From Epithemia pelagica (taxonomy: Eukaryota; Protista; Bacillariophyta), in the NCBI GenBank assembly GCA_946965045.2, contig OX337230.1, positions 2,232,001 through 2,296,000 on the forward strand: a stretch of DNA of 64,000 bases, in the 5' to 3' direction. The notes under the pieces were generated by a model. It was given only the letters and a program-made list of their open reading frames with translations, made no database searches and was not told where the DNA came from. Position 1 is the first letter of the stretch; every line of letters begins with the position of its first letter. Positions 1 through 64,000 of this stretch are shown here, piece by piece. Position numbers and translations under genes: made by a program.

Positions 1-2
1 AA

Positions 3-694
3 GGCTTTGCATCATTGTCCAGATTCGGGCGGCAAAATCACATCCAGCAGCCGATGGAAACGACCCACGTCAACAGTTTGGTCAGTTCAAGGTCATCGCA
101 GAGCTGCTCTCCAACGACACTCTTTGCGACAGAAGAAAAGGCTGCTCCAATGGTAACGGGAGAAGAACTGGAACTTATGCTACAGGAGTGGGATCAACCC
201 CTTGTTTTGGATGCCTACGCGACATGGTACGTGTTGGTCGAACTTCTTCGACCAACGTCTTTGAACATACGACGTCGTGATGTTTACTTGCGATTCTGCA
301 AAATGCCAGAGCATGTCGTCATTATCTCACAAACATGAAATGTGTCTGGCTATTGCTGTTGCTCCTTTTTTCATGATTCTACGTGATTCGCAGGTGTGGT
401 CCATGTGTATTGATGGCACCAGAATTTGAATCGGCTGCACAGGAACTCAAAGGTCGGGTGCGGTTTGTCAAGATGGATACTGACCAAGAAGAGACCATGG
501 CAGCTCGCTTAAATATCATGGGATTGCCAACTCTCCTTTTCCTGGGGAAGTACGAACCCAAAGAAGGAGAGGAGAACGCTGCTGCCAAGGCCGTATTGAA
601 AGGCAGAATTGAGGGCGCCTTACGGAAACAGGACATTGTGGATTTATGTGAACACTACTTCTTTGGGGCACCGGCGCCACAACAATTGTATTAA
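3..694 (+). CDS. Thioredoxin, TrxZ/CITRX-like, probably plastid-targeted; 5' end runs off the window; intron 227-393
   Basis: Splicing GT(227)..AG(393) joins DAYAT-W to CGPC, restoring WCGPC. The downstream VLMAPE..VKMDTDQE..GLPTLLF resembles TrxZ/CITRX. The frame is open from base 3. Confidence 0.85.
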
Positions 695-1533
695 CTTCTA
701 ACCTATCCAGGCATGGCGGTAAACACTTCATGGTTGCGAGTTGCGACACAATCACGTCGGCCAGCAACATATTACGTTCTAGTGGTTTGAACTTCTCGTT
801 TCTCGTATGCCATTTTCGTCCGACTGCGGGTTTCCTCAGCCCAAACCATTTCAGTAGCTGCTCGGATGGTCGACCAGTAGACTCAAAGCAACGATGAATG
901 GAGCGGTAGATGGTACCCGTGCCGTACATTTGCACAGAATCATCCGTCAATCGCGCCAAACCTTCACTTTGTAACTTTACATCCAGCGTCTACAAGATCA
1001 AAATGTAATGTCACTTGTCACAACATGTCGATCCAGTGCTTGTGTCAACCTCTTGGGCGAAAAAGTTTTTCTTTCGTTCCAACGTCACAACAAAACATCC
1101 ACGTGGAACATGAAGCTCTTGATCGAATTCGTGAATCAAACGTCGCAATGCGCTGCGGGTTTGGTGAGTTATATTGAAGCCCTTTCGTTGCTTCTTCAAA
1201 GTGCTCGGTGTTTTTCTCAAGCGTTATAGTATATTCTTTCCATGTCAATCATCATAATATTTTTCAATGAAACCGTCACTCATTCCAGTCATGAACACTG
1301 GGAAGTTTTGTTTTCTCCATCTGTTCTTCGGCACGATAGTTCGGTAAGCCACGCGAAAAAGTAACGAAGGAGAACTTGCAGGTTCGTCTTTCGTCTTTCA
1401 CTTCTTGACTCTTTTGACACACAAAAAACAAACTCAAGAGCTTTGACACTTCGCCTCTATCTTTCTTTGACCCCCATTTGACACTTTGTCAGTTTTATTT
1501 TATTCCTTTCCGACAACCACAAACTCTCTCATC

Positions 1534-3184
1534 ATGACACTTCCGCAAACAATCACTGGAAAGCCTTTCGAACATCAGGGCGAAAGCATGGCCTCAACAA
1601 TTCGTTCTGAAGCCGCTTGGGACGATGAAATGGCTTTCTCCGTCGACCAACTCTTCTTTGTAACCAGTTACAGGTGGGTAGATGTGATCAGAGATCAAAA
1701 TGAGCAGAGATCTTGATAAACCTCACTTTTCTATGTTTCTTGTATTCGTGTTGAACAGTGACTTTGATAAGCTTGCCCATGGCCCTCGGGGAATGGAAGC
1801 AAAACATTCTTTGCATGTTTACCGATTCCACCCCCATGACGGTTCCATGTTGCTTCTCAACATCTGTGGCTCTGCAAGTGAAGTGAAGAACCCTGCGTTC
1901 TCTATCTGTCACCCTCGGCTAAATGTTGTTTACACATGCACTGAAGACATTGTCAACAATGGTAGGATTTTCGCTTATGCATTGGGCGATAATGGTGAAC
2001 TTACACCTCATGGTGAACCCGTTGATGCCGGTGGCACCAGTACATGCTATTTAACCATTGATCGAGCCGGCAAGAATATGCTGGCTGTCAACTACTGGGA
2101 CAGCACTCTTGCTGTTATCCCTTTGGATCACGAAACGGGAAAGTTACTGGGTCCCATCAAGAGCCTCTACGATCCCAAGGCTGGCAAGAAAGTCGTGGCA
2201 GCCGGGAAGATGGCAGGTGGTGTCAACCATTCTGATAACGATGAAAGCACCATCAAGATGCGTCAAGCAGACCCTCACTCCCACGCGCTTGTACTCGATC
2301 CCTATGTTGGTACCATCGCCTATGTACCTTGCCTTGGCAAGGATGTTATTCGAGAGTTCTTTTACAATCGTGAAGACGGCAGGATTGAAATGGAACTCAA
2401 CACACTGCCTTCAGGTCTGAGTACTGGAATGCCTGATGGACCTCGTTACTTTGAATTTCATCCAAAGTTCAACATTGCTTACTGCATCAATGAGTTAAGT
2501 GCGACTGTCGCTGTCTTTGAAGTCGATCGTCCTCTCCTTCATGAAATGGCACATGCTTCTTCGACTGGACAAGACATGGAAAAGTACAAGGGAAGGTCCA
2601 CTTTGCGTCTCATCCAATCTATTAAAACCATTCCGAACGCGTTCCCAACCAGCATGAACACATGTGGTCGAATTTGCGTACACCGATCTGGCCGCTTCGT
2701 CTTAGTCAGTAACAGAGGACATCAGTCCATTGCAATTTTCAAGGTTTTTCAAAAAGGCCTGAAACGAGGTGAACTCAAGACGGTTGGATACTTTCACACT
2801 CGAGGTGAAACACCTCGTCACTTCAACTTTGATGCCTCGGGACAATACTTGTTGGTTGCAAATCAAGATACCAACTCTGTGGCTATCTTTAACTTCAATC
2901 TGTCATCTGGCGAAATCAAGTACACAGGAAATGAATATCGTGTCCCATCTCCTAACTTTGTCTGTTGTTGCCCTTTGTCTGGTAATGTGGACGACTCTGG
3001 CCTGCTCGACAATGCAGTCGGCAATGATTTGAGGGTGGGCGATGATGCGGCAAGCGCGACAGACTCCGACTCGGCTACCACCCAAGCTCTCATCCCTTCC
3101 AAAGAAGACCTCATGAATGAACTTGCACGTGCTCGACAAGAAATTGCCGCGCTGAAGGAAGAACTCACGTCTCTCAAGGGATGA
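1534..3184 (+). CDS. Lactonase, 7-bladed beta-propeller (6-phosphogluconolactonase Pgl/YbhE family); intron 1674-1758
   Basis: Motifs DPHSHAL, GPRYFEFHP, LVSNRGHQSIA, GETPRHF and LLVANQDTN. Intron GTGGGT..CAG joins the two ORFs in frame (VTSY-S-DFDK). Confidence 0.85.
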
Positions 3185-3934
3185 TGAACAAACTAGTCAG
3201 TCCCTGAGTTTCAGTAAGTACAAACCCGACTGGGTTGTATTGTTGCTGTCAACGACGCGCGAACTTGTTCTCCTCCGTTTTTTTCTTCTTGTTTCATGAC
3301 ACCCGTGAGCATTGCGTTTATTCGCCGTTACCAAACCGCGCACCCATAGATTTTTAGGGTAACCAAGTCTTGTACTTTAGTTGAAATGAATTTTTTTGTA
3401 AAACGTTTTGTTCTTTGCATAACCCCAATCGAGGTGGGAGTTGCCTGTGCTAGATGCACCGCACGTAGCCTCCTTTGTTCATTACGTGGACACTTTCGCG
3501 CACAGTTTAATCACTCATTGCCTACACAGCTTGTCTTCCTATACAGTTTTTTCTGTGTGCGAGGAAGAAAGGTCCATCGACTCACACATCCTACATTAGG
3601 GCTTACTGGTTGTTGGGCTACTGGGAGAGTCGGGCTGTGGAGGGTGTTGATGTTGATATATAAGGTTACAGGAGTTGATCATCACCAAGGCAAAGACCAC
3701 ACATTAAATCATAGTTCTCATTCATTGTACTCCTAGTACAAGTATAGCCGGCGCGTAGTTTACGCGGATCTATAGCCATGGTAGCTTCCATGGTACGTCC
3801 GTTGACCGGATAGTTTTCCATTTCCCATTGCCAACCATCTCTTCTCTCAGATTTTCATTGATCCAAAATAAAAAAAAAAGCTTGATAGATTGGTAAGCTC
3901 GGCGGGTTGCAATTTGCAATCCATCAACGAAACA

Positions 3935-5456
3935 ATGAGTAAAAACAAAAAAGGATCCACATCAAAAAAGAAGAAACACGCGGAAGGGAAGTCGACGATG
4001 GAGAAAAAGGCTCCCAAACAGTCGGAACGAGTAGAGCCTGACGAGGACGATGCAGTAATTACTTTAGAAGCGTTGAACGCCATGTCCGACAGCGATGATG
4101 ATGGAGATGGCGAAATGCCACCGGAAGAAGAATGGAATGGAGAGGCCCGCTCTTTGAAAGAGGCCATCGAGTCGGGAATTTTCAACAAACTTTTGCGGCA
4201 AAAGAAGTCCTCCAGAATGGAAGGTGACGATGAATCGATCGAAGAAGTTGTTTTAGATGACGATGATGATTCATCCGTAGGGAGTGACATGCATGAAAGA
4301 GAGAAAGGTGGGGAAGGAGAAAACGACAATGAGCATGTTGAGGAGGAGAAGGAGGATGACGACGACGACGGCGACAAGAACAGCAATGAAGAAGAAACGA
4401 GCGATATTCTACTTGATTCTGAACAATCCAAATTCCCAACGAACCAAGCACACGACACTGACAATGAGACACCGGGGATCCAAGGAGAGGAAGAGGACTT
4501 GGAAGAGAAACCAGAAAGAGTCGATGACGAGGATGACGAAGAGGAAAATAGCAAAGAAGACGAGGATAGCGCCAGTAATGATGAAGAAAGTGACCAAGAG
4601 CCGATATCCATTAAAGAGCTCAATGCAAGGAATCAAAAATCATTACGGTCCGAGGCAAGTCAGATCCTGAACCGACAGAGACAGCTAACATGGCCTGAGA
4701 CGTTTGATGTTGTGTCTGCAGCACCTCTTCCATTTGATCATGAAGATGAAGAAGGGAACAAGACAGATATCCATGATGATTTGAAGCGGGAAGTTGCGTT
4801 TTACAATATGGCTTTGGAAGCAGCACTTCAAGGACGTCAAAAGTGTAATAGTGCTGGCATCCAATTTTCCAGACCAGATGATTTTTTCGCTGAGATGGTG
4901 AAAACAGACGGTAGGTCGTTGCAACGCTTTTCACTATTCGCTCACGTGGTTTATGGAAATTAACTCTTGATGCTTCCGCTCTATTACAGAACACATGGCG
5001 AAGATTAAGGATCGCCTGATTTTTGAAAGCAAAAAGATTGATGCCGTCAATCAACGCAAAGCCAACAAAGAGCAAAAGCTCCGTTCGAAAGAGTCACAGG
5101 CGAGTCGACTGGCAGAGAAAGCCAAGCGAAAGAAGGATAACCTCAAAGCGGTGGATGAATGGGCCAGGGATGCAGCCTCCAAACGCAGTGGTGGCCAGTT
5201 GTCGAATGACATGGATTTGGGAACGCGGAATTCCCCAAACAAGAGGCGGTTAGCTGCCAACAAACGATACGGCTTTGGTGGTAAGACAGGTCGGTTCAAG
5301 CAAACCGATCCAAAGGCACTCAATGATATGTCAGGATTCAGTTCCAAAGGAAATTTTTCGGGAGGACGGAAACGTACGGGTGGCTCTGGTGGAGGAGGAG
5401 TGGGCAAAAGACCAGGAAAGCGAGCCAGAGACGCAAACCGAGCGCGCAACAAGTAG
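3935..5456 (+). CDS. EBP2: rRNA-processing protein EBP2; intron 4911-4989
   Basis: DDLKREVAFYNMALEAA..FSRPDDFFAEMVKTD|EHMAKIKDRL and NKRYGFGGK are Ebp2 motifs; the intron is in phase; acidic N-terminus. Confidence 0.92.
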
Positions 5457-5609
5457 TTGAAGCGCTTACCTTGCGATAACGTTTCTCCTTCGGTTCACTT
5501 TCCTTTGCCGTACTTCTTCAACGATCCATCAGTAAACAGCAAGTCAACTACGCGGCGTTTGCAAGTTTCATGCGGATAATGAACCTTTTGATGACGTCAA
5601 AACCCAACT

Positions 5610-6291
5610 TTAATCACTTTTCCTTTTCTCCTTCTCCTCCTCAAGCTTTTGCTGCATCATGGCCAAGAAAGATCCGTCATTGGCGAATTGCTGCCCGTTC
5701 GATTCGAGCGAGTTTGTTTCTTCTTCTTTCTTTGAAGCTTTTTCTTCTTCTTTCTTTGCAGTTTTTGCCGGCACAGCAAATTCGTCTTCTTCTTCTTGGT
5801 CGTGAACATCGTCCCCACCGACGTCTTGTTCCAGTGAAATGCCAGCCTTAAGAAGATTTTCGCGGCGTTTCTTGGCTTCCTTGTGCTTTTGTCGCTTTTT
5901 TCGTTTTTTGTCAGTTTTCTCCATTTCGCGCTGCTGATTTTCGACCAACTCTCGTTGGAACTCCTCGTCCTTGCGTTGTTCCTCTTGGTCCAACCTTAGA
6001 GTTTCCATGCGAGCCATTTCGCGCGCTCGAGCTTGTCGATAGACATGAAACTCTCCGGAATTTGCACCCGCAGTAGAACCATAGGCGTTGACAATCTTTT
6101 CCGTTTTGACTATCGTGATTCGTGATAGAAGAACAGCATTCAGAAAAACAAACAAGACTCTTGCACGAAACACATGAATACATACCTTTTTCTGCATTCT
6201 TCCCCTCACCACCAATGGCTTGCTGATAGGAAACCGTTTGCACATTCGAGTTGTTGTCGCTGTACGCTTGAACTGTTGAAAACTTGGGCAT
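5610..6291 (-). CDS. PRKRIP1: PRKR-interacting protein 1-like (DUF1168); intron 6110-6185
   Basis: Motif GSTAGANSGEFHVYRQARAREMAR followed by a K/R-rich coil. GTATGT..ATAG splicing joins MPKFS..AEK to VKTEKIVN. Confidence 0.8.
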
Positions 6292-6642
6292 TGTAATAGC
6301 ATGGGTCTCGTAACATCAAGTTGCGGCCGAAATGTTACATCGGAAATCGGAAATGGAGAAAGTTGAAGGGGAACTCCTCCCCCTCTCGCTTCTCCCCCCC
6401 CCTTCCAAAGCACACGGTCGCACCTCGAACAAAGAAAAGTCTCTAGCTAGAGGAGTAGCTACCATCGAGAATTCTCAGCGGTCGGCGTTAGCGTTAGCGG
6501 GCTTGGTGGTGGAGCCATATTAGCGGTTAGCTCTAGGCCTTGGGGATGGGGAGTATACAAGGATATACAGATTTTCATGTGAAACATTCCGATTTCCGAT
6601 ATGGGAGCAAAGAAGCAACATACTTGAAGCGACGCCGCCACC

Positions 6643-7358
6643 ATGGGTAACAATCTGTCCATCGTCTCGTACGAATGTCCAGAATGCAAAGCAACCGTTG
6701 AAGCATTGAAAATGTTTGAGGGAGTAAGATGTTTGGAATGTACGGGCCACGGTGCTTTCGAACGCGATTTTCGGGCGGCTGGTGAAAAGTGGCAAAATGG
6801 CGATCGAGATTTGAGCTCGTACGTCGGTCTGGTTCAAAAACTTGTCAGATCTGGTGTAGCCGAAACGTATGAAAACGAAGTGACCAGGGCTGCCCAAGAA
6901 CACTTGTCCGTCGATATGGACACTTCGATTGTGTACGACGGCATGGCTCACACTATATCGTTCGGAGGAGAGACTTATTCCGCGTACAATAACGTCCAAT
7001 CAAAAGCAAATGGACCGGCACCTATGGCTTTTCGCATATTGTTTATAAACATGAGGAAACAACCTTCAATCAGCGTATTTTTGGCAGTGTTGCCAACGTT
7101 GTGTTTCATGTACCCGGACGAAGTGGCATGGGTATTCATTCTGGACGAGAGCATGACATGGACAAGATGGGAAAGAGCGGCATGGAACACTGCACCGATG
7201 GATGCATTCGTACCACCGATGAAGTTATGAGTCGATTGGTCGTCTTTGCGGCGGCGAAAAATCCTGAACTTGTCGTGAAGAACAATGAAGATTGCATTGC
7301 CGATTATACCAGACGAAAACATGTTTGGGAAGAAGCGGCGGCTCGTGCCTCTGCGTAG
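6643..7358 (+). pseudogene. Frameshifted gene: N-terminal MGNN and two CxxC, fused to a bacterial Tlde1/L,D-transpeptidase-like domain
   Basis: Frame A gives ..YSAYNNVQSKANG(P). After a shift at about 7015-7017, frame B gives GTYGFSH..VFHVPGRSGMGIHSGR..CTDGCIRTTDEVMSRL, with an H..T-x-G-C catalytic-type motif. Confidence 0.6.
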
Positions 7359-7625
7359 AAACTATGACAAAAGTCGATGTAACTTGCATCCTCCCTGGTT
7401 AGGATCCACATCCCCACCATTCGGCCTTCTTCGTACCTATTGTCGTCAATTAAGTCATCCAAACCATCAATACCTCTAAGCAATTTCAAAACGACTCCTA
7501 GGGCACTTTGGTTTGAACAAGCTCTTTTGCCTCACTTCTCTAACTTCCAATGGCTGTAGGTAGCATGCCTAGCTCAAGTATTGGAGACTGGCGCCTTTGA
7601 TAGGAGTTGTCAGTTGCTCTCGTAT

Positions 7626-8504
7626 CCCTCCGATTGCGGGGGTACCTCCCGTCTGCTGTCCATACGGTTATTCCCAAATTTTCCTAAAAAATGTAAAAAT
7701 TATTTCTTTCAAATTTCTTTTGATTTAGCACATTATTATAACGTCCAAGCCAACTGTAATAACTGGCTTCGCCCTATTGTGTAGCCGCTTGCGCTCATGA
7801 ATGGGAAACAGGAACCGTGAGCCGTGAGACTTGACGAGACATGCACAGAGAAATCTACAAGCCCATTTTGTACTCTAAAGTCTATACTGTTTCAGAAGCG
7901 AATACTCTTTACTCTTTACGTAGTAGTGGATCAAGCTTTACGGAATCATCACACACACACCATGAAAAAATACACACACATGGTGCAATGCACCTCTAGG
8001 AGTATCAACACAAGCTCCGGGCACTTTGTCTATGGGAAAGATAAAAGCATAGTCCACTACTAGTTTAGGCTTCCTGCTTCCTGGGCTTACATACCCCATG
8101 ATGACGCTGTCAAACCTTCGCTTCATCATTGCAGAGGTTGATTGTTCATTGCAGTGGTTGATTGTCATGTTTCATGTTGTCATCCTTCCTTTGATGTATT
8201 CCGCCTTCACTTGTGATCTAGGTGGATGGTTTTGGCCATAAAGTTGTCACTGTGGTCGTTCGTACGGCTGGATGGTTTTCTTTTGGTTTTTGGTGTGCTC
8301 ATGGTCGTCTTTTGTGGTGTTGCTCGAAAAGTGAGACGATTCCTGGCCCTTGTGCCAGCAATACAAGGCGTGACCGGCGCGTCTATTTCGAACGATCGAA
8401 AGGAGGCTGGCGATATCACCCGGCTGGCGCTTTGGGAAAAAATACGAGACAATTTTTTTCCTTTCGGATGACGGACGAGCAAAGGTACCCCCCCAATCGC
8501 ACCC
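7626..8504. mobile_element. About 880-bp insertion present only in copy A, possible non-autonomous element
   Basis: Replaced by 24 bp in copy A'. Subterminal inverted 17-mer CGATTG(C/G)GGGGGTACCT at 7631-7647 and 8483-8499; no convincing ORF; no clean TSD. Confidence 0.4.
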
Positions 8505-8671
8505 TTTCGCCCGTAATTCAAGGATGCGAACCTGCGACCGGAGCTTTCTGTGAAGTGAATCTTTCGTCTTTTCCTAAGATCGCACCATCAACGTCTCAGC
8601 ATCATTGTTCCTATTGAACTCAGCAGCGTCCTTCTCTTCGCTTCATCTATCCAAGTGACCCAACCACCATC

Positions 8672-9397
8672 ATGGTATTGAATCAAATTCGAGCGCGCTT
8701 CGGCAAAGCTCTAATGGAAGCGATTGGAACTTTTGTGTTGTTGTTGACGATTCAATTGGCAGTCCATTCGCCGTCGAACTCTGACAAGGCTCCCATGTCC
8801 ATTGGTTTGGTGCTTATGGTCTTGGTGTACGCCGGTGCTCCGATTTCTGGAGCCCATTACAATCCGGCCGTGACGTTGGCCTTGACCTTGACGGGTCGAG
8901 GATGTTTTCATGCGCACGGTCTGATTGTATATTGGATCTTTCAATGCGCGGGCGCCATTGCTGGCGCCGCGGTCGGCAATGCCTTGATTCCAGACAACGA
9001 CGAAGCGGCAAACATTGCTGTGGATTCTCATGTCACGGTTTGGCAAGCCTTGGGTGGTGAATTGGTCTTTACGACCCTTTTGTGTTTGGTCGTCTTGTGT
9101 ACCGCCACGCACTCCAAAGTCGAAAACAATGGCTATTTTGGCGCCGCCATTGGTTTGACTGTCACGGCCGGGGCCGTGGCGGCTGGTCCATGGTCCGGTG
9201 GAGCCTTCAATCCGGCCGTGTCCTTGGGATTGGGTATCGTGGCCATGGATTTGGGCAGTGGATACAATTTCATTACCGCCCTGGTCAATTTGTTGGGCGG
9301 TGTCATGGCAGCCGCCCTGTTTTACCTCGTGGCACCGGATCAATACGACCCGACACAGAGCCAGTACGAACCCATTGCCGGAGGAGTGGCTGCATAA
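8672..9397 (+). CDS. Aquaporin (MIP family), copy 1
   Basis: Two NPA boxes (HYNPAVT, AFNPAVS) and six hydrophobic segments; 241 aa. Confidence 0.95.
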   Translation: MVLNQIRARFGKALMEAIGTFVLLLTIQLAVHSPSNSDKAPMSIGLVLMVLVYAGAPISGAHYNPAVTLALTLTGRGCFHAHGLIVYWIFQCAGAIAGAAVGNALIPDNDEAANIAVDSHVTVWQALGGELVFTTLLCLVVLCTATHSKVENNGYFGAAIGLTVTAGAVAAGPWSGGAFNPAVSLGLGIVAMDLGSGYNFITALVNLLGGVMAAALFYLVAPDQYDPTQSQYEPIAGGVAA

Positions 9398-9762
9398 GTG
9401 GAGGACCGCGACCAAAGACAGAAGGCAACAGTAGTTATGCAGGAATCATTGTCTCACAAAATCATCCATAAATTAATGAGAAAAGGACTTCGAGTTGGTT
9501 GGGCCATGTTCGCTTAGAAAGAATATCGGTGCCGTGTTCTTACCTTGTGCCAGATATCTGACCGTAGGCCATGATCGTGTTGGAAGTCTGTTTTCTGCAT
9601 TATAGCCGCATGCAATAGGGAAAACGGGAACTTTTTGTGAGGCTATGGCTCGCCACTAGCTAGAACTACCTACTCCCATGGTGAGAGAGAGATATTCGAA
9701 TCATATCCAAGAATACTCATTGGGAATGAGATGCGTCGTTAAATAGAAGTTTCGTGACCAAC

Positions 9763-9949
9763 TGAATAAATCCCGCCAACAGGTCGCATATTGGCGGATA
9801 CATGGTCGCATATTGGCGAATATGCATCGCCTACATATGCTGCATGCTGCTACGCATCTACTCCTAGTTTTCTAGTCATAATTTTGGTCTAGCCACTTGT
9901 TGCACGCCGTATACACCGTGTTTTAGCGTGTAGTGGCAGGATTTATACA
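9763..9949 (+). repeat. 5' LTR (187 bp) of the truncated Copia copy
   Basis: TGAATAAATCC...GGATTTATACA termini; equals the 174-bp LTR plus 7- and 6-bp insertions and a few SNPs. Internal 22-bp tandem repeat GGTCGCATATTGGCG.. at 9782-9825. Confidence 0.93.
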
Positions 9950-10905
9950 GTCTATCAGACCCAGCATTCAGCAGTCGCAGTAGTTTAGAGGTTAATGTTT
10001 GCTGTAGGCATGTAAGGTCGGGGCGCAAGACGTTTCCCCGCTGGTAAGAGATACGTCCTCTCAAGACAGGCCTGCCCCTGGGCCCTAGGGCAATAACGGG
10101 TCTACCTGTTTGCTCATAAGAGTTATGTGCATAGATGAGCGGGGGAACGAATATGTGTTTTTTATCTAACTCACCAACTATGCTAGCTAAGCTATGCATC
10201 ATGTGAAACTCCTTGGAGTTTTGCTCTTTGCCTTTTGCCCGTACTGGCAGCGGCTGATCACCGCTTGGGAGTGTTCGCGCTAAGCTACTCGTCACGGTAT
10301 GCTTGCGGCACTACTCATAGTTCACACTCGTGATGTGTGACCCATGGCATTCTCCCACGTGACGGGGAGCACTCGCTTAAGTGAGCGATTGTTTTGGTAA
10401 TCTTTTCTCCATATATGAAAATATAGATACCTCCTTTTGCACTGTGCCGACGCACACGTCCTAACTATTTGTTGTCTGCCAACTGCAGCGTAAACGCAAG
10501 TCGACACTGCTTGTGCACCTCAATTCCAGGTAGAATCGCAAAATCTGCGATCTGCATCACCTTTTGGCAATGCTCCCACACTTCTGTGTTTTTTGCCTGT
10601 GTTTTGCTCTGAACCTCTTCTGCTTCTGGCTCTCTTGCTTTCCTTTTGCCTTCCACCATGTCTTCATCCACTGCCCCTGAAAATCCCAAGGAAGATTTCA
10701 AGGCTGCCGTTAAACGCTGTGGATACAATGATGCCACCGTTACCTACATCATTGAGCAGGGTTTTGATGATGCTCAATCGTTCATGACTGTTGCGGTCCA
10801 TCAAGTGCCGTCGATGTTGAAGATGATGGCAAAGACCCCTCCAGAGAATGGGGCCTTTCCCTTCAGTGCTAACCTGCAGCTCCACGGCTTCCGAATGTGG
10901 CTCGA

Positions 10906-10929
10906 CAATACGAGCACTCGTGTATCAAT
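10906..10929 (+). repeat. Left TIR (24 bp)
   Basis: CAATACGAGCACTCGTGTATCAAT; 22/24 match to the reverse complement of 17514-17537. Confidence 0.92.
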
Positions 10930-11256
10930 TCTCCTCACCTCCACGTGCCAAAACGGTCCCAAAACCCGCCACACTCTCAAAATGACTGGCTCGCGCACCA
11001 TTATTGCCGGCCTTCCTCATTAATTACAAAAATCATACGACACAAAATATTTAATCAAGAATCATATAGAATTGTCATAGAGCTGTCTCATTTCTCTCAT
11101 TTTTCTTGATCGGCACTCACCCAGCTTGGAGGCAACATTGGTCTCGTTCCATCAAATGCCAATGGTAACGACCATGGATTGATTGATCGTCAACATCCCA
11201 ACTTCTCACAATAACATCTATTGTTTGTTTTTTGACCGTGAGCAATAACCTACAAC

Positions 11257-13134
11257 ATGCCCGGACAGGACATGCACCATCCGGTGTATGTCTACAACAT
11301 GCAAGATTCTTTTAGAATCGGTTCATTCGTCCATATTCGTTTGCCCAAACAAGATGAAGACACAACAACCATTGCCCGTCTTGATTATGCCTCTGACGGC
11401 GAATTGGCCTTAACACTTTTCTTTCCGCTCTTCCCTCCCACGGAGTTGACTTGCCACCCACCACCCCCTGACCATTCCATCGACCCAATTGTTCACGGAA
11501 CAGGCAAAGACCATATCGAGTTATACCGGTCTGGCATCCAAATCAAACAATCCCATGTGATACACAAACAAATTCCTGTCCTATACCCTGCCTTCGTCTT
11601 CAACATTCAAGATTTGTCACATCCACAAAACGCTTGGGCCTCTGGAATGCGTAATGTCTACGTTGTACGCTATAAACAACGCCGCATAGACGATGTTCCG
11701 AAACTTGTCCCCATCAAGCCTAACGAGGTTGTCTGTTTTCCCACTGAAAACATTGCTCCTGACGAGAACTCACTCATTCTCTGTCATCGCTGTTATCATC
11801 GGAATGTCTGGACGGGTCTTTACTTGCTTCGCAAGGCCATAAGTAAAGTACTGAACCGCAGAAGTGGTACTTCGGAGAAGCATCAAGTGGTCAATACCTG
11901 TGCCATTGGTCTAATACCGTTGGAAGTCTTCAATTACATTCATGTTATTGCCAATTCCAATGTCCGTACACTAACCTGTCACCACCTTTCTTCTTCAGAG
12001 TCCTACATGCATATTGACGAGCATCTTACCCGCCGTAAGCTCAAATTCGAATTTGAACAGGGTATGATGCGTTTCGTCTCCTGTGATGACATGGACCTAC
12101 TTCGCCAATTCCTCGGTCTCGGAGCTGTCTATGGCTCACCGGAAATCAAGCCTACGTTAGCAGAATCAAAGCACGGGCACTCCTTGAAAAAAGGACACGC
12201 ACTTACCCTTGTCCAAGGCTCGAATAATGAAAATGCTTCCCCTCCCTTCAAACGTTGGTCCAAGGAACAACGGGTGGATATTTCCTTCTCACCCACACAG
12301 GTTCGTGTTACAGTTTCGTATTGCCGTTACCGCTACGACACCTTCCGATCGAATGGTGCTCTCAAACACGAACCTCCTACTCCTCATCTACAGGCACTGC
12401 TACGACGTCGGAAGTACGACGAACGACCTGATACAGTCTTTTGTCCAAAATCCAAGATTTCTCCGAGTCCATCTTCTGCCTCTGGCCAGCCTTCTGATAT
12501 TTCTGGCGATATTGACTCTTCCCCCCAAGATTTTCCTGACAAGAAACCTGCCGCAGCCGATGACGACACGTTCCACCAGATCCTCAACATGTCGGAAGAC
12601 AGTATTCTGTCGGACGACGAGGAAGAGGACCAGGCTCACCCTTTAGCAACGACCATTCCTGATGTCAATTCGAAGACATCAGATGAGGCAAGTATCAAGA
12701 ATGGACCGACGAAGAAAAAGAATTCTCCCGGCTCCTCTGTTGAGGATCTTCATCTTCAACCGATGGAAGATCATATGAAAATCAAGATTGGTCTGATTTG
12801 TGCCTATGTCGGTGATCAATTCTACGACCAACAGTCCGTAGTCGAAATCGAATTCATTCTCAAGCCCTCCGTCGATAAACGATTTCTCATTCGTGACAAG
12901 AAAACGGGGAAGCTCTTTACCTCGACTATCCATTCCCCCACGTCCACCAACGAACCGTCCTTCTCTGCTGGATACAGCCACGAAGCCACCATCCCAAGTA
13001 CCAAAGGTCCGTTTTATGTATGTCGTCCAGTGGCTGGTTCCCTACACGTCAAGGATCTCGAGTCCTGTCATCAAATGATCATTGTCAAGGAACATTCTAC
13101 GGAAATACTACGCAAGATTCGTGACTTCAACTAA
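11257..13134 (+). CDS. Transposon-encoded 625-aa protein of unknown function; N-terminus BAH-like by eye
   Basis: Intact ATG-to-TAA ORF inside the TIRs. FRIGSFVHIR..IARL..LTLFF recalls the BAH pattern; acidic/Ser-Pro linker at about aa 410-490. Confidence 0.75.
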   Translation: MPGQDMHHPVYVYNMQDSFRIGSFVHIRLPKQDEDTTTIARLDYASDGELALTLFFPLFPPTELTCHPPPPDHSIDPIVHGTGKDHIELYRSGIQIKQSHVIHKQIPVLYPAFVFNIQDLSHPQNAWASGMRNVYVVRYKQRRIDDVPKLVPIKPNEVVCFPTENIAPDENSLILCHRCYHRNVWTGLYLLRKAISKVLNRRSGTSEKHQVVNTCAIGLIPLEVFNYIHVIANSNVRTLTCHHLSSSESYMHIDEHLTRRKLKFEFEQGMMRFVSCDDMDLLRQFLGLGAVYGSPEIKPTLAESKHGHSLKKGHALTLVQGSNNENASPPFKRWSKEQRVDISFSPTQVRVTVSYCRYRYDTFRSNGALKHEPPTPHLQALLRRRKYDERPDTVFCPKSKISPSPSSASGQPSDISGDIDSSPQDFPDKKPAAADDDTFHQILNMSEDSILSDDEEEDQAHPLATTIPDVNSKTSDEASIKNGPTKKKNSPGSSVEDLHLQPMEDHMKIKIGLICAYVGDQFYDQQSVVEIEFILKPSVDKRFLIRDKKTGKLFTSTIHSPTSTNEPSFSAGYSHEATIPSTKGPFYVCRPVAGSLHVKDLESCHQMIIVKEHSTEILRKIRDFN

Positions 13135-13161
13135 ACAGTAGGAGTAACCATTAGTCATTCT

Positions 13162-15468
13162 CTATTCGCTTTCTTCATCACTACCAATTTCATATCTTTC
13201 GCTTTGTTCCTCTTCATCTGCAACGCTCGATGATTCCGATTCGTCTTCGGACAATTCCGATTCGTCGACGGTTCGTCCTTTGCTGTCATATAACTTGAAC
13301 GCAAGATTGCGGACCGCTTCGTCCAAAGATTGTTCATACAACGCACTCTTACCGATAGTGTAATCAAATTGTAGCTCAACTCTCTCTTCCTCAGCTCCCA
13401 AAGCAACTTCGGATGGTCTGTCACTTATCAATTGACCGAATTCTATAGTTCCACCCAGGTTCTTCACCCAATCCCTTGAATAGTCCTTGTCTTCCTGTGT
13501 CAGAGAAGCAAGTTCATTCCGAATATCCTCCTCTGTATACTTTCGCATGAATATGGTACGTCGCTGTACCCATCGTGCCATCGGAAGAAGTCGAGACTGC
13601 TTCCCACGGCCTTTGCTCACGCCCCCCCCCCTTCTTTGTGTACGATTGAAAAAGTAGGTTTTGAATGCGCTATTGAACGCTTCCCAACCTTGTTGCGAGT
13701 GGTTGGACAAGTTTCGCCAGTGTTGTAGATACTCTAGTACATGTCCTGAGCCAAGCATATGGCCATAGTTGGTGATCCCCTCGGATCCGTGTAATTCAAT
13801 CCGATTGCGGAACCACAGATCTGCAGACCTTTGGAATTCCCATACCTCTTGGTCCGAGAACGGGGTCCGCTGGCGTAGTTTTGTCATTGCATCCGCGTAA
13901 TGACCAACCGACTCCTTCCATAGTTCCTTATCTTCCTCGTTGTCTATACACAAGTCCACGAAGCTAGAGATTCCAATCAGCATTGCTCGGACCTGCACGT
14001 TGTCCAGCTTTACAATTCCAACTTGCTTGGTATCCTCGTCGAAAGGTATACTCCATTGTGCTTGGTTTGTTAGGGTCCCCAGCATCTCTCGGTTGATTCG
14101 TTTCTCGAGTTCTGCTTTGAGAGTATGACAGGCGGTTACGTCACTTCCTTTACAATTGTCCGGCATCCAAGCCAACGTACCCTTTTTGGTATTGGTGAAA
14201 CCATCTTTGAGGCACATTGTCAGGATCTTAATACCCAACCGGATCTCCATGTGCAATATACATGGTACTAGATCCATCATCATGACCAAAGCCGAGTTGG
14301 CATTGCCCTGTCCAAACTTCTTCACAGTTTTAGAAGCATCATGGTACGTCCACTCGGAAACATGTTGAAGAAAGAGCCGTGCCTGCCTTTGTACGAGAGA
14401 TCCTTCCAGCGATAGGTCGCGTAAGGCCAAGTCTTCTGTGAGGTAGGTAGAATAAGTTTTCCGTTGTGGACGGGTTGCTTTTTCCAAATCGAAATGAATG
14501 GAAGATAAATTGTCTTTCTCATTCTCACCATGTGGAATCCGAGGATCACCCCGCACCGCTATGTGAGACTCATCCCAAATCTCTTCGATCTGCTTGCTTA
14601 TTGCTGGCATGTCTTTTTCGAACCGTTTGACTCTACTGCGTAGTGTCTTCAGGTGCTCTGGTGTGCACATTTTGTGGTGGCGGCACTCCCATTCTGGTAT
14701 ATTGTCGTGTCCCATAGCATAACACCAATTACAGAATATCCTCTCTTCTTCTGTTGACTCGTCATCGTCTTGTGGATATGTAGGCATGGCCAGGTTGGTA
14801 GATTCTATAGGACACTTTGTACATGGGAAACGGGCATTCTTGGCTGCACCTCCACATCCTGCGAGTTTCCACTCGCAGGACATGTCGCAGTTCGTAACGA
14901 TCCAGATTGCCATAATGCCGAGGAGACGGGGGAGTATTGTATGCGCAGCTTCCGCAATCTCAGCGAACAAGATGGAGAAAATTCCTCGAACGTTCTTCTT
15001 TTTCTCACCTCCCATGACACATAGAAGAGGTGTGACATCATTCCGGGAGGAGGTGAGTGGGTTGGAGCTGTCGTTAAACTTCAACCCGGCCATTGTGATT
15101 TGGTGTTTCTTAGAAAGGGTGGCTCCGTCGAGAGTCTGTGCCATCATCAAGTTTCGGGACTTGGCATCCTCCGCGACGTCACGAGCGAGTATGATTTCCC
15201 GACCCATATCGGATGGGCGGAAGTAGAATCCTTCCGAACCGTCGTTTGTGTCTCTAATCATCTTGAAGCGTATCTTGATATTTCCAAAGGATTCAATCAT
15301 CGCCGCCATTTGTTTTAGGGAACTGGAACTAGGGATCATAGTTCGCAAATGCTTTTTACCGTCGTTCTCACATCGGCGAAGAATCTCGATTCCTTCGAAG
15401 GTTAATACCCCCCCTGCCAAGTCCATGTGGCGTAGAATCCGGAAGGGGGTAAAGACTGTTGTCCGCAT
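13162..15468 (-). CDS. DDE transposase core, RAG1/Transib/Chapaev-like (768-aa ORF)
   Basis: In order: TLDGA (D114), PLLCVMGGE, TNCDM (D195), PCTKC, CILHMEIR, ITNYGHMLGSGH, SQQGWEAFNSAFK (E596). Collinear with the RAG1 core motifs CDG, PLCLMLADE, GYDEK, CTLC, ALHCDI, ITNYFHKTLAH, SEGNESGNK. Confidence 0.8.
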   Translation of the reverse strand: MRTTVFTPFRILRHMDLAGGVLTFEGIEILRRCENDGKKHLRTMIPSSSSLKQMAAMIESFGNIKIRFKMIRDTNDGSEGFYFRPSDMGREIILARDVAEDAKSRNLMMAQTLDGATLSKKHQITMAGLKFNDSSNPLTSSRNDVTPLLCVMGGEKKKNVRGIFSILFAEIAEAAHTILPRLLGIMAIWIVTNCDMSCEWKLAGCGGAAKNARFPCTKCPIESTNLAMPTYPQDDDESTEEERIFCNWCYAMGHDNIPEWECRHHKMCTPEHLKTLRSRVKRFEKDMPAISKQIEEIWDESHIAVRGDPRIPHGENEKDNLSSIHFDLEKATRPQRKTYSTYLTEDLALRDLSLEGSLVQRQARLFLQHVSEWTYHDASKTVKKFGQGNANSALVMMMDLVPCILHMEIRLGIKILTMCLKDGFTNTKKGTLAWMPDNCKGSDVTACHTLKAELEKRINREMLGTLTNQAQWSIPFDEDTKQVGIVKLDNVQVRAMLIGISSFVDLCIDNEEDKELWKESVGHYADAMTKLRQRTPFSDQEVWEFQRSADLWFRNRIELHGSEGITNYGHMLGSGHVLEYLQHWRNLSNHSQQGWEAFNSAFKTYFFNRTQRRGGGVSKGRGKQSRLLPMARWVQRRTIFMRKYTEEDIRNELASLTQEDKDYSRDWVKNLGGTIEFGQLISDRPSEVALGAEEERVELQFDYTIGKSALYEQSLDEAVRNLAFKLYDSKGRTVDESELSEDESESSSVADEEEQSERYEIGSDEESE

Positions 15469-15504
15469 GAAAGTTTTGAATTGCCGTAGGAATCGATGTT
15501 GTAA

Positions 15505-16995
15505 CTATCCGCCATGAAGGTCCGAGCCCAAAAACATATCGGCTAATAACTGAAAGAACTTGTCCGTTCTTCGACTGTCTATGGCATGGTTCTGTACGCT
15601 TTGTTTTACAACATCGTGGATGTAGTCAACGATCTCTTGGGCGCGGTCGTCATCGGTACAGGAAGAGGGAGGAAGTCGTCCATATTTTTCCTCATTCTCT
15701 TTCCTTGCTTCCTCTAGAGAGCGAATTTTGTCATCTTTGGCTTTGATATTTTTATCCTGGACCTTGTTACGTCGTTCCAGCTTTCGGATCTTATCTCTCA
15801 TCTCTCGAAGTCGTTCTTTCAGCAAATCAATGCGTGCAACAAGCAGATCCTTTTCGCGTTGGGGAGATAGAGGTTGTCGAACTGGTGAATGAGATACACG
15901 GGTGATTGCTGCTCTTGGAGATGTCAAGTTGCGACCGGCTAGGGAGGGGGGGGGGGGGGGGGAGAGAGGAAAAAGTTGGCTGCCAGTTAGTGGACGGCCA
16001 TTCGCGTCATTGGTGGTTGGAAAGGTCCTTGCACCCTCGAACAGACTCTGGTTGGGGAGCGTGGAGGTTGTATTTGTATTGGTTGTCGTTGGAGAACGGG
16101 TAGCTGTTGGGTTCAAAGTTGTCTGTGACAACATGTCGGTTTGAAAGATTATCGTCGTAGGTTGATGAGAAGATTGTGGTGGTTCGGTAGAACCTTGTTG
16201 CAATCTGCCCGTTGAGTCAATTTGTTGTGCTTCTGGGGAAGAATGACCATCGGTCCTATTGGATTCATTGATATTCTCTGGATTGGGAAGAAGAGTCGTC
16301 CTACGAACAGTCTCTGTTCCGTGTGATGACTCCTCGTCATCAAGAGTGGTGGTAAGAACAACGGCTTGCTTTCGACGGTGAGTTCGTTGCATCGGTGAAA
16401 TATTGGGAGCGGGTCCATTGCTTTGGTTCTGGTTTGTAGGATTCGTCAACGCGGCCGTAAGATTTTGATTCAGCACTATCACGTGCGGTTTTGGGACTGG
16501 ACGCGATTTCTGGCCTCGGGGAAGAATAGCTTTGACACGTTGGGTTGGGTATCCGACGCCGGTATGTTCGCATTTGCAGCTCCAACGTCCATTTTTCACC
16601 TTTCTGTTGACGTAGACGGAAGGATTTGTCTTCTCGTATTCGTCTGCGTCGTGACAGTTCCCACAGAACTTGAAGCCACGATAGATTTCTCGGCGATAAC
16701 TTCCAAATACAGAACAGGGCTTGTGCGTGTGCTTCTTGAACTCTCGACAGATGCGGGCTATTCTTTCTCTTTCGTCGTACGTAGCTATTAATGGAGTTCC
16801 GTCGGAAGACAGCCTTTTTGCCCGAGTTTGCTTGTTGGGAGAGGGTGGCCTCTTGGCAATTTCGAGTTGCTTTCGTCCATCTATGACCTTTCGTGCAAAT
16901 TTAGGGATTGGTTGACAAGGAAAGGTTCCATCCCTCTTCCTCCTCTGTCGGCAACGTCGAGGAGAGGATTTCTTCGACTTGCTCCGAGTCTTCAT
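15505..16995 (-). CDS. Probable N-terminal half of the transposase (basic NLS-like start, Cys/His cluster, low-complexity linker, coiled coil)
   Basis: In frame with 13162-15468 across a single TAG (LHGG*LQHRFLRQFKTFMRTT). Contains CxxC (FCGNCH) and CKCEH; heptad-like LLVARIDLLKERLREMRDKIRKLE. Confidence 0.7.
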   Translation of the reverse strand: MKTRSKSKKSSPRRCRQRRKRDGTFPCQPIPKFARKVIDGRKQLEIAKRPPSPNKQTRAKRLSSDGTPLIATYDERERIARICREFKKHTHKPCSVFGSYRREIYRGFKFCGNCHDADEYEKTNPSVYVNRKVKNGRWSCKCEHTGVGYPTQRVKAILPRGQKSRPVPKPHVIVLNQNLTAALTNPTNQNQSNGPAPNISPMQRTHRRKQAVVLTTTLDDEESSHGTETVRRTTLLPNPENINESNRTDGHSSPEAQQIDSTGRLQQGSTEPPQSSHQPTTIIFQTDMLSQTTLNPTATRSPTTTNTNTTSTLPNQSLFEGARTFPTTNDANGRPLTGSQLFPLSPPPPPSLAGRNLTSPRAAITRVSHSPVRQPLSPQREKDLLVARIDLLKERLREMRDKIRKLERRNKVQDKNIKAKDDKIRSLEEARKENEEKYGRLPPSSCTDDDRAQEIVDYIHDVVKQSVQNHAIDSRRTDKFFQLLADMFLGSDLHGG

Positions 16996-17513
16996 TGCAA
17001 TAGAGCAATGGTTGTCGTGTCTCCTGGCTAGGATCTGACAGAGGGTCTCTGTTGGATGGAAAAAGATGAGATCAGTTTGACATCGGCCAAAATTCCAAAA
17101 AAGGAGATTGAACAACGATCAATGTGCGATTGGGGGGGTATGTTTGTATTAAGGAATGTATATATTTTTCCCGTTGAGGAAAGCCGGTCGAGATAGTTTT
17201 TGTGCAGTGTGCCACAATTTGGGAAAAATTTGGGGGGGCCTATTTCAGGTGCCAAATGCACGCCAATGCAACGTCGATAGGTGTTATATTCTATGTGATT
17301 TAGATTCTCCATTATCGAAAATGTCTAAATGTATCGGAACATAACACTCAACGGCAATCGGTTTGGTCCAAAAGGTCGTTGGAAGTGAGATGGTCGGTTT
17401 TGGGGAAATTTATTTAACAAATTGGGGTTGGGGGAGGAGTACATATGGAGGGTATAGTGAGAGTGTCACTTTCTGAAGGATGAATGAGTCGCATTTGGGA
17501 AACGCCAGCATGG

Positions 17514-17537
17514 ATTGATACAGCAGTGCTCGTATTG
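17514..17537 (-). repeat. Right TIR (24 bp)
   Basis: ATTGATACAGCAGTGCTCGTATTG, the reverse complement of the left TIR with 2 mismatches. Confidence 0.92.
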
Positions 17538-18282
17538 AATACCGTTTGTCTCGTGGTCAGGCTCTTAAAGTCTCACTCTTCTCTGATCCGCCCCTGATCA
17601 AGAAATGGACCAAACGTACCCAGGAACTGTTTGCGCTCAACAAGGAAGTTGCCTCCGATGAACTGACCCCACCGAAAGAGTTGACTTCGTTTACTCAGTG
17701 GGAGGTGTTTAACGATGCCTTGCTCACATTCCTTGCGCAGCATCGCAATCCTACAACGGGTGTCCCTTTGACGTACGTCCTTCGTGAAACTAAGCCTGTT
17801 GGTTCTGAAGCAAGGAATGCTGCCTACGATACTATCGATGACGATTTGATTGCTACAACTATCCTGCAAGGCGATCAGTATGCCCTTGACAATCAACGCG
17901 TCTTCATGCTGATGAAACCTTTTCTTGTTGGCGGACCTGGCCTGACGTTCATCAAGCCACACCAAAAGAAGAAGGACGGTCGTGAGGCGTATCTTGCGTT
18001 GACTCGCCAAGCTACTGGAACAGCAGCTGTCACCATCCGCAAGAAAGAAGCATACGCTGCTATTGCCGACGCGAAGTTTACGGGCCACGGTCGTTTCTCG
18101 TATCAACAATACGTTCATCGCCATCAGAAAGCTCATAATACGTTGGCTGAACTTGATGAACCCGTTGCCGAAACCAAAAAGGTAACCGATTTCCTCAAAG
18201 GTATATCGGATCCCTCTTTGGTGGCGGGAAAGACGGTCGTCAACGGTGACGCAGCAAAGCTCTCTGATTTTGAAGCATGCCA

Positions 18283-19935
18283 CGAAAAATCCTGAACTTG
18301 TCGTGAAGAACAATGAAGATTGCATTGCCGATTATACCAGACAAAAACATGTTTGGGAAGAAGCGGCGGCTCGTGCCTCTGCGTAGAAACTATGACAAAA
18401 GTCGATGTAACTTGCATCCTCCCTGGTTAGGATCCACATCCCCACCATTCGGCCTTCTTCGTACCTATTGTCGTCAATTAAGTCATCCAAACCATCAATA
18501 CCTCTAAGCAATTTCAAAACGACTCCTAGGGCACTTTGGTTTGAACAAGCTCTTTTGCCACACTTCTCTAACTTCCAATGGCTGTAGGTAGCATGCCTAG
18601 CTCAAGTATCGGAGACTGGCGCCTTTGATAGGAGTTGTCAGTTGCTCTCGTATTTATAATTTCGTAGAAAATCCCCGTTTTCCCCGTAATTCAAGGATGC
18701 GAACCTGCGACCGGAGCTTTCTGTGAAGTGAATCTTTCGTCTTTTCCTAAGATCGCACCATCAACGTCTCAGCATCATTGTTCCTATTGAACTCAGCAGC
18801 GTCCTTCTCTTCGCTTCATCTATCCAAGTGACCCAACCACCATCATGGTATTGAATCAAATTCGAGCGCGCTTCGGCAAAGCTCTAATGGAAGCGATTGG
18901 AACTTTTGTGTTGTTGTTGACGATTCAATTGGCAGTCCATTCGCCGTCGAACTCTGACAAGGCTCCCATGTCCATTGGTTTGGTGCTTATGGTCTTGGTG
19001 TACGCCGGTGCTCCGATTTCTGGAGCCCATTACAATCCGGCCGTGACGTTGGCCTTGACCTTGACGGGTCGAGGATGTTTTCATGCGCACGGTCTGATTG
19101 TATATTGGATCTTTCAATGCGCGGGCGCCATTGCTGGCGCCGCGGTCGGCAATGCCTTGATTCCAGACAACGACGAAGCGGCAAACATTGCTGTGGATTC
19201 TCATGTCACGGTTTGGCAAGCCTTGGGTGGTGAATTGGTCTTTACGACCCTTTTGTGTTTGGTCGTCTTGTGTACCGCCACGCACTCCAAAGTCGAAAAC
19301 AATGGCTATTTTGGCGCCGCCATTGGTTTGACTGTCACGGCCGGGGCCGTGGCGGCTGGTCCATGGTCCGGTGGAGCCTTCAATCCGGCCGTGTCCTTGG
19401 GATTGGGTATCGTGGCCATGGATTTGGGCAGTGGATACAATTTCATTACCGCCCTGGTCAATTTGTTGGGCGGTGTCATGGCAGCCGCCCTGTTTTACCT
19501 CGTGGCACCGGATCAATACGACCCGACACAGAGCCAGTACGAACCCATTGCCGGAGGAGTGGCTGCATAAGTGGAGGACCGCGACCAAAGACAGAAGGCA
19601 ACAGTAGTTATGCAGGAATCATTGTCTCACAAAATCATCCATAAATTAATGAGAAAAGGACTTCGAGTTGGTTGGGCCATGTTCGCTTAGAAAGAATATC
19701 GGTGCCGTGTTCTTACCTTGTGCCAGATATCTGACCGTAGGCCATGATCGTGTTGGAAGTCTGTTTTCTGCATTATAGCCGCATGCAATAGGGAAAACGG
19801 GAACTTTTTGTGAGGCTATGGCTCGCCACTAGCTAGAACTACCTACTCCCATGGTGAGAGAGAGATATTCGAATCATATCCAAGAATACTCATTGGGAAT
19901 GAGATGCGTCGTTAAATAGAAGTTTCGTGACCAAC
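18283..19935 (+). repeat. Duplicated host segment, copy A', ending at the empty Copia insertion site
   Basis: Matches 7255-9762. After GTGACCAAC it continues into unique host DNA (TGAGCCAAT) instead of the LTR. Confidence 0.95.
18845..19570 (+). CDS. Aquaporin (MIP family), copy 2, same protein as copy 1
   Basis: Same 241-aa translation, and the overlapping alternative-frame ORFs listed in the track are also identical. Confidence 0.95.
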   Translation: MVLNQIRARFGKALMEAIGTFVLLLTIQLAVHSPSNSDKAPMSIGLVLMVLVYAGAPISGAHYNPAVTLALTLTGRGCFHAHGLIVYWIFQCAGAIAGAAVGNALIPDNDEAANIAVDSHVTVWQALGGELVFTTLLCLVVLCTATHSKVENNGYFGAAIGLTVTAGAVAAGPWSGGAFNPAVSLGLGIVAMDLGSGYNFITALVNLLGGVMAAALFYLVAPDQYDPTQSQYEPIAGGVAA

Positions 19936-20155
19936 TGAGCCAATCGAACCAAAACCAAAAAGACCGCTACTGAATTTGATGCAGTGAATCATCCCCGACA
20001 TGATTTACCCAATCGGCCGCCAGTTTACGCCCGACCATTTTCGAACTGCCCTCACTATTTGTTGCGGGTCTTTTGGGGGTGTTTCGCTTTTGCAAAGTTT
20101 CCAATGGACTGATTCATGTCATGAACCAAGAACAGTTGACAGAGCTTGACGGAAA

Positions 20156-22463
20156 ATGAAGTCTTTCCTGTTACATTTGGCTGGTCTATTCTACTTTCAC
20201 TTCTTAATACAGGCAACAGCAGTTGTGGGAGAGAATCTATGGGACTGGGATGAGGCCACCAAGTCGTTCTCTGATCACAACGGTGCAAGGCACAAAAATG
20301 AGACATCCCCAAAAGCCAGCAACATCCAAGAACAAAGACATGGAGCGTCCTTCAAGTCAGATATTCAACGAAGGCTTGAATGCGAGTTGAATTCGGGGGG
20401 TAATTACGGTGTTTTGGCTGGAACCAGCCCAAGATATCCTTCCTATTATTATCAGGTTGTTTTCCCCAGTGGCACTGATCAGTTCGACGTGGAGGAGACA
20501 TTGCGTCCTTCTCTTCAGCGTGCTGTGGTCAATGGTTTCCTCTCCTCGCTTTTTGTATGCCCTTCAGGAGAGCCAATTTCGGGTGTCTTGGGAGTTAGCT
20601 CGAACTATGAAGATCTTTTCTCTGGCTGTGAGTTTGCTTGCTCGTTTACCCATCCTGTTGTAGTAGAGGATCGCCGTTTGACGGATGAGTGCACAAATTC
20701 TGCTTTTTTATTTTGAAGTCTAACTCTCTTTTTCCTTGGTCGAACGTTTCACCATGTACACACGTACACGCAATCTACTTTGATCAGCAGCTCCTTGTTT
20801 GATTGAAAAGAACACCGATGAGGAATGTTTCACCTATCAAGGTCGGCCCATTTTGTGGACCTCCTCTGAAATTCCAAATTCAGCCACTGCTCAAGCTATT
20901 GTTCGTCCGCTTGTTCATTCGTTCATGTTTTACCATTCCCAGGAACTCCTTGCTTTGGATAGTAGAATAATAAAAATTGAATACATGGAAGAGCAAGATG
21001 GACAACTTGTTCGACCACCGGATTTGTTTGTTTCTGACGCACCAACCAAGAGTCCAACTCCTCCTCCAACACGATCACCAACGCCTAGACCAACCAGCGC
21101 ACCTGTCATTCCTCCTTCTCCAAGCCCGACCGCGCCGCCGACCATACGAACACCAGTTCCAACTTTCACTCCCACTCTTTCCGGGGCTCCATCACAATCC
21201 GCATCTCCAGCGACGACTTCAACGGCACAGCCAACCACTCCTGGCTTTAACAGCGAGGTGCGAAACAGGGGAGACGATACTAATGGTGATGATGATGAAT
21301 CAGATTCCTGGTGGTTCTGGGTGGCAGTAGGTGGTGGAGCTGTTGTGCTTCTCTCATGTTGCGTGTGCTTCTTCTGTTTCTGCCATCCATGTTCAGGACG
21401 AAACTCTGCTTCGCCCAAAACCATGGAACATGGTGTCGGTGTTGAGGGTCCCTCATCATCGATGCGCTCCATCGATAAAGGGATCAACCGTCGCGCAACG
21501 GAAAGGGCTAGTGGTGGTCGTCGTCGACTGGGACGGCGAAAGGGCAACAAGGGGAAGCAAGACGGCGACGAGCTACGAACGTCGTCCCGAAGCGGAGAAT
21601 ATGTTCCACCAGGAGGAGATTTGTTTCCTGAATCTGCACCTCCTAGGTTTTCCGTCGAGGAAGATGAGTTTGATGTGGAGCAGGGCAGTAATATACCAGA
21701 GGAGGACGAGTTAACTGGAGACATGGGTTCGAGGGAAGGGGGCTATGAAAACGAAGAGTTTTACGATGAAGAAGATGGAAATGTAAGATACGAGGATGGG
21801 GACTACGAGGAAGGCTACGATGATGAAGGGGAAGAGATCAATTATCACGAGGACGATGAATACGATGACGAAGCAGACGGTCAGGTTCTGGACAACATTC
21901 ACAGTGAAGCCATTCATGATTATATCAATGATGATGAAATGGACAGTCGAATGGACGGAGGTGAAGATGCCTTTACGCAAGGAGAGGATAATGCAGAATA
22001 TAATGATTATGATGATGGTGAAGAATACATGGAGGAAGGTGAAGAGTACGCTTTCGGTCAAGACGGATATGACGATATTGAGCACCAAGATAATGGCGAT
22101 GAATATGACGAAAATGGCGAAGAATACTATGAAGAAGAATACTATGAGAACGAGGAACAATATCACGATGATGATGGCGGAGAATATCCGTACGATGATG
22201 GCGAAGAAGGAGATCAGGACGCCGGTGGGGACTACGATGGCGATGGAGGCTACAGCGGTGGGGACTACGTCGACAGTGGCTATGGCGGAGTTGATCCCAG
22301 TGATGTAGGAGATGAAGAGGAAGAGGAAGAGGAAGAAATTGAATACGATTCCGAAGAAGATGCCGATGACCACACGGAAGAGTACATTGACGAAACTATT
22401 CATTCAACTGGCACGGGAAACCATGAAGTCTCAAAAGATTGGCAATCGAGCAGCGTGGTTTAA
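20156..22463 (+). CDS. Single-pass membrane protein: signal peptide, Cys-containing luminal domain, P/T-rich stalk, TM, very acidic tail; intron 20628-20787 or -20790
   Basis: Hydrophobic N-terminus; GTGAGT donor and CAGCAG acceptor both in phase; TM WWFWVAVGGGAVVLLSCCVCFFCFC; D/E/Y/G-rich C-terminus. Confidence 0.75.
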
Positions 22464-23163
22464 GGGGGGAGAGGGGAGTGGCTATGGATATCATTTTGGT
22501 CTCAAACGCTGATTGACGTCTTCCCCATGAAATTATGTGTTTTACGTACATAAGCAATCCCGAAAGAGGCAATGTCCCGGGAGAACTGACGATTGTCGCG
22601 CCTTTCCAACGCTAGCATGTCGGATTCCACTGAAACTGCTTGTCATTGACCATGTATGTTTTGAGGCTATGACTTGAACTGTTTGATGATGTAAATGGGG
22701 TACGTTGGACGTCCTCATCTTCCCGATAGGTCTGGTAACTTTTCTCTGGGAACTCTAGTGTTCGGGATTAAAGTTTTTATGCGTTGACATGACAGGAGAG
22801 AGAACCCGAGAAAATCCGTTCCAAGAATTAGATTGGGAAAATTAATAGACGCGCGCGTTCAACGGACAATGTGCTTAGGGCTATTATAAAATAGGAAGAT
22901 TGGTCCTATGGGCAATTATTTCGATATCGTTTTGTTCTTGCTTTTTCGGAAAGGGCCCAAACACCCCAAATAGGTAGATGGTAGATGCACCACAAACCGC
23001 AAGTGTTTCAGGAGTCAGGAATTTGTTGCGGCCTCTCGTCGATCGTTGTGGCAAAGCAGAAAGAGCCAAGGAAAACTTGTATGAGCATGGAGATTGATGA
23101 CGAGTAGATAGCCTCTTGTATTGCGCTAGAGGGTTTTCCAAGAAAGACGAAGGACCATGAAGA

Positions 23164-26100
23164 ATGAGACAATTGGCATATATTCTTCTCGTTGCATGGT
23201 CATTCTACCTCATCGATGTGGTGTTGGGGGGAACAAGGCAGCAACAACGTCATACGCCAATCAGTCCTGTATCTCAAACGCGACGCCAACAGCTGCGAGG
23301 ATACGAGAGTGTGTCAAGTGGTGTAGTCGAGGCAATTCGACAAGATGAAACAGAACGTGTCGGGCGTCTTCGTCGACGAGCTAGAGAGACGCCAATCAAC
23401 GGAGGTGCCAGTGCCACTGTCACATCAGGAGATGTCAATGGTGAAAAATCAAACGACAAAGATGAAATACGACGTCGTATCCAGGACGAAGAAGAACAAT
23501 GCGTTCTGAGTAGTTCTGGAAGCTACGGAGACCTCCAAAATCAAGACCCCTATCTCGTGTCGTTTTATTATCAAGCCGTGTTTGTTCCGGAAACGACAGA
23601 GTTTGAGATAAACGACTCCTTACTGCCGCTGTTGGAAAGAGCCATCACCGTAGGGATATTGCCTGGGTTGTTTGAATGTCCAGGATTGGCACCCAAGGGA
23701 CCAGTGTCCGGAATAACTATGGGGTTTCCAGATACTCGTACTACTTCAGGTGAGTGTCATTCGTATCGTTGTATGCCATTTTCCAAAAGTCATCTCACAT
23801 TGAATGCCACACATTGTCTCCTTTTCTTGAAATTCTTCTGGCTCAACCTACATGTTTAAATGGTGTAACAGTTCCATGTCTTAGTGTCCTGAGCGGAAAT
23901 TGTCAGGCGTTTGAGGGGAAACTGCTAGTCTTTGGAAATGCCTTGGCCAATAAACAGGAAGCACAGCAGATCGCAAACCGTTTGGTCGAAAATTTTATTG
24001 TTCGCTCAGGTGGTTTGACAAGTTCAGCCTTGGATGATTCTCGCGTTGTGGATAGTCTGTTTGTCCTCAACGTGAATGGAGTCTTTTTACGGGCGACCGC
24101 CGCTCCAACCGTAGCGCCCACTGCAGTCCCTTCCCCACAGCCAACGGCCTTGCCAACCACCTCGCCACCCACAAAGTCTCCCACGGTGATAACGGGGCAA
24201 CCGTCGAGACTTCCCACGAAACAGCCAACTTCCAATCCACCCACAAAACAACCCTCCACCTCAGTACCCACCAAACAACCCTCCCCTTCATCACCAACGC
24301 AACGACCCACTCCGCGACCCACGCGACGCCCTGTAACGACACTTCCAACCACAGCCCCTCCAACGCCACAACCTTCTTTTCCCACGAATTTTCCAACCCG
24401 TTTGCCCACAACCCAACCCGTTCTAGCACCCACACTAACTCCGACAGTCGAATCAACATCGCCCTCTCCACCTTCTTCCGTCAACAGTGTTTCAACCCGT
24501 ACAGCCGAGAACGATGGTGACAATGACTTCCTTGCTTGGCGTGCCTTATTTCTTGCAGCGTTTGCTGTGTTGGTCTTGATCCTCTTTTGCCTACTGTTCT
24601 GCGTTCTGTATCGTTTCAACGAAAAATATGGTTCCTACACGAAGAGTGACAAAAAGGACGACCAAGAAAACAACGTTGTGGCGGAAGCACGCAGCAATGA
24701 CAATTCTCTGAATATGGATATTCCAGTTCCTGTGGTGAGCGGTGCATCTGCCCTCTCATCTGTGCGCGATCCTCCGCCCGCGGGATCGCGGGAACCTTTA
24801 GATGCATCGTCACGAATTTCCTACTACTCCCGAGTCTCCTCGTCGTCATCTTCCATGACGGAACCTGACGTTTCATCGCCCGGTTCAAGGAAGGGCCCGT
24901 CCGTCGCCAAAGTGGGGCCACCGGCTCGACGGTGGAGACGTAAAAAGAAGGGTTCCGAACACTCCTCTGTAACACGTCCCCAAATCCCTGATGAGCCTCA
25001 AGACTCACCTTCGCAGGCTAGTACTCTGAATAGCTATCTTGTGCTTGAAAATGAAGGCGGCGTCGGTATTGAAGCATTCAAGGATGAAGAATCCAGAGAT
25101 GGGCAAATTCTCAATCACAGGCTTCCATTTTATAATGAAGACGACGATGACAGTGAAAGTCCATCCGCTCCGACGGGTGGACTGCCCCGGGTGTATGACT
25201 TCCGTGATCCATCCGCTCCGACGGGTGATATGCCCCGGGTGTATGACTTCCGTGAACCTATAGGCGAGCCATCTTTCAACCCCGAGGCTTCTTTTGATTC
25301 GCTGCCTCAGTCCTTATTGAAGGGTCCCGATGAATCTCATCAGGTCACTGATATTAATGAATTGGACGCCACTTCATATGAGTCATTATCGCATTCGCAT
25401 TCGATGATTGGCGAGGAAGAGGATCTAGAAACCGCTACTAACCACCAAGGTCCAGTTGTCAATGACGATCTCCGACCAGCTGAATCGGAGCGTACGCTTC
25501 CACGGTCGTTGTTGAAAGGACCAAATCAATATCAACGTGTTAATAACCTGAATGAGTTGGACGATATTCATTCTCAAGAAACACCACCGCGGTCCCTCAG
25601 AGGCACAATAAAGGATAAGAGTAGTCGCAGGGTGGGCGAATTTGAATCCGTGGTGTCTCAAAATACTTTTCCCACACCTAAGTCCTATCTACCGAATCAG
25701 GAACATCTCGTGGAAGCGGACGAGGCGAGTTCCATTCAAAGTTCTCAGACGAGTTCCATGGAAAGTTCTCAGATCAGTTCGCTTCAAAGTTCTCAGATGA
25801 GTTCACAAGTTAGCGGCATTCACGGTTCAATGAGAGACTCTGCTGATAGTTCGTATTCATATAGGGGTTCCATTCAGGGTTCTCCAGAGTCCCTACTGGA
25901 TGGGCATGAATACAACTCCCCCAGCAATGGGTCGGACGGTCTTCGCTCGATACTGCGCACACCGGGTCGTAGAGCCCGTGGCGGTGGACAAGATATTGGA
26001 AGTTCGTCGGGGCATGGATCTCAAGGGTTAGACTCGTATGATACATTTCCTTCTTCCATTCTGAGGACGCCCATTGAAGAAAGTGAGAGGAATCAATATT

Positions 26101-29100
26101 TTGTTGACGATTCTTCGTCTTCCGCCGGTCAATCGTTGCCATCGCCTCAGGTTTCGACCAGAACCGGAGTGCTTTCGCCAGGTGGCAGTGAACAAAGCCC
26201 TCTTTCACACACCAGTTTCAGCCGTGGTAGCTGGAACAGCAATTTGATTGTGGCCACGAAGGATGCACAACTTGGAGAAGATTATCCTGCAGAAGCTGAC
26301 TATGGCAGTTCCAGTGATGGCTCCATGGACGACGGTAGTGAACAGAGCAATAGTGATTATGACGATGATTTGATTGACTATGATGATGATGATGACAACG
26401 ACGACGATTCCTACGATGATGATCGTGATGATGGAAGCTACTCAGACCAAGAGACTGGTGAGGATGATCCGTTGATTGCCCTCAATTCTTTGGCTGATAC
26501 AACCATCACCACGATTTCGGGGCCAGGCGGAAGTAGGAAGGCTCCGGGGGACAACGACTCTGGTGAGAATGACTCTGTGATGGAAATCGACACTGAAGAT
26601 GGAACGGCGGGGACGGGGGCAGATACAGGAGGCCACACAAATGGTCTTGGAGCCTCTGTTAGTTCGTCACTCGCCTTCTTGAAATCAGGTCCAGTCCGAC
26701 GAAACGACTCAGCCCTTCAGGATGATGGTTACGGGCGTGACAATGATCCACCGGCGTCCTATTCTGATTCCGACGGGGACGATATAGAGCAATATGTCCG
26801 TCCAGAAACAGAAAAGTATGGAGATTTTAGACAGGCCCACAAGTACGCGGAATCCAGCGTTGATGATGAAAGTGAGGTTACGGATGAGAATGAAAGTGGC
26901 GTTTATAGTTACGAGGAACTTACCGTTTATACGGAATCGACAAATCCTATTTCAATGTCACAAAAGGAGGATGCTGGTAGCCGATCGGTTCCAGCACTGA
27001 GTTTAGAAGGGAAGCCCCATCAGATTCCTGATGGCAAGGCAGAGGAAAGCGTTGGTGGTTCTGAACCTCTCTCGCTAGAAGAGGAAGAGGTTGAAATCCC
27101 TCTTGAACAACTTGGAGACGAGTCAGATACCGTTGACACAGAGGTATCCACAAATGATGCAAAGGACAAGAGTGAGACAGAATCTGATCCAGGGGACTAC
27201 ACTCCTCCGGGTTTAGGTGCTCCGTTTATTGATGATATCCTTCAAAGTCTTCAATCCGACGACTCTGTGTTATTCGATGGTGGGCTTACAACTGAAAGAA
27301 GTGAAAGAATGCCAGTCTCCAAAACCGATGAAAGTGTGACGAAGACATCGACAGGAGCCGAAGAGCTCAACAACTTACAGAGCGAAGTCGATTTGCTGCG
27401 CAGCCAGGTCAATGAAATGAAGAAAGTTGAACAAGAAGCAGCTTCTCTGCGAAAGGAACGAGACAGGTATTATTTGCAAAAGAATGACCTTGAACGAGAA
27501 ATGAAAGAAAAACTTCAAGCAGCGGAAAGAAAGAGAAAAGATCCTGAGGACATGGCCACTATCATGCATCTTTTGGAAGAGAACGAGTCTCTGATATCGG
27601 AGATGATGGATCTGAGAACACAAGTGAACAATCTTGAGCAGCAGCGTAGTTCCATGATGAAAGAGCAGCAACAACAAGCTTCATCTGAGACATATACCAG
27701 AGGCAGAGAGGTTGACACCAACGCAGCACACATATTAGATTCAAATGGAGGTACAGACAACAACACTTCAGGTAAACAGAACGAATCTCCAGGGCTTGAC
27801 CGCGAGACAAGCAAGGATAGTGATGGAGAGAAGCTGATACCAAACAAAGTTGAATCACGAAGAGAAGACGAAAGTTTTCAGTCGAAAGGACACACTGGCG
27901 CAAGTTTTGGACCCAAACACGGTCCGATCAACGCCAACCTCGCCGCAGTTGAAAGGACAGCCGAGCCACGTATTGGTGATGGCAGTGATTCGTATGATGA
28001 GCTGACACCAAATGATGATGACGGAGACCAACACGGGGCTCCAAAAACGGTTATCAATACCAGGGGCTCGGGATTATCGGGAGGCAGCTTCCACTCACAG
28101 GAAGGAAAGGAGGGTGATCACTCGAATGGGAGTGGGTCTTATGAAGAAGAAACTCTTCCAGATGACTATAACATTGGAGATGTCTTTCTCACACAAGAAG
28201 ACCTGGCGAAGACAGCGAAGCTCTATGACGGGTCCGACGATGAATCGTATTACGAAGAAGATGATGATTCGTCGGTTGACTATGCCCTTCACACGATTGA
28301 AGAAGAAGAGGAAGAAGATGGCTCGGATAGCGATGAGCTAGATCTCGACATTGGCAATCAAATCAGCTTCTTTAGCGATCACAGCGATAACGAAGAAAGT
28401 TCTTTGAACAATTCAATTGTGCTGCATTTGCAAAACGAGCTACGCAGCCACGAATATGACCCGTCGAGTAGCGAAGCTTCAATAGAAGAGTGGAAGGCTG
28501 TGGAAGAATATCCACGTTTGCTGGATCAAGATGGGGACGAGACTTCCGGAGCTGACTCATTCGTAGGTGGACGTGATGACAAAGGTCTCCTTGGTGAAGT
28601 TCCATCAGAAAACAGTTCAGGAACAATTTCCGTTGATGCAAAAGGTTCTGGTCAGGTCACCTCCGGCAGCGGAAATAACCACAATATTTCCAACGACAGT
28701 GGACAAGATTTGACCGAAGCGAAGCGTACTACCATCACTGAAAATGATAAACCTGACAATTTCTCTAACAAGGATACAGAAAAACACCCGGAAGAGGCTG
28801 AAAAGGTGGAAATGCGGTCGCAGCCCGCCCCTCCTCCTCCTCCTCCTCCTCCTCCTCCTCCTCCACGCGTGGAATCCGTACAGAATCCGCCCGGTCAATT
28901 GGACAGCACTGAAAACGAAGTTCACTTTTGCAATACTTGTGGTTTGGATTGTTCCGTCGTATCAGAAGAAGTAACGTGTCAGGAGTGCAGAGATGTATTC
29001 TACTGCAGTCCGGAATGTGCAGAGTGGGACTGGGGAAAGGGGGGCCATTCTTTGGAGTGCAGCAGGAAATTTTCAAAGAAGAAGCGGTCTCCTCGGTCCC

Positions 29101-29864
29101 CGAAACGCAAGGGTCTCTTGCACGCAAACAATAACGATCGCGAGGCACCGAAACTCCGATCTAAACTGAAAATGGTCGACCTTGAGAAGGACGTCGAAAA
29201 TGAGATTAATAACAAGGAAAGCGAAGGTGCTATTCTTGACGGAGGACAAGCTATTGAGTCCGACCTTGATCATACTATTGCTGGTGAAGAAGGGAGTCAT
29301 AAGAGTTCTTCTGCGCATTCTCATCATACATCCATTGGTCCCGTTTCCCCTGATGCTAAGATCCTACTTACAGCTACTGAAGCTGACCCAATCGAGATTA
29401 GTGGAGATATGAGTCGAGATTCTACCAGTGGTCTCGCGGAAGCATCAGTGTTGGGAGAAGAGAACGGAGATTCTGACCTCTCTTTCAATCACACTCCAAT
29501 TAGCGAAAAAAGCAAAATTGATATATCGCTGAGCAATGCTATTGGTGCGTCACCCTTCGGTAACCGTGCAGGATATATTTTTGTAGAGCTAAGTTCAGAT
29601 GAAGAAGAGCCCAATCTTCATAGTGTTTCGAAGTATCCGTACATGTACACGGATGCATCGAGTGAATCTACGGGTCCTTCCTCTCCACACAGCGATGTGA
29701 TGAATGTTCCAACCAAGAAAGCTGCACAAGATCTCCAGGAAGAATGTCAAGACGACGCCTCTGTGTCCTCGGGTGAAACCGACAGCACGGGTCCACCCAT
29801 GCCGACGGGTGAAGAGACAGAAGAGGCACATGAAGACGATTCTTATTTATCCAATGGAGAATGA
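23164..29864 (+). CDS. About 2190-aa single-pass membrane protein, paralog of 20156-22463, with a long acidic cytosolic region, coiled coil, poly-Pro and a MYND-type zinc finger; intron 23750-23871
   Basis: Shares C..S.G.YG..(S)(F/Y)YYQ.VF..LF.CP..(S)G with the upstream gene; in-phase GTGAGT..ACAG intron; TM ALFLAAFAVLVLILFCLLFCVLY; CNTC..CQEC..YCSPEC..W..H..C. Confidence 0.8.
25161..25256 (+). repeat. 2 x 48-bp coding tandem repeat (PSAPTG(G/D)(L/M)PRVYDFR(D/E))
   Basis: Units 25161-25208 and 25209-25256 differ at only a few bases. Confidence 0.9.
28830..28862 (+). repeat. (CCT)11 microsatellite encoding poly-proline
   Basis: Perfect trinucleotide run, part of a P12 tract. Confidence 0.95.
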
Positions 29865-29902
29865 GCCTGATGGCAAGTGTATGTGCCAACCCGTCAAAGA
29901 CG

Positions 29903-32900
29903 TCAAACTCGAACTCCTTGCCAGTCCTGTTGGCACAAGACACACTGATTCTTGCCAGATTGTTTAAACCATTGTGTAAGACAATCAGCGTGGAAGCGGT
30001 TGTGACATGTGACACATTCCAGTGAAGGGAGCTTATGTGTCTTAACATGAAGTACAGAGTAGCAGATCGGGCAGGGTTCGACACCATCGAATTCTTTGTC
30101 GACATTGTCTTTCCACAACATCAGTGCATCTTGAAGCGTCCCTCCTTGGTTATTTATCATGAGAGTAATCTGCAGGCTCCAGCGCTTAAATCTGCTCAGA
30201 GGAACTCCCAAGGTTCTACTACAGTCCACCTCAGCACTGCGGAGTGGGAATGAAGCTGGCAGTCGAATTAGAACAGTAAGAGTAAAGTCATCTTGCATGT
30301 ATGTTGCAGTGACTTCGCGGCTCATAACGCTGCCTGATACATTCATATCTCCATAATTCTTTGTAGCCTCTTTCATTCGACTCATTTCTCGTTTCAGTAT
30401 TGCCGGTGCAATGTGCCGCTCGACAAGAGACTGAACTCGCGGCATGTATACCTTAGGACAGTCCTCCTCCCACCACCGACGACACAGTGATGGAAGTGTT
30501 TCAAATGTTCGGAATAGAACGAGAGAGGAGAGATTAGACAAACCAATATTCTCCTCATTCTCCAGTATCGTGTCAGTATCCCATACGTGTAAGGGAGAAT
30601 TGTGCACACTCTTGGACGAGTTTATCGTTTCATTGAAAAGAATCGAAACATTGAGCACTGATGGAACCACGTCTGCTCTTGTCAGATAAGACACAAATGC
30701 AGGGCGACTTCGGAAATCCTTTGGAGCTGAGGTCTCAATCAAGCGAAGAACCGAAATCCAAGCGAGCAAACGGCCAATCATCTTTGACTCCTTCAAATCC
30801 TCAAATGTTTCGTCTTGCCAGGTCTCTATTTCGCGCATCATACTGATTGGAAGCCACTGGCTTACTATCTCCACGTCCTCTTCAAGCTCAAGCGCACCTT
30901 GGCTGTCCATACCCTCTTTCCATTCTTTCAGATGCGCGCTGGTAGATGGATCCAAAACGATATCTTGCTCCGTTCTTAAGACTTCCCCCTTACCGAGAAG
31001 ACAGTCCAGCAGATTGAATGCATAGAAACGAGAGACACCAGAAAACAGTGCGTAAACAAGATCTTCAGCGACAGGAGGGACTATGCACTCTGCCAGAAGC
31101 TCACGACCACCTTGCACCCGCGATAAATCTTCGATTATCCTTGGAAAGTCAGAGTAACTTTTCCAAACTGGGTTTTCCCCCGGGTTTAGGTCTTCATCTA
31201 GATTCCAGTTTCCGGTCGAAAACGATTCGATTGCAACAGACAAACAAGCCCTTTCGGCTGTCCTGAGATCTAGTTTGGTTTCGACCATTGAAAAAAATGC
31301 AGGAGACCGCCTTGCGACGGACAGTGCCTTCAGACCAAGCATCGAATCACTTGTGAATCCAGAGATTTTCGATCCCTCGAGTAAGCTTTGTGCCAACGAA
31401 AACATGACCAGAATCACTTTCTCGACCAAAGGTGTGTTGTCCTGATTGACACGCACAATCGGCAAAGACACTACAAGCCACGCCAACACAGCGCGGTCCA
31501 AGTCGAGTTGCTCACCGACGCCTAGTTCACTGTTGTAGAGATCAGCAATCCTTTCATGGGAAGATAGTGGTTCCACAGGGAAAACCCTGAATGTGCCGTA
31601 CCGACTCTCGCTATTACGACCGAAACCAAACGACAGGGCAAGCTTCCACAGGCTTTCTCGAGCGTTTTCAACTTCCTTATTCTTCAACGCCAGCACCAGG
31701 CTTTTCTCTTCGTCGGAAAGAAGTTTGAAAATTTCGAAATGGGTGCTCCCAATACCACGAGCACTGCCCACTGCAACACGTGCAACCAGAGCGTTCAAAA
31801 CATCACCTAAGCCAATCGTGTCACAAATAGAGGTGTAATATGGACGCAAAAGTTCTCCCACAATTCGATCTCGAAGTCGTGAGGCACCTGCGGTTTCTCG
31901 GGAATGCGTTGTTGCTGATGGAGATAACAGTGAGTCTTCTTGGACTAAACGAAGTCTGTTAACAACGGTTTGCCGTTCGGACTTCTCCCCGTTCCGAATA
32001 AAATGAATTGTAAAGTAGTATCCTGCCTCAGCATCATAATGTGCTTTCGCTACCGAAACAGGCTCTACATGACTCGGACTTTTGGGGTCCGTCACGTACC
32101 ACAACTTGTCGCCTTCCCGGATCTCACTTGGAACCGGAACCGGATCCAAGGGTGTGGGAACAGACTGAGGGAAAGCATACCGAAGAAGGATACACAGCAC
32201 TCCGGTAAGCTGTAGAGCGCTCGAGGAAGCATTTGAATCTGAAGTACCACCAGTCAGGCATGTCACAATTAACGAGACAACATGGTCTACAGCTTCAAAG
32301 AGAAGGGTTTCATGGCCAGAAGCCCCGACCTCTTCAATGAAAACAGAGCATCTGTCCTGACCATTGCTGAGCGTTGCTGCAACGCTAAGATCGGTGCTTG
32401 CCTCGCATATATGAACAAGAATCTGAACCAAGAGTCCCACACTGTTTTCTACGTGCTCAAGCAAGCTTAATCGCACACTTTTGTCGTCAATGTAGGTAAA
32501 AAGGGCCATAACCAAGCCGTACATATAGGAAGGCCTATCCGTCCAAACTTGGGCATTGTCTAATCCCAAAAGGGAGAAAGAGGGCATCAGAGAATTTTTG
32601 AGACCAACTCGACACATCTCAACCAATCGGCAGGCACGAAGGCCCCACTGGGAAGGGAAGTTCTCGTCCTTGTCATCGACAGACTTTTCCTCCACTTGTC
32701 GCTCGATTTCAGTGGACGCTTTGTCAACCACCCGAGATGCCAATTCCATGTTTGATTCAAGAACTTCTGTGTAGCGAAATTTCCATTCAACCTCACCGTT
32801 GCCAGCCTTGGAGATGATATTATGTTCTTGAAGCCACGATTGTATCAAAATAGTTTCGACCGTGGAAATATCTAGCAGGTTCTCATACTGGGTCAATCGG

Positions 32901-35380
32901 AGCAGAATCTGTGCCAGAGCCTTCGGTTCTGAACCACATGTGCTGTTTTTGTACATCTGAACCCAACTGTCCCATACGCTTCTGCTCACAATAGGCCTGA
33001 GTTGAGTTTCTCTCAACCCATCAGACAAACCAAGTACGACGCTGCAAAAGTACAATTGATCGTTTGGTGCGAACGGAGACTCTTGGTCGAATATTCTGAC
33101 GGCAAATTCATCCAATGTACTGCTTTTGATCCAATCAGGAGCTTTCTTGGAAGCAGTATCTTGCAGTACTACTTCAATGCCCAGGGTCAGGGAACGAAGC
33201 ATAGGTTTAGCAGCAACAGCTTCTTTCAAGACCGTCGACCAATATGAAGAAGCCTTCTCTGGAACCCCCCTCAATGAAGAAGCCAGCAATCTGAAATCAG
33301 CACGAACTAGGTCATCGTCATTGTCGACATAGTCCGATGTCTGGCTGGTAGTATGTAGGATTATCCATTGTAGCAGATCGTTCATGACGAATTTCTCGCT
33401 CACCATAACAGCAGGATCGTAATCAACCAAGGCTTGGATTGCATGGTACATTGCAATCGAGGGAAAACTGGCAGAAGAATCTTGATATGGAGCTAGAAGT
33501 TCCTGAAAACATGTCTGCGCCGCATGGGAAATTTCGTGTCGTCTCTCATTAGGCAAGGTGGCTGGAGAAGATAGATGTGACACAAAGTACGCCAACGCCT
33601 CTGGATGTGTACAAGGCCATGAAACTCTGGACCAGAATTCGTCACGAATAAGCACAAACGCCGTCTTTACGGATGACGATTCAACGCCGCCATGATCAGT
33701 ACTGCTATCAACCAAAGCTGAGTGGTCTTGGTATCGCTGCAGTTGCTTTGCCAGATGTTCCAACAATGGCTCCCAAGCTGCCCGCCGTGCATTTCCTGTG
33801 GCCAGAGATTGATCCGTTAGGGCATTTTCGAGCACTTCCAACCAAATCTCAGCAATGGCCAACGCATTCGATTTCATGGATTCTACGGAGCCTCCTTCCA
33901 CGATGGTACCCATGGTGTCATTCTCCTCCCGTTGAACCAAAGTTGGTGTTGACATTGGGCGCAACAGCGAGAAATGCGCTGTCTCAGCAACAACCATTGC
34001 CAATCGCCCAGCCTCTGTCATGCCAAGTGTGACGTGCTGTCCCTCCCATGCCGCGCTGATGAGTTCTAGGGCTAGCTCGTTGTGACCAGTCCATGTTTTC
34101 TGGATGCTACTATGCGTTGCTGATGACAGGGTTGATGTGAGTGGTAAAAGAATGGGACCCCATGAAGCCAGACTAGCACCATAGCAAGCTTTGCGTAGAG
34201 CCTTGATCAAACCTTTGCGCCATCCGGCGATCGGAAGGTCGTTGCCTTTCTTTTTGGCTAAAACAGCCACGGCCAAGAAGGCTTCCAGCAATGAAGGCCA
34301 GGCATTTGCATTCTTTTCTGATGAAAGTGATTGCAAAAGTGTATTTATGGCCGAGTTGGGCAAAAGATCTCGGTGAGCTTCGTTTGAGGACGACGCAACG
34401 ATAGAAACGAGACGATACGTCCTAAGTCGCAACCCTTCAACTGCACTTGTCATGCATCCAAATAAACCAGGTTGGGTAGTTTCTTTTTGCTTTCTACTGC
34501 TTGCGCCCGAGCTGCTGCCTTGATCTTGCTGAAAGAATAAACACAGTGCATCCAGAACCAATCCCGTCAAAAGGTTAAAGTACTCGGCAGCTTCTTCTGT
34601 CTCCGTAGACGCCCCACCAGTGTTTCTCTTCTTTGTAAAAAGAGCATCATACATCACAGATGGACGACCATATCCCAGAATACGACTGCTATAGGCCAAC
34701 AAACCCTCGTACCAAGGTGGGACACTACATCCCTCGTCCGATGAGGCGTCTGTCCCTTGCTGTTCCTTCCAGACTTGGTTGGCAAGGTTGACGGTGGCTT
34801 GTGCTTCATTTCGTACCTCCTGAAGAGGATCCGCTTGGGCTGCAAACAGCATGCCCCACATCTCATCTGCCGCAATCGCTAGGACCGCCTTGGGTACCTT
34901 TCGAAAAGCTTCTTGCCAAACCTGCAAGGATACTGCCCGAACACTGGCAGGCGCTGTGAGGTCGTACGCCAGTTTGTTTGTATACAGCCAGATCCAGTGT
35001 GGGAGAGCATGGGTACGAATTTCCCATTTCGAAAGAATTGTTGAATCACCTCCGCTTTCACCGCCGGTCGTCGCCGTCGAAAAAAGAGTCACCAAATCTT
35101 GCAGGGCTTTGGTTTTGGTTGTACCATCTCGCTTTTGTGATATTCGAGAGAAGACCAACTGTAAGGATTCGTTGCTTCCCGTATATACAGGACTCAATTT
35201 GGTAATGGACTTTCCGCCACTCGCACCACTCCTGTCCGTCGTATTCGAAGGAGACGGAAGTTTCGCGGAGTTCGATGGAACAGGGTCCGCGTTTGCAAAA
35301 GCACCGAAACCAATAAATTCAGTGGGTTTACTCGTTCCACTGCCCCCCTTGTCCAATCTTCCTTTACGTTTCTCCTTCAT
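29903..35380 (-). CDS. LTN1: Listerin E3 ubiquitin ligase (ribosome quality control)
   Basis: N-terminal FIGFGAF..KRDGTTKTKAL; C-terminal RWD-like region and RING VEPCPICYSVLH..C..CHNRFHADCL..WF..CVLC; 1825 aa. Confidence 0.93.
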   Translation of the reverse strand: MKEKRKGRLDKGGSGTSKPTEFIGFGAFANADPVPSNSAKLPSPSNTTDRSGASGGKSITKLSPVYTGSNESLQLVFSRISQKRDGTTKTKALQDLVTLFSTATTGGESGGDSTILSKWEIRTHALPHWIWLYTNKLAYDLTAPASVRAVSLQVWQEAFRKVPKAVLAIAADEMWGMLFAAQADPLQEVRNEAQATVNLANQVWKEQQGTDASSDEGCSVPPWYEGLLAYSSRILGYGRPSVMYDALFTKKRNTGGASTETEEAAEYFNLLTGLVLDALCLFFQQDQGSSSGASSRKQKETTQPGLFGCMTSAVEGLRLRTYRLVSIVASSSNEAHRDLLPNSAINTLLQSLSSEKNANAWPSLLEAFLAVAVLAKKKGNDLPIAGWRKGLIKALRKACYGASLASWGPILLPLTSTLSSATHSSIQKTWTGHNELALELISAAWEGQHVTLGMTEAGRLAMVVAETAHFSLLRPMSTPTLVQREENDTMGTIVEGGSVESMKSNALAIAEIWLEVLENALTDQSLATGNARRAAWEPLLEHLAKQLQRYQDHSALVDSSTDHGGVESSSVKTAFVLIRDEFWSRVSWPCTHPEALAYFVSHLSSPATLPNERRHEISHAAQTCFQELLAPYQDSSASFPSIAMYHAIQALVDYDPAVMVSEKFVMNDLLQWIILHTTSQTSDYVDNDDDLVRADFRLLASSLRGVPEKASSYWSTVLKEAVAAKPMLRSLTLGIEVVLQDTASKKAPDWIKSSTLDEFAVRIFDQESPFAPNDQLYFCSVVLGLSDGLRETQLRPIVSRSVWDSWVQMYKNSTCGSEPKALAQILLRLTQYENLLDISTVETILIQSWLQEHNIISKAGNGEVEWKFRYTEVLESNMELASRVVDKASTEIERQVEEKSVDDKDENFPSQWGLRACRLVEMCRVGLKNSLMPSFSLLGLDNAQVWTDRPSYMYGLVMALFTYIDDKSVRLSLLEHVENSVGLLVQILVHICEASTDLSVAATLSNGQDRCSVFIEEVGASGHETLLFEAVDHVVSLIVTCLTGGTSDSNASSSALQLTGVLCILLRYAFPQSVPTPLDPVPVPSEIREGDKLWYVTDPKSPSHVEPVSVAKAHYDAEAGYYFTIHFIRNGEKSERQTVVNRLRLVQEDSLLSPSATTHSRETAGASRLRDRIVGELLRPYYTSICDTIGLGDVLNALVARVAVGSARGIGSTHFEIFKLLSDEEKSLVLALKNKEVENARESLWKLALSFGFGRNSESRYGTFRVFPVEPLSSHERIADLYNSELGVGEQLDLDRAVLAWLVVSLPIVRVNQDNTPLVEKVILVMFSLAQSLLEGSKISGFTSDSMLGLKALSVARRSPAFFSMVETKLDLRTAERACLSVAIESFSTGNWNLDEDLNPGENPVWKSYSDFPRIIEDLSRVQGGRELLAECIVPPVAEDLVYALFSGVSRFYAFNLLDCLLGKGEVLRTEQDIVLDPSTSAHLKEWKEGMDSQGALELEEDVEIVSQWLPISMMREIETWQDETFEDLKESKMIGRLLAWISVLRLIETSAPKDFRSRPAFVSYLTRADVVPSVLNVSILFNETINSSKSVHNSPLHVWDTDTILENEENIGLSNLSSLVLFRTFETLPSLCRRWWEEDCPKVYMPRVQSLVERHIAPAILKREMSRMKEATKNYGDMNVSGSVMSREVTATYMQDDFTLTVLIRLPASFPLRSAEVDCSRTLGVPLSRFKRWSLQITLMINNQGGTLQDALMLWKDNVDKEFDGVEPCPICYSVLHVKTHKLPSLECVTCHNRFHADCLTQWFKQSGKNQCVLCQQDWQGVRV

Positions 35381-35544
35381 GACAAGTTGACGTTCCGATT
35401 TGGAGTGCTGCGACTACGACCTCCTTTTGATGATTCTGAGCAAGCAGGTCTATCAATTTGTTGTCGTGAAACACCTCTGTTTGCGTTTTCGATGTGATTC
35501 TCAGGAACTTTGTGCATTGTGATTGGAGCATCGGACGGTTTCTT

Positions 35545-35718
35545 TGTATAAATCCTGCCACTACACGCTACAACAAGGTGTATACGGCGTGCAACAAGCG
35601 GCTAGACCAAAATTATGACTAGAAAACTAGATGCGTAGCAGCATATGTAGGCGATGCATATTCGCCAATATGCGACCATGTATCCGCCAATATGCGACCT
35701 GTTGGCGGGATTTATTCA
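35545..35718 (-). repeat. 3' LTR (174 bp)
   Basis: TG..CA ends with an 11-bp imperfect inverted terminus; no difference from 42388-42561 found by eye. Confidence 0.97.
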
Positions 35719-35872
35719 GTCCCCGCGAGCTAGATCGGAAGCATTTCGACTAGGTCGCCCACGACTTGTTTCAGCAGAGGCCGGTCCATCAGGACTATTT
35801 TTTCTCAATTAAGAGGGGTGTCTATTCGGACAATAAAAGAGGGGTGTGAGGACAATGAATTCGATCATGTAA

Positions 35873-38800
35873 TCACCACAAAACACGTTGTGCTAGAAAA
35901 CGCAATCGGGGTCCTGGTAACGATTTTGTCAGCAGGTCCGCAAGATTGGTTTCACCTTCTTCCCAGGCGATACGCACGATGTTGGCGGCTTGTGCCTCAC
36001 GCGTGCGATGGTAAGCAATCGCATTGTGTTTCTTCTTCAGAGTGACTTCAGGCATGGTTGCACTCTTGAACACAGATTCATTATCACAGAACACATTGGT
36101 TTCGCCATCAAGTGGGATGCCCATCATTCTCAACTTGTAACGGAAACCCTCTATCTGTTCGATGGCAGTCTTCATTGCGACAAATTCGGAGCCAAATGTT
36201 GATGTCTCAACAGTACTCTGTCGTTTGGAATACCACAAGATAGGTGCTCGTTGTAAGAACATAAGAATACCAGTTTGTGAGCGACGCGTAGCAAGACAAC
36301 CAGCGTGATCGGCATCAACAAAACAAGTTGTGGTAACAGCCCGTCCACGAGGTGGTGGCATATTGGGCGGCAAAGGGTCACTAGCATCAGGGTAGTATTC
36401 AGACCAGTCTGCCTGGAAGAAACGATCCTCGTCGAAGGTCGGAGTTGTGTCGTCGAACACTAGGGTGGAACGTCCATGCGCTTTTAGGTATGCAAAAATG
36501 TGCAAGGCTTGTTCGAGGTGTCCTTCACGTGGCATGGCTAGATATCGGGACAGTTGTGATACGGCAACAATGATATCGATACGACCAAGTTCCACAACCC
36601 AACGAAGGATACCAATTAGTCCCTGATAGTAATTTGCACGTCGGGGGTCCAGTTCAGGAGATGAGTCGATCTCAGGACGATACCCAGTGGCAAGCGGAGT
36701 TGAGACTCGTGTCTGTAGCTTTTGGCCAACTTTAGACAGTTCGGTCTCAATTTCAGATATGGCACGTTTAACATATTTGTCGGAGGACATGGCCCATCGG
36801 GGTTTGTTCTCAGGATCGTCAGTATCTGGTATGGTATAGTGTCGAATCTCAGATCCCAAGTATTCGTCTGGGTCTTTAATACTCTCGGGTTTGATGGTAT
36901 ACCGTTTTTCCAGATCATTCATGATCGATCGCGGATCATGACTGACACAGAGTATGTCGTCTATGTAGACAAGTACATACTCATAGTATTGGAACCCATC
37001 AGATGGTCGGACTTGAGGTCGAAGCCAGACATCAGGGTCAGCCAAGCAACTATTGAACTTCATTTCACGAAGTGTTGCGGCAATGTGATCACGCCAACGA
37101 GCAGCAGAACTCTTCAAACCATACAGAGCACGAACAATCAGTGCAGGTCGGCCAACGTTTTCGGGACCAAATTCTAGTCCCGCCGTAATATAAGTTCGCT
37201 CTTTTGTTGGTGCATTGAGGTATGCATTTTGTACGTCCCCGGCCAACACGTCCAGGCAATTAAGGGCAGCGATAGTGAATGCAATTCGTACGCTATCACG
37301 GGATACAACACTGGAGTACGTGGATTCCTTCGGTGGATCAGTCTTATGCCCACCGGCAACCAGTCGGGCTTTACGGCGAAGATCAGACTTGATATCAAAG
37401 ACCATATGACATGGGATATGTTTGTATCCAATTGGTACTTTGTCATCATCACGGAATTCAAAGGCAATGCGAACATTTTTCATCTCCTTTTCGATGGCTT
37501 TCCGCCAGAAATCAGTCCCCGTTCGACGATCAATCTCAAGAGCTTCTTGAACGGTTTTGGGCAGTTCAATACCATATTTGTGGGTACGTTTCCAATAGCA
37601 AGATTTTACTTTCGCAAGAATCACACCACGTTTGCGTAACGTATGTGGAACCCACCAGGCATAGGCCGGTTCTTTGGCAAGCCCCGCCGCAACAGCATAT
37701 TCGGCTAGTTGTACAGGCGAATCGTTTTTGAGATCTTTGAGAGGGATCCAAACAGTAGAACCATCGGAGAGTTCACACTCATGTTCCCAACCAACGGTTG
37801 TATGGCGTTTACGGCCATTCAACCAGTCCGGATCCGTTCGGAGGACAGCGTCCTTGGTTTTGCGATGTCCAATGATATCCTTTACAATGGCATAGGAGTT
37901 GCCCTCAGTGTCGACTTGAGAGTAAAGGTTCTCGGCAATGAGATTGGCAGCAAGAGATTCGGTCGATCCATCGGGATACAGCACGTCATAGAAACGTGTG
38001 TCTAAGATTGGATTTGGATCACGTTTGCCAATTGGTCGGCCATGTTCATCTTTGGAGCGGCCTATGATCTTGGCTCTGGCCTGGTCCCCGCCATGCGGCA
38101 GCATGACTTCGGCTGTGAGATATTCGTCTAACTCCTCCGGAGTGTAGTCGTCAGCATCAGGGAGAGGTGTATCGGAGTCAAGAGCAGCAGGAAAGAGAGA
38201 TTCGCTTTCGTCTTCTCCAAAGAAATCATCGGGTGGATCAGGGGAAACGTTGGCGGTATCTTCATCGGAGGACGGCGATGTATCCACGAGGAGAGTCTTG
38301 ATAAGACCATCATAGACTTCCAGTTGTTGACGGATTGTGGGATTTTTCATATCGTCGTCAGGGATTGCCCACACATCTTTTCGGACAATAACTCGACCTT
38401 TCTCTGTCAAGACGTTGAAGGCCATGTCATCAATACAGTCATCGGCAAGACCAAGCCAGCGCCCAATACATTTACGCTCATGAGGGAAGTCATGCGACGG
38501 CGTATAATAGTATACAGGTTGATAGAAATCAAACAAAGCCATGGGAGAGATGTCGGGTGTCGATCCAAGAACGTGTTCAAATGGCGTTCGTCCATTAAGT
38601 TCAGGGATATCAGAGGCAGTTAACTGGCGGACAGAGGCAACCCACTTCAGTGCATAGGACCATGTGCGTCGTGGTGCACCAGTTTGACGTAACTTCCTAA
38701 TAACACCTTTCTTCAACTCACGGATGCTCGCTTCCGCGGCATTCTGCCATTGACTGTATGGGACGGTCACTTCTTGTTTGATACGGTACTCATTACAGAT

Positions 38801-40123
38801 CTCACGAGAACGTCCATGAAATAGCTCTTGCGCACCATCAGAAATTAACGTCTGAGGAATTCCGACATTCTGGATAAGGGACATCAGACCTTCAGGGTGT
38901 TGCTTCTTTGATTTCCAGGGATAGACAAAATCATAGCCCTTTCCATCAGTAAATACGGAAGCACCCGTGTGAAGATCAAGCGATGGGCACTTGGAGAACA
39001 TCTCGTCGCAAAACCATCGTCCCTTGACATTCGGGAATTTGAGCCATGGAGCTTTCTTTCGGACCTTGCGTTCGGATGGGACAAGGACATTTCGGACCCC
39101 AGCCTGGGTTGTCACTTGTAAAGTCTTCTTGGCCTTAGTAAGGCCGACATTCCATCGAGAAGACAAGGTCTGGGGATCAAGTACAGTCTTAGAAGAAGAT
39201 GGCAAGACTTTTACGGCTTTCGTTGGTCGTGACGAAGCAGACTTAACGGCTTTGAGAAAGTATTCGTCGGGATCAAGGTCCTCAATGTCCACAGTGTCCT
39301 CGGCACTTGGTGGATGGGACACTCGAACGGCAGCAACTAAGCGGTTGCATAGTTCATCCTCGTCATTCTCAAGTTCCATGCAATAGCCATAGGTTTCGTC
39401 GTATGATCGGACGGCAGCAACCAATCGCGGGACACAGGATGCGGCAATCGAATTCGGATCAACTTGGCGGACAGCAGATGCATTGGATGCATTGGCTTTC
39501 TCCTCCGCGGCAGCAAAGGTGGACGAATGAGGGTGCCACACCGAATCAGCAGTCATGACTATCCGTGGGAGCGACTCGAGCTCCTCCGGGGTTGGCTTCG
39601 TGGTCGCAAAGCCAGAGATAACACCGGACATTTCTAGAGGAATGGTCAGGTCAGCATCGGGAATACGAATGCTGTGTGTGCTGTAAGGGTCAAACTGACG
39701 CGGCACATCATGGACAATGAGGCCGTTTGAACGCAGTTGATTGGGACAAATCAATGATTGGGACAATCGGTCCCCGAAGAATAACGACTCGTGAAACAGC
39801 AATAGATAACTATTGTTGTGGGCATCAGTCCAGACAGTGGCGGTCGTGGTGACGGGGATACGCTCGAGGGGTTTATATTCCTCTGAGAATGGGGAAACAG
39901 TGATGTAACGGTCAGGTTCCCTGAATTTCACAAAGTTGCGACCAACACAACAAGTGTCAGCATGCGAGTCCATTTCACATGTCAGATCAATCGGATCAGT
40001 GGTATGGGACTGTGATACGGCAGCACATAAACGGTGTGCAAAGGCTAAGCTGAAGGTAGGGGTGCCTACAAGTGAGAAATGTGGACAGATAAGATTCGTT
40101 TTATCAATTTCATCACTGGGCAC
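35873..40123 (-). CDS. pol: Copia Pol: aspartic protease, integrase, reverse transcriptase, RNase H
   Basis: CEMDSHADTC (PR); SDGAQEL..QNAAEASIRELK (IN); KARLVAGG..GDVQNAYL..LVYIDDIL (RT); FVDADHAG..CDNESV..NLADLLTK (RH). No in-frame ATG at the start. Confidence 0.97.
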   Translation of the reverse strand: MPSDEIDKTNLICPHFSLVGTPTFSLAFAHRLCAAVSQSHTTDPIDLTCEMDSHADTCCVGRNFVKFREPDRYITVSPFSEEYKPLERIPVTTTATVWTDAHNNSYLLLFHESLFFGDRLSQSLICPNQLRSNGLIVHDVPRQFDPYSTHSIRIPDADLTIPLEMSGVISGFATTKPTPEELESLPRIVMTADSVWHPHSSTFAAAEEKANASNASAVRQVDPNSIAASCVPRLVAAVRSYDETYGYCMELENDEDELCNRLVAAVRVSHPPSAEDTVDIEDLDPDEYFLKAVKSASSRPTKAVKVLPSSSKTVLDPQTLSSRWNVGLTKAKKTLQVTTQAGVRNVLVPSERKVRKKAPWLKFPNVKGRWFCDEMFSKCPSLDLHTGASVFTDGKGYDFVYPWKSKKQHPEGLMSLIQNVGIPQTLISDGAQELFHGRSREICNEYRIKQEVTVPYSQWQNAAEASIRELKKGVIRKLRQTGAPRRTWSYALKWVASVRQLTASDIPELNGRTPFEHVLGSTPDISPMALFDFYQPVYYYTPSHDFPHERKCIGRWLGLADDCIDDMAFNVLTEKGRVIVRKDVWAIPDDDMKNPTIRQQLEVYDGLIKTLLVDTSPSSDEDTANVSPDPPDDFFGEDESESLFPAALDSDTPLPDADDYTPEELDEYLTAEVMLPHGGDQARAKIIGRSKDEHGRPIGKRDPNPILDTRFYDVLYPDGSTESLAANLIAENLYSQVDTEGNSYAIVKDIIGHRKTKDAVLRTDPDWLNGRKRHTTVGWEHECELSDGSTVWIPLKDLKNDSPVQLAEYAVAAGLAKEPAYAWWVPHTLRKRGVILAKVKSCYWKRTHKYGIELPKTVQEALEIDRRTGTDFWRKAIEKEMKNVRIAFEFRDDDKVPIGYKHIPCHMVFDIKSDLRRKARLVAGGHKTDPPKESTYSSVVSRDSVRIAFTIAALNCLDVLAGDVQNAYLNAPTKERTYITAGLEFGPENVGRPALIVRALYGLKSSAARWRDHIAATLREMKFNSCLADPDVWLRPQVRPSDGFQYYEYVLVYIDDILCVSHDPRSIMNDLEKRYTIKPESIKDPDEYLGSEIRHYTIPDTDDPENKPRWAMSSDKYVKRAISEIETELSKVGQKLQTRVSTPLATGYRPEIDSSPELDPRRANYYQGLIGILRWVVELGRIDIIVAVSQLSRYLAMPREGHLEQALHIFAYLKAHGRSTLVFDDTTPTFDEDRFFQADWSEYYPDASDPLPPNMPPPRGRAVTTTCFVDADHAGCLATRRSQTGILMFLQRAPILWYSKRQSTVETSTFGSEFVAMKTAIEQIEGFRYKLRMMGIPLDGETNVFCDNESVFKSATMPEVTLKKKHNAIAYHRTREAQAANIVRIAWEEGETNLADLLTKSLPGPRLRFLAQRVLW

Positions 40124-40129
40124 ACAGCC

Positions 40130-41668
40130 TCAGGTCTGCTTTGTGGCCTTATCAGCAAGGGCAGCTTTCGCAACGGCAGTTGTAGGCTCCTTGGTTTCAT
40201 CAGGGTTGTGCGGCTTTGTAGATCCTTTTTTACTATGGGCAAAGCGTCCGAAACTGTTTCCGGCTGAGGTTTTGGGGACAGTCGGTTCATCAGCAACAGG
40301 AGGATCAGGCTCGGAATGGTTCGGCGCGTCGTTGCCATCCAGGTCAGTGGTCTCCAATTTCATGTGATCAGACTTTGGAGTTTCAGTTTTACTCAACTTG
40401 CGAGAGCCATTTTCATCTTCAGTTCGCACGGCTCCGGCCTTGCGCTTTCCATTAGCGTCTTTCTGTTCTTTACGGGCACGGAGGATTTCGGCCTTCTCTT
40501 CATCAGAGAGCTTGCGCCATTCATCCAAACTGTAATGACGTGTCTTCTTCTTATTCTGCTTGTTACGACCATTCTTCTTTCCACTAGTCTTAGTCGTACC
40601 CACACCAGCAATCTTTCGATTCTCGTCATTGGTCTTGTCGGTACGGGATGCAGCAATCAACGTGCCAAAATACTGCTGGCATGCTTCAAAATCAGAAAGC
40701 TTTGCTGCGTCACCGTTGACGACCGTCTTTCCCGCCGCCAAAGAGGGATCCGATATACCTTTGAGGAAATCGGTTACCTTTTTGGTTTCGGCAACGGGTT
40801 CATCAAGTTCAGCCAACGTATTATGAGCTTTCTGATGGCGGTGAACATATTGTTGATACGAGAAACGACCGCGGCCTGTAAACTTTGCGTCGGCAATAGC
40901 AGCGTATGCTTCTTTCTTGCGGATGGTGACAGCTGCTGTTCCAGTAGCTTGGCGAGTCAACGCAAGATACGCCTCACGGCCGTCCTTCTTCTTTTGGTGT
41001 GGCTTGATGAACGTCAGGCCAGGTCCGCCAACAAGGAAAGGTTTCATCAGTGTGAAGACGCGTTGATTGTCAAGGGCATACTGATCACCTTGCAGGATAG
41101 TAGTAGCAATCAAATCGTCATCGATAGTATCGTAGGCAGCATTCCTTGCTTCAGAACCGACAGGCTTAGTTTCACGAAGGACGTATGTCAAAGGGACACC
41201 CGTTGTGGGATTGCGATGCTGTGCAAGGAACGTGAGCAAGGCATCGTTAAACACCTCCCACTGAGTAAACGAAGTCAACTCTTTCGGTGGGGTCAGTTCA
41301 TCGGAGGCAACTTCCTTGTTGAGTGCAAACAGTTCCTGGGTACGTTTGGTCCATTTCTTGATCAGGGGCGGATCAGAGAAAAGTGAGACTTTAAGAGCCT
41401 GACCACGAGACGAACGGTATTCGAGCCACATTCGGAAGCCGTGGAGCTGCAGGTTAGCACTGAAGGGAAAGGCCCCGTTCTCTGGAGGGGTCTTCGCCAT
41501 CATCTTCAACATCGACGGCACTTGATGGACCGCAACAGTCATGAACGATTGAGCATCATCAAAACCCTGCTCAATGATGTAGGTCACGGTGGCATCATTG
41601 TATCCACAGCGTTTAACGGCAGCCTTGAAATCTTCCTTGGGATTTTCAGGGGCAGTGGATGAAGACAT
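40130..41668 (-). CDS. gag: Copia Gag
   Basis: ORF between the 5' LTR and pol; GVPLTYVLRE and HYSLDEWRKLS motifs; no CCHC knuckle seen. Confidence 0.88.
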   Translation of the reverse strand: MSSSTAPENPKEDFKAAVKRCGYNDATVTYIIEQGFDDAQSFMTVAVHQVPSMLKMMAKTPPENGAFPFSANLQLHGFRMWLEYRSSRGQALKVSLFSDPPLIKKWTKRTQELFALNKEVASDELTPPKELTSFTQWEVFNDALLTFLAQHRNPTTGVPLTYVLRETKPVGSEARNAAYDTIDDDLIATTILQGDQYALDNQRVFTLMKPFLVGGPGLTFIKPHQKKKDGREAYLALTRQATGTAAVTIRKKEAYAAIADAKFTGRGRFSYQQYVHRHQKAHNTLAELDEPVAETKKVTDFLKGISDPSLAAGKTVVNGDAAKLSDFEACQQYFGTLIAASRTDKTNDENRKIAGVGTTKTSGKKNGRNKQNKKKTRHYSLDEWRKLSDEEKAEILRARKEQKDANGKRKAGAVRTEDENGSRKLSKTETPKSDHMKLETTDLDGNDAPNHSEPDPPVADEPTVPKTSAGNSFGRFAHSKKGSTKPHNPDETKEPTTAVAKAALADKATKQT

Positions 41669-42300
41669 GGTGGAAGGCAAAAGGAAAGCAAGAGAGCCAG
41701 AAGCAGGAGAGGTTCAGAGCAAAACACAGGCAAAAACACAGAAGTGTGGAGGCATTGCCAAAAGGTGATGCAGATCGCAGATTTCGCGATTCTACCTGGA
41801 ATTAAGGTGCACAAGTAGTGTCGACTTGCGTTTGCGCTGCAGTCGGCAGAGAACAAATACTTAGGACGTGTGCGTCGGCACAGTGCAAAAGGAGGTATCT
41901 ATATTTTCATGTATGGAGAAAAGATTACCAAAACAATCGCTCACTTAAGCGAGTGCTCCCCGTCACGTGGGAGAGTGCCATGGGTCACACATCACGAGTG
42001 TGAACTATAAGTAGTGCCGCAAGCATACCGTGACGAGTAGCTTAGCGCGAACACTCCCAAGCGGTGATCAGCCGCTGCCAGTACGGGCAAAAGGCAAAGA
42101 GCAAAACTCGACAGAGTTCTCACACGGTGCACACATAGCACCTTAGCATATTTCGAATATCCGAGGCAGCATAGTTCTGGTTAGAATTGGAACATAGTTA
42201 GGGGACAATCGGACGCCGATGCACTATCTGGTCATTCTGATCTACCATCGGAGAGGTGGGTCCCGATATAGGGTCCAACGGCCGGTCGTCCGATAAATCA

Positions 42301-42357
42301 TGGGGATTTGAACCCCAGACCTTCCACTCCAATAGCATACATAAACCAACTAAACTA
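42301..42357 (-). promoter_or_regulatory. tRNA-like Pol III A box and B box with T-arm hairpin in the retrotransposon leader
   Basis: Minus strand: A box TAGTTTAGTTGG (42357-42346), B box GGTTCAAATCC (42314-42304) within stem TGGGG/CCCCA preceded by AGGTC; tRNA-like spacing; no acceptor stem. Confidence 0.5.
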
Positions 42358-42387
42358 CTGCGGCTGCAGCGTCTGGGTCTGATAAAC

Positions 42388-42561
42388 TGTATAAATCCTG
42401 CCACTACACGCTACAACAAGGTGTATACGGCGTGCAACAAGCGGCTAGACCAAAATTATGACTAGAAAACTAGATGCGTAGCAGCATATGTAGGCGATGC
42501 ATATTCGCCAATATGCGACCATGTATCCGCCAATATGCGACCTGTTGGCGGGATTTATTCA
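42388..42561 (-). repeat. 5' LTR (174 bp)
   Basis: No difference from 35545-35718 found by eye. Confidence 0.97.
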
Positions 42562-43028
42562 TCTTCACCAATGTTTTACTCCCCAAAGAACGGTGAGGTA
42601 GTCGCGAATCATTTATCCATATTCCATGCATTCACTCACGTTCCGCTGGGAGGTACGCCATATCAAGAGGCATGGCAGTGGAAGTCTTAGAGGGATCGTC
42701 GTCAGTTGTTGTCAGCACAGCACCAGTGTCACAAGTCACGACAAAGACAAAACACAAAACAGATAGACGGCAAACAGCAACAGTAAGAAGGGAAACTGAT
42801 TGGAAAGACTCCAAGTATATAGCATTGGCCATCTTCAGCCTCGTCAAAAGATCATAAGGCAGGTTTCCAAGCACCCTACGGTTTCACAAACAGAAGATTG
42901 CGGGAAACGTCTATTTTATCTTCTTGGTCACCAAAACGATAGCAATGTCAAGGAAACGACCCAGTGAAACCAAACCGTTTTCTCCCACGCAAGATCACCT
43001 ATCGCGTTCGCTTCAACGAAGTTCCATC

Positions 43029-43436
43029 ATGTCGGATTCTACCAATACAACGAGCATGAATCCTCGGATTACAGTAAGATTGAAACGGATTCAAGCTGTG
43101 GCACAATGGAGCTGGAACGCCAATGACGAAGTATGTGGTATCTGTCATGCAGCGTTTGAAGGTACCGCACCCGGCGTAAGATATCCCGGCGAAGATTCAC
43201 CAGTGGTGTGGGGCAAATGTGGGCACGCCTTTCATTTGCAGTGCGTTAGTCGATGGCTACAGCAGTCGACCTCCAAGAATCTTTGTCCTATTTGTCGACA
43301 GGAATGGGAGTTTGGACAAAATGTTTTGTCCAACAACAGTTCGAGCCGTGGCGAGACCAGGAACGAAAGTGATGACACGAACCCCGACAATGATAGTTTT
43401 GTGAATGACAGCAGCAGCGCCATGAACAGTTCTTAG
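43029..43436 (+). CDS. APC11: Anaphase-promoting complex subunit 11 (RING-H2); alternative start at 42945
   Basis: WSWNANDEVCGIC..YPGED.PVVWGKCGHAFHLQCV..WL..CPICRQEWEF. Confidence 0.9.
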   Translation: MSDSTNTTSMNPRITVRLKRIQAVAQWSWNANDEVCGICHAAFEGTAPGVRYPGEDSPVVWGKCGHAFHLQCVSRWLQQSTSKNLCPICRQEWEFGQNVLSNNSSSRGETRNESDDTNPDNDSFVNDSSSAMNSS

Positions 43437-44099
43437 ATGAAGGCGAAAACGAGCAATTCACCCGACTTCGTTCCGGAACACAAATATCACGATGGTCAAT
43501 CTCATCCTGGGGTACGATGATGCGTGAACGACACGAAGGATTGGGTCGACAGGGCCTCAGAGTTCAGCGCAAACCATACCAACTTCCTGATGATCTTATG
43601 ATTCTCTCGGAACTGGTGATTCGCAGCTATGCGTGTAGATTATTCCATGACTCTTCTCTTGACGAATTGACTTTATTTCAACACAATAATAGTTTAAGAC
43701 AGGGGATAGACACGGCCATGCACAGCCATAGGTTCAACACTTCTACTAGTGGCAGTATCTCCTTTCCTGCAAGTATCGTAGGGCGATCACAAGAAATCTT
43801 CCTCTTCTATAGGAGCATAGGAGTGTTACTACTCCTACGCCTAGAGGACTCGAACTAAATGTGATGCGTATCTCCGAGCAGGTAGCATCAATAGCTCATC
43901 TATGGCCACTGACGAAGTACAGACATCATCGATCACGAGGCATAAATAAAACTCATGATTTTCAATAACCAGGCAATACCAGTAAAATTTAAGCCTGATG
44001 GCCCCAAATTTGGCATTGAGTCATTCATTTTGGGGGCATAATCATCTCATTCCCCTCCATTATTTTATTTTTTCTTTTTTCCCCAAAACCAACTTCACC

Positions 44100-44985
44100 A
44101 TGGGTTGCGGTCCATCCAAGGAAGTCCAAACACAACAAGAGCATAAGCCACAACAACAAGAGTACCGTCCTCGTCCACCAAAGCCTTCGAACAAGCCATC
44201 GTCGAAGAAGCCTGCTGGAGCGCCAGTCTCATCGACTGGACAGCCGTCACCATTGTACGTTTGTTCTCGTTCTTCGACAAACTCTCAAAGAGTATCTTTT
44301 CCTTTGTCATTTGACTATGTTGCTCATAAGTGGTTGATCATTGTCTAACCCTTTCGGTTCCATTTCCTCGTGCCCTGCATGCAATTCTGTTCTTGTCACT
44401 TTTTCTCAAAGATACAAATACTTGCCAAAAAGTGCAGAAAAGTTTTCTGTGAAAAGTGTTTATGATGGTGATACTTTGACGTTGGTGGACCAACGAAGAG
44501 TCCGTTTGTTAGGAATCGATACACCGGAGCTCGACGAAAACCAACCCTTTGCGAAAGAAGCAAAGGACTACACCAAGCTCCGTTGTTTTCAACGATCGGT
44601 GTGGCTCGTTGTCGATGGGGAGGATCACTACGGCCGACTGTTGGCTCACGTGTTTGTACCAGCGGAGGAACAGGGATATTATCTTTGCATTAATGAAGGT
44701 CTGGTTGATCTGGGTTACGCTTACACATACATTCCGAGTAAGGATAAGCAAACCTTCAACTGGGACAAACTGATCAAATTGCAAGCCAAAGCCAGAAAGG
44801 CGAAAAAGGGCCTGTGGAAAGACTTCAACGAGAAGACGATTGTCTATGTCACTCTCAATGGTGCTGCTTATCACGCCGATAAGGGTTGTCGGCACCTCAA
44901 GAAAAGCAAGCACCTCAAAGAAATGAAAGTAGGCGCAGCCCTGGATCTTGGATTGCATCCCTGTCGTACTTGTACGACGGGGTAG
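44100..44985 (+). CDS. Staphylococcal-nuclease (SNase)-family nuclease with an N-acylation motif and a C-terminal metal-binding module; intron 44255-44411
   Basis: Starts MGCGPSK; YDGDT, VRLLGIDTPE, DHYGRLL, GLW; C-terminal VYVT..G..YH..C..PCRTC; phase-2 intron GTACGT..AAAG. Confidence 0.88.
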
Positions 44986-45658
44986 CTATCACTCTTCGTT
45001 GACTTGAATGGGTTCCAGAAAGGGCCATGTGGCCAATTTGTTGCACATGGTGAGCACGTTTTGGTGGTGTGTTTGAGTGGGTTGAGAGCTCCAACGAAAT
45101 TGTAGATTTGGAACGAATGTTCGGCTCATACGTAGATGAAATCACAGGGGTACTTTTTTGTTCTGCCGATAATAGTATTAGACTTCCATGTCGGATGTTC
45201 ATTTGATAGGGGTCCATTCTAGAGGAAGAGTAGGCTCGCTGGTTGAAAGACTCCTTCAAAAGAGTGATAGCTCATAGACTTAGATGCCGTAGCCTGATAT
45301 ATCACGATAGGTTGTCTTTCCCATCTGTTTGTTCTTTCGTAAAAATGAAACACACCCAGGCGTTCCCAGTTCAAACAGTGTCTGTTGCGCGTAAAAGACA
45401 CCCATGTCCCCCTATCCCTGCATTCTGCGTACCATTTTTCTGAAGAAGCCTTTTGCTTCGTTACATTTTAATGCCTTCCAGACCAAATCGATAGAGCAAA
45501 CAAGGTGAAGAAGCCACTTCGAGGTGGAAGCAAGGAAGGATTGCTCGACAGTTGAGATTGAGTCTTCAACAATTGGAATCTCCCAAGTTTCTTTTGTATG
45601 AACGCAAAGGTCGACACCGTCTATCGCCATTTTTACCTTTTCGAATCCCAGACCAAGA

Positions 45659-48600
45659 ATGGACTCTCTGCCAGAAAACAATCGGCCGACTTATCGGATT
45701 GAGGAGGAGGAAGATGAAGATGACAGTCGAGAAATTCTATACAGTGAACACTATCAAAACATAACTCCTCCTCCGCGCCCTTTTGGTGGAGGTGCTCTTC
45801 CGGATGATGGTAACAGCAGCGGAGAGGACAGCGGCATGCGCTTGACTTTCTCCGACATTGCCAAGAAGATCCAGAATCCATCGATATCCCCCAATGCATC
45901 AACTGGAAGTGTATCTGGACGAGACCGCAGTGATGGTAGCTCTGGTCTTCGAAGCACTGGAAAGAGCAGTAAACGAATTTTCGGAGGTGGATCATCGGAT
46001 GCCGCCGATCAGGCTCTCAGCAAATCATCTTCTCACGCAGATCACGGAGAATCCTCTTCTTCGTCATCGCAAGATGGTACGATTTCCAGAGCGGCGGAGC
46101 TTGGAATGAACACATCGGATGCCGTATTACGAAGTGGAAGCAGTGATAGCAGTAGCAGTCGCCGCAAGTATTTGCAAACCATTCATTCTGAACGCAGTCT
46201 CAAGTCTGAGGCATCGTCCGGAAACAAAAGTACCAACACTGCCAGCATGTCTGAGCCGTCACCAAAAACGAAACATGCCTTAGGAACAACAGGACCTGTT
46301 GACAACAAGTCGACAGGGATGTCCGGAACTAGTAGTCCAAATAGAAGAAGTCTCATGAGACGAGCTCCGGGAGCGATCAAACCTTCCCAGCAAAATACCG
46401 AAGCCCAACGGTCGAGCCCCCCGAGTAGACGGAACCCCTCATTATCGTTAGGCGGGAGTTCTTCGAACAGCAGCAACAACAACAAGAGCGCCAATACGAG
46501 AAGGGCCAATTTGCTTGCATCTCGTTTGGCCAGCCGGTCCACAGCAGTTAAAACTCGACTAAACACAGAAGTTCGAAAGGGCGGTGCGCTTGGTGTAATT
46601 GGAGGTCTTGGTAATTCCGGTGGTGGAGTAAGTGGCGACAACTATGGTCATGGCGACATAGACGTCCTGGCAGGCGGAGGTGTAGAGGACAAACATGCTA
46701 CTGCACGAAGGTACAAACCGGGAGATAATGTTCTCGTCTGTAATCAACAGAGTCGTTGGTCTACGTTGGTGAATCGGTATGGATTTCCACCAGGTGAAGG
46801 CTCGTCACCAGAAGAAATGCGTGGGCCGTACATTTACGCAATGGCAACTGTGAAACAAGTTCATTTCGAAGAATTTGCAGCGTACTACACTGTCGTACGT
46901 GCGGATACCGGTGCGGAACATCGAGCTGATGCCGACTTTATGGAACCTTTGAAAACAACACGTGGACAACAAGCCGCATATCGAGCTGCTCTACAATCCT
47001 CGCTGGAACAGGGTGTCGTGGGATCCGAGATTGGACCTGGTCATTCTGGTGAACATCCGTTCCCCGTTGGCGTGGGTGATGCTCGAGAAGCTGCACATTC
47101 ATCTTCCATGACTGGCCGAAATAAGATTCTGTCATGTCTGGAAAATACATGTGTGTATCTCCTTTTGCCATTTCTGTACCTTTATGACTGCCTCTATTTG
47201 TTCGCCTTGAGGTGGCTAACACCCTTGGGAAAATTTATGCTACGTCATGCCAAGTTGATTCTGATGGGCGCCGAGCCGTATGCTTGTCAACTACGCTTGA
47301 CACTTGTCAACTTTATTGTGGTATGCAGCATCTGGTACATGTTTATTGATCAGGCTCGCTTAGTCTTTTTCCGACCTCGGGCCGATCACACCGTGGCAGT
47401 TTTCAATTTCATTGTGTGGTTGGTTCTACTATGTGAACTCTTGTTTGAAGTCTTCATTCGACCAGATGGTTACAAAAAACTCATCATTTCGGAAAAGGCA
47501 TTCTCGCCGCAAACGGTTCGGTTCATAAATGCCTTCCATTTCGTGGTGGAAATGTTTTCTCTCCTCATGTTCATACCGGAATTCTATTGCCTTTTCTCGA
47601 GAGATTCTTGCTCGACACGCTTCAGGTTTTCGTTTTACAACGCCGCACTTATGGCTGTGACGGGACCTACACGAACAGAGTCGACATATGGCAGAGCCTT
47701 CTTTGCTCTGGTTCGATTGCGTGTTTTTGGTGTCGTGCGGCATTGGAAAAATATGTGGATAACCAACACGTTCTTGATGGGGAGAAAGCGTGAAGCCGGT
47801 TGGTTTTCAAGTATTTTCCCACCTCGTGCCAGCCACAAGACCCAAGCTACCCCTGCTTTGAAGCGACAAGATTCCAATAGGACCGATGGTGGATTGGATG
47901 GCACCAAAGGGGTTACAGGTGGCTCAGATCCACAGAAAGACGGCGACGGTGACCATGACAACAACCAAAACAATGAAAATAAGGATTTAGCTTTGACCAA
48001 TGCTTCAAACATTGGTACAGCTTTGATGGTGACAAACTCATACCGCGCAATCTCATTGTTATGGGTCATTACTGGGATTTTCCCAATATTTATCTATTCA
48101 ATGAACTCGATCCTTATCAACAACGTGGCACCCGAAATGACGGACCAACTTCAAGCCACAAACTTGATCGCCAATGACACATCAGATGAAACCTGTGAAT
48201 TCTTGTTCAACTCTGTCCATGCTTGGATCTTGGCTGTTGTCGCACCTGATGCTGCTGATGATCCATCTGATCCCTATTTGGTTTCCTTAACCATTGAACC
48301 GGATCGCTGCAACATATCTGCAAACATATGCGAAGAGGTGGTCACGTCTACTGATAGCTCTGAAAAGTTATGTGATCTGCGACGGGAGTTGTTAGGAAAG
48401 AGCCTCGATGAGATGGCTGACGTCCTTGGTGTCCGGTCTGGTTCGATCGTCACATACGATAAATACGATTTCAATTATCCTTTCCTCAATTATTCCGAGC
48501 CGGTTAACACCACTTTCTCTGTGGTGTCTTCCTTTGACCAGTCTTACACGATTGCAACAGCGTAAGTGATCTTGATTCTTTTCCAGGTATAGATGAAGAT

Positions 48601-50511
48601 TTTTCTCACACCATCATGTGTGATGTCTTCAACAGCGCATTTAGTTCACTGCTTTTACAGCTTTTTCTGTTGGTTTTCGTTCTTGGGGGCCTAACGGTTT
48701 TGAGGAGAGACGCGGAGGTTCTTGTGCTTGGTCCACTGAGAAGGATGCTCAGGATTGTTGCGCGATATGCCAAGAACCCTTTGGTTCAACCTAAATTAAA
48801 CCGAACGCGATTCTCACGTCGGAAACTAACGCAACGGGTCATTTCCCGCGACGATGATTCCACCTTTGACTCATCTTCAGATGAAAGCGGGAGTATTGAC
48901 AACGGCGAAGCTTCTGGAGGTGCTTGGCGTAATGATGAATTTGCTTTGGGAAGCTACGAAACTGAACAGCTCATTGCCGCTGTGACGAAGATCACAGATC
49001 TATTGAGAAAATGTTGGGGTGTTGCTGGAGCAGATATCATATCGACGAATCTTGCTACGCGGGAGGGAGCGCTCACTGAGGTATTCAATCCAACTGTCCC
49101 TGGGAAAAGTGTCTACGCCTTGTTTGCATTTGCTGCCATCAACGAGTTTGATCATGCTCTTCGAAACCTAGGAGGGGACGTTATGATCTTGATCAACGAT
49201 GTTGCATCAGTTCTTCATGGTGAAGTCTATAGGTGGGGCTTTGGAGACTCAGGTCAATGTAACAAGAACTTGGGTGGGGCCTTTCTGATGGTATTCAGAA
49301 TTGGATTGGTCAAAGAGGTCATAAAGAAACTGGAGCAAGCAACGTCTGTGATTTTCAGTGGGAGTAAGGCATCTCAGACAAAAGCATCCCAGTTGACACG
49401 TCGTCGTGCCAACAAAATTCAGCAACAGCAAACAATGTTGACGACTGGACAAAATACTCGACGGAACTCTTCGAACACGACTCAGTCCTCGGGGAGTTCG
49501 TCACCAAGGACGGTTGCCTCCACCGGAAGCTCTGAAAACAACTCTGGCAGTGGGGGAAGAGTTACTTTTCGTGGAGAAGGCCTTGCGACGGCCAAAGCTG
49601 TCGCACAGAGTTACCGTCGCCTGCTCAAAGTGCAACGTTCAGCTTCTGTCAAAGCGATGAGTTTGTCGTTGGCAAGTCTACCAGGAATTAGTACTTTCAC
49701 TGATCGAGCTGTAATTGGGATGCTCAAGTCATTTGCAAGTATCCATCGAGATAAGAAACTTCGTTCTTGGAACAATGATTTCAGATTGGGAGCTGGTGTT
49801 GGTGCTTTCACCGTCTCTATGATTTATGGAATGGATGCCGGTTGGGCTGTTGAAGGTGCGGTCGGTAGTAACTACAAAATCGATGCTACGTACCTTTCCC
49901 CCCACGTAAATATGGCATCTCGAATGATGAGTGCCTGCAAGCAGTACGGAGTCTCAATTATGCTTTCGCAAGCGGTGCAAGAGCTTATGAGCGACGTGGC
50001 CCGTTCAAAACTTCGTCATCTCGATACAGTCACTGTGAAAGGTTCATCGATCCAGCAAAAAGTATATACGTACGATGCTCGACACCAAGGTGCCGATTTC
50101 TTTTTGCATTATCGGACAGACGAACAAGCGGACATCGAGGCGGATCTTTACACTCCAAAGATTTGGAACGATGATCCAGATATGAATATCATGAGGCAAC
50201 ATATCACTGATGAGTTCCTCGCTGAATTCGAAGAAGGTAGGAAAATGTTCCTTCTTGGGGAATGGTCTGTTGCTAAAAGGCGACTAAGAAAGGCTAATGA
50301 GCGTATGGTTGAGAATGCAATTGAAAGCGGCTTCCTTGAATCTGAGTTGGAAGAAATTATGAATCAAGCAGCGAATCCAAAAGAGGCCGCAGAGGAGTTA
50401 AAGAGACAGAACGGTGACGGGCCCTCCCAGTATCTGTTGAATTTTATGGAATCATACGGATATGTTGCTCCGCCTAATTGGGAAGGATGGCATCCACTCA
50501 CTCGGAAGTAA
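45659..50511 (+). CDS. Membrane class III nucleotidyl-cyclase-like protein with ion-channel-like TM region; intron 48562-48635; both metal-binding Asp substituted
   Basis: GWAVEGAVGSNYKIDATYLSPHVNMASR and RHLDTVTVKGS; multiple TM helices including Arg-bearing LVRLRVFGVVRHW; in-phase GTAAGT..ACAG intron. Confidence 0.82.
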
Positions 50512-50917
50512 TGGTACAGCGCCTCGCGTCAAGAAAGGACGACTTAGTTGTGGAAATTGTCGTCTCACATCTCTATCGAAAGAGCGGAATAGGCAACTCA
50601 TCAACTTCGAATTCTAGGTTTCTCTCGGGAATTTGAGACTTCGTGAATCCCCGCTGATCGACTTACTCCTATTAACCACTGGAATCCTTTCTCTCCCTTC
50701 ACCTCCGATCTAGTGTAGCCGAAGAATAATTTAGCCACTACACCTTTTCTCGAAATACAGGATTTGTGACATTGCATTCATCTTTGTACAGAGTAAGCGA
50801 AAATATACACGAAGAAGGATGCTATACAAGGTTACGTATTCTAAAAGAATGCTTTCGCATCACATCACGCCAGAAATCATCTTGAAAACAACTCCGATAT
50901 ATCGTGGAAGCCATGAT

Positions 50918-52347
50918 TCACTTCTTCTTTCCCTTCTCTTCCTTGGTGATGGCCTTGATGACACCGACAGCGACGGTTTGACGCATGTCACGGACAGCGA
51001 AACGACCAAGAGGGGGGAAGTCAGTGAAAGTCTCAACACAAAGGGGCTTTGTGGGCTTCAACTCAACAATGCAGGCATCTCCGGTCTTGACAAACTTGGG
51101 GTTTTGTTCAAGAACCTTACCGGAACGACGGTCCATCTTTTCCTTGATCACGTCGAATCGGCAGGCAACGTGAGCAGTGTGGCAATCCAACACCGGGGAG
51201 TAACCATTGGAGATTTGACCAGGGTGGTTCATCACAATAACCTGGGCCTCGAACATGGCAACACCAGAAGCGGGGTCGTTCTTGGAGTCGGAAGCGACGA
51301 AACCACGACGGAGATCCTTAACGGCAACGTTCTTCACGTTGAAACCAACGTTATCACCAGGGACGGCCTCAGGAAGAGATTCGTGATGCATTTCCACAGA
51401 CTTGATTTCAGCAATAACACCAGCGGGGGCAAAGAGAGCATGCATACCAGGCTTGATGACACCAGTTTCGACACGTCCGACAGGGACCGTTCCAATACCA
51501 CCAATCTTGTAGACATCCTGGAGAGGAAGACGAAGGGGCTTTTCGGTAGGACGCTTGGGAGGGGTGCAGTTATCGAGAGCCTCAAGGAGGTAAGGTCCCT
51601 TGTACCAAGGCATGTTGGTAGACTTGTCAATCATGTTGTCTCCTTCCCAACCAGAAATGGGAACAAATGGGATCTTCATTGGTTTGTAACCAACTTTCTT
51701 GAGGTAAGCACCGACTTCGGCCTTGATTTCCTTGTAACGAGCTTCAGCATACTTGACGGTCTTGTCGTCCATCTTGTTCATGGCAACAATCATTTGCTTG
51801 ACTCCGAGAGTGTAAGCCAACAAGGCGTGCTCACGAGTTTGTCCGTCCTTGGAAATACCGGCTTCGAAACCACCTTGGGAAGAGTCAATGACCAAAATGG
51901 CAACATCGGCCTGAGAAGTTCCAGTAATCATGTTCTTGATAAAATCACGATGTCCGGGGGCATCAATGACGGTGAAAGCATATTTGGGAGACTCGAACTT
52001 CCACAACGCAATATCAATGGTGATACCACGCTCACGTTCGGCCTTCAAGTTGTCCAAAACCCAGGCATACTTGAAAGATCCCTTACCCAACTCGGCGGCT
52101 TCCTTTTCGTACTTCTCAATGGTACGCTTATCAATACCTCCGCACTTGTAAATCAAGTGACCAGTCGTCGTGGACTTTCCTAACGTACGTCATACGAAGC
52201 AACGAAAGTACATGTTAGACGTGACAGACCACCAGGAACTCCATATCTTCTCACCCCTTTACGCTCATTAGAATCTACTTGAGCATACTTACCAGCATCG
52301 ACGTGACCAATAACGACCAACGAAATATGAATCTTTTCCTTTCCCAT
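50918..52347 (-). CDS. EF1A: Translation elongation factor 1-alpha (438 aa); intron 52180-52292
   Basis: [18 protein letters not shown]|[41 protein letters not shown]. Confidence 0.99.
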
Positions 52348-52656
52348 GGTTGCAGTGAAACTTCAGCAAAGTGTGTCGCCGTTGCTTTCCTGTTGCGAGG
52401 ACAAGACTTTGGTGTGCATATGATTGCTGACGGTGGCTCGAAGTCGTGTGGATTGAATCTTTTTCTGGTTCGGCTGACGGACAGGTGGAACTGTTCATGT
52501 CCACACATACACGCACACATGTGGTCCCGCGTACAAGATCTATCGCACGTCGCATGCGCGATTCAATGTGACAGCATTCGAGCCTGTACAATAAACAGTA
52601 GAGTGACATCAATATTAGACAAATTGTACTAGTACGCGTTTGGATTATCGCTTCAC

Positions 52657-52690
52657 TTCGGAAAGCTTCGAACACAATTGTTCGAATTTC
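52657..52690. promoter_or_regulatory. TTC/GAA-rich palindromic site between divergent EF1A and HSP20, possible heat-shock element
   Basis: TTCggAAAgcTTC (one mismatch to nTTCnnGAAnnTTC) and inverted repeat TTCGAAC-ACAATT-GTTCGAA at 52667-52686. Confidence 0.3.
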
Positions 52691-52816
52691 TTCTTTTCGA
52701 TTCTTTGGACGACTTCGTTGCACTCGTTCATCACGATCCCACTGTCTCATAAAATTGGATTTCGAAACAAATTCAGCGTCACGCACATACCACTGGCAAG
52801 CCCCAAACAAAAAGTT

Positions 52817-53875
52817 ATGATTGTCATTCGACCAACTTCGACCCCATTCAATACTCGTCGCTTTTATTGTCGTCCCTACATGGCACCTCATCCTTTGATG
52901 CGAGACTACCGGTCCAGCAGATGCGTTGCACAACGCAGAAAGGAAGAGACAACGGAGTCGAAACTTGAAGACCAACATGACCTTCCGCTTCTCCGAATCC
53001 AAAATGCATACATTAAACAAGACAACGACCAGTTTCTCATCTCATTGGATGTTCCAGGTGTCAAGGAAGATGCCATCACGATTACAGAACATGACTTGGA
53101 CCTGACGGTTGATGCGGTCCGAAAGAATCGAAGTGGAGAAGCTGTGGCTAAGTTTCAACGTCGGTTTCGCCTTGATAAGAAGTCTGTTAATCGGACACCA
53201 GAAATCGCAGCGACTCTTGCACATGGAGTATTGACCATCACGGTTGCCAAGAAACCCGCCGCCGAAGAAGTAGCCATTGTTCCAATGCCCACGGACCCTC
53301 CGACAGAAGCCACTGATGTCCCATCTTTTCAATATCATCTGGAGGTACCGGGTGTCAAGCTTGCTGATATGAAAATCACGGTCAAAGGAGACCAGCTGTC
53401 GATTGAGTATGAAAGAAAGCGTGTTCCTTCATCTGCATTCAGCAAGGTCTATCGAAGTTTTGTCCTTGACGACGACAAGATGAACATTGCGAATATTGCA
53501 GCATATTTGAGTGATGGTATTTTGACATTTGTCATTCCCAAGAAGGCACAAGACGAGCATGCTGCTTCAAAGCGCACGATTCTAATTTCACATGAATCAA
53601 ACATAAAACCACGAACAAAAACCGACAGTGACAACACGGATAACCTTGTGGAAACTGTAGTAGAGGAAGATGAGGACGAGGAAGAAGGAGAAATTGAGGT
53701 CACTGCGTCTGTTGTGACTGAGCCGGCTACAAATACACAGACGGAAAAGGATTTTTCTACGGATGTCGCAACGGAAACAAATGATATCGCGCAAAAGGAA
53801 GACGATTCACAAGCCAAAGTCGATGCTAACATGACTACTGAAAATGAATGGGAAGATTATCAAATCCTTAACTGA
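52817..53875 (+). CDS. Small heat-shock protein with two tandem alpha-crystallin domains and an acidic tail
   Basis: LDVPGVK..FQRRFRL..LAHGVLTITVAK, then LEVPGVK..RSFVL..LSDGILTFVIPK. Confidence 0.88.
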   Translation: MIVIRPTSTPFNTRRFYCRPYMAPHPLMRDYRSSRCVAQRRKEETTESKLEDQHDLPLLRIQNAYIKQDNDQFLISLDVPGVKEDAITITEHDLDLTVDAVRKNRSGEAVAKFQRRFRLDKKSVNRTPEIAATLAHGVLTITVAKKPAAEEVAIVPMPTDPPTEATDVPSFQYHLEVPGVKLADMKITVKGDQLSIEYERKRVPSSAFSKVYRSFVLDDDKMNIANIAAYLSDGILTFVIPKKAQDEHAASKRTILISHESNIKPRTKTDSDNTDNLVETVVEEDEDEEEGEIEVTASVVTEPATNTQTEKDFSTDVATETNDIAQKEDDSQAKVDANMTTENEWEDYQILN

Positions 53876-53999
53876 GTGATCCAACTCGTAGCGATAAGTG
53901 AATGATGGGACAAGCAAAACTCAGTAAGAATTTAGCAATAATAGCCCCTCTTATACCAACTACCTGATGTGACCTCGCATTCTTATCACCGAAGTAGAA

Positions 54000-56498
54000 T
54001 CAAAAGTCAAAGAGAAAGGTCAGCTTTTCTCCGCTGACCATGCGTTTGCAGTTCTCTTGACCCACAATGCGTTCAAGCGCATGAGCGTCGTACTTGGTGA
54101 AGAGTGCAAGAGAACTTTTCGTGTCGTCATCCCTGATTGCATTGTCGTTACTGCTGTGGCTCATCCCATTCACATGATCGCTATAGAACGAGGCATGTTC
54201 CGGGACACCATAAAATATCACGTGACGCGCTCCGCGAATGGTGTGACGATAAAAGAAATGAGCTCGTCCCGTATATAGCATAATCGCTTTGCGACCTTGC
54301 AAGAATCGAGCACGTCCCCGACTCACTTCCGAAGTACGTGCATATTCGGTGACACTGACAAACTCCACTTCGCGTTTCAAGAGCAAATTCCGTACAGCGA
54401 CAAAGTCAAAATAGGATGGGATATAAACAAGGGAATGCTTGCGCTGGCGTAGTTCAGGCAATATGTGTTTTTCAAAGTATCCTAGTTTTTCAGTTCCTTG
54501 ATTGAGCAATGAGCTGCATGGAATCCGTTGAAAAACTTGCCGGACATTGGCAACAATTCGACAAAGGATTGCCTTCGATGCTGTCGTGCGCTTACGAAAC
54601 AATGCCATTCCTGCAATACTTCGAGCAAAGCGCTTAAAAGTAGAGGCAATTACAGGATCATAAAAGTCTTGAGCATCCACAATCAATTGCCGCCAATATT
54701 GTGATTGGCCCGAGCTCAAAAAGTAATTGCGTACTCGACTAAAGTCGGTGTGCTTAGCTTGAGTTGGTTGTCGGTTGAGCAACTTCAGCATGTCGTTCAC
54801 GTGATCCCAATTCTGCATCAACAAAACGTTGGATCGCATCAAGACGCAGATTTCAATGCTCGATAGAAAGTCAGTGTCCATGCTGCTCGCCTCATCCTCA
54901 TCAGCGTCCTCCTCTGTTCCCTTCTTGGAGTGACAGGCCATCTTCAGTCCCAGGGGTGACGCCAGGACAACATCACTTCTGTAAAAGTCAGTGAATAGCT
55001 TCAAGGAGGCTGCTGAACTATTCGTTTCTTCATCATTACCTTGATCTTGTTTCTTTTTTGTCCGTGGAGCTTGGACATTGATGGACATTCCAAGGCGAAA
55101 ATCATCGTCGTGGTTGACGTCATCGCCAAACAGTGACAGCCATTCTTGACCCTTCTGCTCGAGGACTTCTTGCCTTCGTTCTTGTCTTTGTTCTTCTTTC
55201 TCCCCACCATTGTCGTCTTGTTCTACTGGAGGAGGGCCATACTCCTCCTGAAAGCGATCCCAGTGAGCAATGTTCGCCCCATCACCTCCCAATAAGGTTT
55301 GCATCCCTCGTACAAATTCGAAACAAACACCGCGAGTCGGCAACAGGACCAAAACGGACGGTCGAGTAAATCCCTGATCACGAACAAGATCTGTGGAAGA
55401 GGATTTTCCCCCGTCTTGGTCAGCTTCATTGCTCTCTTGGTCGTGAAGCAGTTTGTTGTGTTTGTGAATGCGACTCTGACGAGTCCAAATGTGATTGAGC
55501 ACATGAAGCAATATGGCTCGTGCAATGAAAGGCTCTTCCTTTTGGGAAGAGGGTTTACGCTTCCTCTTCGTTTCGAAGTTCTCTTGAGCTGAAAATAACA
55601 TATCTGAATAGGAAGCCAACAAGGGATATGCCACTTCTTGAAACGAAGAATCAAATAGAGTGGTCTTGGACACAGGATTTCTTACAGTCCTTTTCCATTC
55701 GTTTTGGAGAAATAGCCGGTTGCAGGAAAAATCGGCCTTTGCTTGTGCTCGCCATTGCTGAACCAGTCGGTGAGTGTTTGACTTTGTGGCAACATTGCTT
55801 ACCCGCGAGCCCTGTGGCTCCAGAGATCGTTTTTGCAGCCACGATTTGGACACTTTGAATTCCACATTGTGGCGTTGAAGCAACTGTTGCACGATTTCCT
55901 TTGGAAGTGTACACGTTTCTTGTATCGTAGCTAGCTTTTGATCTAAAATGTCGGCATTCTCGGGCAAGGGCGACTGTGAAAACCGTTCCGAAAAGTGATC
56001 GACCGGTGTCACCGCCAACGAGGACAATGACGCGTCGTCCTCATCCCTGTTGACTTCATTGCTGGAATCCGCTGCATCCTCAGACTCATTGTCCTCTTCC
56101 TCTTGATTCGCTTGTCTTTGAATGGCAGCAGAAGTGAGCTTTTCCAAAAACGATTCTACGGCATTCTCTTCATTTTCGTCATCTTCCATACTTTCGTCGT
56201 CCTCCATGTCCTCCTTCAAATCTCGTGGAGGATCGCCATCCACACTGTACTCGCGTACACTATCCTCTGTAGTTCCCCCGCCCGAGTGGAACAAAGGACG
56301 TTTCGACTGTGCTGGTTCTGGATCCGAGTGGGTCTTGTTCGTGGACAAAAACTTTGTCGTCTTGGATCCTCGGGGAATCCTGCCACCCGGCTCTTCTTGT
56401 GGTATTTCACCCCATTGTCTTTGAAGTTTGGCCTTGGCTCTCGCCTTTTTTCCTTTGGGACCCTTGTTCTTTTTCTTGACGGCACCCTTTTTGCCCAT
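54000..56498 (-). CDS. UTP25: U3 snoRNP-associated protein UTP25/DEF
   Basis: DQGFTRPSVLVLLP, DDDFRLG, FYRSDVVLASPLGL, DFLSSIE, QNWDHV, TDFSRVR, YIPSYFDFV, LYTGRAHFF. Confidence 0.93.
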   Translation of the reverse strand: MGKKGAVKKKNKGPKGKKARAKAKLQRQWGEIPQEEPGGRIPRGSKTTKFLSTNKTHSDPEPAQSKRPLFHSGGGTTEDSVREYSVDGDPPRDLKEDMEDDESMEDDENEENAVESFLEKLTSAAIQRQANQEEEDNESEDAADSSNEVNRDEDDASLSSLAVTPVDHFSERFSQSPLPENADILDQKLATIQETCTLPKEIVQQLLQRHNVEFKVSKSWLQKRSLEPQGSRVSNVATKSNTHRLVQQWRAQAKADFSCNRLFLQNEWKRTVRNPVSKTTLFDSSFQEVAYPLLASYSDMLFSAQENFETKRKRKPSSQKEEPFIARAILLHVLNHIWTRQSRIHKHNKLLHDQESNEADQDGGKSSSTDLVRDQGFTRPSVLVLLPTRGVCFEFVRGMQTLLGGDGANIAHWDRFQEEYGPPPVEQDDNGGEKEEQRQERRQEVLEQKGQEWLSLFGDDVNHDDDFRLGMSINVQAPRTKKKQDQGNDEETNSSAASLKLFTDFYRSDVVLASPLGLKMACHSKKGTEEDADEDEASSMDTDFLSSIEICVLMRSNVLLMQNWDHVNDMLKLLNRQPTQAKHTDFSRVRNYFLSSGQSQYWRQLIVDAQDFYDPVIASTFKRFARSIAGMALFRKRTTASKAILCRIVANVRQVFQRIPCSSLLNQGTEKLGYFEKHILPELRQRKHSLVYIPSYFDFVAVRNLLLKREVEFVSVTEYARTSEVSRGRARFLQGRKAIMLYTGRAHFFYRHTIRGARHVIFYGVPEHASFYSDHVNGMSHSSNDNAIRDDDTKSSLALFTKYDAHALERIVGQENCKRMVSGEKLTFLFDF

Positions 56499-56847
56499 GA
56501 CCACAAAGGACCAAACTTTGCATCGACAAGAAAGGAAATGGATCTGAGGACCGAGATGCACCGAAAAATTGGAGGGTGGAGTTCATTTTCAAAAGCTTAG
56601 GTAGTTTTTGAATTTCGAAATAAGCGACTGATACTGGACGGTGAAGTACGCACACGGAAGCATCAACCCTCATCTTTTCGTCGCCGCCGTCCATTCCGTT
56701 TTCCGTTGCGCTTCGAACATTGAGATGGGCCTTTTGGCATAGACCAACTGCACGTTTGGAACAACATTTGATCCATCACAAAAGAGGCCATCGCGGACCT
56801 ACAAAGGCCGTTTTCTACGAGAGAAAGAGTTGTGTCGATCCCACGCC

Positions 56848-58374
56848 ATGACTTCTCTTCCCTATGTCGCCTTTGTCAAGGACCTTCCTGTCGATGAGGG
56901 CCGCAAGGGCATGTCGGCCGTGGGTCGATGTCGTGTGGATCTGACGGCCCTTTCGACGCCGCCTTTGCAGGAGGCGTATGCGGCCATTGTCGCGAAGAAT
57001 CGACAGCAAGCCATGGTTGGCATGGAAACGACAGAATCAATCCCTGACCAGGAAGAACGGGAAAAGCAATATAAAAAGGACAAGAAAAAATTCATGAAAG
57101 AGGGGAATGCCATGGCCGCCAAATTCTTACAAGCAGACTTGCAGTTGGATGTCAGTATTGTCGACGTTGAAGTTCTCGTCCAGGGATCCGAGTTGATTGA
57201 AACGGATGGTTGCTTGGCGGCATGCTTTTTGGATGCAGGATGCGCACGAGTCGTCACGGAAGGAACCAATCTTGCCGCTTTGGAGGCGGCCAAGATTCCC
57301 AAGGAACGTCTCATGGCCCATTTTGCATTGACTGAGAGCGAGACAAGCCTGAACGATGTGGTCGCTCCCATTGCTCCCCATTGTCATGCCATCTCGTTGG
57401 AGCTCACACAAGCAAAAGATATGGGGAAGATGAACGCACTGGCTCAACAGATTGACCCAAACGTTATGGAAAATGTCGTCTTTCAGTTTCACCCTAGTCT
57501 CGCCATGACCTACTTGGAAACACAACAACAGAGCAATGCGGACTCAACGACGACTGCGGTTGAACCCGAAAAGCAACTATCCAAATTGATTGCGGACACA
57601 TGTCGCATGGGTCAGAACAAAAAGGGTGGCCGTCGTCCAGATGCGGCATGGGTGACGGTAGCCTTGACCGACCCAACGGCGCAACAATTGGGTGAATCGT
57701 ATGCGGCTTGTATACAAACCGATCGAGAGGATGGTTTGTTTACAACAGTGGTTTGTGCACGCAACAATGAAGCCTTGGGATTGGTCTATTCCTCCGCCTC
57801 ATCGGTCGTCGCGTCCCTGATTCACGGTCAAGCCGTCTATTACAGTCGCAGTCGCAATGGATTGTGGCACAAGGGTGCCACATCCGGTCATTTTCAAACC
57901 TTGCATCGGTTTGATGTCGATTGCGACGGAGACGCCTTGCGGTCAACCGTTACACAAGAGGGGCAACCCAAGGCGGCCTTTTGTCACTTGCATACCTTTA
58001 CCTGCTGGGGAGAGCCACGAGGACTACGGCACTTGGAAGAAACCTTGGAGCAACGATTGCATTCCGCACCGGAGGGGTCGTATACGAAACGATTGTTTGA
58101 TGAACCAGACTTGTTGCGAGACAAATTGGTCGAAGAAGCACAAGAACTGGCCGAGGCGAGGGACAAACAAGATGTCGCTGGGGAATTGGCCGACGTTTTG
58201 TACTTTGCCATGACTCGTGCAGTCAAAGCTGGAGTCCGGTTGGATGATGCCATTGCAGAACTGGACAAACGAGACCGGAAAGTCACTCGTCGGAAAGGAG
58301 ATTCGAAAGCCTTTCGCATTGCAGCAGGCCAAGCGATCCTGGAAAAGGCAGGAAAAGACAAACCAGATGAATGA
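56848..58374 (+). CDS. hisIE: Bifunctional PR-AMP cyclohydrolase / PR-ATP pyrophosphohydrolase with an N-terminal extension
   Basis: YYSRSRNGLWHKGATSG..DCDGDAL..FCH..TCW (HisI); SYTKRLF..KLVEEAQEL..ELADVLYF (HisE); no HisD domain follows. Confidence 0.9.
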   Translation: MTSLPYVAFVKDLPVDEGRKGMSAVGRCRVDLTALSTPPLQEAYAAIVAKNRQQAMVGMETTESIPDQEEREKQYKKDKKKFMKEGNAMAAKFLQADLQLDVSIVDVEVLVQGSELIETDGCLAACFLDAGCARVVTEGTNLAALEAAKIPKERLMAHFALTESETSLNDVVAPIAPHCHAISLELTQAKDMGKMNALAQQIDPNVMENVVFQFHPSLAMTYLETQQQSNADSTTTAVEPEKQLSKLIADTCRMGQNKKGGRRPDAAWVTVALTDPTAQQLGESYAACIQTDREDGLFTTVVCARNNEALGLVYSSASSVVASLIHGQAVYYSRSRNGLWHKGATSGHFQTLHRFDVDCDGDALRSTVTQEGQPKAAFCHLHTFTCWGEPRGLRHLEETLEQRLHSAPEGSYTKRLFDEPDLLRDKLVEEAQELAEARDKQDVAGELADVLYFAMTRAVKAGVRLDDAIAELDKRDRKVTRRKGDSKAFRIAAGQAILEKAGKDKPDE

Positions 58375-58540
58375 CCTTTGTTCGTTCCGTTTTTATAATC
58401 TAAACAGTAATCATGTTTCAAATTTGTGACTTGTGCTATGGTGGCAACTATGGGTATTGAAGATTGTCGGCGTTAATTTCAATGTGAGCGAATACTGTTG
58501 TGAAAGACTGTTGATTGCGCGGCTTTCAATTTGGCATGAT

Positions 58541-60403
58541 CTACTCCACGTCCATGAACAGAGCCCCGGCCGACGAAGCGGAGTAGTCACTTCCAGCAAA
58601 GGAATATTCATCAGGGGCACCAAAGTCAGGGTCCGTAATCGCAGAACATTCATCTTCGACGTCGGAAAAGTCGTCAGTGTCCACTCGGCGACGGTGTGGA
58701 ACAACAATTTCTGGGAGAGGAAGGTTTACCATGTTGACCTGATTGCTTGTCATGTGGGCTGGAGATTTTGCTTTCTTGGCACGAAGAGCGAAAAACGAAC
58801 GACGTCCATTTTCATCGGTACTCCGATAGTTGTTCCAGTTTCTCGGTGCTTCTTGAGGCGCGCCACTGTCCTGCATCTCGTGTTTCAAGAGTTCTTCTAA
58901 GTTACCAATCTCAGATGGGACGCGATGGTGTTTTTGTGAAAGCACGTCAATCCTGAGGTTTGTGGCCGCAGGTTGTGGACGATCGTCTTGAGTTTTCGAG
59001 GACTTTGCTTTGGATGCCTCGTCTGTGTTGGTGTTGCAAAAATAATTGCAAGCAAACTCGACCATAGGCTTGGGACTAGTCGCCACGTCGTTGTTGACCT
59101 TATCATTGAAAGAACCGATGCTACATTTTGATCGGTTTGCGCTCATGAACGCCATTGTCTCTGCAGAATAGGACCAGCTCAATTCCTGGATCAATTTGTC
59201 CAGGGTTTCTGGACTGCCTTCAATGAAACGACTGTTCCGCATAGTCGATGGTAGCATCTCAAACAGAACATGGCCTTGCTCTTCCGATTTTGGCGAACCA
59301 ACTGATTGATGGAGCTGGCTACTTTGACATGCCTCGGAGAATCTTGAGGCTGGTCGTTTTGGATACGATCGACATTGGATCAGTTCCGGCTTGAGGGTCT
59401 TCATGGTAACTATTTTGTGTTCAGCGGATGTAATTTCCTTCGATCGAGTGCTGTCATTGACTGATTGTTTGGCGACAGGTCGGTTCGAAGAATTCTTTGG
59501 TGAACTCTCGGACTCATCCACGATCCATGACCCAGTTCCGACCGTGGCGAATTCAACTTCTTCAGCTTCGTCCAATGGGTCCCTTGATTTTGTATTCAGT
59601 GTCTCTTGTGCCCATGTATCACCGTCAACATTGTTGCTCAAGGAGGCTGACGACATTGCCAGAGAAGATTTCGAACTTGGCGAAAGTGAAATCGGATCTC
59701 GCTTTGAGAGGTGCAGGCCACGGGATTTGTCTTGATTTTTTGCTCCACCAGGCAGTGGAGAGGAATCAAACAGAGCAAAAGAATCTGGTTTCTCTACCAA
59801 CCAGTCATCGTCGCGACTCTCGCTCGTCTTCGGTGTTGGCATCATGCTATCCAGCCAGTCAGCGGACGATGAATTCGAATGTTCAAAGACGGGATAATTG
59901 GTTCCTTCGTAGTGTTGTTGCTGTTGCTTGCGATTGTAGAGGGGCACCCAATACATTCTGTGTCTTCGGGAAAAGAGGCTGAAACGGTTCTTTTGTTTCC
60001 GCATGTCGGGTCCATCGGAGCCATCTTCATTGCAGTTCCCACTGCTGTTTCCATACACGGTGGAATCGAGAATTCTCTGCTTCTCGACAGATGCCACGGG
60101 TTCCATTACAGTCGACGTGGATGTTTCCAGAACCACGGCATGGGCGGTTGCGTCGTGAGACGAATCCTGAACCTTGGTTTTGTTTACCGGAATTTTTAAA
60201 GCAATGCGATCGGGGAGAAAGAACTGACTGCTGCCATCAGCACCTTTTGGTGTGCTTCTGCTGGACTCCTGAACCATGGTTTCCCATTCAATGTCATCGT
60301 AGACACCAGATGCATGCCCAAACTGGTAGTCATCCATAGTCTTTCGACCATTCTTGCCGACAACAACGTTGAATTCATTTCGATCACAAAAAGAAGAATT
60401 CAT
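58541..60403 (-). CDS. Hypothetical Ser-rich, probably disordered protein (about 620 aa)
   Basis: Long open frame filling the gap between two known genes; no recognised motif; start codon uncertain (60403 or 60337). Confidence 0.55.
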   Translation of the reverse strand: MNSSFCDRNEFNVVVGKNGRKTMDDYQFGHASGVYDDIEWETMVQESSRSTPKGADGSSQFFLPDRIALKIPVNKTKVQDSSHDATAHAVVLETSTSTVMEPVASVEKQRILDSTVYGNSSGNCNEDGSDGPDMRKQKNRFSLFSRRHRMYWVPLYNRKQQQQHYEGTNYPVFEHSNSSSADWLDSMMPTPKTSESRDDDWLVEKPDSFALFDSSPLPGGAKNQDKSRGLHLSKRDPISLSPSSKSSLAMSSASLSNNVDGDTWAQETLNTKSRDPLDEAEEVEFATVGTGSWIVDESESSPKNSSNRPVAKQSVNDSTRSKEITSAEHKIVTMKTLKPELIQCRSYPKRPASRFSEACQSSQLHQSVGSPKSEEQGHVLFEMLPSTMRNSRFIEGSPETLDKLIQELSWSYSAETMAFMSANRSKCSIGSFNDKVNNDVATSPKPMVEFACNYFCNTNTDEASKAKSSKTQDDRPQPAATNLRIDVLSQKHHRVPSEIGNLEELLKHEMQDSGAPQEAPRNWNNYRSTDENGRRSFFALRAKKAKSPAHMTSNQVNMVNLPLPEIVVPHRRRVDTDDFSDVEDECSAITDPDFGAPDEYSFAGSDYSASSAGALFMDVE

Positions 60404-60856
60404 TTCGCACGACTTTTTTATGAGCACAAGAAATTCACACGGACATTGGTCAATATGACCAGGAAGGAAGTTCCTTTTCTTCCAGGCCTTCCTTCACCGA
60501 CTCCTTTATTGTAAAACTGAATCGACTCGTGTTTTGGTTGTGTTTTGCCATAGAGGTGTTTATGGAGAGCCGTTTTCGGTTCAGTGGGATCTCGAAAAAC
60601 CAAGTCAAATCAGTGTCCAATTGCACTCAATTCCATAGAGGAGAGGCGTTTCACCTTGGAATGCAAACTTGAAATTGTGAGAGCACCTCCATGTGGCATC
60701 GTTGTTGGGGTTCCGTTTCGTCCACCACTATAGAGGAAAAGTAGTACAATACTATCTCTGTGAAACACGGTCACACGACAGACGTCATCGGTCGCACCAC
60801 CACACCCATCCAAAATCCAGAAGACAACCGCAACGTCCCTCGCGACACTTGGAACC

Positions 60857-61639
60857 ATGCCCAAGGCTTCCAAGACGGGTGCGTTTCGAAAGGCAACTGC
60901 TGCCGATGCTGCGATAAGCAAGAGGAAAGATGGGAAAACATCAGGAAGCCAAGGTTCAACCCTTCTTTCTTCCGAGACTGAAAATAAGGCGTTGAAGGAG
61001 GATCCACAACCGACCGTGGGGACAGTGGACGAAAAGCACTCGTCCACCACAACGCAGGATGAGTCCGAGGCAACTCCGTTGAGTCGAGGTCAACGAAAGC
61101 GTCTGGCGAAACAGAAGCAGTACCAGCGGAAGCAACAAATGATTATGTCTTCTTTGAAACTGAAACGAGCCGAAGAACAGAAGAAGCGCATTGATGGCCT
61201 GGATGCCATCCGAGAAGCTCTTTTGGACGCCGTCCAAGACAAGAAGTCGACCCAAAGTCAGGGAAATGAAGGGTCCAATGCAACAACGCTCGAAGATTCA
61301 ACAGAAGATGTCGTAACCAAACCCAATCTCCTTAAAACTACCAAATCCCAAAAGTTATTGGTGGAGAAGGAAACAGCTCAGTTGTCTCTCGTTGTGCAAC
61401 ATCCCGCTTTTCAAGCGGATCCATTTGCTACAATACGGGAGCATTTGAAGAACACTTTGGCACCCGATGTTGCCCTTCAAAAGAGACAAGAGGCGCAACG
61501 AGTCAAGGAACAGGCACAGAAACAACAAAAATGCAAAAAAGAGAAACGCATGGCGTCCTCCAATTCCACCACGTTTGCGTTCAAAAAGAAGCGAAAACAA
61601 CATAGAGCGCGACCGACTCGATCTCGAGGGTCAAAATGA
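60857..61639 (+). CDS. SLX9: Ribosome biogenesis protein SLX9/FAM207-like
   Basis: LSRGQRKR..K and VVQHPAFQADPFATIREHLKNTL. Confidence 0.78.
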   Translation: MPKASKTGAFRKATAADAAISKRKDGKTSGSQGSTLLSSETENKALKEDPQPTVGTVDEKHSSTTTQDESEATPLSRGQRKRLAKQKQYQRKQQMIMSSLKLKRAEEQKKRIDGLDAIREALLDAVQDKKSTQSQGNEGSNATTLEDSTEDVVTKPNLLKTTKSQKLLVEKETAQLSLVVQHPAFQADPFATIREHLKNTLAPDVALQKRQEAQRVKEQAQKQQKCKKEKRMASSNSTTFAFKKKRKQHRARPTRSRGSK

Positions 61640-61709
61640 AACAAGCAGCCTACTGGACCATGATGATTTCATTATCCTTCGTGGAGAACATGCATTGACA
61701 CATGAGAAG

Positions 61710-62956
61710 TCAAGTGTTGGTTTCTGCTCTGCCTTCTTGTGTTTGTGGATCCTTCTTCTCCTGGTCAGGTTGCTGAATAGACAATGGTTGCGCCATTGGG
61801 ATTGTTGCTGTCTCATCTAATTTGACAGCGGGCGGTGGTTTGCGTTTGCGCTTATCAGTCGGCGCATGGAAGTTTTCGCGATCATAAAAGGACCGCAACA
61901 GTTTTACGGCAGGTTCTTCCATTACCTTGCCCACAATGGGATATGAATGTAAATCCTTGCCCGCATCTTTTCCTTCTTGTTGATGCACACTAAGAATCGA
62001 ACCACAACCGCCAAATTTGTCATTGCGACACCCAAACACCACCTTTCCAATTTGGACTTGCGCCAGAGCTGCAGCACACATGATACAAGGTTCACATGTA
62101 ACTGGACTGTGCATTGAGAAATAGAACAAAGGTACAAGATGATTTCATATTGATCAAACTTACCATAGAGAGTGCACTGTTTCAAGTCCGAAACAGAGTG
62201 GATTCTGCCACTTCTCCATCCGTAGCTTTTCTGAAGAGTTTTTGATGGATTGTGTGAGTCTTGAGTTCTGCCTGAGAAACTGGAAGACGGTGTATTCTCC
62301 GCATCCGCCTCGTGTTGGATGTCACTCCACGCATCATGCATGTACTGCTCCAGGGGTTGACGATTGCCATGATGCCATTGAATAAGAGGTGACGAAGAGC
62401 TCGTAGAGGACGAGGCAGCACGCGCTGCAGAGGTCGCAAGGACCTCGGCGGGTAAACACAAGGTATCGGATGACAGCCCCCCTGTCAACATGCGGTCAAT
62501 GGCCACCAGCTCGGCATGGCGAGTTGCATCTCGTGTTGCATTCACTTGATTCGCTCCGTGAGAGACTACGACCTTAGTTTTCTTGTCCTTCAACGTTGAT
62601 CTGCAATCAGAAAATACAGGATCGGACGGCAACTCTTTCTTGGACTCTCGGGTGGGTCCGTGGTCGGAACACAGTTTTGCAGTCCTATGTTTGTCATCCA
62701 CAACTTTGTCCTTCGTCCAATTCTCCTCAACCCCGTCATCCACAGGCATGACAATGACACATCCCACTGGAACTTCTCCGACTTCCAATGCACGCCTTGC
62801 CACCTTGAGAGCCAGCTTCATGTAATACTCGTCTTCATCTTCGTTAGTTGGTTGTGCCTCATTTGGCCCTTTCACCAATGATTCCTTTTGCTCAAGTTTT
62901 TCCTCCAGATCGTCAGCGCATCTTTTCGAGCATCCGTCTACCTTTCGCTGATCCAT
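61710..62956 (-). CDS. TAD2: tRNA adenosine-34 deaminase catalytic subunit; intron 62102-62163
   Basis: YMKLAL..GEVPVGCV, DATRHAE, TLY|VTCEPCIMC, VVFGCRNDKFGGCGS, LRSFY..EN..AP. Confidence 0.9.
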
Positions 62957-63214
62957 GATCCATTGTATTGAATGGTTTGGGCGTCGGAGACTATTTCATG
63001 GGTTCTTTCTGATCAATACACACGCGCTGCGTCTGTTACCGTTTTCTCAGAGGTCCCGAGGAGGACTCCAATCACGTCGCCTCCTCCATTCGCGCGACTC
63101 ACAAAGTTGTGCATCTTACCGCTTTACTAAAGCAACTTGCCCGTCCGCAGTCTCCCCCACAACCGTTGTGTGCATTGCCGTTGTTTCTCCAACTTAACCA
63201 GAAATACATTAACA

Positions 63215-63853
63215 ATGGTGTCCAAGAAGCAGGTATGTCGATGACACCGGAGGTTGGAGCACGAACATGCTGCATACCTGAGATGGCAGTCATTGGCCTT
63301 TCCTACAAGCCAAACGTTGAACCACGAATCACGAACATGCAACACGTTGTTGGAACTTTGCCTTGATCATGGGCGTTTCGAACTCTGTTGAAGCAATGTC
63401 CGTGGAACCCCAACGATTTGGTCTGTCAGTGAAGAGAGGTTGGTGAACTGTTCATGTCGGGTTGGAAGGATGTCGTTGCGCCCCATTTCATGTGCAAACT
63501 CAGCTTTACTAATTTATTGTTTTCGTTTCACTTTACAGCAAAGACAACAAGATTCTATGAACAGTCGTATCAAGCTGGTCATGAAGTCCGGAAAGGCCAT
63601 TTTGGGATATAAGCAATGCCTCAAATCGTTGCGAAAAGGCAAGGCCAAGATGATTCTTATTGCATCCAATGCCCCACCTCTTCGTAAATCTGAATTGGAA
63701 TACATGGCAATGCTTGGACGAACAAATGTCCATCATTACTCTGGAGACAACACCGCACTCGGAACTGCTTGTGGAAAATTGTTCAACTGCTCCGTCTTGA
63801 CCATTATGGACGCCGGTGATTCAGATATTCTGACTGCCACCACTAAGGATTAA
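63215..63853 (+). CDS. RPL30: 60S ribosomal protein eL30; intron 63233-63538
   Basis: Exon 1 MVSKKQ with GTATGT donor; exon 2 [40 protein letters not shown]. Confidence 0.95.
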
Positions 63854-64000
63854 ACGTACCTACCTAGACGACATTGGAATTTGGAATAATACTTCTCTGC
63901 TGAACTAAGTCATGACGCAAGATACTACGAAGAACTTAGACGCCATGGCTCGAATTTGGCTGTTTTATGACTTAGGAGCAACTTATCCACTTCGCTATCC

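Follow-up and report, generated by a model that had tools for sequence, protein, structure and literature searches.

A frameshifted nuclear gene of the diatom Epithemia pelagica that probably carries a captured YkuD-fold bacterial effector domain

At positions 6643-7358 of the window (the whole stretch of DNA analysed, 64,000 nucleotides of one strand from Epithemia pelagica, GCA_946965045.2 OX337230.1:2232001-2296000), two open reading frames overlap in different frames, the first of them beginning with a cysteine-rich N-terminus and the second carrying the motif of a bacterial cell-wall enzyme. The locus thereby raises the question of whether the two frames belong to a single gene, and if so, what this gene encodes and how it came into a diatom genome. 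The original prediction was that a shift at about 7015-7017 joins the two frames. We found that frame A (6643-7015) and frame B (7016-7358) are halves of one gene and that the predicted position of the shift was exact, as DNA alignments with the copies on another contig place a 10-base deletion at 7015/7016. The features of the locus are as follows.

6643..7015, plus strand: 5' half of the gene in frame A, with the ATG at 6643, a zinc ribbon, a linker of three helices and the initial beta-strands of the YkuD-like domain
6676-6678, 6685-6687, 6730-6732 and 6739-6741, plus strand: zinc-ribbon Cys codons 12, 15, 30 and 33, frame A
7015..7016, plus strand: break point, with 10 bases missing relative to both other-haplotype copies in the DNA alignments
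7016..7358, plus strand: 3' half of the gene in frame B, with the remaining YkuD-like domain, a C-terminal helix and the KNNE..Y.RR tail; stop codon at 7356-7358
7137-7139, plus strand: catalytic His codon (GIHSGR), frame B
7203-7205 and 7209-7211, plus strand: Cys codon and Arg codon, respectively (TDGCIRTTD), frame B
7016..7230, plus strand: out-of-frame tail of the frame-A ORF (PAPMAFRILF..PMKL, then stop), about 70 meaningless codons without catalytic residues

In the ORF translation, frame A runs from the ATG at 6643 as MGNNLS..CPEC..CLEC..YSAYNNVQSKANG, and the N-terminus MGNNLS with CPEC..CLEC that had been described for this locus is thus read in this frame. The same frame can also be written MGNNLSIVSYECPEC..CLEC..IVYDGMAHTISFGGETYSAYNNVQSKANG, where IVYDGMAHTISFGGETYSAYNNVQSKANG is the end of its meaningful part. 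Frame B is open from 6993 and its translation reads ..TGTYGFSH..FHVPGRSGMGIHSGR..CTDGCIRTTDEVM.., with ..TGTYGFSHIVYKHEE..FHVPGRSGMGIHSGREHDMDKMGKSGMEHCTDGCIRTTDEVMSRLVVF.. as further stretches. The deletion shifts the frame within the conserved NGPxPNGxY segment of the YkuD-like domain, and because of a repeated C, 7016/7017 is an equally valid site for it. The product that the window allele can encode is 195 residues long and lacks the catalytic residues. Since the deletion precedes the catalytic His and Cys, the copy in the window is a null allele. An identical frame-A ORF was called as P0115 on the contig ctg1247l. Frames A and B were searched apart, and the naturally intact allele P0007 was used wherever the whole protein was needed (folding).

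This allele was found through a word search with the frame-B piece, which led to P0001 (96% identical) and to its cluster mate P0007 (278 aa). The latter reads uninterrupted across the junction (..QSKANGPYPNDTYGFSH..). Both are encoded on the ENA contig ERZ21939226:ctg1344l, which keeps the 10 bases, and both of these natural copies run through the junction in a single frame (..KANGPYPN[G/D]TYGFSH..). Over 7.6 kb, ctg1344l is 98.4% identical to positions 1-7625 of the window, and it probably represents the other haplotype or a very close strain of one sample. An intron at the junction, which had been thought unnecessary from the outset, was rejected, because the homologous copies read through without interruption and because the excision of a suitably long GT..AG segment within 6993-7230 would in every case cost conserved residues. 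A programmed frameshift was likewise rejected, as no X_XXY_YYZ slippery heptamer is present.

We also considered whether the frameshift could be an artefact of assembly or sequencing, with the gene being intact in the window haplotype. The contig ctg1247l is 100% identical to positions 3733-10230 of the window and carries the same 10-base deletion; it derives from the same ENA analysis, and one read set is probably behind both deletion-bearing contigs, so that their agreement over the deletion is not independent proof. However, the loss of 10 bases in non-repetitive, non-homopolymer sequence is atypical of long-read error, and the two assemblies are identical over 6.5 kb. Moreover, the other version of the locus comes from a separate assembly and shows a different 10-base deletion at another place, which argues that assemblers resolve such differences. 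An artefact is therefore very improbable.

Taking the deletion as genuine, we found a lesion of some kind in 4/4 copies of the gene across the two haplotypes. The copies, and the duplication in which one of them lies, are listed below.

Window copy 1, 6643-7358, plus strand: mid-gene frameshift inside the enzyme domain
Window copy 2, 18283..18386, plus strand: remnant consisting of the last 104 bases of the CDS, 99% identical to 7255-7358
Other-haplotype copy 1 (P0007): zinc ribbon, linker, whole enzyme domain and KNNE..RR tail motif in frame
Other-haplotype copy 2 (P0001): complete catalytic domain, first ~45 codons missing; adjoins a Copia-type element
7255-9765 and 18283-~20800: segmental duplication at 99% identity, each copy with a MIP/aquaporin gene

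Other-haplotype copy 1 has a second, separate 10-base deletion near its 3' end (L008:10700-10837), as a result of which the last ~10 residues of P0007 are replaced by an unrelated 46-residue tail. It is odd that two alleles of one gene should each carry a 10-base deletion of their own. Besides the 104-base remnant at 18283, no further copy was found in the 60.5-Mb assembly (23 pieces). The boundary at which the duplicated block starts falls within the 3' part of the YkuD-like gene, and the block is present in both haplotype versions. In the window, the duplicate blocks flank a Transib-like transposon (10906-17537); in the other haplotype, what lies between them is a piggyBac-type (DDE_Tnp_1_7) gene together with a Copia RVT_2 element. 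In addition, ~880 bases downstream of the gene (window 7626-8504) have no counterpart in the other haplotype, where L008 has ~30 bases. This difference could be an insertion in the window haplotype or a deletion in the other.

The presence of a different lesion in each of the four copies is what would be expected if the locus were a decaying relic without present function, neither haplotype making a working protein. The N-terminal part of the gene agrees with such a view, as the comparison of copies 1 of the two haplotypes gave 7.5 non-synonymous versus 1.5 synonymous differences there (the numbers are small). So does the metagenomic P0002 (L009:294-860), 63% identical over the frame-B piece, in which an in-frame TGA lies just upstream of the zinc ribbon and a stop follows directly after GCIRTTD; P0002 may be another decayed copy or one with an unrecognised intron. 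On the other hand, the same haplotype comparison over the enzyme domain gave 3 non-synonymous versus 8 synonymous differences (dN/dS 0.10, binomial P = 0.0004), which, although these numbers too are small, suggests purifying selection until recently and a young frameshift. Furthermore, the reading frame of P0007 is preserved through the zinc ribbon, the entire domain and the tail motif KNNE..RR, and other eukaryotes have intact full-length relatives (P0060 and P0155), encoded on short contigs that resemble mRNAs. Decay of the gene may be under way in this species, given that all four copies carry lesions; that it is already a relic without function seems to us possible but doubtful.

The reading that we consider probable is that of one intronless nuclear diatom gene with a captured YkuD-fold bacterial effector domain and a null allele in the window. 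Such a gene would encode a protein of ~238 residues, composed of a zinc ribbon and three helices, a YkuD-fold cysteine enzyme domain of ~130 residues and a conserved tail, and the enzyme would be of the L,D-transpeptidase/carboxypeptidase type. In the other haplotype the catalytic domain stays in frame, the separate 10-base deletion there altering only the last residues.

At the level of sequence, Pfam YkuD (PF03734) matched the frame-B piece at E 0.006 and 17.6 bits over profile positions 72-138, the cut-off being 23.4 bits. P0001 and P0060 also remained below this gathering score (19.6 and 19.4 bits, respectively), and the bacterial kin P0005 and P0006 (26.6 bits) and a Citrobacter protein (25.0 bits) passed it. 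Pfam Tlde1_dom (PF10908/DUF2778) had no match at E<=1 on the diatom proteins, and the scores of the bacterial kin, 20.8 and 17.6 bits, lie below its cut-off of 30.1 bits. NCBIfam returned nothing for the C-terminal piece, and a sequence search of solved structures with two profiles yielded RHS-core ends and chance matches and no YkuD or Tlde1 chain. With the Pfam match being sub-threshold and no solved chain recovered by sequence, the assignment rests on fold, motif and transitive homology.

The AlphaFold2 model of P0007, built on an alignment of 110 relatives, has a mean pLDDT of 79.7 and reaches 90-97 across residues ~95-225. Its top matches in Foldseek were all L,D-transpeptidases or carboxypeptidases. 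When aligned with VIA-align, the model gave Z 12.1 to both B. subtilis YkuD (1y7m) and Bdellovibrio Bd1075 (7o21), with an rmsd of 2.5-2.7 A over 106-112 residues, and Z was at least 8 for 83 of the 240 Foldseek-ranked chains, all listed ones being Ldt-type. A scan of 48,161 chains that was independent of Foldseek placed YkuD-fold chains at all of ranks 1-20 (Z 12.1 to 7.2), and the first unrelated chain had Z 5.3. Tlde1a (7uma) was aligned to the model with Z 9.0 and an rmsd of 2.9 A over 114 residues.

The catalytic signature in frame B is GIHSGR..(18)..TDGCIRTTD. The H-x(n)-[ST]-x-G-C motif on which the original prediction was based is thus kept, in the form His..Thr-x-Gly-Cys-Ile-Arg. Among the 110 relatives, H169, G171 and R193 are invariant, and C191, T188 and G190 are conserved in at least 90%. 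As the sequence searches reached no solved structure, this is a very divergent YkuD sub-family, which we file under the YkuD fold and not under Tlde1. Hence the earlier YkuD/Tlde1-like assignment stands as far as the fold and the structural likeness to Tlde1a are concerned, but it does not extend to membership of Pfam Tlde1_dom.

The relatives of the domain indicate where it belongs in bacteria. A profile search of 1.84 billion cluster representatives (50% clustering) retrieved 549 relatives at E<=0.001, 349 of them at E<=1e-10. The long relatives are RHS proteins with RHS_repeat, DUF6531 and an RHS core; the domain occupies their C-terminal ~130 residues and follows immediately on the DPxGL with which the RHS shell closes. 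The resemblance to RHS toxin C-termini, suggested earlier, was in this way borne out. In P0031, P0041, P0112, P0151, P0039 and the L036 protein, the stop is reached 21-25 residues after the end of the domain. A different arrangement was seen in Citrobacter amalonaticus (L049:3486-4884), where hcp (PF05638, 117 bits) is followed by the 156-aa YkuD-like protein and then by an overlapping 141-aa ORF that has no Pfam family. The hcp-effector-small ORF layout is as described for Tlde1 and its immunity protein (PMC9638812), and by analogy the 141-aa ORF is a candidate immunity protein.

A pattern scan with one genome per species found 53 loci, mostly in Pseudomonadota; the other phyla include Bacteroidota, Bdellovibrionota, Acidobacteriota, Thermodesulfobacteriota and others. 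Judging from these gene contexts, the sub-family appears to be a secreted antibacterial effector of Gram-negative bacteria that is deployed either as an RHS C-terminal tip or as a stand-alone protein behind hcp. One relative, P0003 (L007:1606-2082), lies on a phage-like contig between genes for a connector (phrog_332) and a major head protein (phrog_9953). A giant-virus or other viral vector was rejected, as IMG/VR contained only two matching contigs (L069 and L070), both of which cover the domain alone.

Full-length eukaryotic members of the family share parts beyond the enzyme domain. Ahead of it they carry a zinc ribbon (Y-x-C-P-x-C..V..G-x-x-C-L-x-C-x-G) followed by a helical linker, which are absent from the bacterial relatives, and behind it a tail of the form K/R-N-N-E..W/Y-x-R-R. 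Residues Y10, C12, P13, C15, V19, G27, C30, L31, C33 and G35 are invariant in all five eukaryotic lineages. At the N-terminus of the P0007 model, strands are predicted at 7-11 and 18-22 and helices at 37-51, 58-69 and 74-88. When the N-terminal module was modelled alone (pLDDT 72) and compared with the 48,161 chains, no score exceeded Z 5.2, and the best matches were generic helical bundles; the ESM Atlas offered no usable match for it.

In the careful maximum-likelihood tree of 101 domain sequences, with which the quick trees agree, the Epithemia-type copies together with P0002, P0060, P0155 and P0068 form one six-row clade (ultrafast bootstrap 100, SH-aLRT 91) within the bacterial and phage family; the root and the donor are not settled by the tree. 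P0060 and P0155 are complete ORFs of 253-256 residues on short AT-rich contigs with UTR-like flanks, and P0068 comprises the domain only, on a 65%-GC contig where it adjoins a mitochondrial-carrier (Mito_carr) gene. The foraminifer Bolivina argentea contributes P0143 (EukProt set), which joins the clade weakly in the best tree (46/23); it has the same architecture and probably belongs to the eukaryote clade. The rows nearest to this clade, P0094 and P0074, are unlabelled. A metagenome scan with a eukaryote-only profile found 13 loci, 0/13 of which cover the zinc-ribbon region.

The nearest non-eukaryotic relatives being bacterial and phage proteins, bacterial or phage contamination or a recent foreign insertion had to be weighed against a host gene. 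The locus, however, lies 2.2 Mb into a chromosome-scale contig, between the eukaryotic Ebp2 and MIP genes in both haplotype versions, and its GC content matches the surroundings. Both versions also share the duplication that takes in the 3' end of the gene together with MIP, and the eukaryote-specific N-terminal module is common to the foraminifer and other eukaryotes. We consider the probability of contamination or a recent insertion to be negligible. The horizontal acquisition of the enzyme domain from bacteria, as originally proposed, is supported by the sequence data: the eukaryotic rows group together (100/91) within a family found in bacteria and phages, and the gene has Ebp2 and MIP as neighbours. 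The most economical history would be a single capture from bacteria, followed by the fusion to the zinc-ribbon module and then by patchy retention or spread among protists.

The N-terminus had also been read as a myristoylation-like leader. The PROSITE PS00008-type pattern G-{EDRKHPFYW}-x(2)-[STAGCN]-{P} after Met1 does fit the window protein and P0007 (MGNNLSI), but it fails in P0060 and P0155 (MGDELST, with Asp after Gly) and is absent in the Bolivina protein P0143 (MAQEE). N-myristoylation of the Epithemia protein is thus suggested weakly by its own sequence and does not extend to these relatives. The diatom protein contains no signal peptide, and for this reason we place its presumed site of action in the host cytosol or at a membrane surface. 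If intact, it would be a Cys/His enzyme acting on the L,D bonds of the D-amino-acid-containing stem peptides of peptidoglycan, with carboxypeptidase and/or D-amino-acid exchange activity, as for Tlde1a, Csd6, Pgp2 and Bd1075. By analogy, the diatom protein could have an antibacterial, dae-like role. The missing signal peptide speaks against this reading of the protein, as an enzyme in the cytosol would have no obvious route to peptidoglycan.

The absence of a signal peptide could also be a sign that the domain has taken on a new substrate in eukaryotes in place of peptidoglycan, e.g., as a cytosolic cysteine peptidase or transferase acting on host or other targets, and is neither antibacterial nor dae-like. 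The hosts have no peptidoglycan of their own, and the conserved zinc-ribbon/helical module is found only in eukaryotes and has no structural match (best Z 5.2). Moreover, many bacterial L,D-transpeptidases come with additional domains that bind carbohydrate or peptidoglycan, and a Pfam scan of the diatom proteins detected none of these. Against this, the H..T-x-G-C-I-R signature and the substrate-side NN/GPWP motifs are unchanged from the bacterial effectors, which argues for the same chemistry and a similar substrate. On balance, we find the re-purposing rather unlikely and retain peptidoglycan as the presumed target.

The likely host is an Epithemia, whose nitrogen-fixing endosymbiont has a peptidoglycan wall. 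The published genome study reports 97 HGT candidates in E. pelagica and very little host-encoded control of the endosymbiont, and the words peptidoglycan and transpeptidase do not occur in its main text (PMC12377750). Given how little host control is reported there, a gene with such a predicted activity is worth a check of expression and localisation; a link to the endosymbiont is a possibility only. In its most far-reaching form, which we regard as improbable, Epithemia and a few protists with intracellular bacteria, among which the foraminifer Bolivina may be counted, would have retained the T6SS/RHS L,D-peptidase for their own use: tethered to a membrane and guided by its zinc ribbon, the captured enzyme would trim or rewire stem peptides in the peptidoglycan of the resident bacteria, including the nitrogen-fixing diazoplast. 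If true, the host could thereby influence how the wall of its endosymbiont grows, and classical protein import would not be needed for this.

Whatever the present role of the gene, the analysis defines a bacterial toxin sub-family of considerable size, with 549 relatives at 50% clustering, which occurs as RHS tips and behind hcp and whose detection by Pfam is marginal. It also defines a small eukaryotic clade derived from this sub-family, with a new zinc-ribbon front end, and a natural pair of a null and a near-intact allele in one diatom culture. The eukaryotic capture of bacterial cell-wall effectors is known for the dae amidases and GH25 lysozymes. In the literature searched, we found no description of a transfer of the YkuD/L,D-transpeptidase-fold effector class into eukaryotes, and as far as that literature goes, the capture of such an effector with a eukaryote-specific zinc-ribbon fusion would be a new addition to the known events.

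Among the known systems, the Salmonella T6SS effector Tlde1 (PF10908, 7UMA; PMC9638812) resembles the protein described here in being a small YkuD-fold Cys/His enzyme with the His..(S/T)-x-G-C motif, and the bacterial kin are deployed in the same manner, either as stand-alone proteins encoded after hcp, with a small ORF overlapping them downstream, or as fusions with a delivery protein. However, the P0007 model is structurally nearer to Bd1075, Csd6, Pgp2 and Ldts (Z 11-12), and the spacing from His to Thr is 18 in the diatom and 9 in the short bacterial kin, compared with 14-17 in the published Tlde1 motif. In addition, the window gene is eukaryotic and nuclear and has a zinc-ribbon N-terminus, and the diatom locus contains neither hcp nor an immunity-type partner.

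With the classical YkuD enzymes (YkuD, the mycobacterial Ldts, Bd1075, Csd6 and Pgp2), the predicted protein shares the signature formed by the catalytic His, Cys and Arg as well as the fold, for which Z is 11-12 with an rmsd of 2.5-3.1 A over 104-116 residues. Nevertheless, the identity is 12-19%, the diatom protein is without LysM, PG-binding and NTF2 domains and without an export signal, and the sub-family to which it would belong is distinct, its bacterial members being toxin tips. The likeness to the RHS/YD-repeat polymorphic toxins lies in the position of the domain, which in bacteria is the variable C-terminal toxin after the DPxGL cleavage motif; the diatom gene differs in corresponding to the toxin tip only, without RHS repeats, PAAR or VgrG-linked parts or an adjacent immunity-like gene.

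The closest parallel for the capture itself is provided by the Dae proteins, encoded by T6SS Tae amidase effector genes that were transferred to ticks and other eukaryotes. Dae are amidases of the NlpC/P60 type and are secreted via a signal peptide, whereas the diatom protein is a predicted YkuD-fold L,D-peptidase/transpeptidase that lacks a signal peptide and carries a zinc ribbon. In both cases, eukaryotes would have acquired an interbacterial effector that targets peptidoglycan and retained its gene in the nucleus.

Follow-up and report, generated by a model that had tools for sequence, protein, structure and literature searches.

The element that occupies positions 10906-17537 (6,632 bp) of the window, that is, of the whole 64-kb stretch of Epithemia pelagica contig OX337230.1 that was analysed, is a nearly intact copy of what we consider, with a probability of roughly 0.78, to be a family of two-gene cut-and-paste DNA transposons forming a lineage of its own within the CMCT clade (CACTA/EnSpm, Mirage, Chapaev, Transib/RAG1). 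The family was compared with the named CMCT families by means of published descriptions, Pfam models and fold matches, and it may already be deposited in Repbase or Dfam. Its elements measure 6.0-6.7 kb and occur both in the E. pelagica genome and in environmental metagenome contigs; each combines a transposase of about 1,100-1,280 aa (N-terminal Cys/His module, coiled coil, core) with, in the great majority of loci, a convergent partner gene. The features of the present copy are collected in Table 1.

Table 1. Features of the element, numbered from the first base of the window
Feature	Position	Strand	Description or basis
Left 1-bp target-site duplication (TSD), A	10905..10905	.	comparison with the empty-site paralogue
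Left terminal inverted repeat (TIR)	10906..10929	+	CAATACGAGCACTCGTGTATCAAT
Partner gene, 625 aa	11257..13134	+	BAH fold, middle domain, linker and SH3-like barrel, as predicted by the model
Transposase C-terminal catalytic core, 768-aa ORF	13162..15468	-	RAG1-like core, from motifs and conservation
In-frame TAG, premature stop splitting the transposase frame	15505..15507	-	collinear homologues; independent read contigs
Transposase N-terminal part, probable ATG at 16995	15508..16995	-	alignment with the N-termini of eight full-length homologues
Right TIR	17514..17537	-	reverse complement CAATACGAGCACTGCTGTATCAAT
Right 1-bp TSD, A	17538..17538	.	flank comparison

The initial annotation, made from the sequence of the window, described a precisely bounded 6.6-kb insertion with 24-bp TIRs, and this is borne out by two comparisons. 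When a second copy is aligned with the element the match spans 10905-17538 and ends there, and an empty-site paralogue of the host sequence is present, uninterrupted, in the same window (40677-42025). The sequence of the paralogue, GGCTCGAATACCG, has one A less than the flanks of the element when these are joined, and deleting one A at the joined flanks restores the frame of the host ORF. The two TIRs (24 nt each) are complementary at 22 of 24 positions (92%), and their pattern is found at just two sites in the 64 kb, with none expected from shuffles. The CG/GC mismatch between the left and right ends recurs in copies L003 and L006, and is thus inherited rather than a product of decay.

Seven long-read copies with related termini were compared, and in all seven the flanking bases are equal at both ends: in the long-read genome, integration duplicates a single base pair. 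This TSD is established for that genome only, since among the metagenome relatives, which come from short-read contigs, the flanking bases are equal in only three of eleven; assembled repeats with chimeric flanks may be the cause. Two other readings, a TSD of 0 bp and a terminal A belonging to the element, are both ruled out by comparing the flanks of the copies, because the flanking base varies (A, A, G) within one subfamily, is the same at both ends and is single in the empty site. A 5-bp AATAC duplication was rejected as well, as it would make the ends of the element unequal. The consensus ends of the family are 5'-CA(A/C/T)TA(C/G)GAGC...TG-3'. Across the 14 termini of the seven copies, TIR positions 4-10 (TA[C/G]GAGC) are conserved and CA stands at the start of 12 (position 1 is C in 13 of them, and position 2 is A in 13); the termini of the metagenome relatives likewise start with CA. 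The terminal heptamers of the copies are CAATACG, CAATAGG, CACT(T/A)CG or CATTACG, the element itself starting with CAATA and the L002 subfamily with CACTA or CACTT. No subterminal repeats were found, the regions next to the TIRs containing no repeated 9-mers beyond the TIRs themselves.

The 768-aa ORF had been taken for the transposase, which is correct for the catalytic core, but as a protein it is cut short, the full transposase being longer and interrupted in this copy by a premature stop. A third ORF (minus strand, 15505-17115), missed by the initial annotation, shares the frame of the 768-aa ORF with one TAG between them and corresponds by homology to the N-terminal third of the full-length relatives; judged from these alignments, the transposase has about 1,277 codons, of which the 768-aa ORF supplies no more than the C-terminal two thirds. 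Read contigs from runs X1 and X2 are identical across 14857-15940, TAG included, and an X3 contig spanning 14857-15634 shows no differing letter at the stop. An intron between the two ORFs was also considered; it was rejected because the sole GT..AG candidate, 50 nt long, would break the frame and because collinearity with the homologues continues across the stop. The N-terminal part contains a conserved Cys/His module (KPCSVFG...FxFCGNC...C...H), a low-complexity linker and a coiled coil, and its search against PDB sequences gave coiled-coil matches and nothing else. Because of the premature TAG, the present copy is probably mobile only if another one provides the transposase. The partner gene is intact in it, and both genes are uninterrupted in relatives such as L001, L002, L007 and L008.

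All seven motifs quoted for the transposase (TLDGA, PLLCVMGGE, TNCDM, PCTKC, ILHMEI, ITNYGHMLGSGH and QQGWEAFN) do occur in this order in the 768-aa translation. Among 44 homologues D114, D195, C216, C219, H406 and H576 are invariant, E596 is nearly so, and H570 is at least 90% conserved. The DDE triad is D114/D195/E596, with D114 on strand 1, D195 just past strand 4 and E596 on a helix, while the zinc motif is formed by C216-x2-C219 and H570/H576, the two histidines (H-x5-H) standing 26 and 20 residues ahead of E596. The ORF also has a second cluster (C246-x2-C249...C262-x-H264), an acidic tail and possibly a SAP-like stretch at about 340-372, to which a PDB search of the 768-aa core pointed weakly (E 2.3).

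For the minus-strand gene a DDE enzyme of RNase H type carrying the zinc motif CxxC...H..H had originally been suggested, and this is supported; in the structure search the best solved matches of the core are RAG1, amphioxus RAGL (BbRAGL) and HzTransib, by a wide margin. The core superposes on that of RAG1 from residue ~460 to ~1005, including the DDE triad and the CxxC/H..H motif, and has modules equivalent to DDBD, PreR, RNH, ZnC2/ZnH2 and CTD. Its D195-C216 and H576-E596 spacings (21 and 20) resemble those of RAG1, in which D708-C727 is 19 and H942-E962 is 20. In a language-model search, moreover, RAG1 Pfam domains occur in about 19 of the 100 nearest clusters and Transposase_21 in none. 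One could conclude from all this that we are dealing with a genuine Transib/RAG1-like lineage, sister to or member of the group from which RAG1 originated, but we find this conclusion quite improbable. We know of no solved structures of CACTA, Chapaev or Mirage enzymes, and these are absent from the comparison that places RAG1 first. In the shape search, predicted Transposase_21 and DUF1280 clusters match the core at TM 0.51-0.56, a RAG1 family is missing from every set listed for the 99 nearest models, and 15 AlphaFold clusters outrank row 16, the probable RAG1 row; for one Atlas cluster in this search the commonest known phylum is Bacillariophyta. Since RAG1 fits the core no better than do predicted models, both CACTA/Transposase_21 and unnamed eukaryotic ones, special closeness to RAG1 is not shown.

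The sequence comparisons go in the same direction. The RAG1 Pfam models (RAG1_RNase_H, RAG1_pre-RNase_H, ZnC2 and ZnH2) have no hit at E ≤ 1 in the 44 members, PDB sequence searches of the core, with the single sequence and with the profile, gave none at E ≤ 10, and there is no HMMER-detectable similarity to HzTransib (6PQX/6PQN) or mouse RAG1 (4WWX, 5ZDZ). Pfam gave nothing relevant for all three ORFs, for nine full-length homologues or for any member of both alignments, and a profile search of a 5.8-billion-protein set for distant Pfam-annotated relatives, its reach limited by a word filter, returned the same family only. Transib and RAG1 have a 5-bp TSD and heptamer-like CAC(A/T)(A/G)TG (CACWRTG) ends, whereas in our family the TSD is 1 bp, the ends are of the CAATACG kind (their distinctness from the CAC type had been pointed out in the initial annotation) and the partner is not RAG2-like.

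We think that a separate CMCT lineage accounts better for these data. The clade, which comprises EnSpm/CACTA, Mirage, Chapaev, Transib, Plavaka, ESTA as well as Lanisha, is characterised by C(2)C after the second D, H(3-4)H shortly before E, 5'-CA...TG-3' termini and a TSD of 2-5 bp, and the literature treats the motif set, together with RAG1 as a structural or HHpred match, as clade-wide (PMC12730594). The initial annotation, too, cautioned that the motifs are broadly shared across CMC/Transib. Our family has the DDE triad on an RNase H-like fold, C216-x2-C219 after the second D, the 5'-CA...TG-3' termini, the RAG1 structural match and, as in some CMCT lineages, an extra gene. A His pair also precedes E, spaced H-x5-H where H(3-4)H is given for the clade. 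The family differs in its 1-bp TSD, in the BAH-fold, convergent partner, and in a transposase that is unrecognised by the Pfam model of any member.

Should the family then be regarded as an ordinary member of a catalogued superfamily, for instance a divergent EnSpm/CACTA or Chapaev group of Repbase whose oddities are minor variations? EnSpm/CACTA elements encode two proteins, the TnpD transposase (PF02992) and TnpA, and have CACTA termini, a 3-bp TSD and subterminal repeats. The predicted folds match (TM ~0.51 over ~480 residues), the L002 ends are of CACTA type, and the presence of two proteins is common to both; furthermore, the termini, C(2)C, His pair and RAG1 structural hit are all generic for CMCT, and other lineages of the clade have extra genes such as TET/JBP (PMC12730594). 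Such a classification is nonetheless unlikely in our opinion: PF02992 (Transposase_21) hits none of the 44 members, the TSD is 1 bp instead of 3 and lies outside the 2-5 bp range, subterminal repeat arrays were not found, and the second gene, which runs on the opposite strand, has a BAH fold and shows no relationship to TnpA in the fold searches. Full-text literature searches gave no paper in which an element of this kind is described from diatoms or together with a BAH partner.

The coordinates of the two ORFs first recognised (625 aa, plus strand; 768 aa, minus strand) are confirmed, with stop codons 27 bp apart (13135-13161), tail-to-tail, as is the convergent arrangement itself, which the family as a whole has conserved. 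A partner homologue convergent to the transposase is present in 55 of the 57 metagenome loci with room for one, and is retained down to 24-25% transposase identity. The model of the partner (pLDDT 74.9, a moderate confidence, from an 18-row alignment) comprises a BAH fold (~1-160), an alpha/beta middle domain without a match (~180-395), a disordered, acidic and Ser-rich linker (396-497) and an SH3-like barrel (~502-625). The N-terminal and C-terminal assignments are predictions by fold only: the Pfam BAH model (PF01426) has no hit at E ≤ 1 in 18 partner members, PDB sequences gave no hit with the single sequence or the profile, and a language-model search gave weak BAH leads (score 0.63). A Kelch propeller is absent from the structural matches of the model, which argues that the partner is not RAG2. 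The proposed likeness to amphioxus ProtoRAG (BbRAG1L/BbRAG2L, 6B40) thus holds for the convergent arrangement of transposase and partner between TIRs and fails for the partner itself, the six-bladed Kelch propeller of ProtoRAG being replaced here by a BAH domain and an SH3-like barrel, so that the partnership would have arisen independently of ProtoRAG; TSD and TIR sequence differ as well.

In the mechanism that we propose, a transposase dimer would bind the ends of the element via its N-terminal module and excise it, probably in the nick-and-hairpin manner known from RAG, Transib and hAT enzymes, and the 3' ends would be joined to target phosphates with a stagger of one base pair. As a putative chromatin-reading cofactor, the partner would tether or license the transposase on nucleosomes, a logic resembling that of RAG2 with its PHD finger but acquired independently. 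The stronger version of this view, a RAG1-fold lineage of superfamily rank whose transposase depends on an independently acquired BAH chromatin reader and integrates with a one-base stagger, is tentative, and we would give it somewhat less than even odds. The partner could instead be a passenger that counters host silencing, regulates expression of the element or is simply a captured host gene that takes no part in the DNA reactions, a scenario that differs from ours only in the step where the partner acts. BAH domains generally act in silencing and chromatin reading (as the titles of the partner's PDB matches indicate), and the TET/JBP genes of other CMCT lineages are plausibly directed against epigenetic silencing (PMC12730594). 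We consider the passenger role rather unlikely, because a dispensable gene would hardly be expected to keep its position and orientation in lineages with as little as 24-25% transposase identity, and no free-standing homologue was seen outside elements in a search limited by the word filter.

The interest of a partner acting as chromatin reader is that, to our knowledge, a RAG1-type nuclease acting together with a second protein has been studied well only in RAG1-RAG2 and its ProtoRAG relatives. The need of such an enzyme for a chromatin-reading partner poses a question that is both mechanistic and evolutionary, and the family touches it with a RAG1-fold enzyme and an unrelated chromatin-reader-like protein kept together over deep divergence. 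The retained pairing suggests that the two-component design arises repeatedly, and it offers a second system for testing. If the superfamily reading is true, this would be a second, independent pairing of a RAG-type nuclease with a chromatin reader, for which a microalga offers copies that are intact and recently mobile; if the Transib/RAG1 affiliation were true instead, it would be a stramenopile analogue of ProtoRAG, directly informative on RAG origins. Since the 1-bp TSD falls outside what has been reported for the clade, it limits the ways in which the two active sites can engage target DNA, and the uninterrupted relatives might serve as a genetic tool for diatoms. The present copy, one of many and with a premature stop, is of modest value alone; what it adds in particular is an empty-site paralogue within its own window, a direct demonstration of the 1-bp duplication.

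A few observations on the family and its host site may be added. A scan of viral contigs gave no relatives. Two copies that are 97.8% identical have a pN/pS of 0.44-0.64 based on few changes, which is weakly compatible with part of their divergence having occurred under selection. The present copy is inserted in a gag-like ORF of a retrotransposon, and an aquaporin gene neighbours the element.

We place the insertion in the CMCT clade (CACTA/EnSpm, Mirage, Chapaev, Transib/RAG1 and others) as a new variant: it belongs to a two-gene lineage with a 1-bp target site duplication (TSD), combining a RAG1-fold transposase with a BAH-fold partner. The initial annotation had described an inverted-repeat transposon with a DDE transposase and a second gene placed tail-to-tail, and this observation is confirmed, all the motifs that it listed in the 768-aa ORF being present in the order stated, with the stop codons of the two ORFs 27 bp apart. 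The pattern of the terminal repeats matches the window twice only, at the two ends of the element, and shuffled sequence gives no match.

Features of the element and of its insertion site (window coordinates unless stated)
Feature	Position	Strand	Size	Remarks
Element	10906-17537		6,632 bp	bounded by 24-nt inverted ends, 22/24 complementary
Partner ORF	11257-13134	+	625 aa
Partner, middle alpha/beta domain	residues about 180-395			structural match: none
Partner, linker				disordered, acidic and serine-rich
Transposase C-terminal ORF	13162-15468	-	768 aa
Upstream transposase ORF	15505-17115	-		in frame with 768-aa ORF; TAG at 15505-15507 sole separator
Gag-like ORF, interrupted	10646-11023 and 17546-18295
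Host segments, element and one A removed	10646-10905 + 17539-18295	+	about 339 codons	single ORF
Host paralogue, uninterrupted	40677-42025	-

The element interrupts a gag-like ORF, an uninterrupted paralogue of which lies 23 kb away in the same window and aligns gap-free over 1,350 bp, at 97.2% identity, with the joined flanks minus one A, so that we consider the transposon to be nested in a repeated retroelement. The empty site reads GGCTCG-A-ATACCG and the filled site GGCTCG-A|CAATACG...CGTATTG|A-ATACCG; since the paralogue holds a single A where the filled site has one at both ends, the target duplication is one bp, and removal of one A restores the host reading frame. The element has moved recently. 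In the window copy and six further copies from a long-read assembly, the bases flanking the left and right ends are identical in seven cases out of seven (A/A in the window and L001, T/T in L003 and L007, G/G in L002 and L006, C/C in L008; the G/G of L006 presumes a G>T change in the last base of the repeat), for which the chance probability is about 6e-5. This base varies, even inside one subfamily, and is therefore a duplication rather than element sequence. The flanks are equal in 3 of 11 short-read metagenome contigs, which we treat as unreliable on this point because contigs of repeats can join the flanks of different insertions; the 1-bp TSD is established for the long-read genome only. 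Immediately to the right of the host ORF, a segment of 118 bp (18283-18400) has a 99% identical counterpart at 7255-7372, probably a further piece of the same repeat.

The same subfamily has a further copy, L003, which is 97.8% identical over exactly 10905-17538, lies at an unrelated site and carries several frameshifts; its private indels occur in contigs of X3, a public run of the same organism, which indicates a paralogue within that organism. Two mismatches, at identical positions, separate the left end from the right in the window copy as in L003 and L006, and the 22/24 match is thus inherited. No subterminal repeat arrays were found. Seven copies of diverged subfamilies, with transposases 43-48% identical, share the terminus 5'-CA(A/C/T)TA(C/G)GAGC, and the ends of metagenome relatives start with CAATACC, CACTACC or CATTACGG. 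One environmental data set (contigs JFJP01..., loci L009-L019, L023, L029, L040 and L046) holds many relatives of 5.0-5.2 kb with transposases 33-35% identical, ends CAATACCAGCCATAG and a shorter partner of about 400-470 aa, whose profile matches are confined to the BAH and middle domains.

The 768-aa ORF corresponds to the C-terminal two thirds of full-length relatives of 1,000-1,200 aa. Their N-termini align with the upstream ORF, which is collinear with them across the TAG and comprises a conserved Cys/His module (KPCSVFG...FxFCGNC...C...H), then a variable linker, a coiled coil and a stretch running into ...HLRxTVFTPF; the gene is thus one of about 1,277 codons from the ATG at 16995, with one premature stop. 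Contigs from public runs X1 and X2 of the same organism are identical to the window over 14857-15940, stop included, and an X3 contig covering 14857-15634 has no differing letter at the TAG. The window assembly is therefore not alone in showing the stop, although X1 may be the window's own sample. Among the homologues found, none has an uninterrupted transposase of the element's own subfamily; both genes are uninterrupted in copies of other subfamilies (L001, L002, L007 and L008). The present copy is near-intact but stop-bearing and, given this stop, probably needs transposase supplied by another copy. A run of about 17 G (15945-15966), coding for poly-Pro in the N-terminal part, is shorter by 1 or longer by 1 or 2 in contigs of three public runs, which leaves the frame uncertain or unstable at this point. 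A second homopolymer, the ten-C run at 13622-13631 in the C-terminal region, disrupts the frame in other copies, with a 2-nt deletion in L003 and in X3 contigs.

The transposase family comprises 1,222 cluster representatives (E<=1e-3). None of 44 members matches a Pfam model, even at E<=1, and neither single-sequence nor profile searches match a PDB sequence. An AlphaFold2 model from the 44-sequence alignment is confident (pLDDT 85.5, pTM 0.82), and its strands and helices follow one another as in an RNase H fold. D114 falls on strand 1, D195 directly past strand 4 and E596 within a helix; these three residues and C216, C219, C246, C249, C262, H264, C403, H406, H570 and H576 are invariant or nearly so. 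Among solved structures, Foldseek sets RAG1 (E 8e-9), BbRAGL (4e-6) and HzTransib (3e-5) apart from the rest (Hermes, 1e-2). A stretch at residues about 340-372 of the 768-aa ORF (14360-14450) is possibly SAP-like; the structural and language-model neighbours include one SAP-annotated protein and one cluster with this annotation in part.

This ranking does not make the transposase close kin of RAG1, since to our knowledge none of the CACTA, Chapaev and Mirage enzymes has a solved structure. Among predicted models, clusters annotated Transposase_21 (CACTA) or DUF1280 reach TM 0.51-0.56 over 437-483 residues, as do unnamed eukaryotic ones, and 15 AlphaFold clusters score above the sixteenth, L8YCQ6, which has no name in the output and which we take, from its accession and aligned range, to be a RAG1 orthologue. 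A language-model search favours the RAG1/Transib side, RAG1- and Transib-annotated clusters being present, and Transposase_21 absent, among the 100 nearest. The CMCT clade is characterised by the motifs C(2)C and H(3-4)H, by termini of the CA..TG type and by TSDs of 2-5 bp, and another of its lineages, ESTA, matches RAG1 in HHpred (PMC12730594). The family agrees with this clade in its fold, its C(2)C motif and its termini, the His pair before E596 (H570 and H576) being spaced H-x5-H, but lies outside every named member by sequence and differs in its 1-bp TSD and its partner. Full-text literature searches returned no account of such elements in diatoms, of a BAH partner or, in that wording, of a 1-bp TSD.

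A partner homologue lies tail-to-tail with the transposase at every locus fetched: in L001 and L002 (42% and 38% identical), in L003, L006, L007 and L008, and in the metagenome contigs L005 (BLASTP E 2e-22) and L004 (hhalign probability 90.6%). It was detected (profile E<=1e-3) in 55 of the 57 metagenome loci whose sequence extends 1 kb or more beyond the transposase ORF on its downstream side; in all 55 it follows the transposase directly, on the opposite strand, a strict linkage which holds down to 24-25% transposase identity. The partner has neither a Pfam nor a PDB sequence match, and its model (pLDDT 74.9) consists of four parts, with a BAH fold and without the Kelch propeller of RAG2, to which it is therefore unrelated and independently of which it was probably acquired. 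The interpretation first given is supported in part: the RAG1-like fold and the convergent pair stand, and the likeness to ProtoRAG is one of layout.

We suggest that the Cys/His module and the coiled coil would bind and pair the element ends, that cleavage may proceed by nicking and hairpin formation as in RAG, Transib and hAT enzymes, and that strand transfer would occur with a one-bp stagger. The partner may read chromatin and tether or license the transposase, in a logic resembling that of RAG2. Run X3 gives an assembler word depth of about 1,000 at 11200-12000, in the first 800 bp of the partner gene, against 85-190 over the remaining element; expression, a further repeat or a family of fragments could account for this excess.
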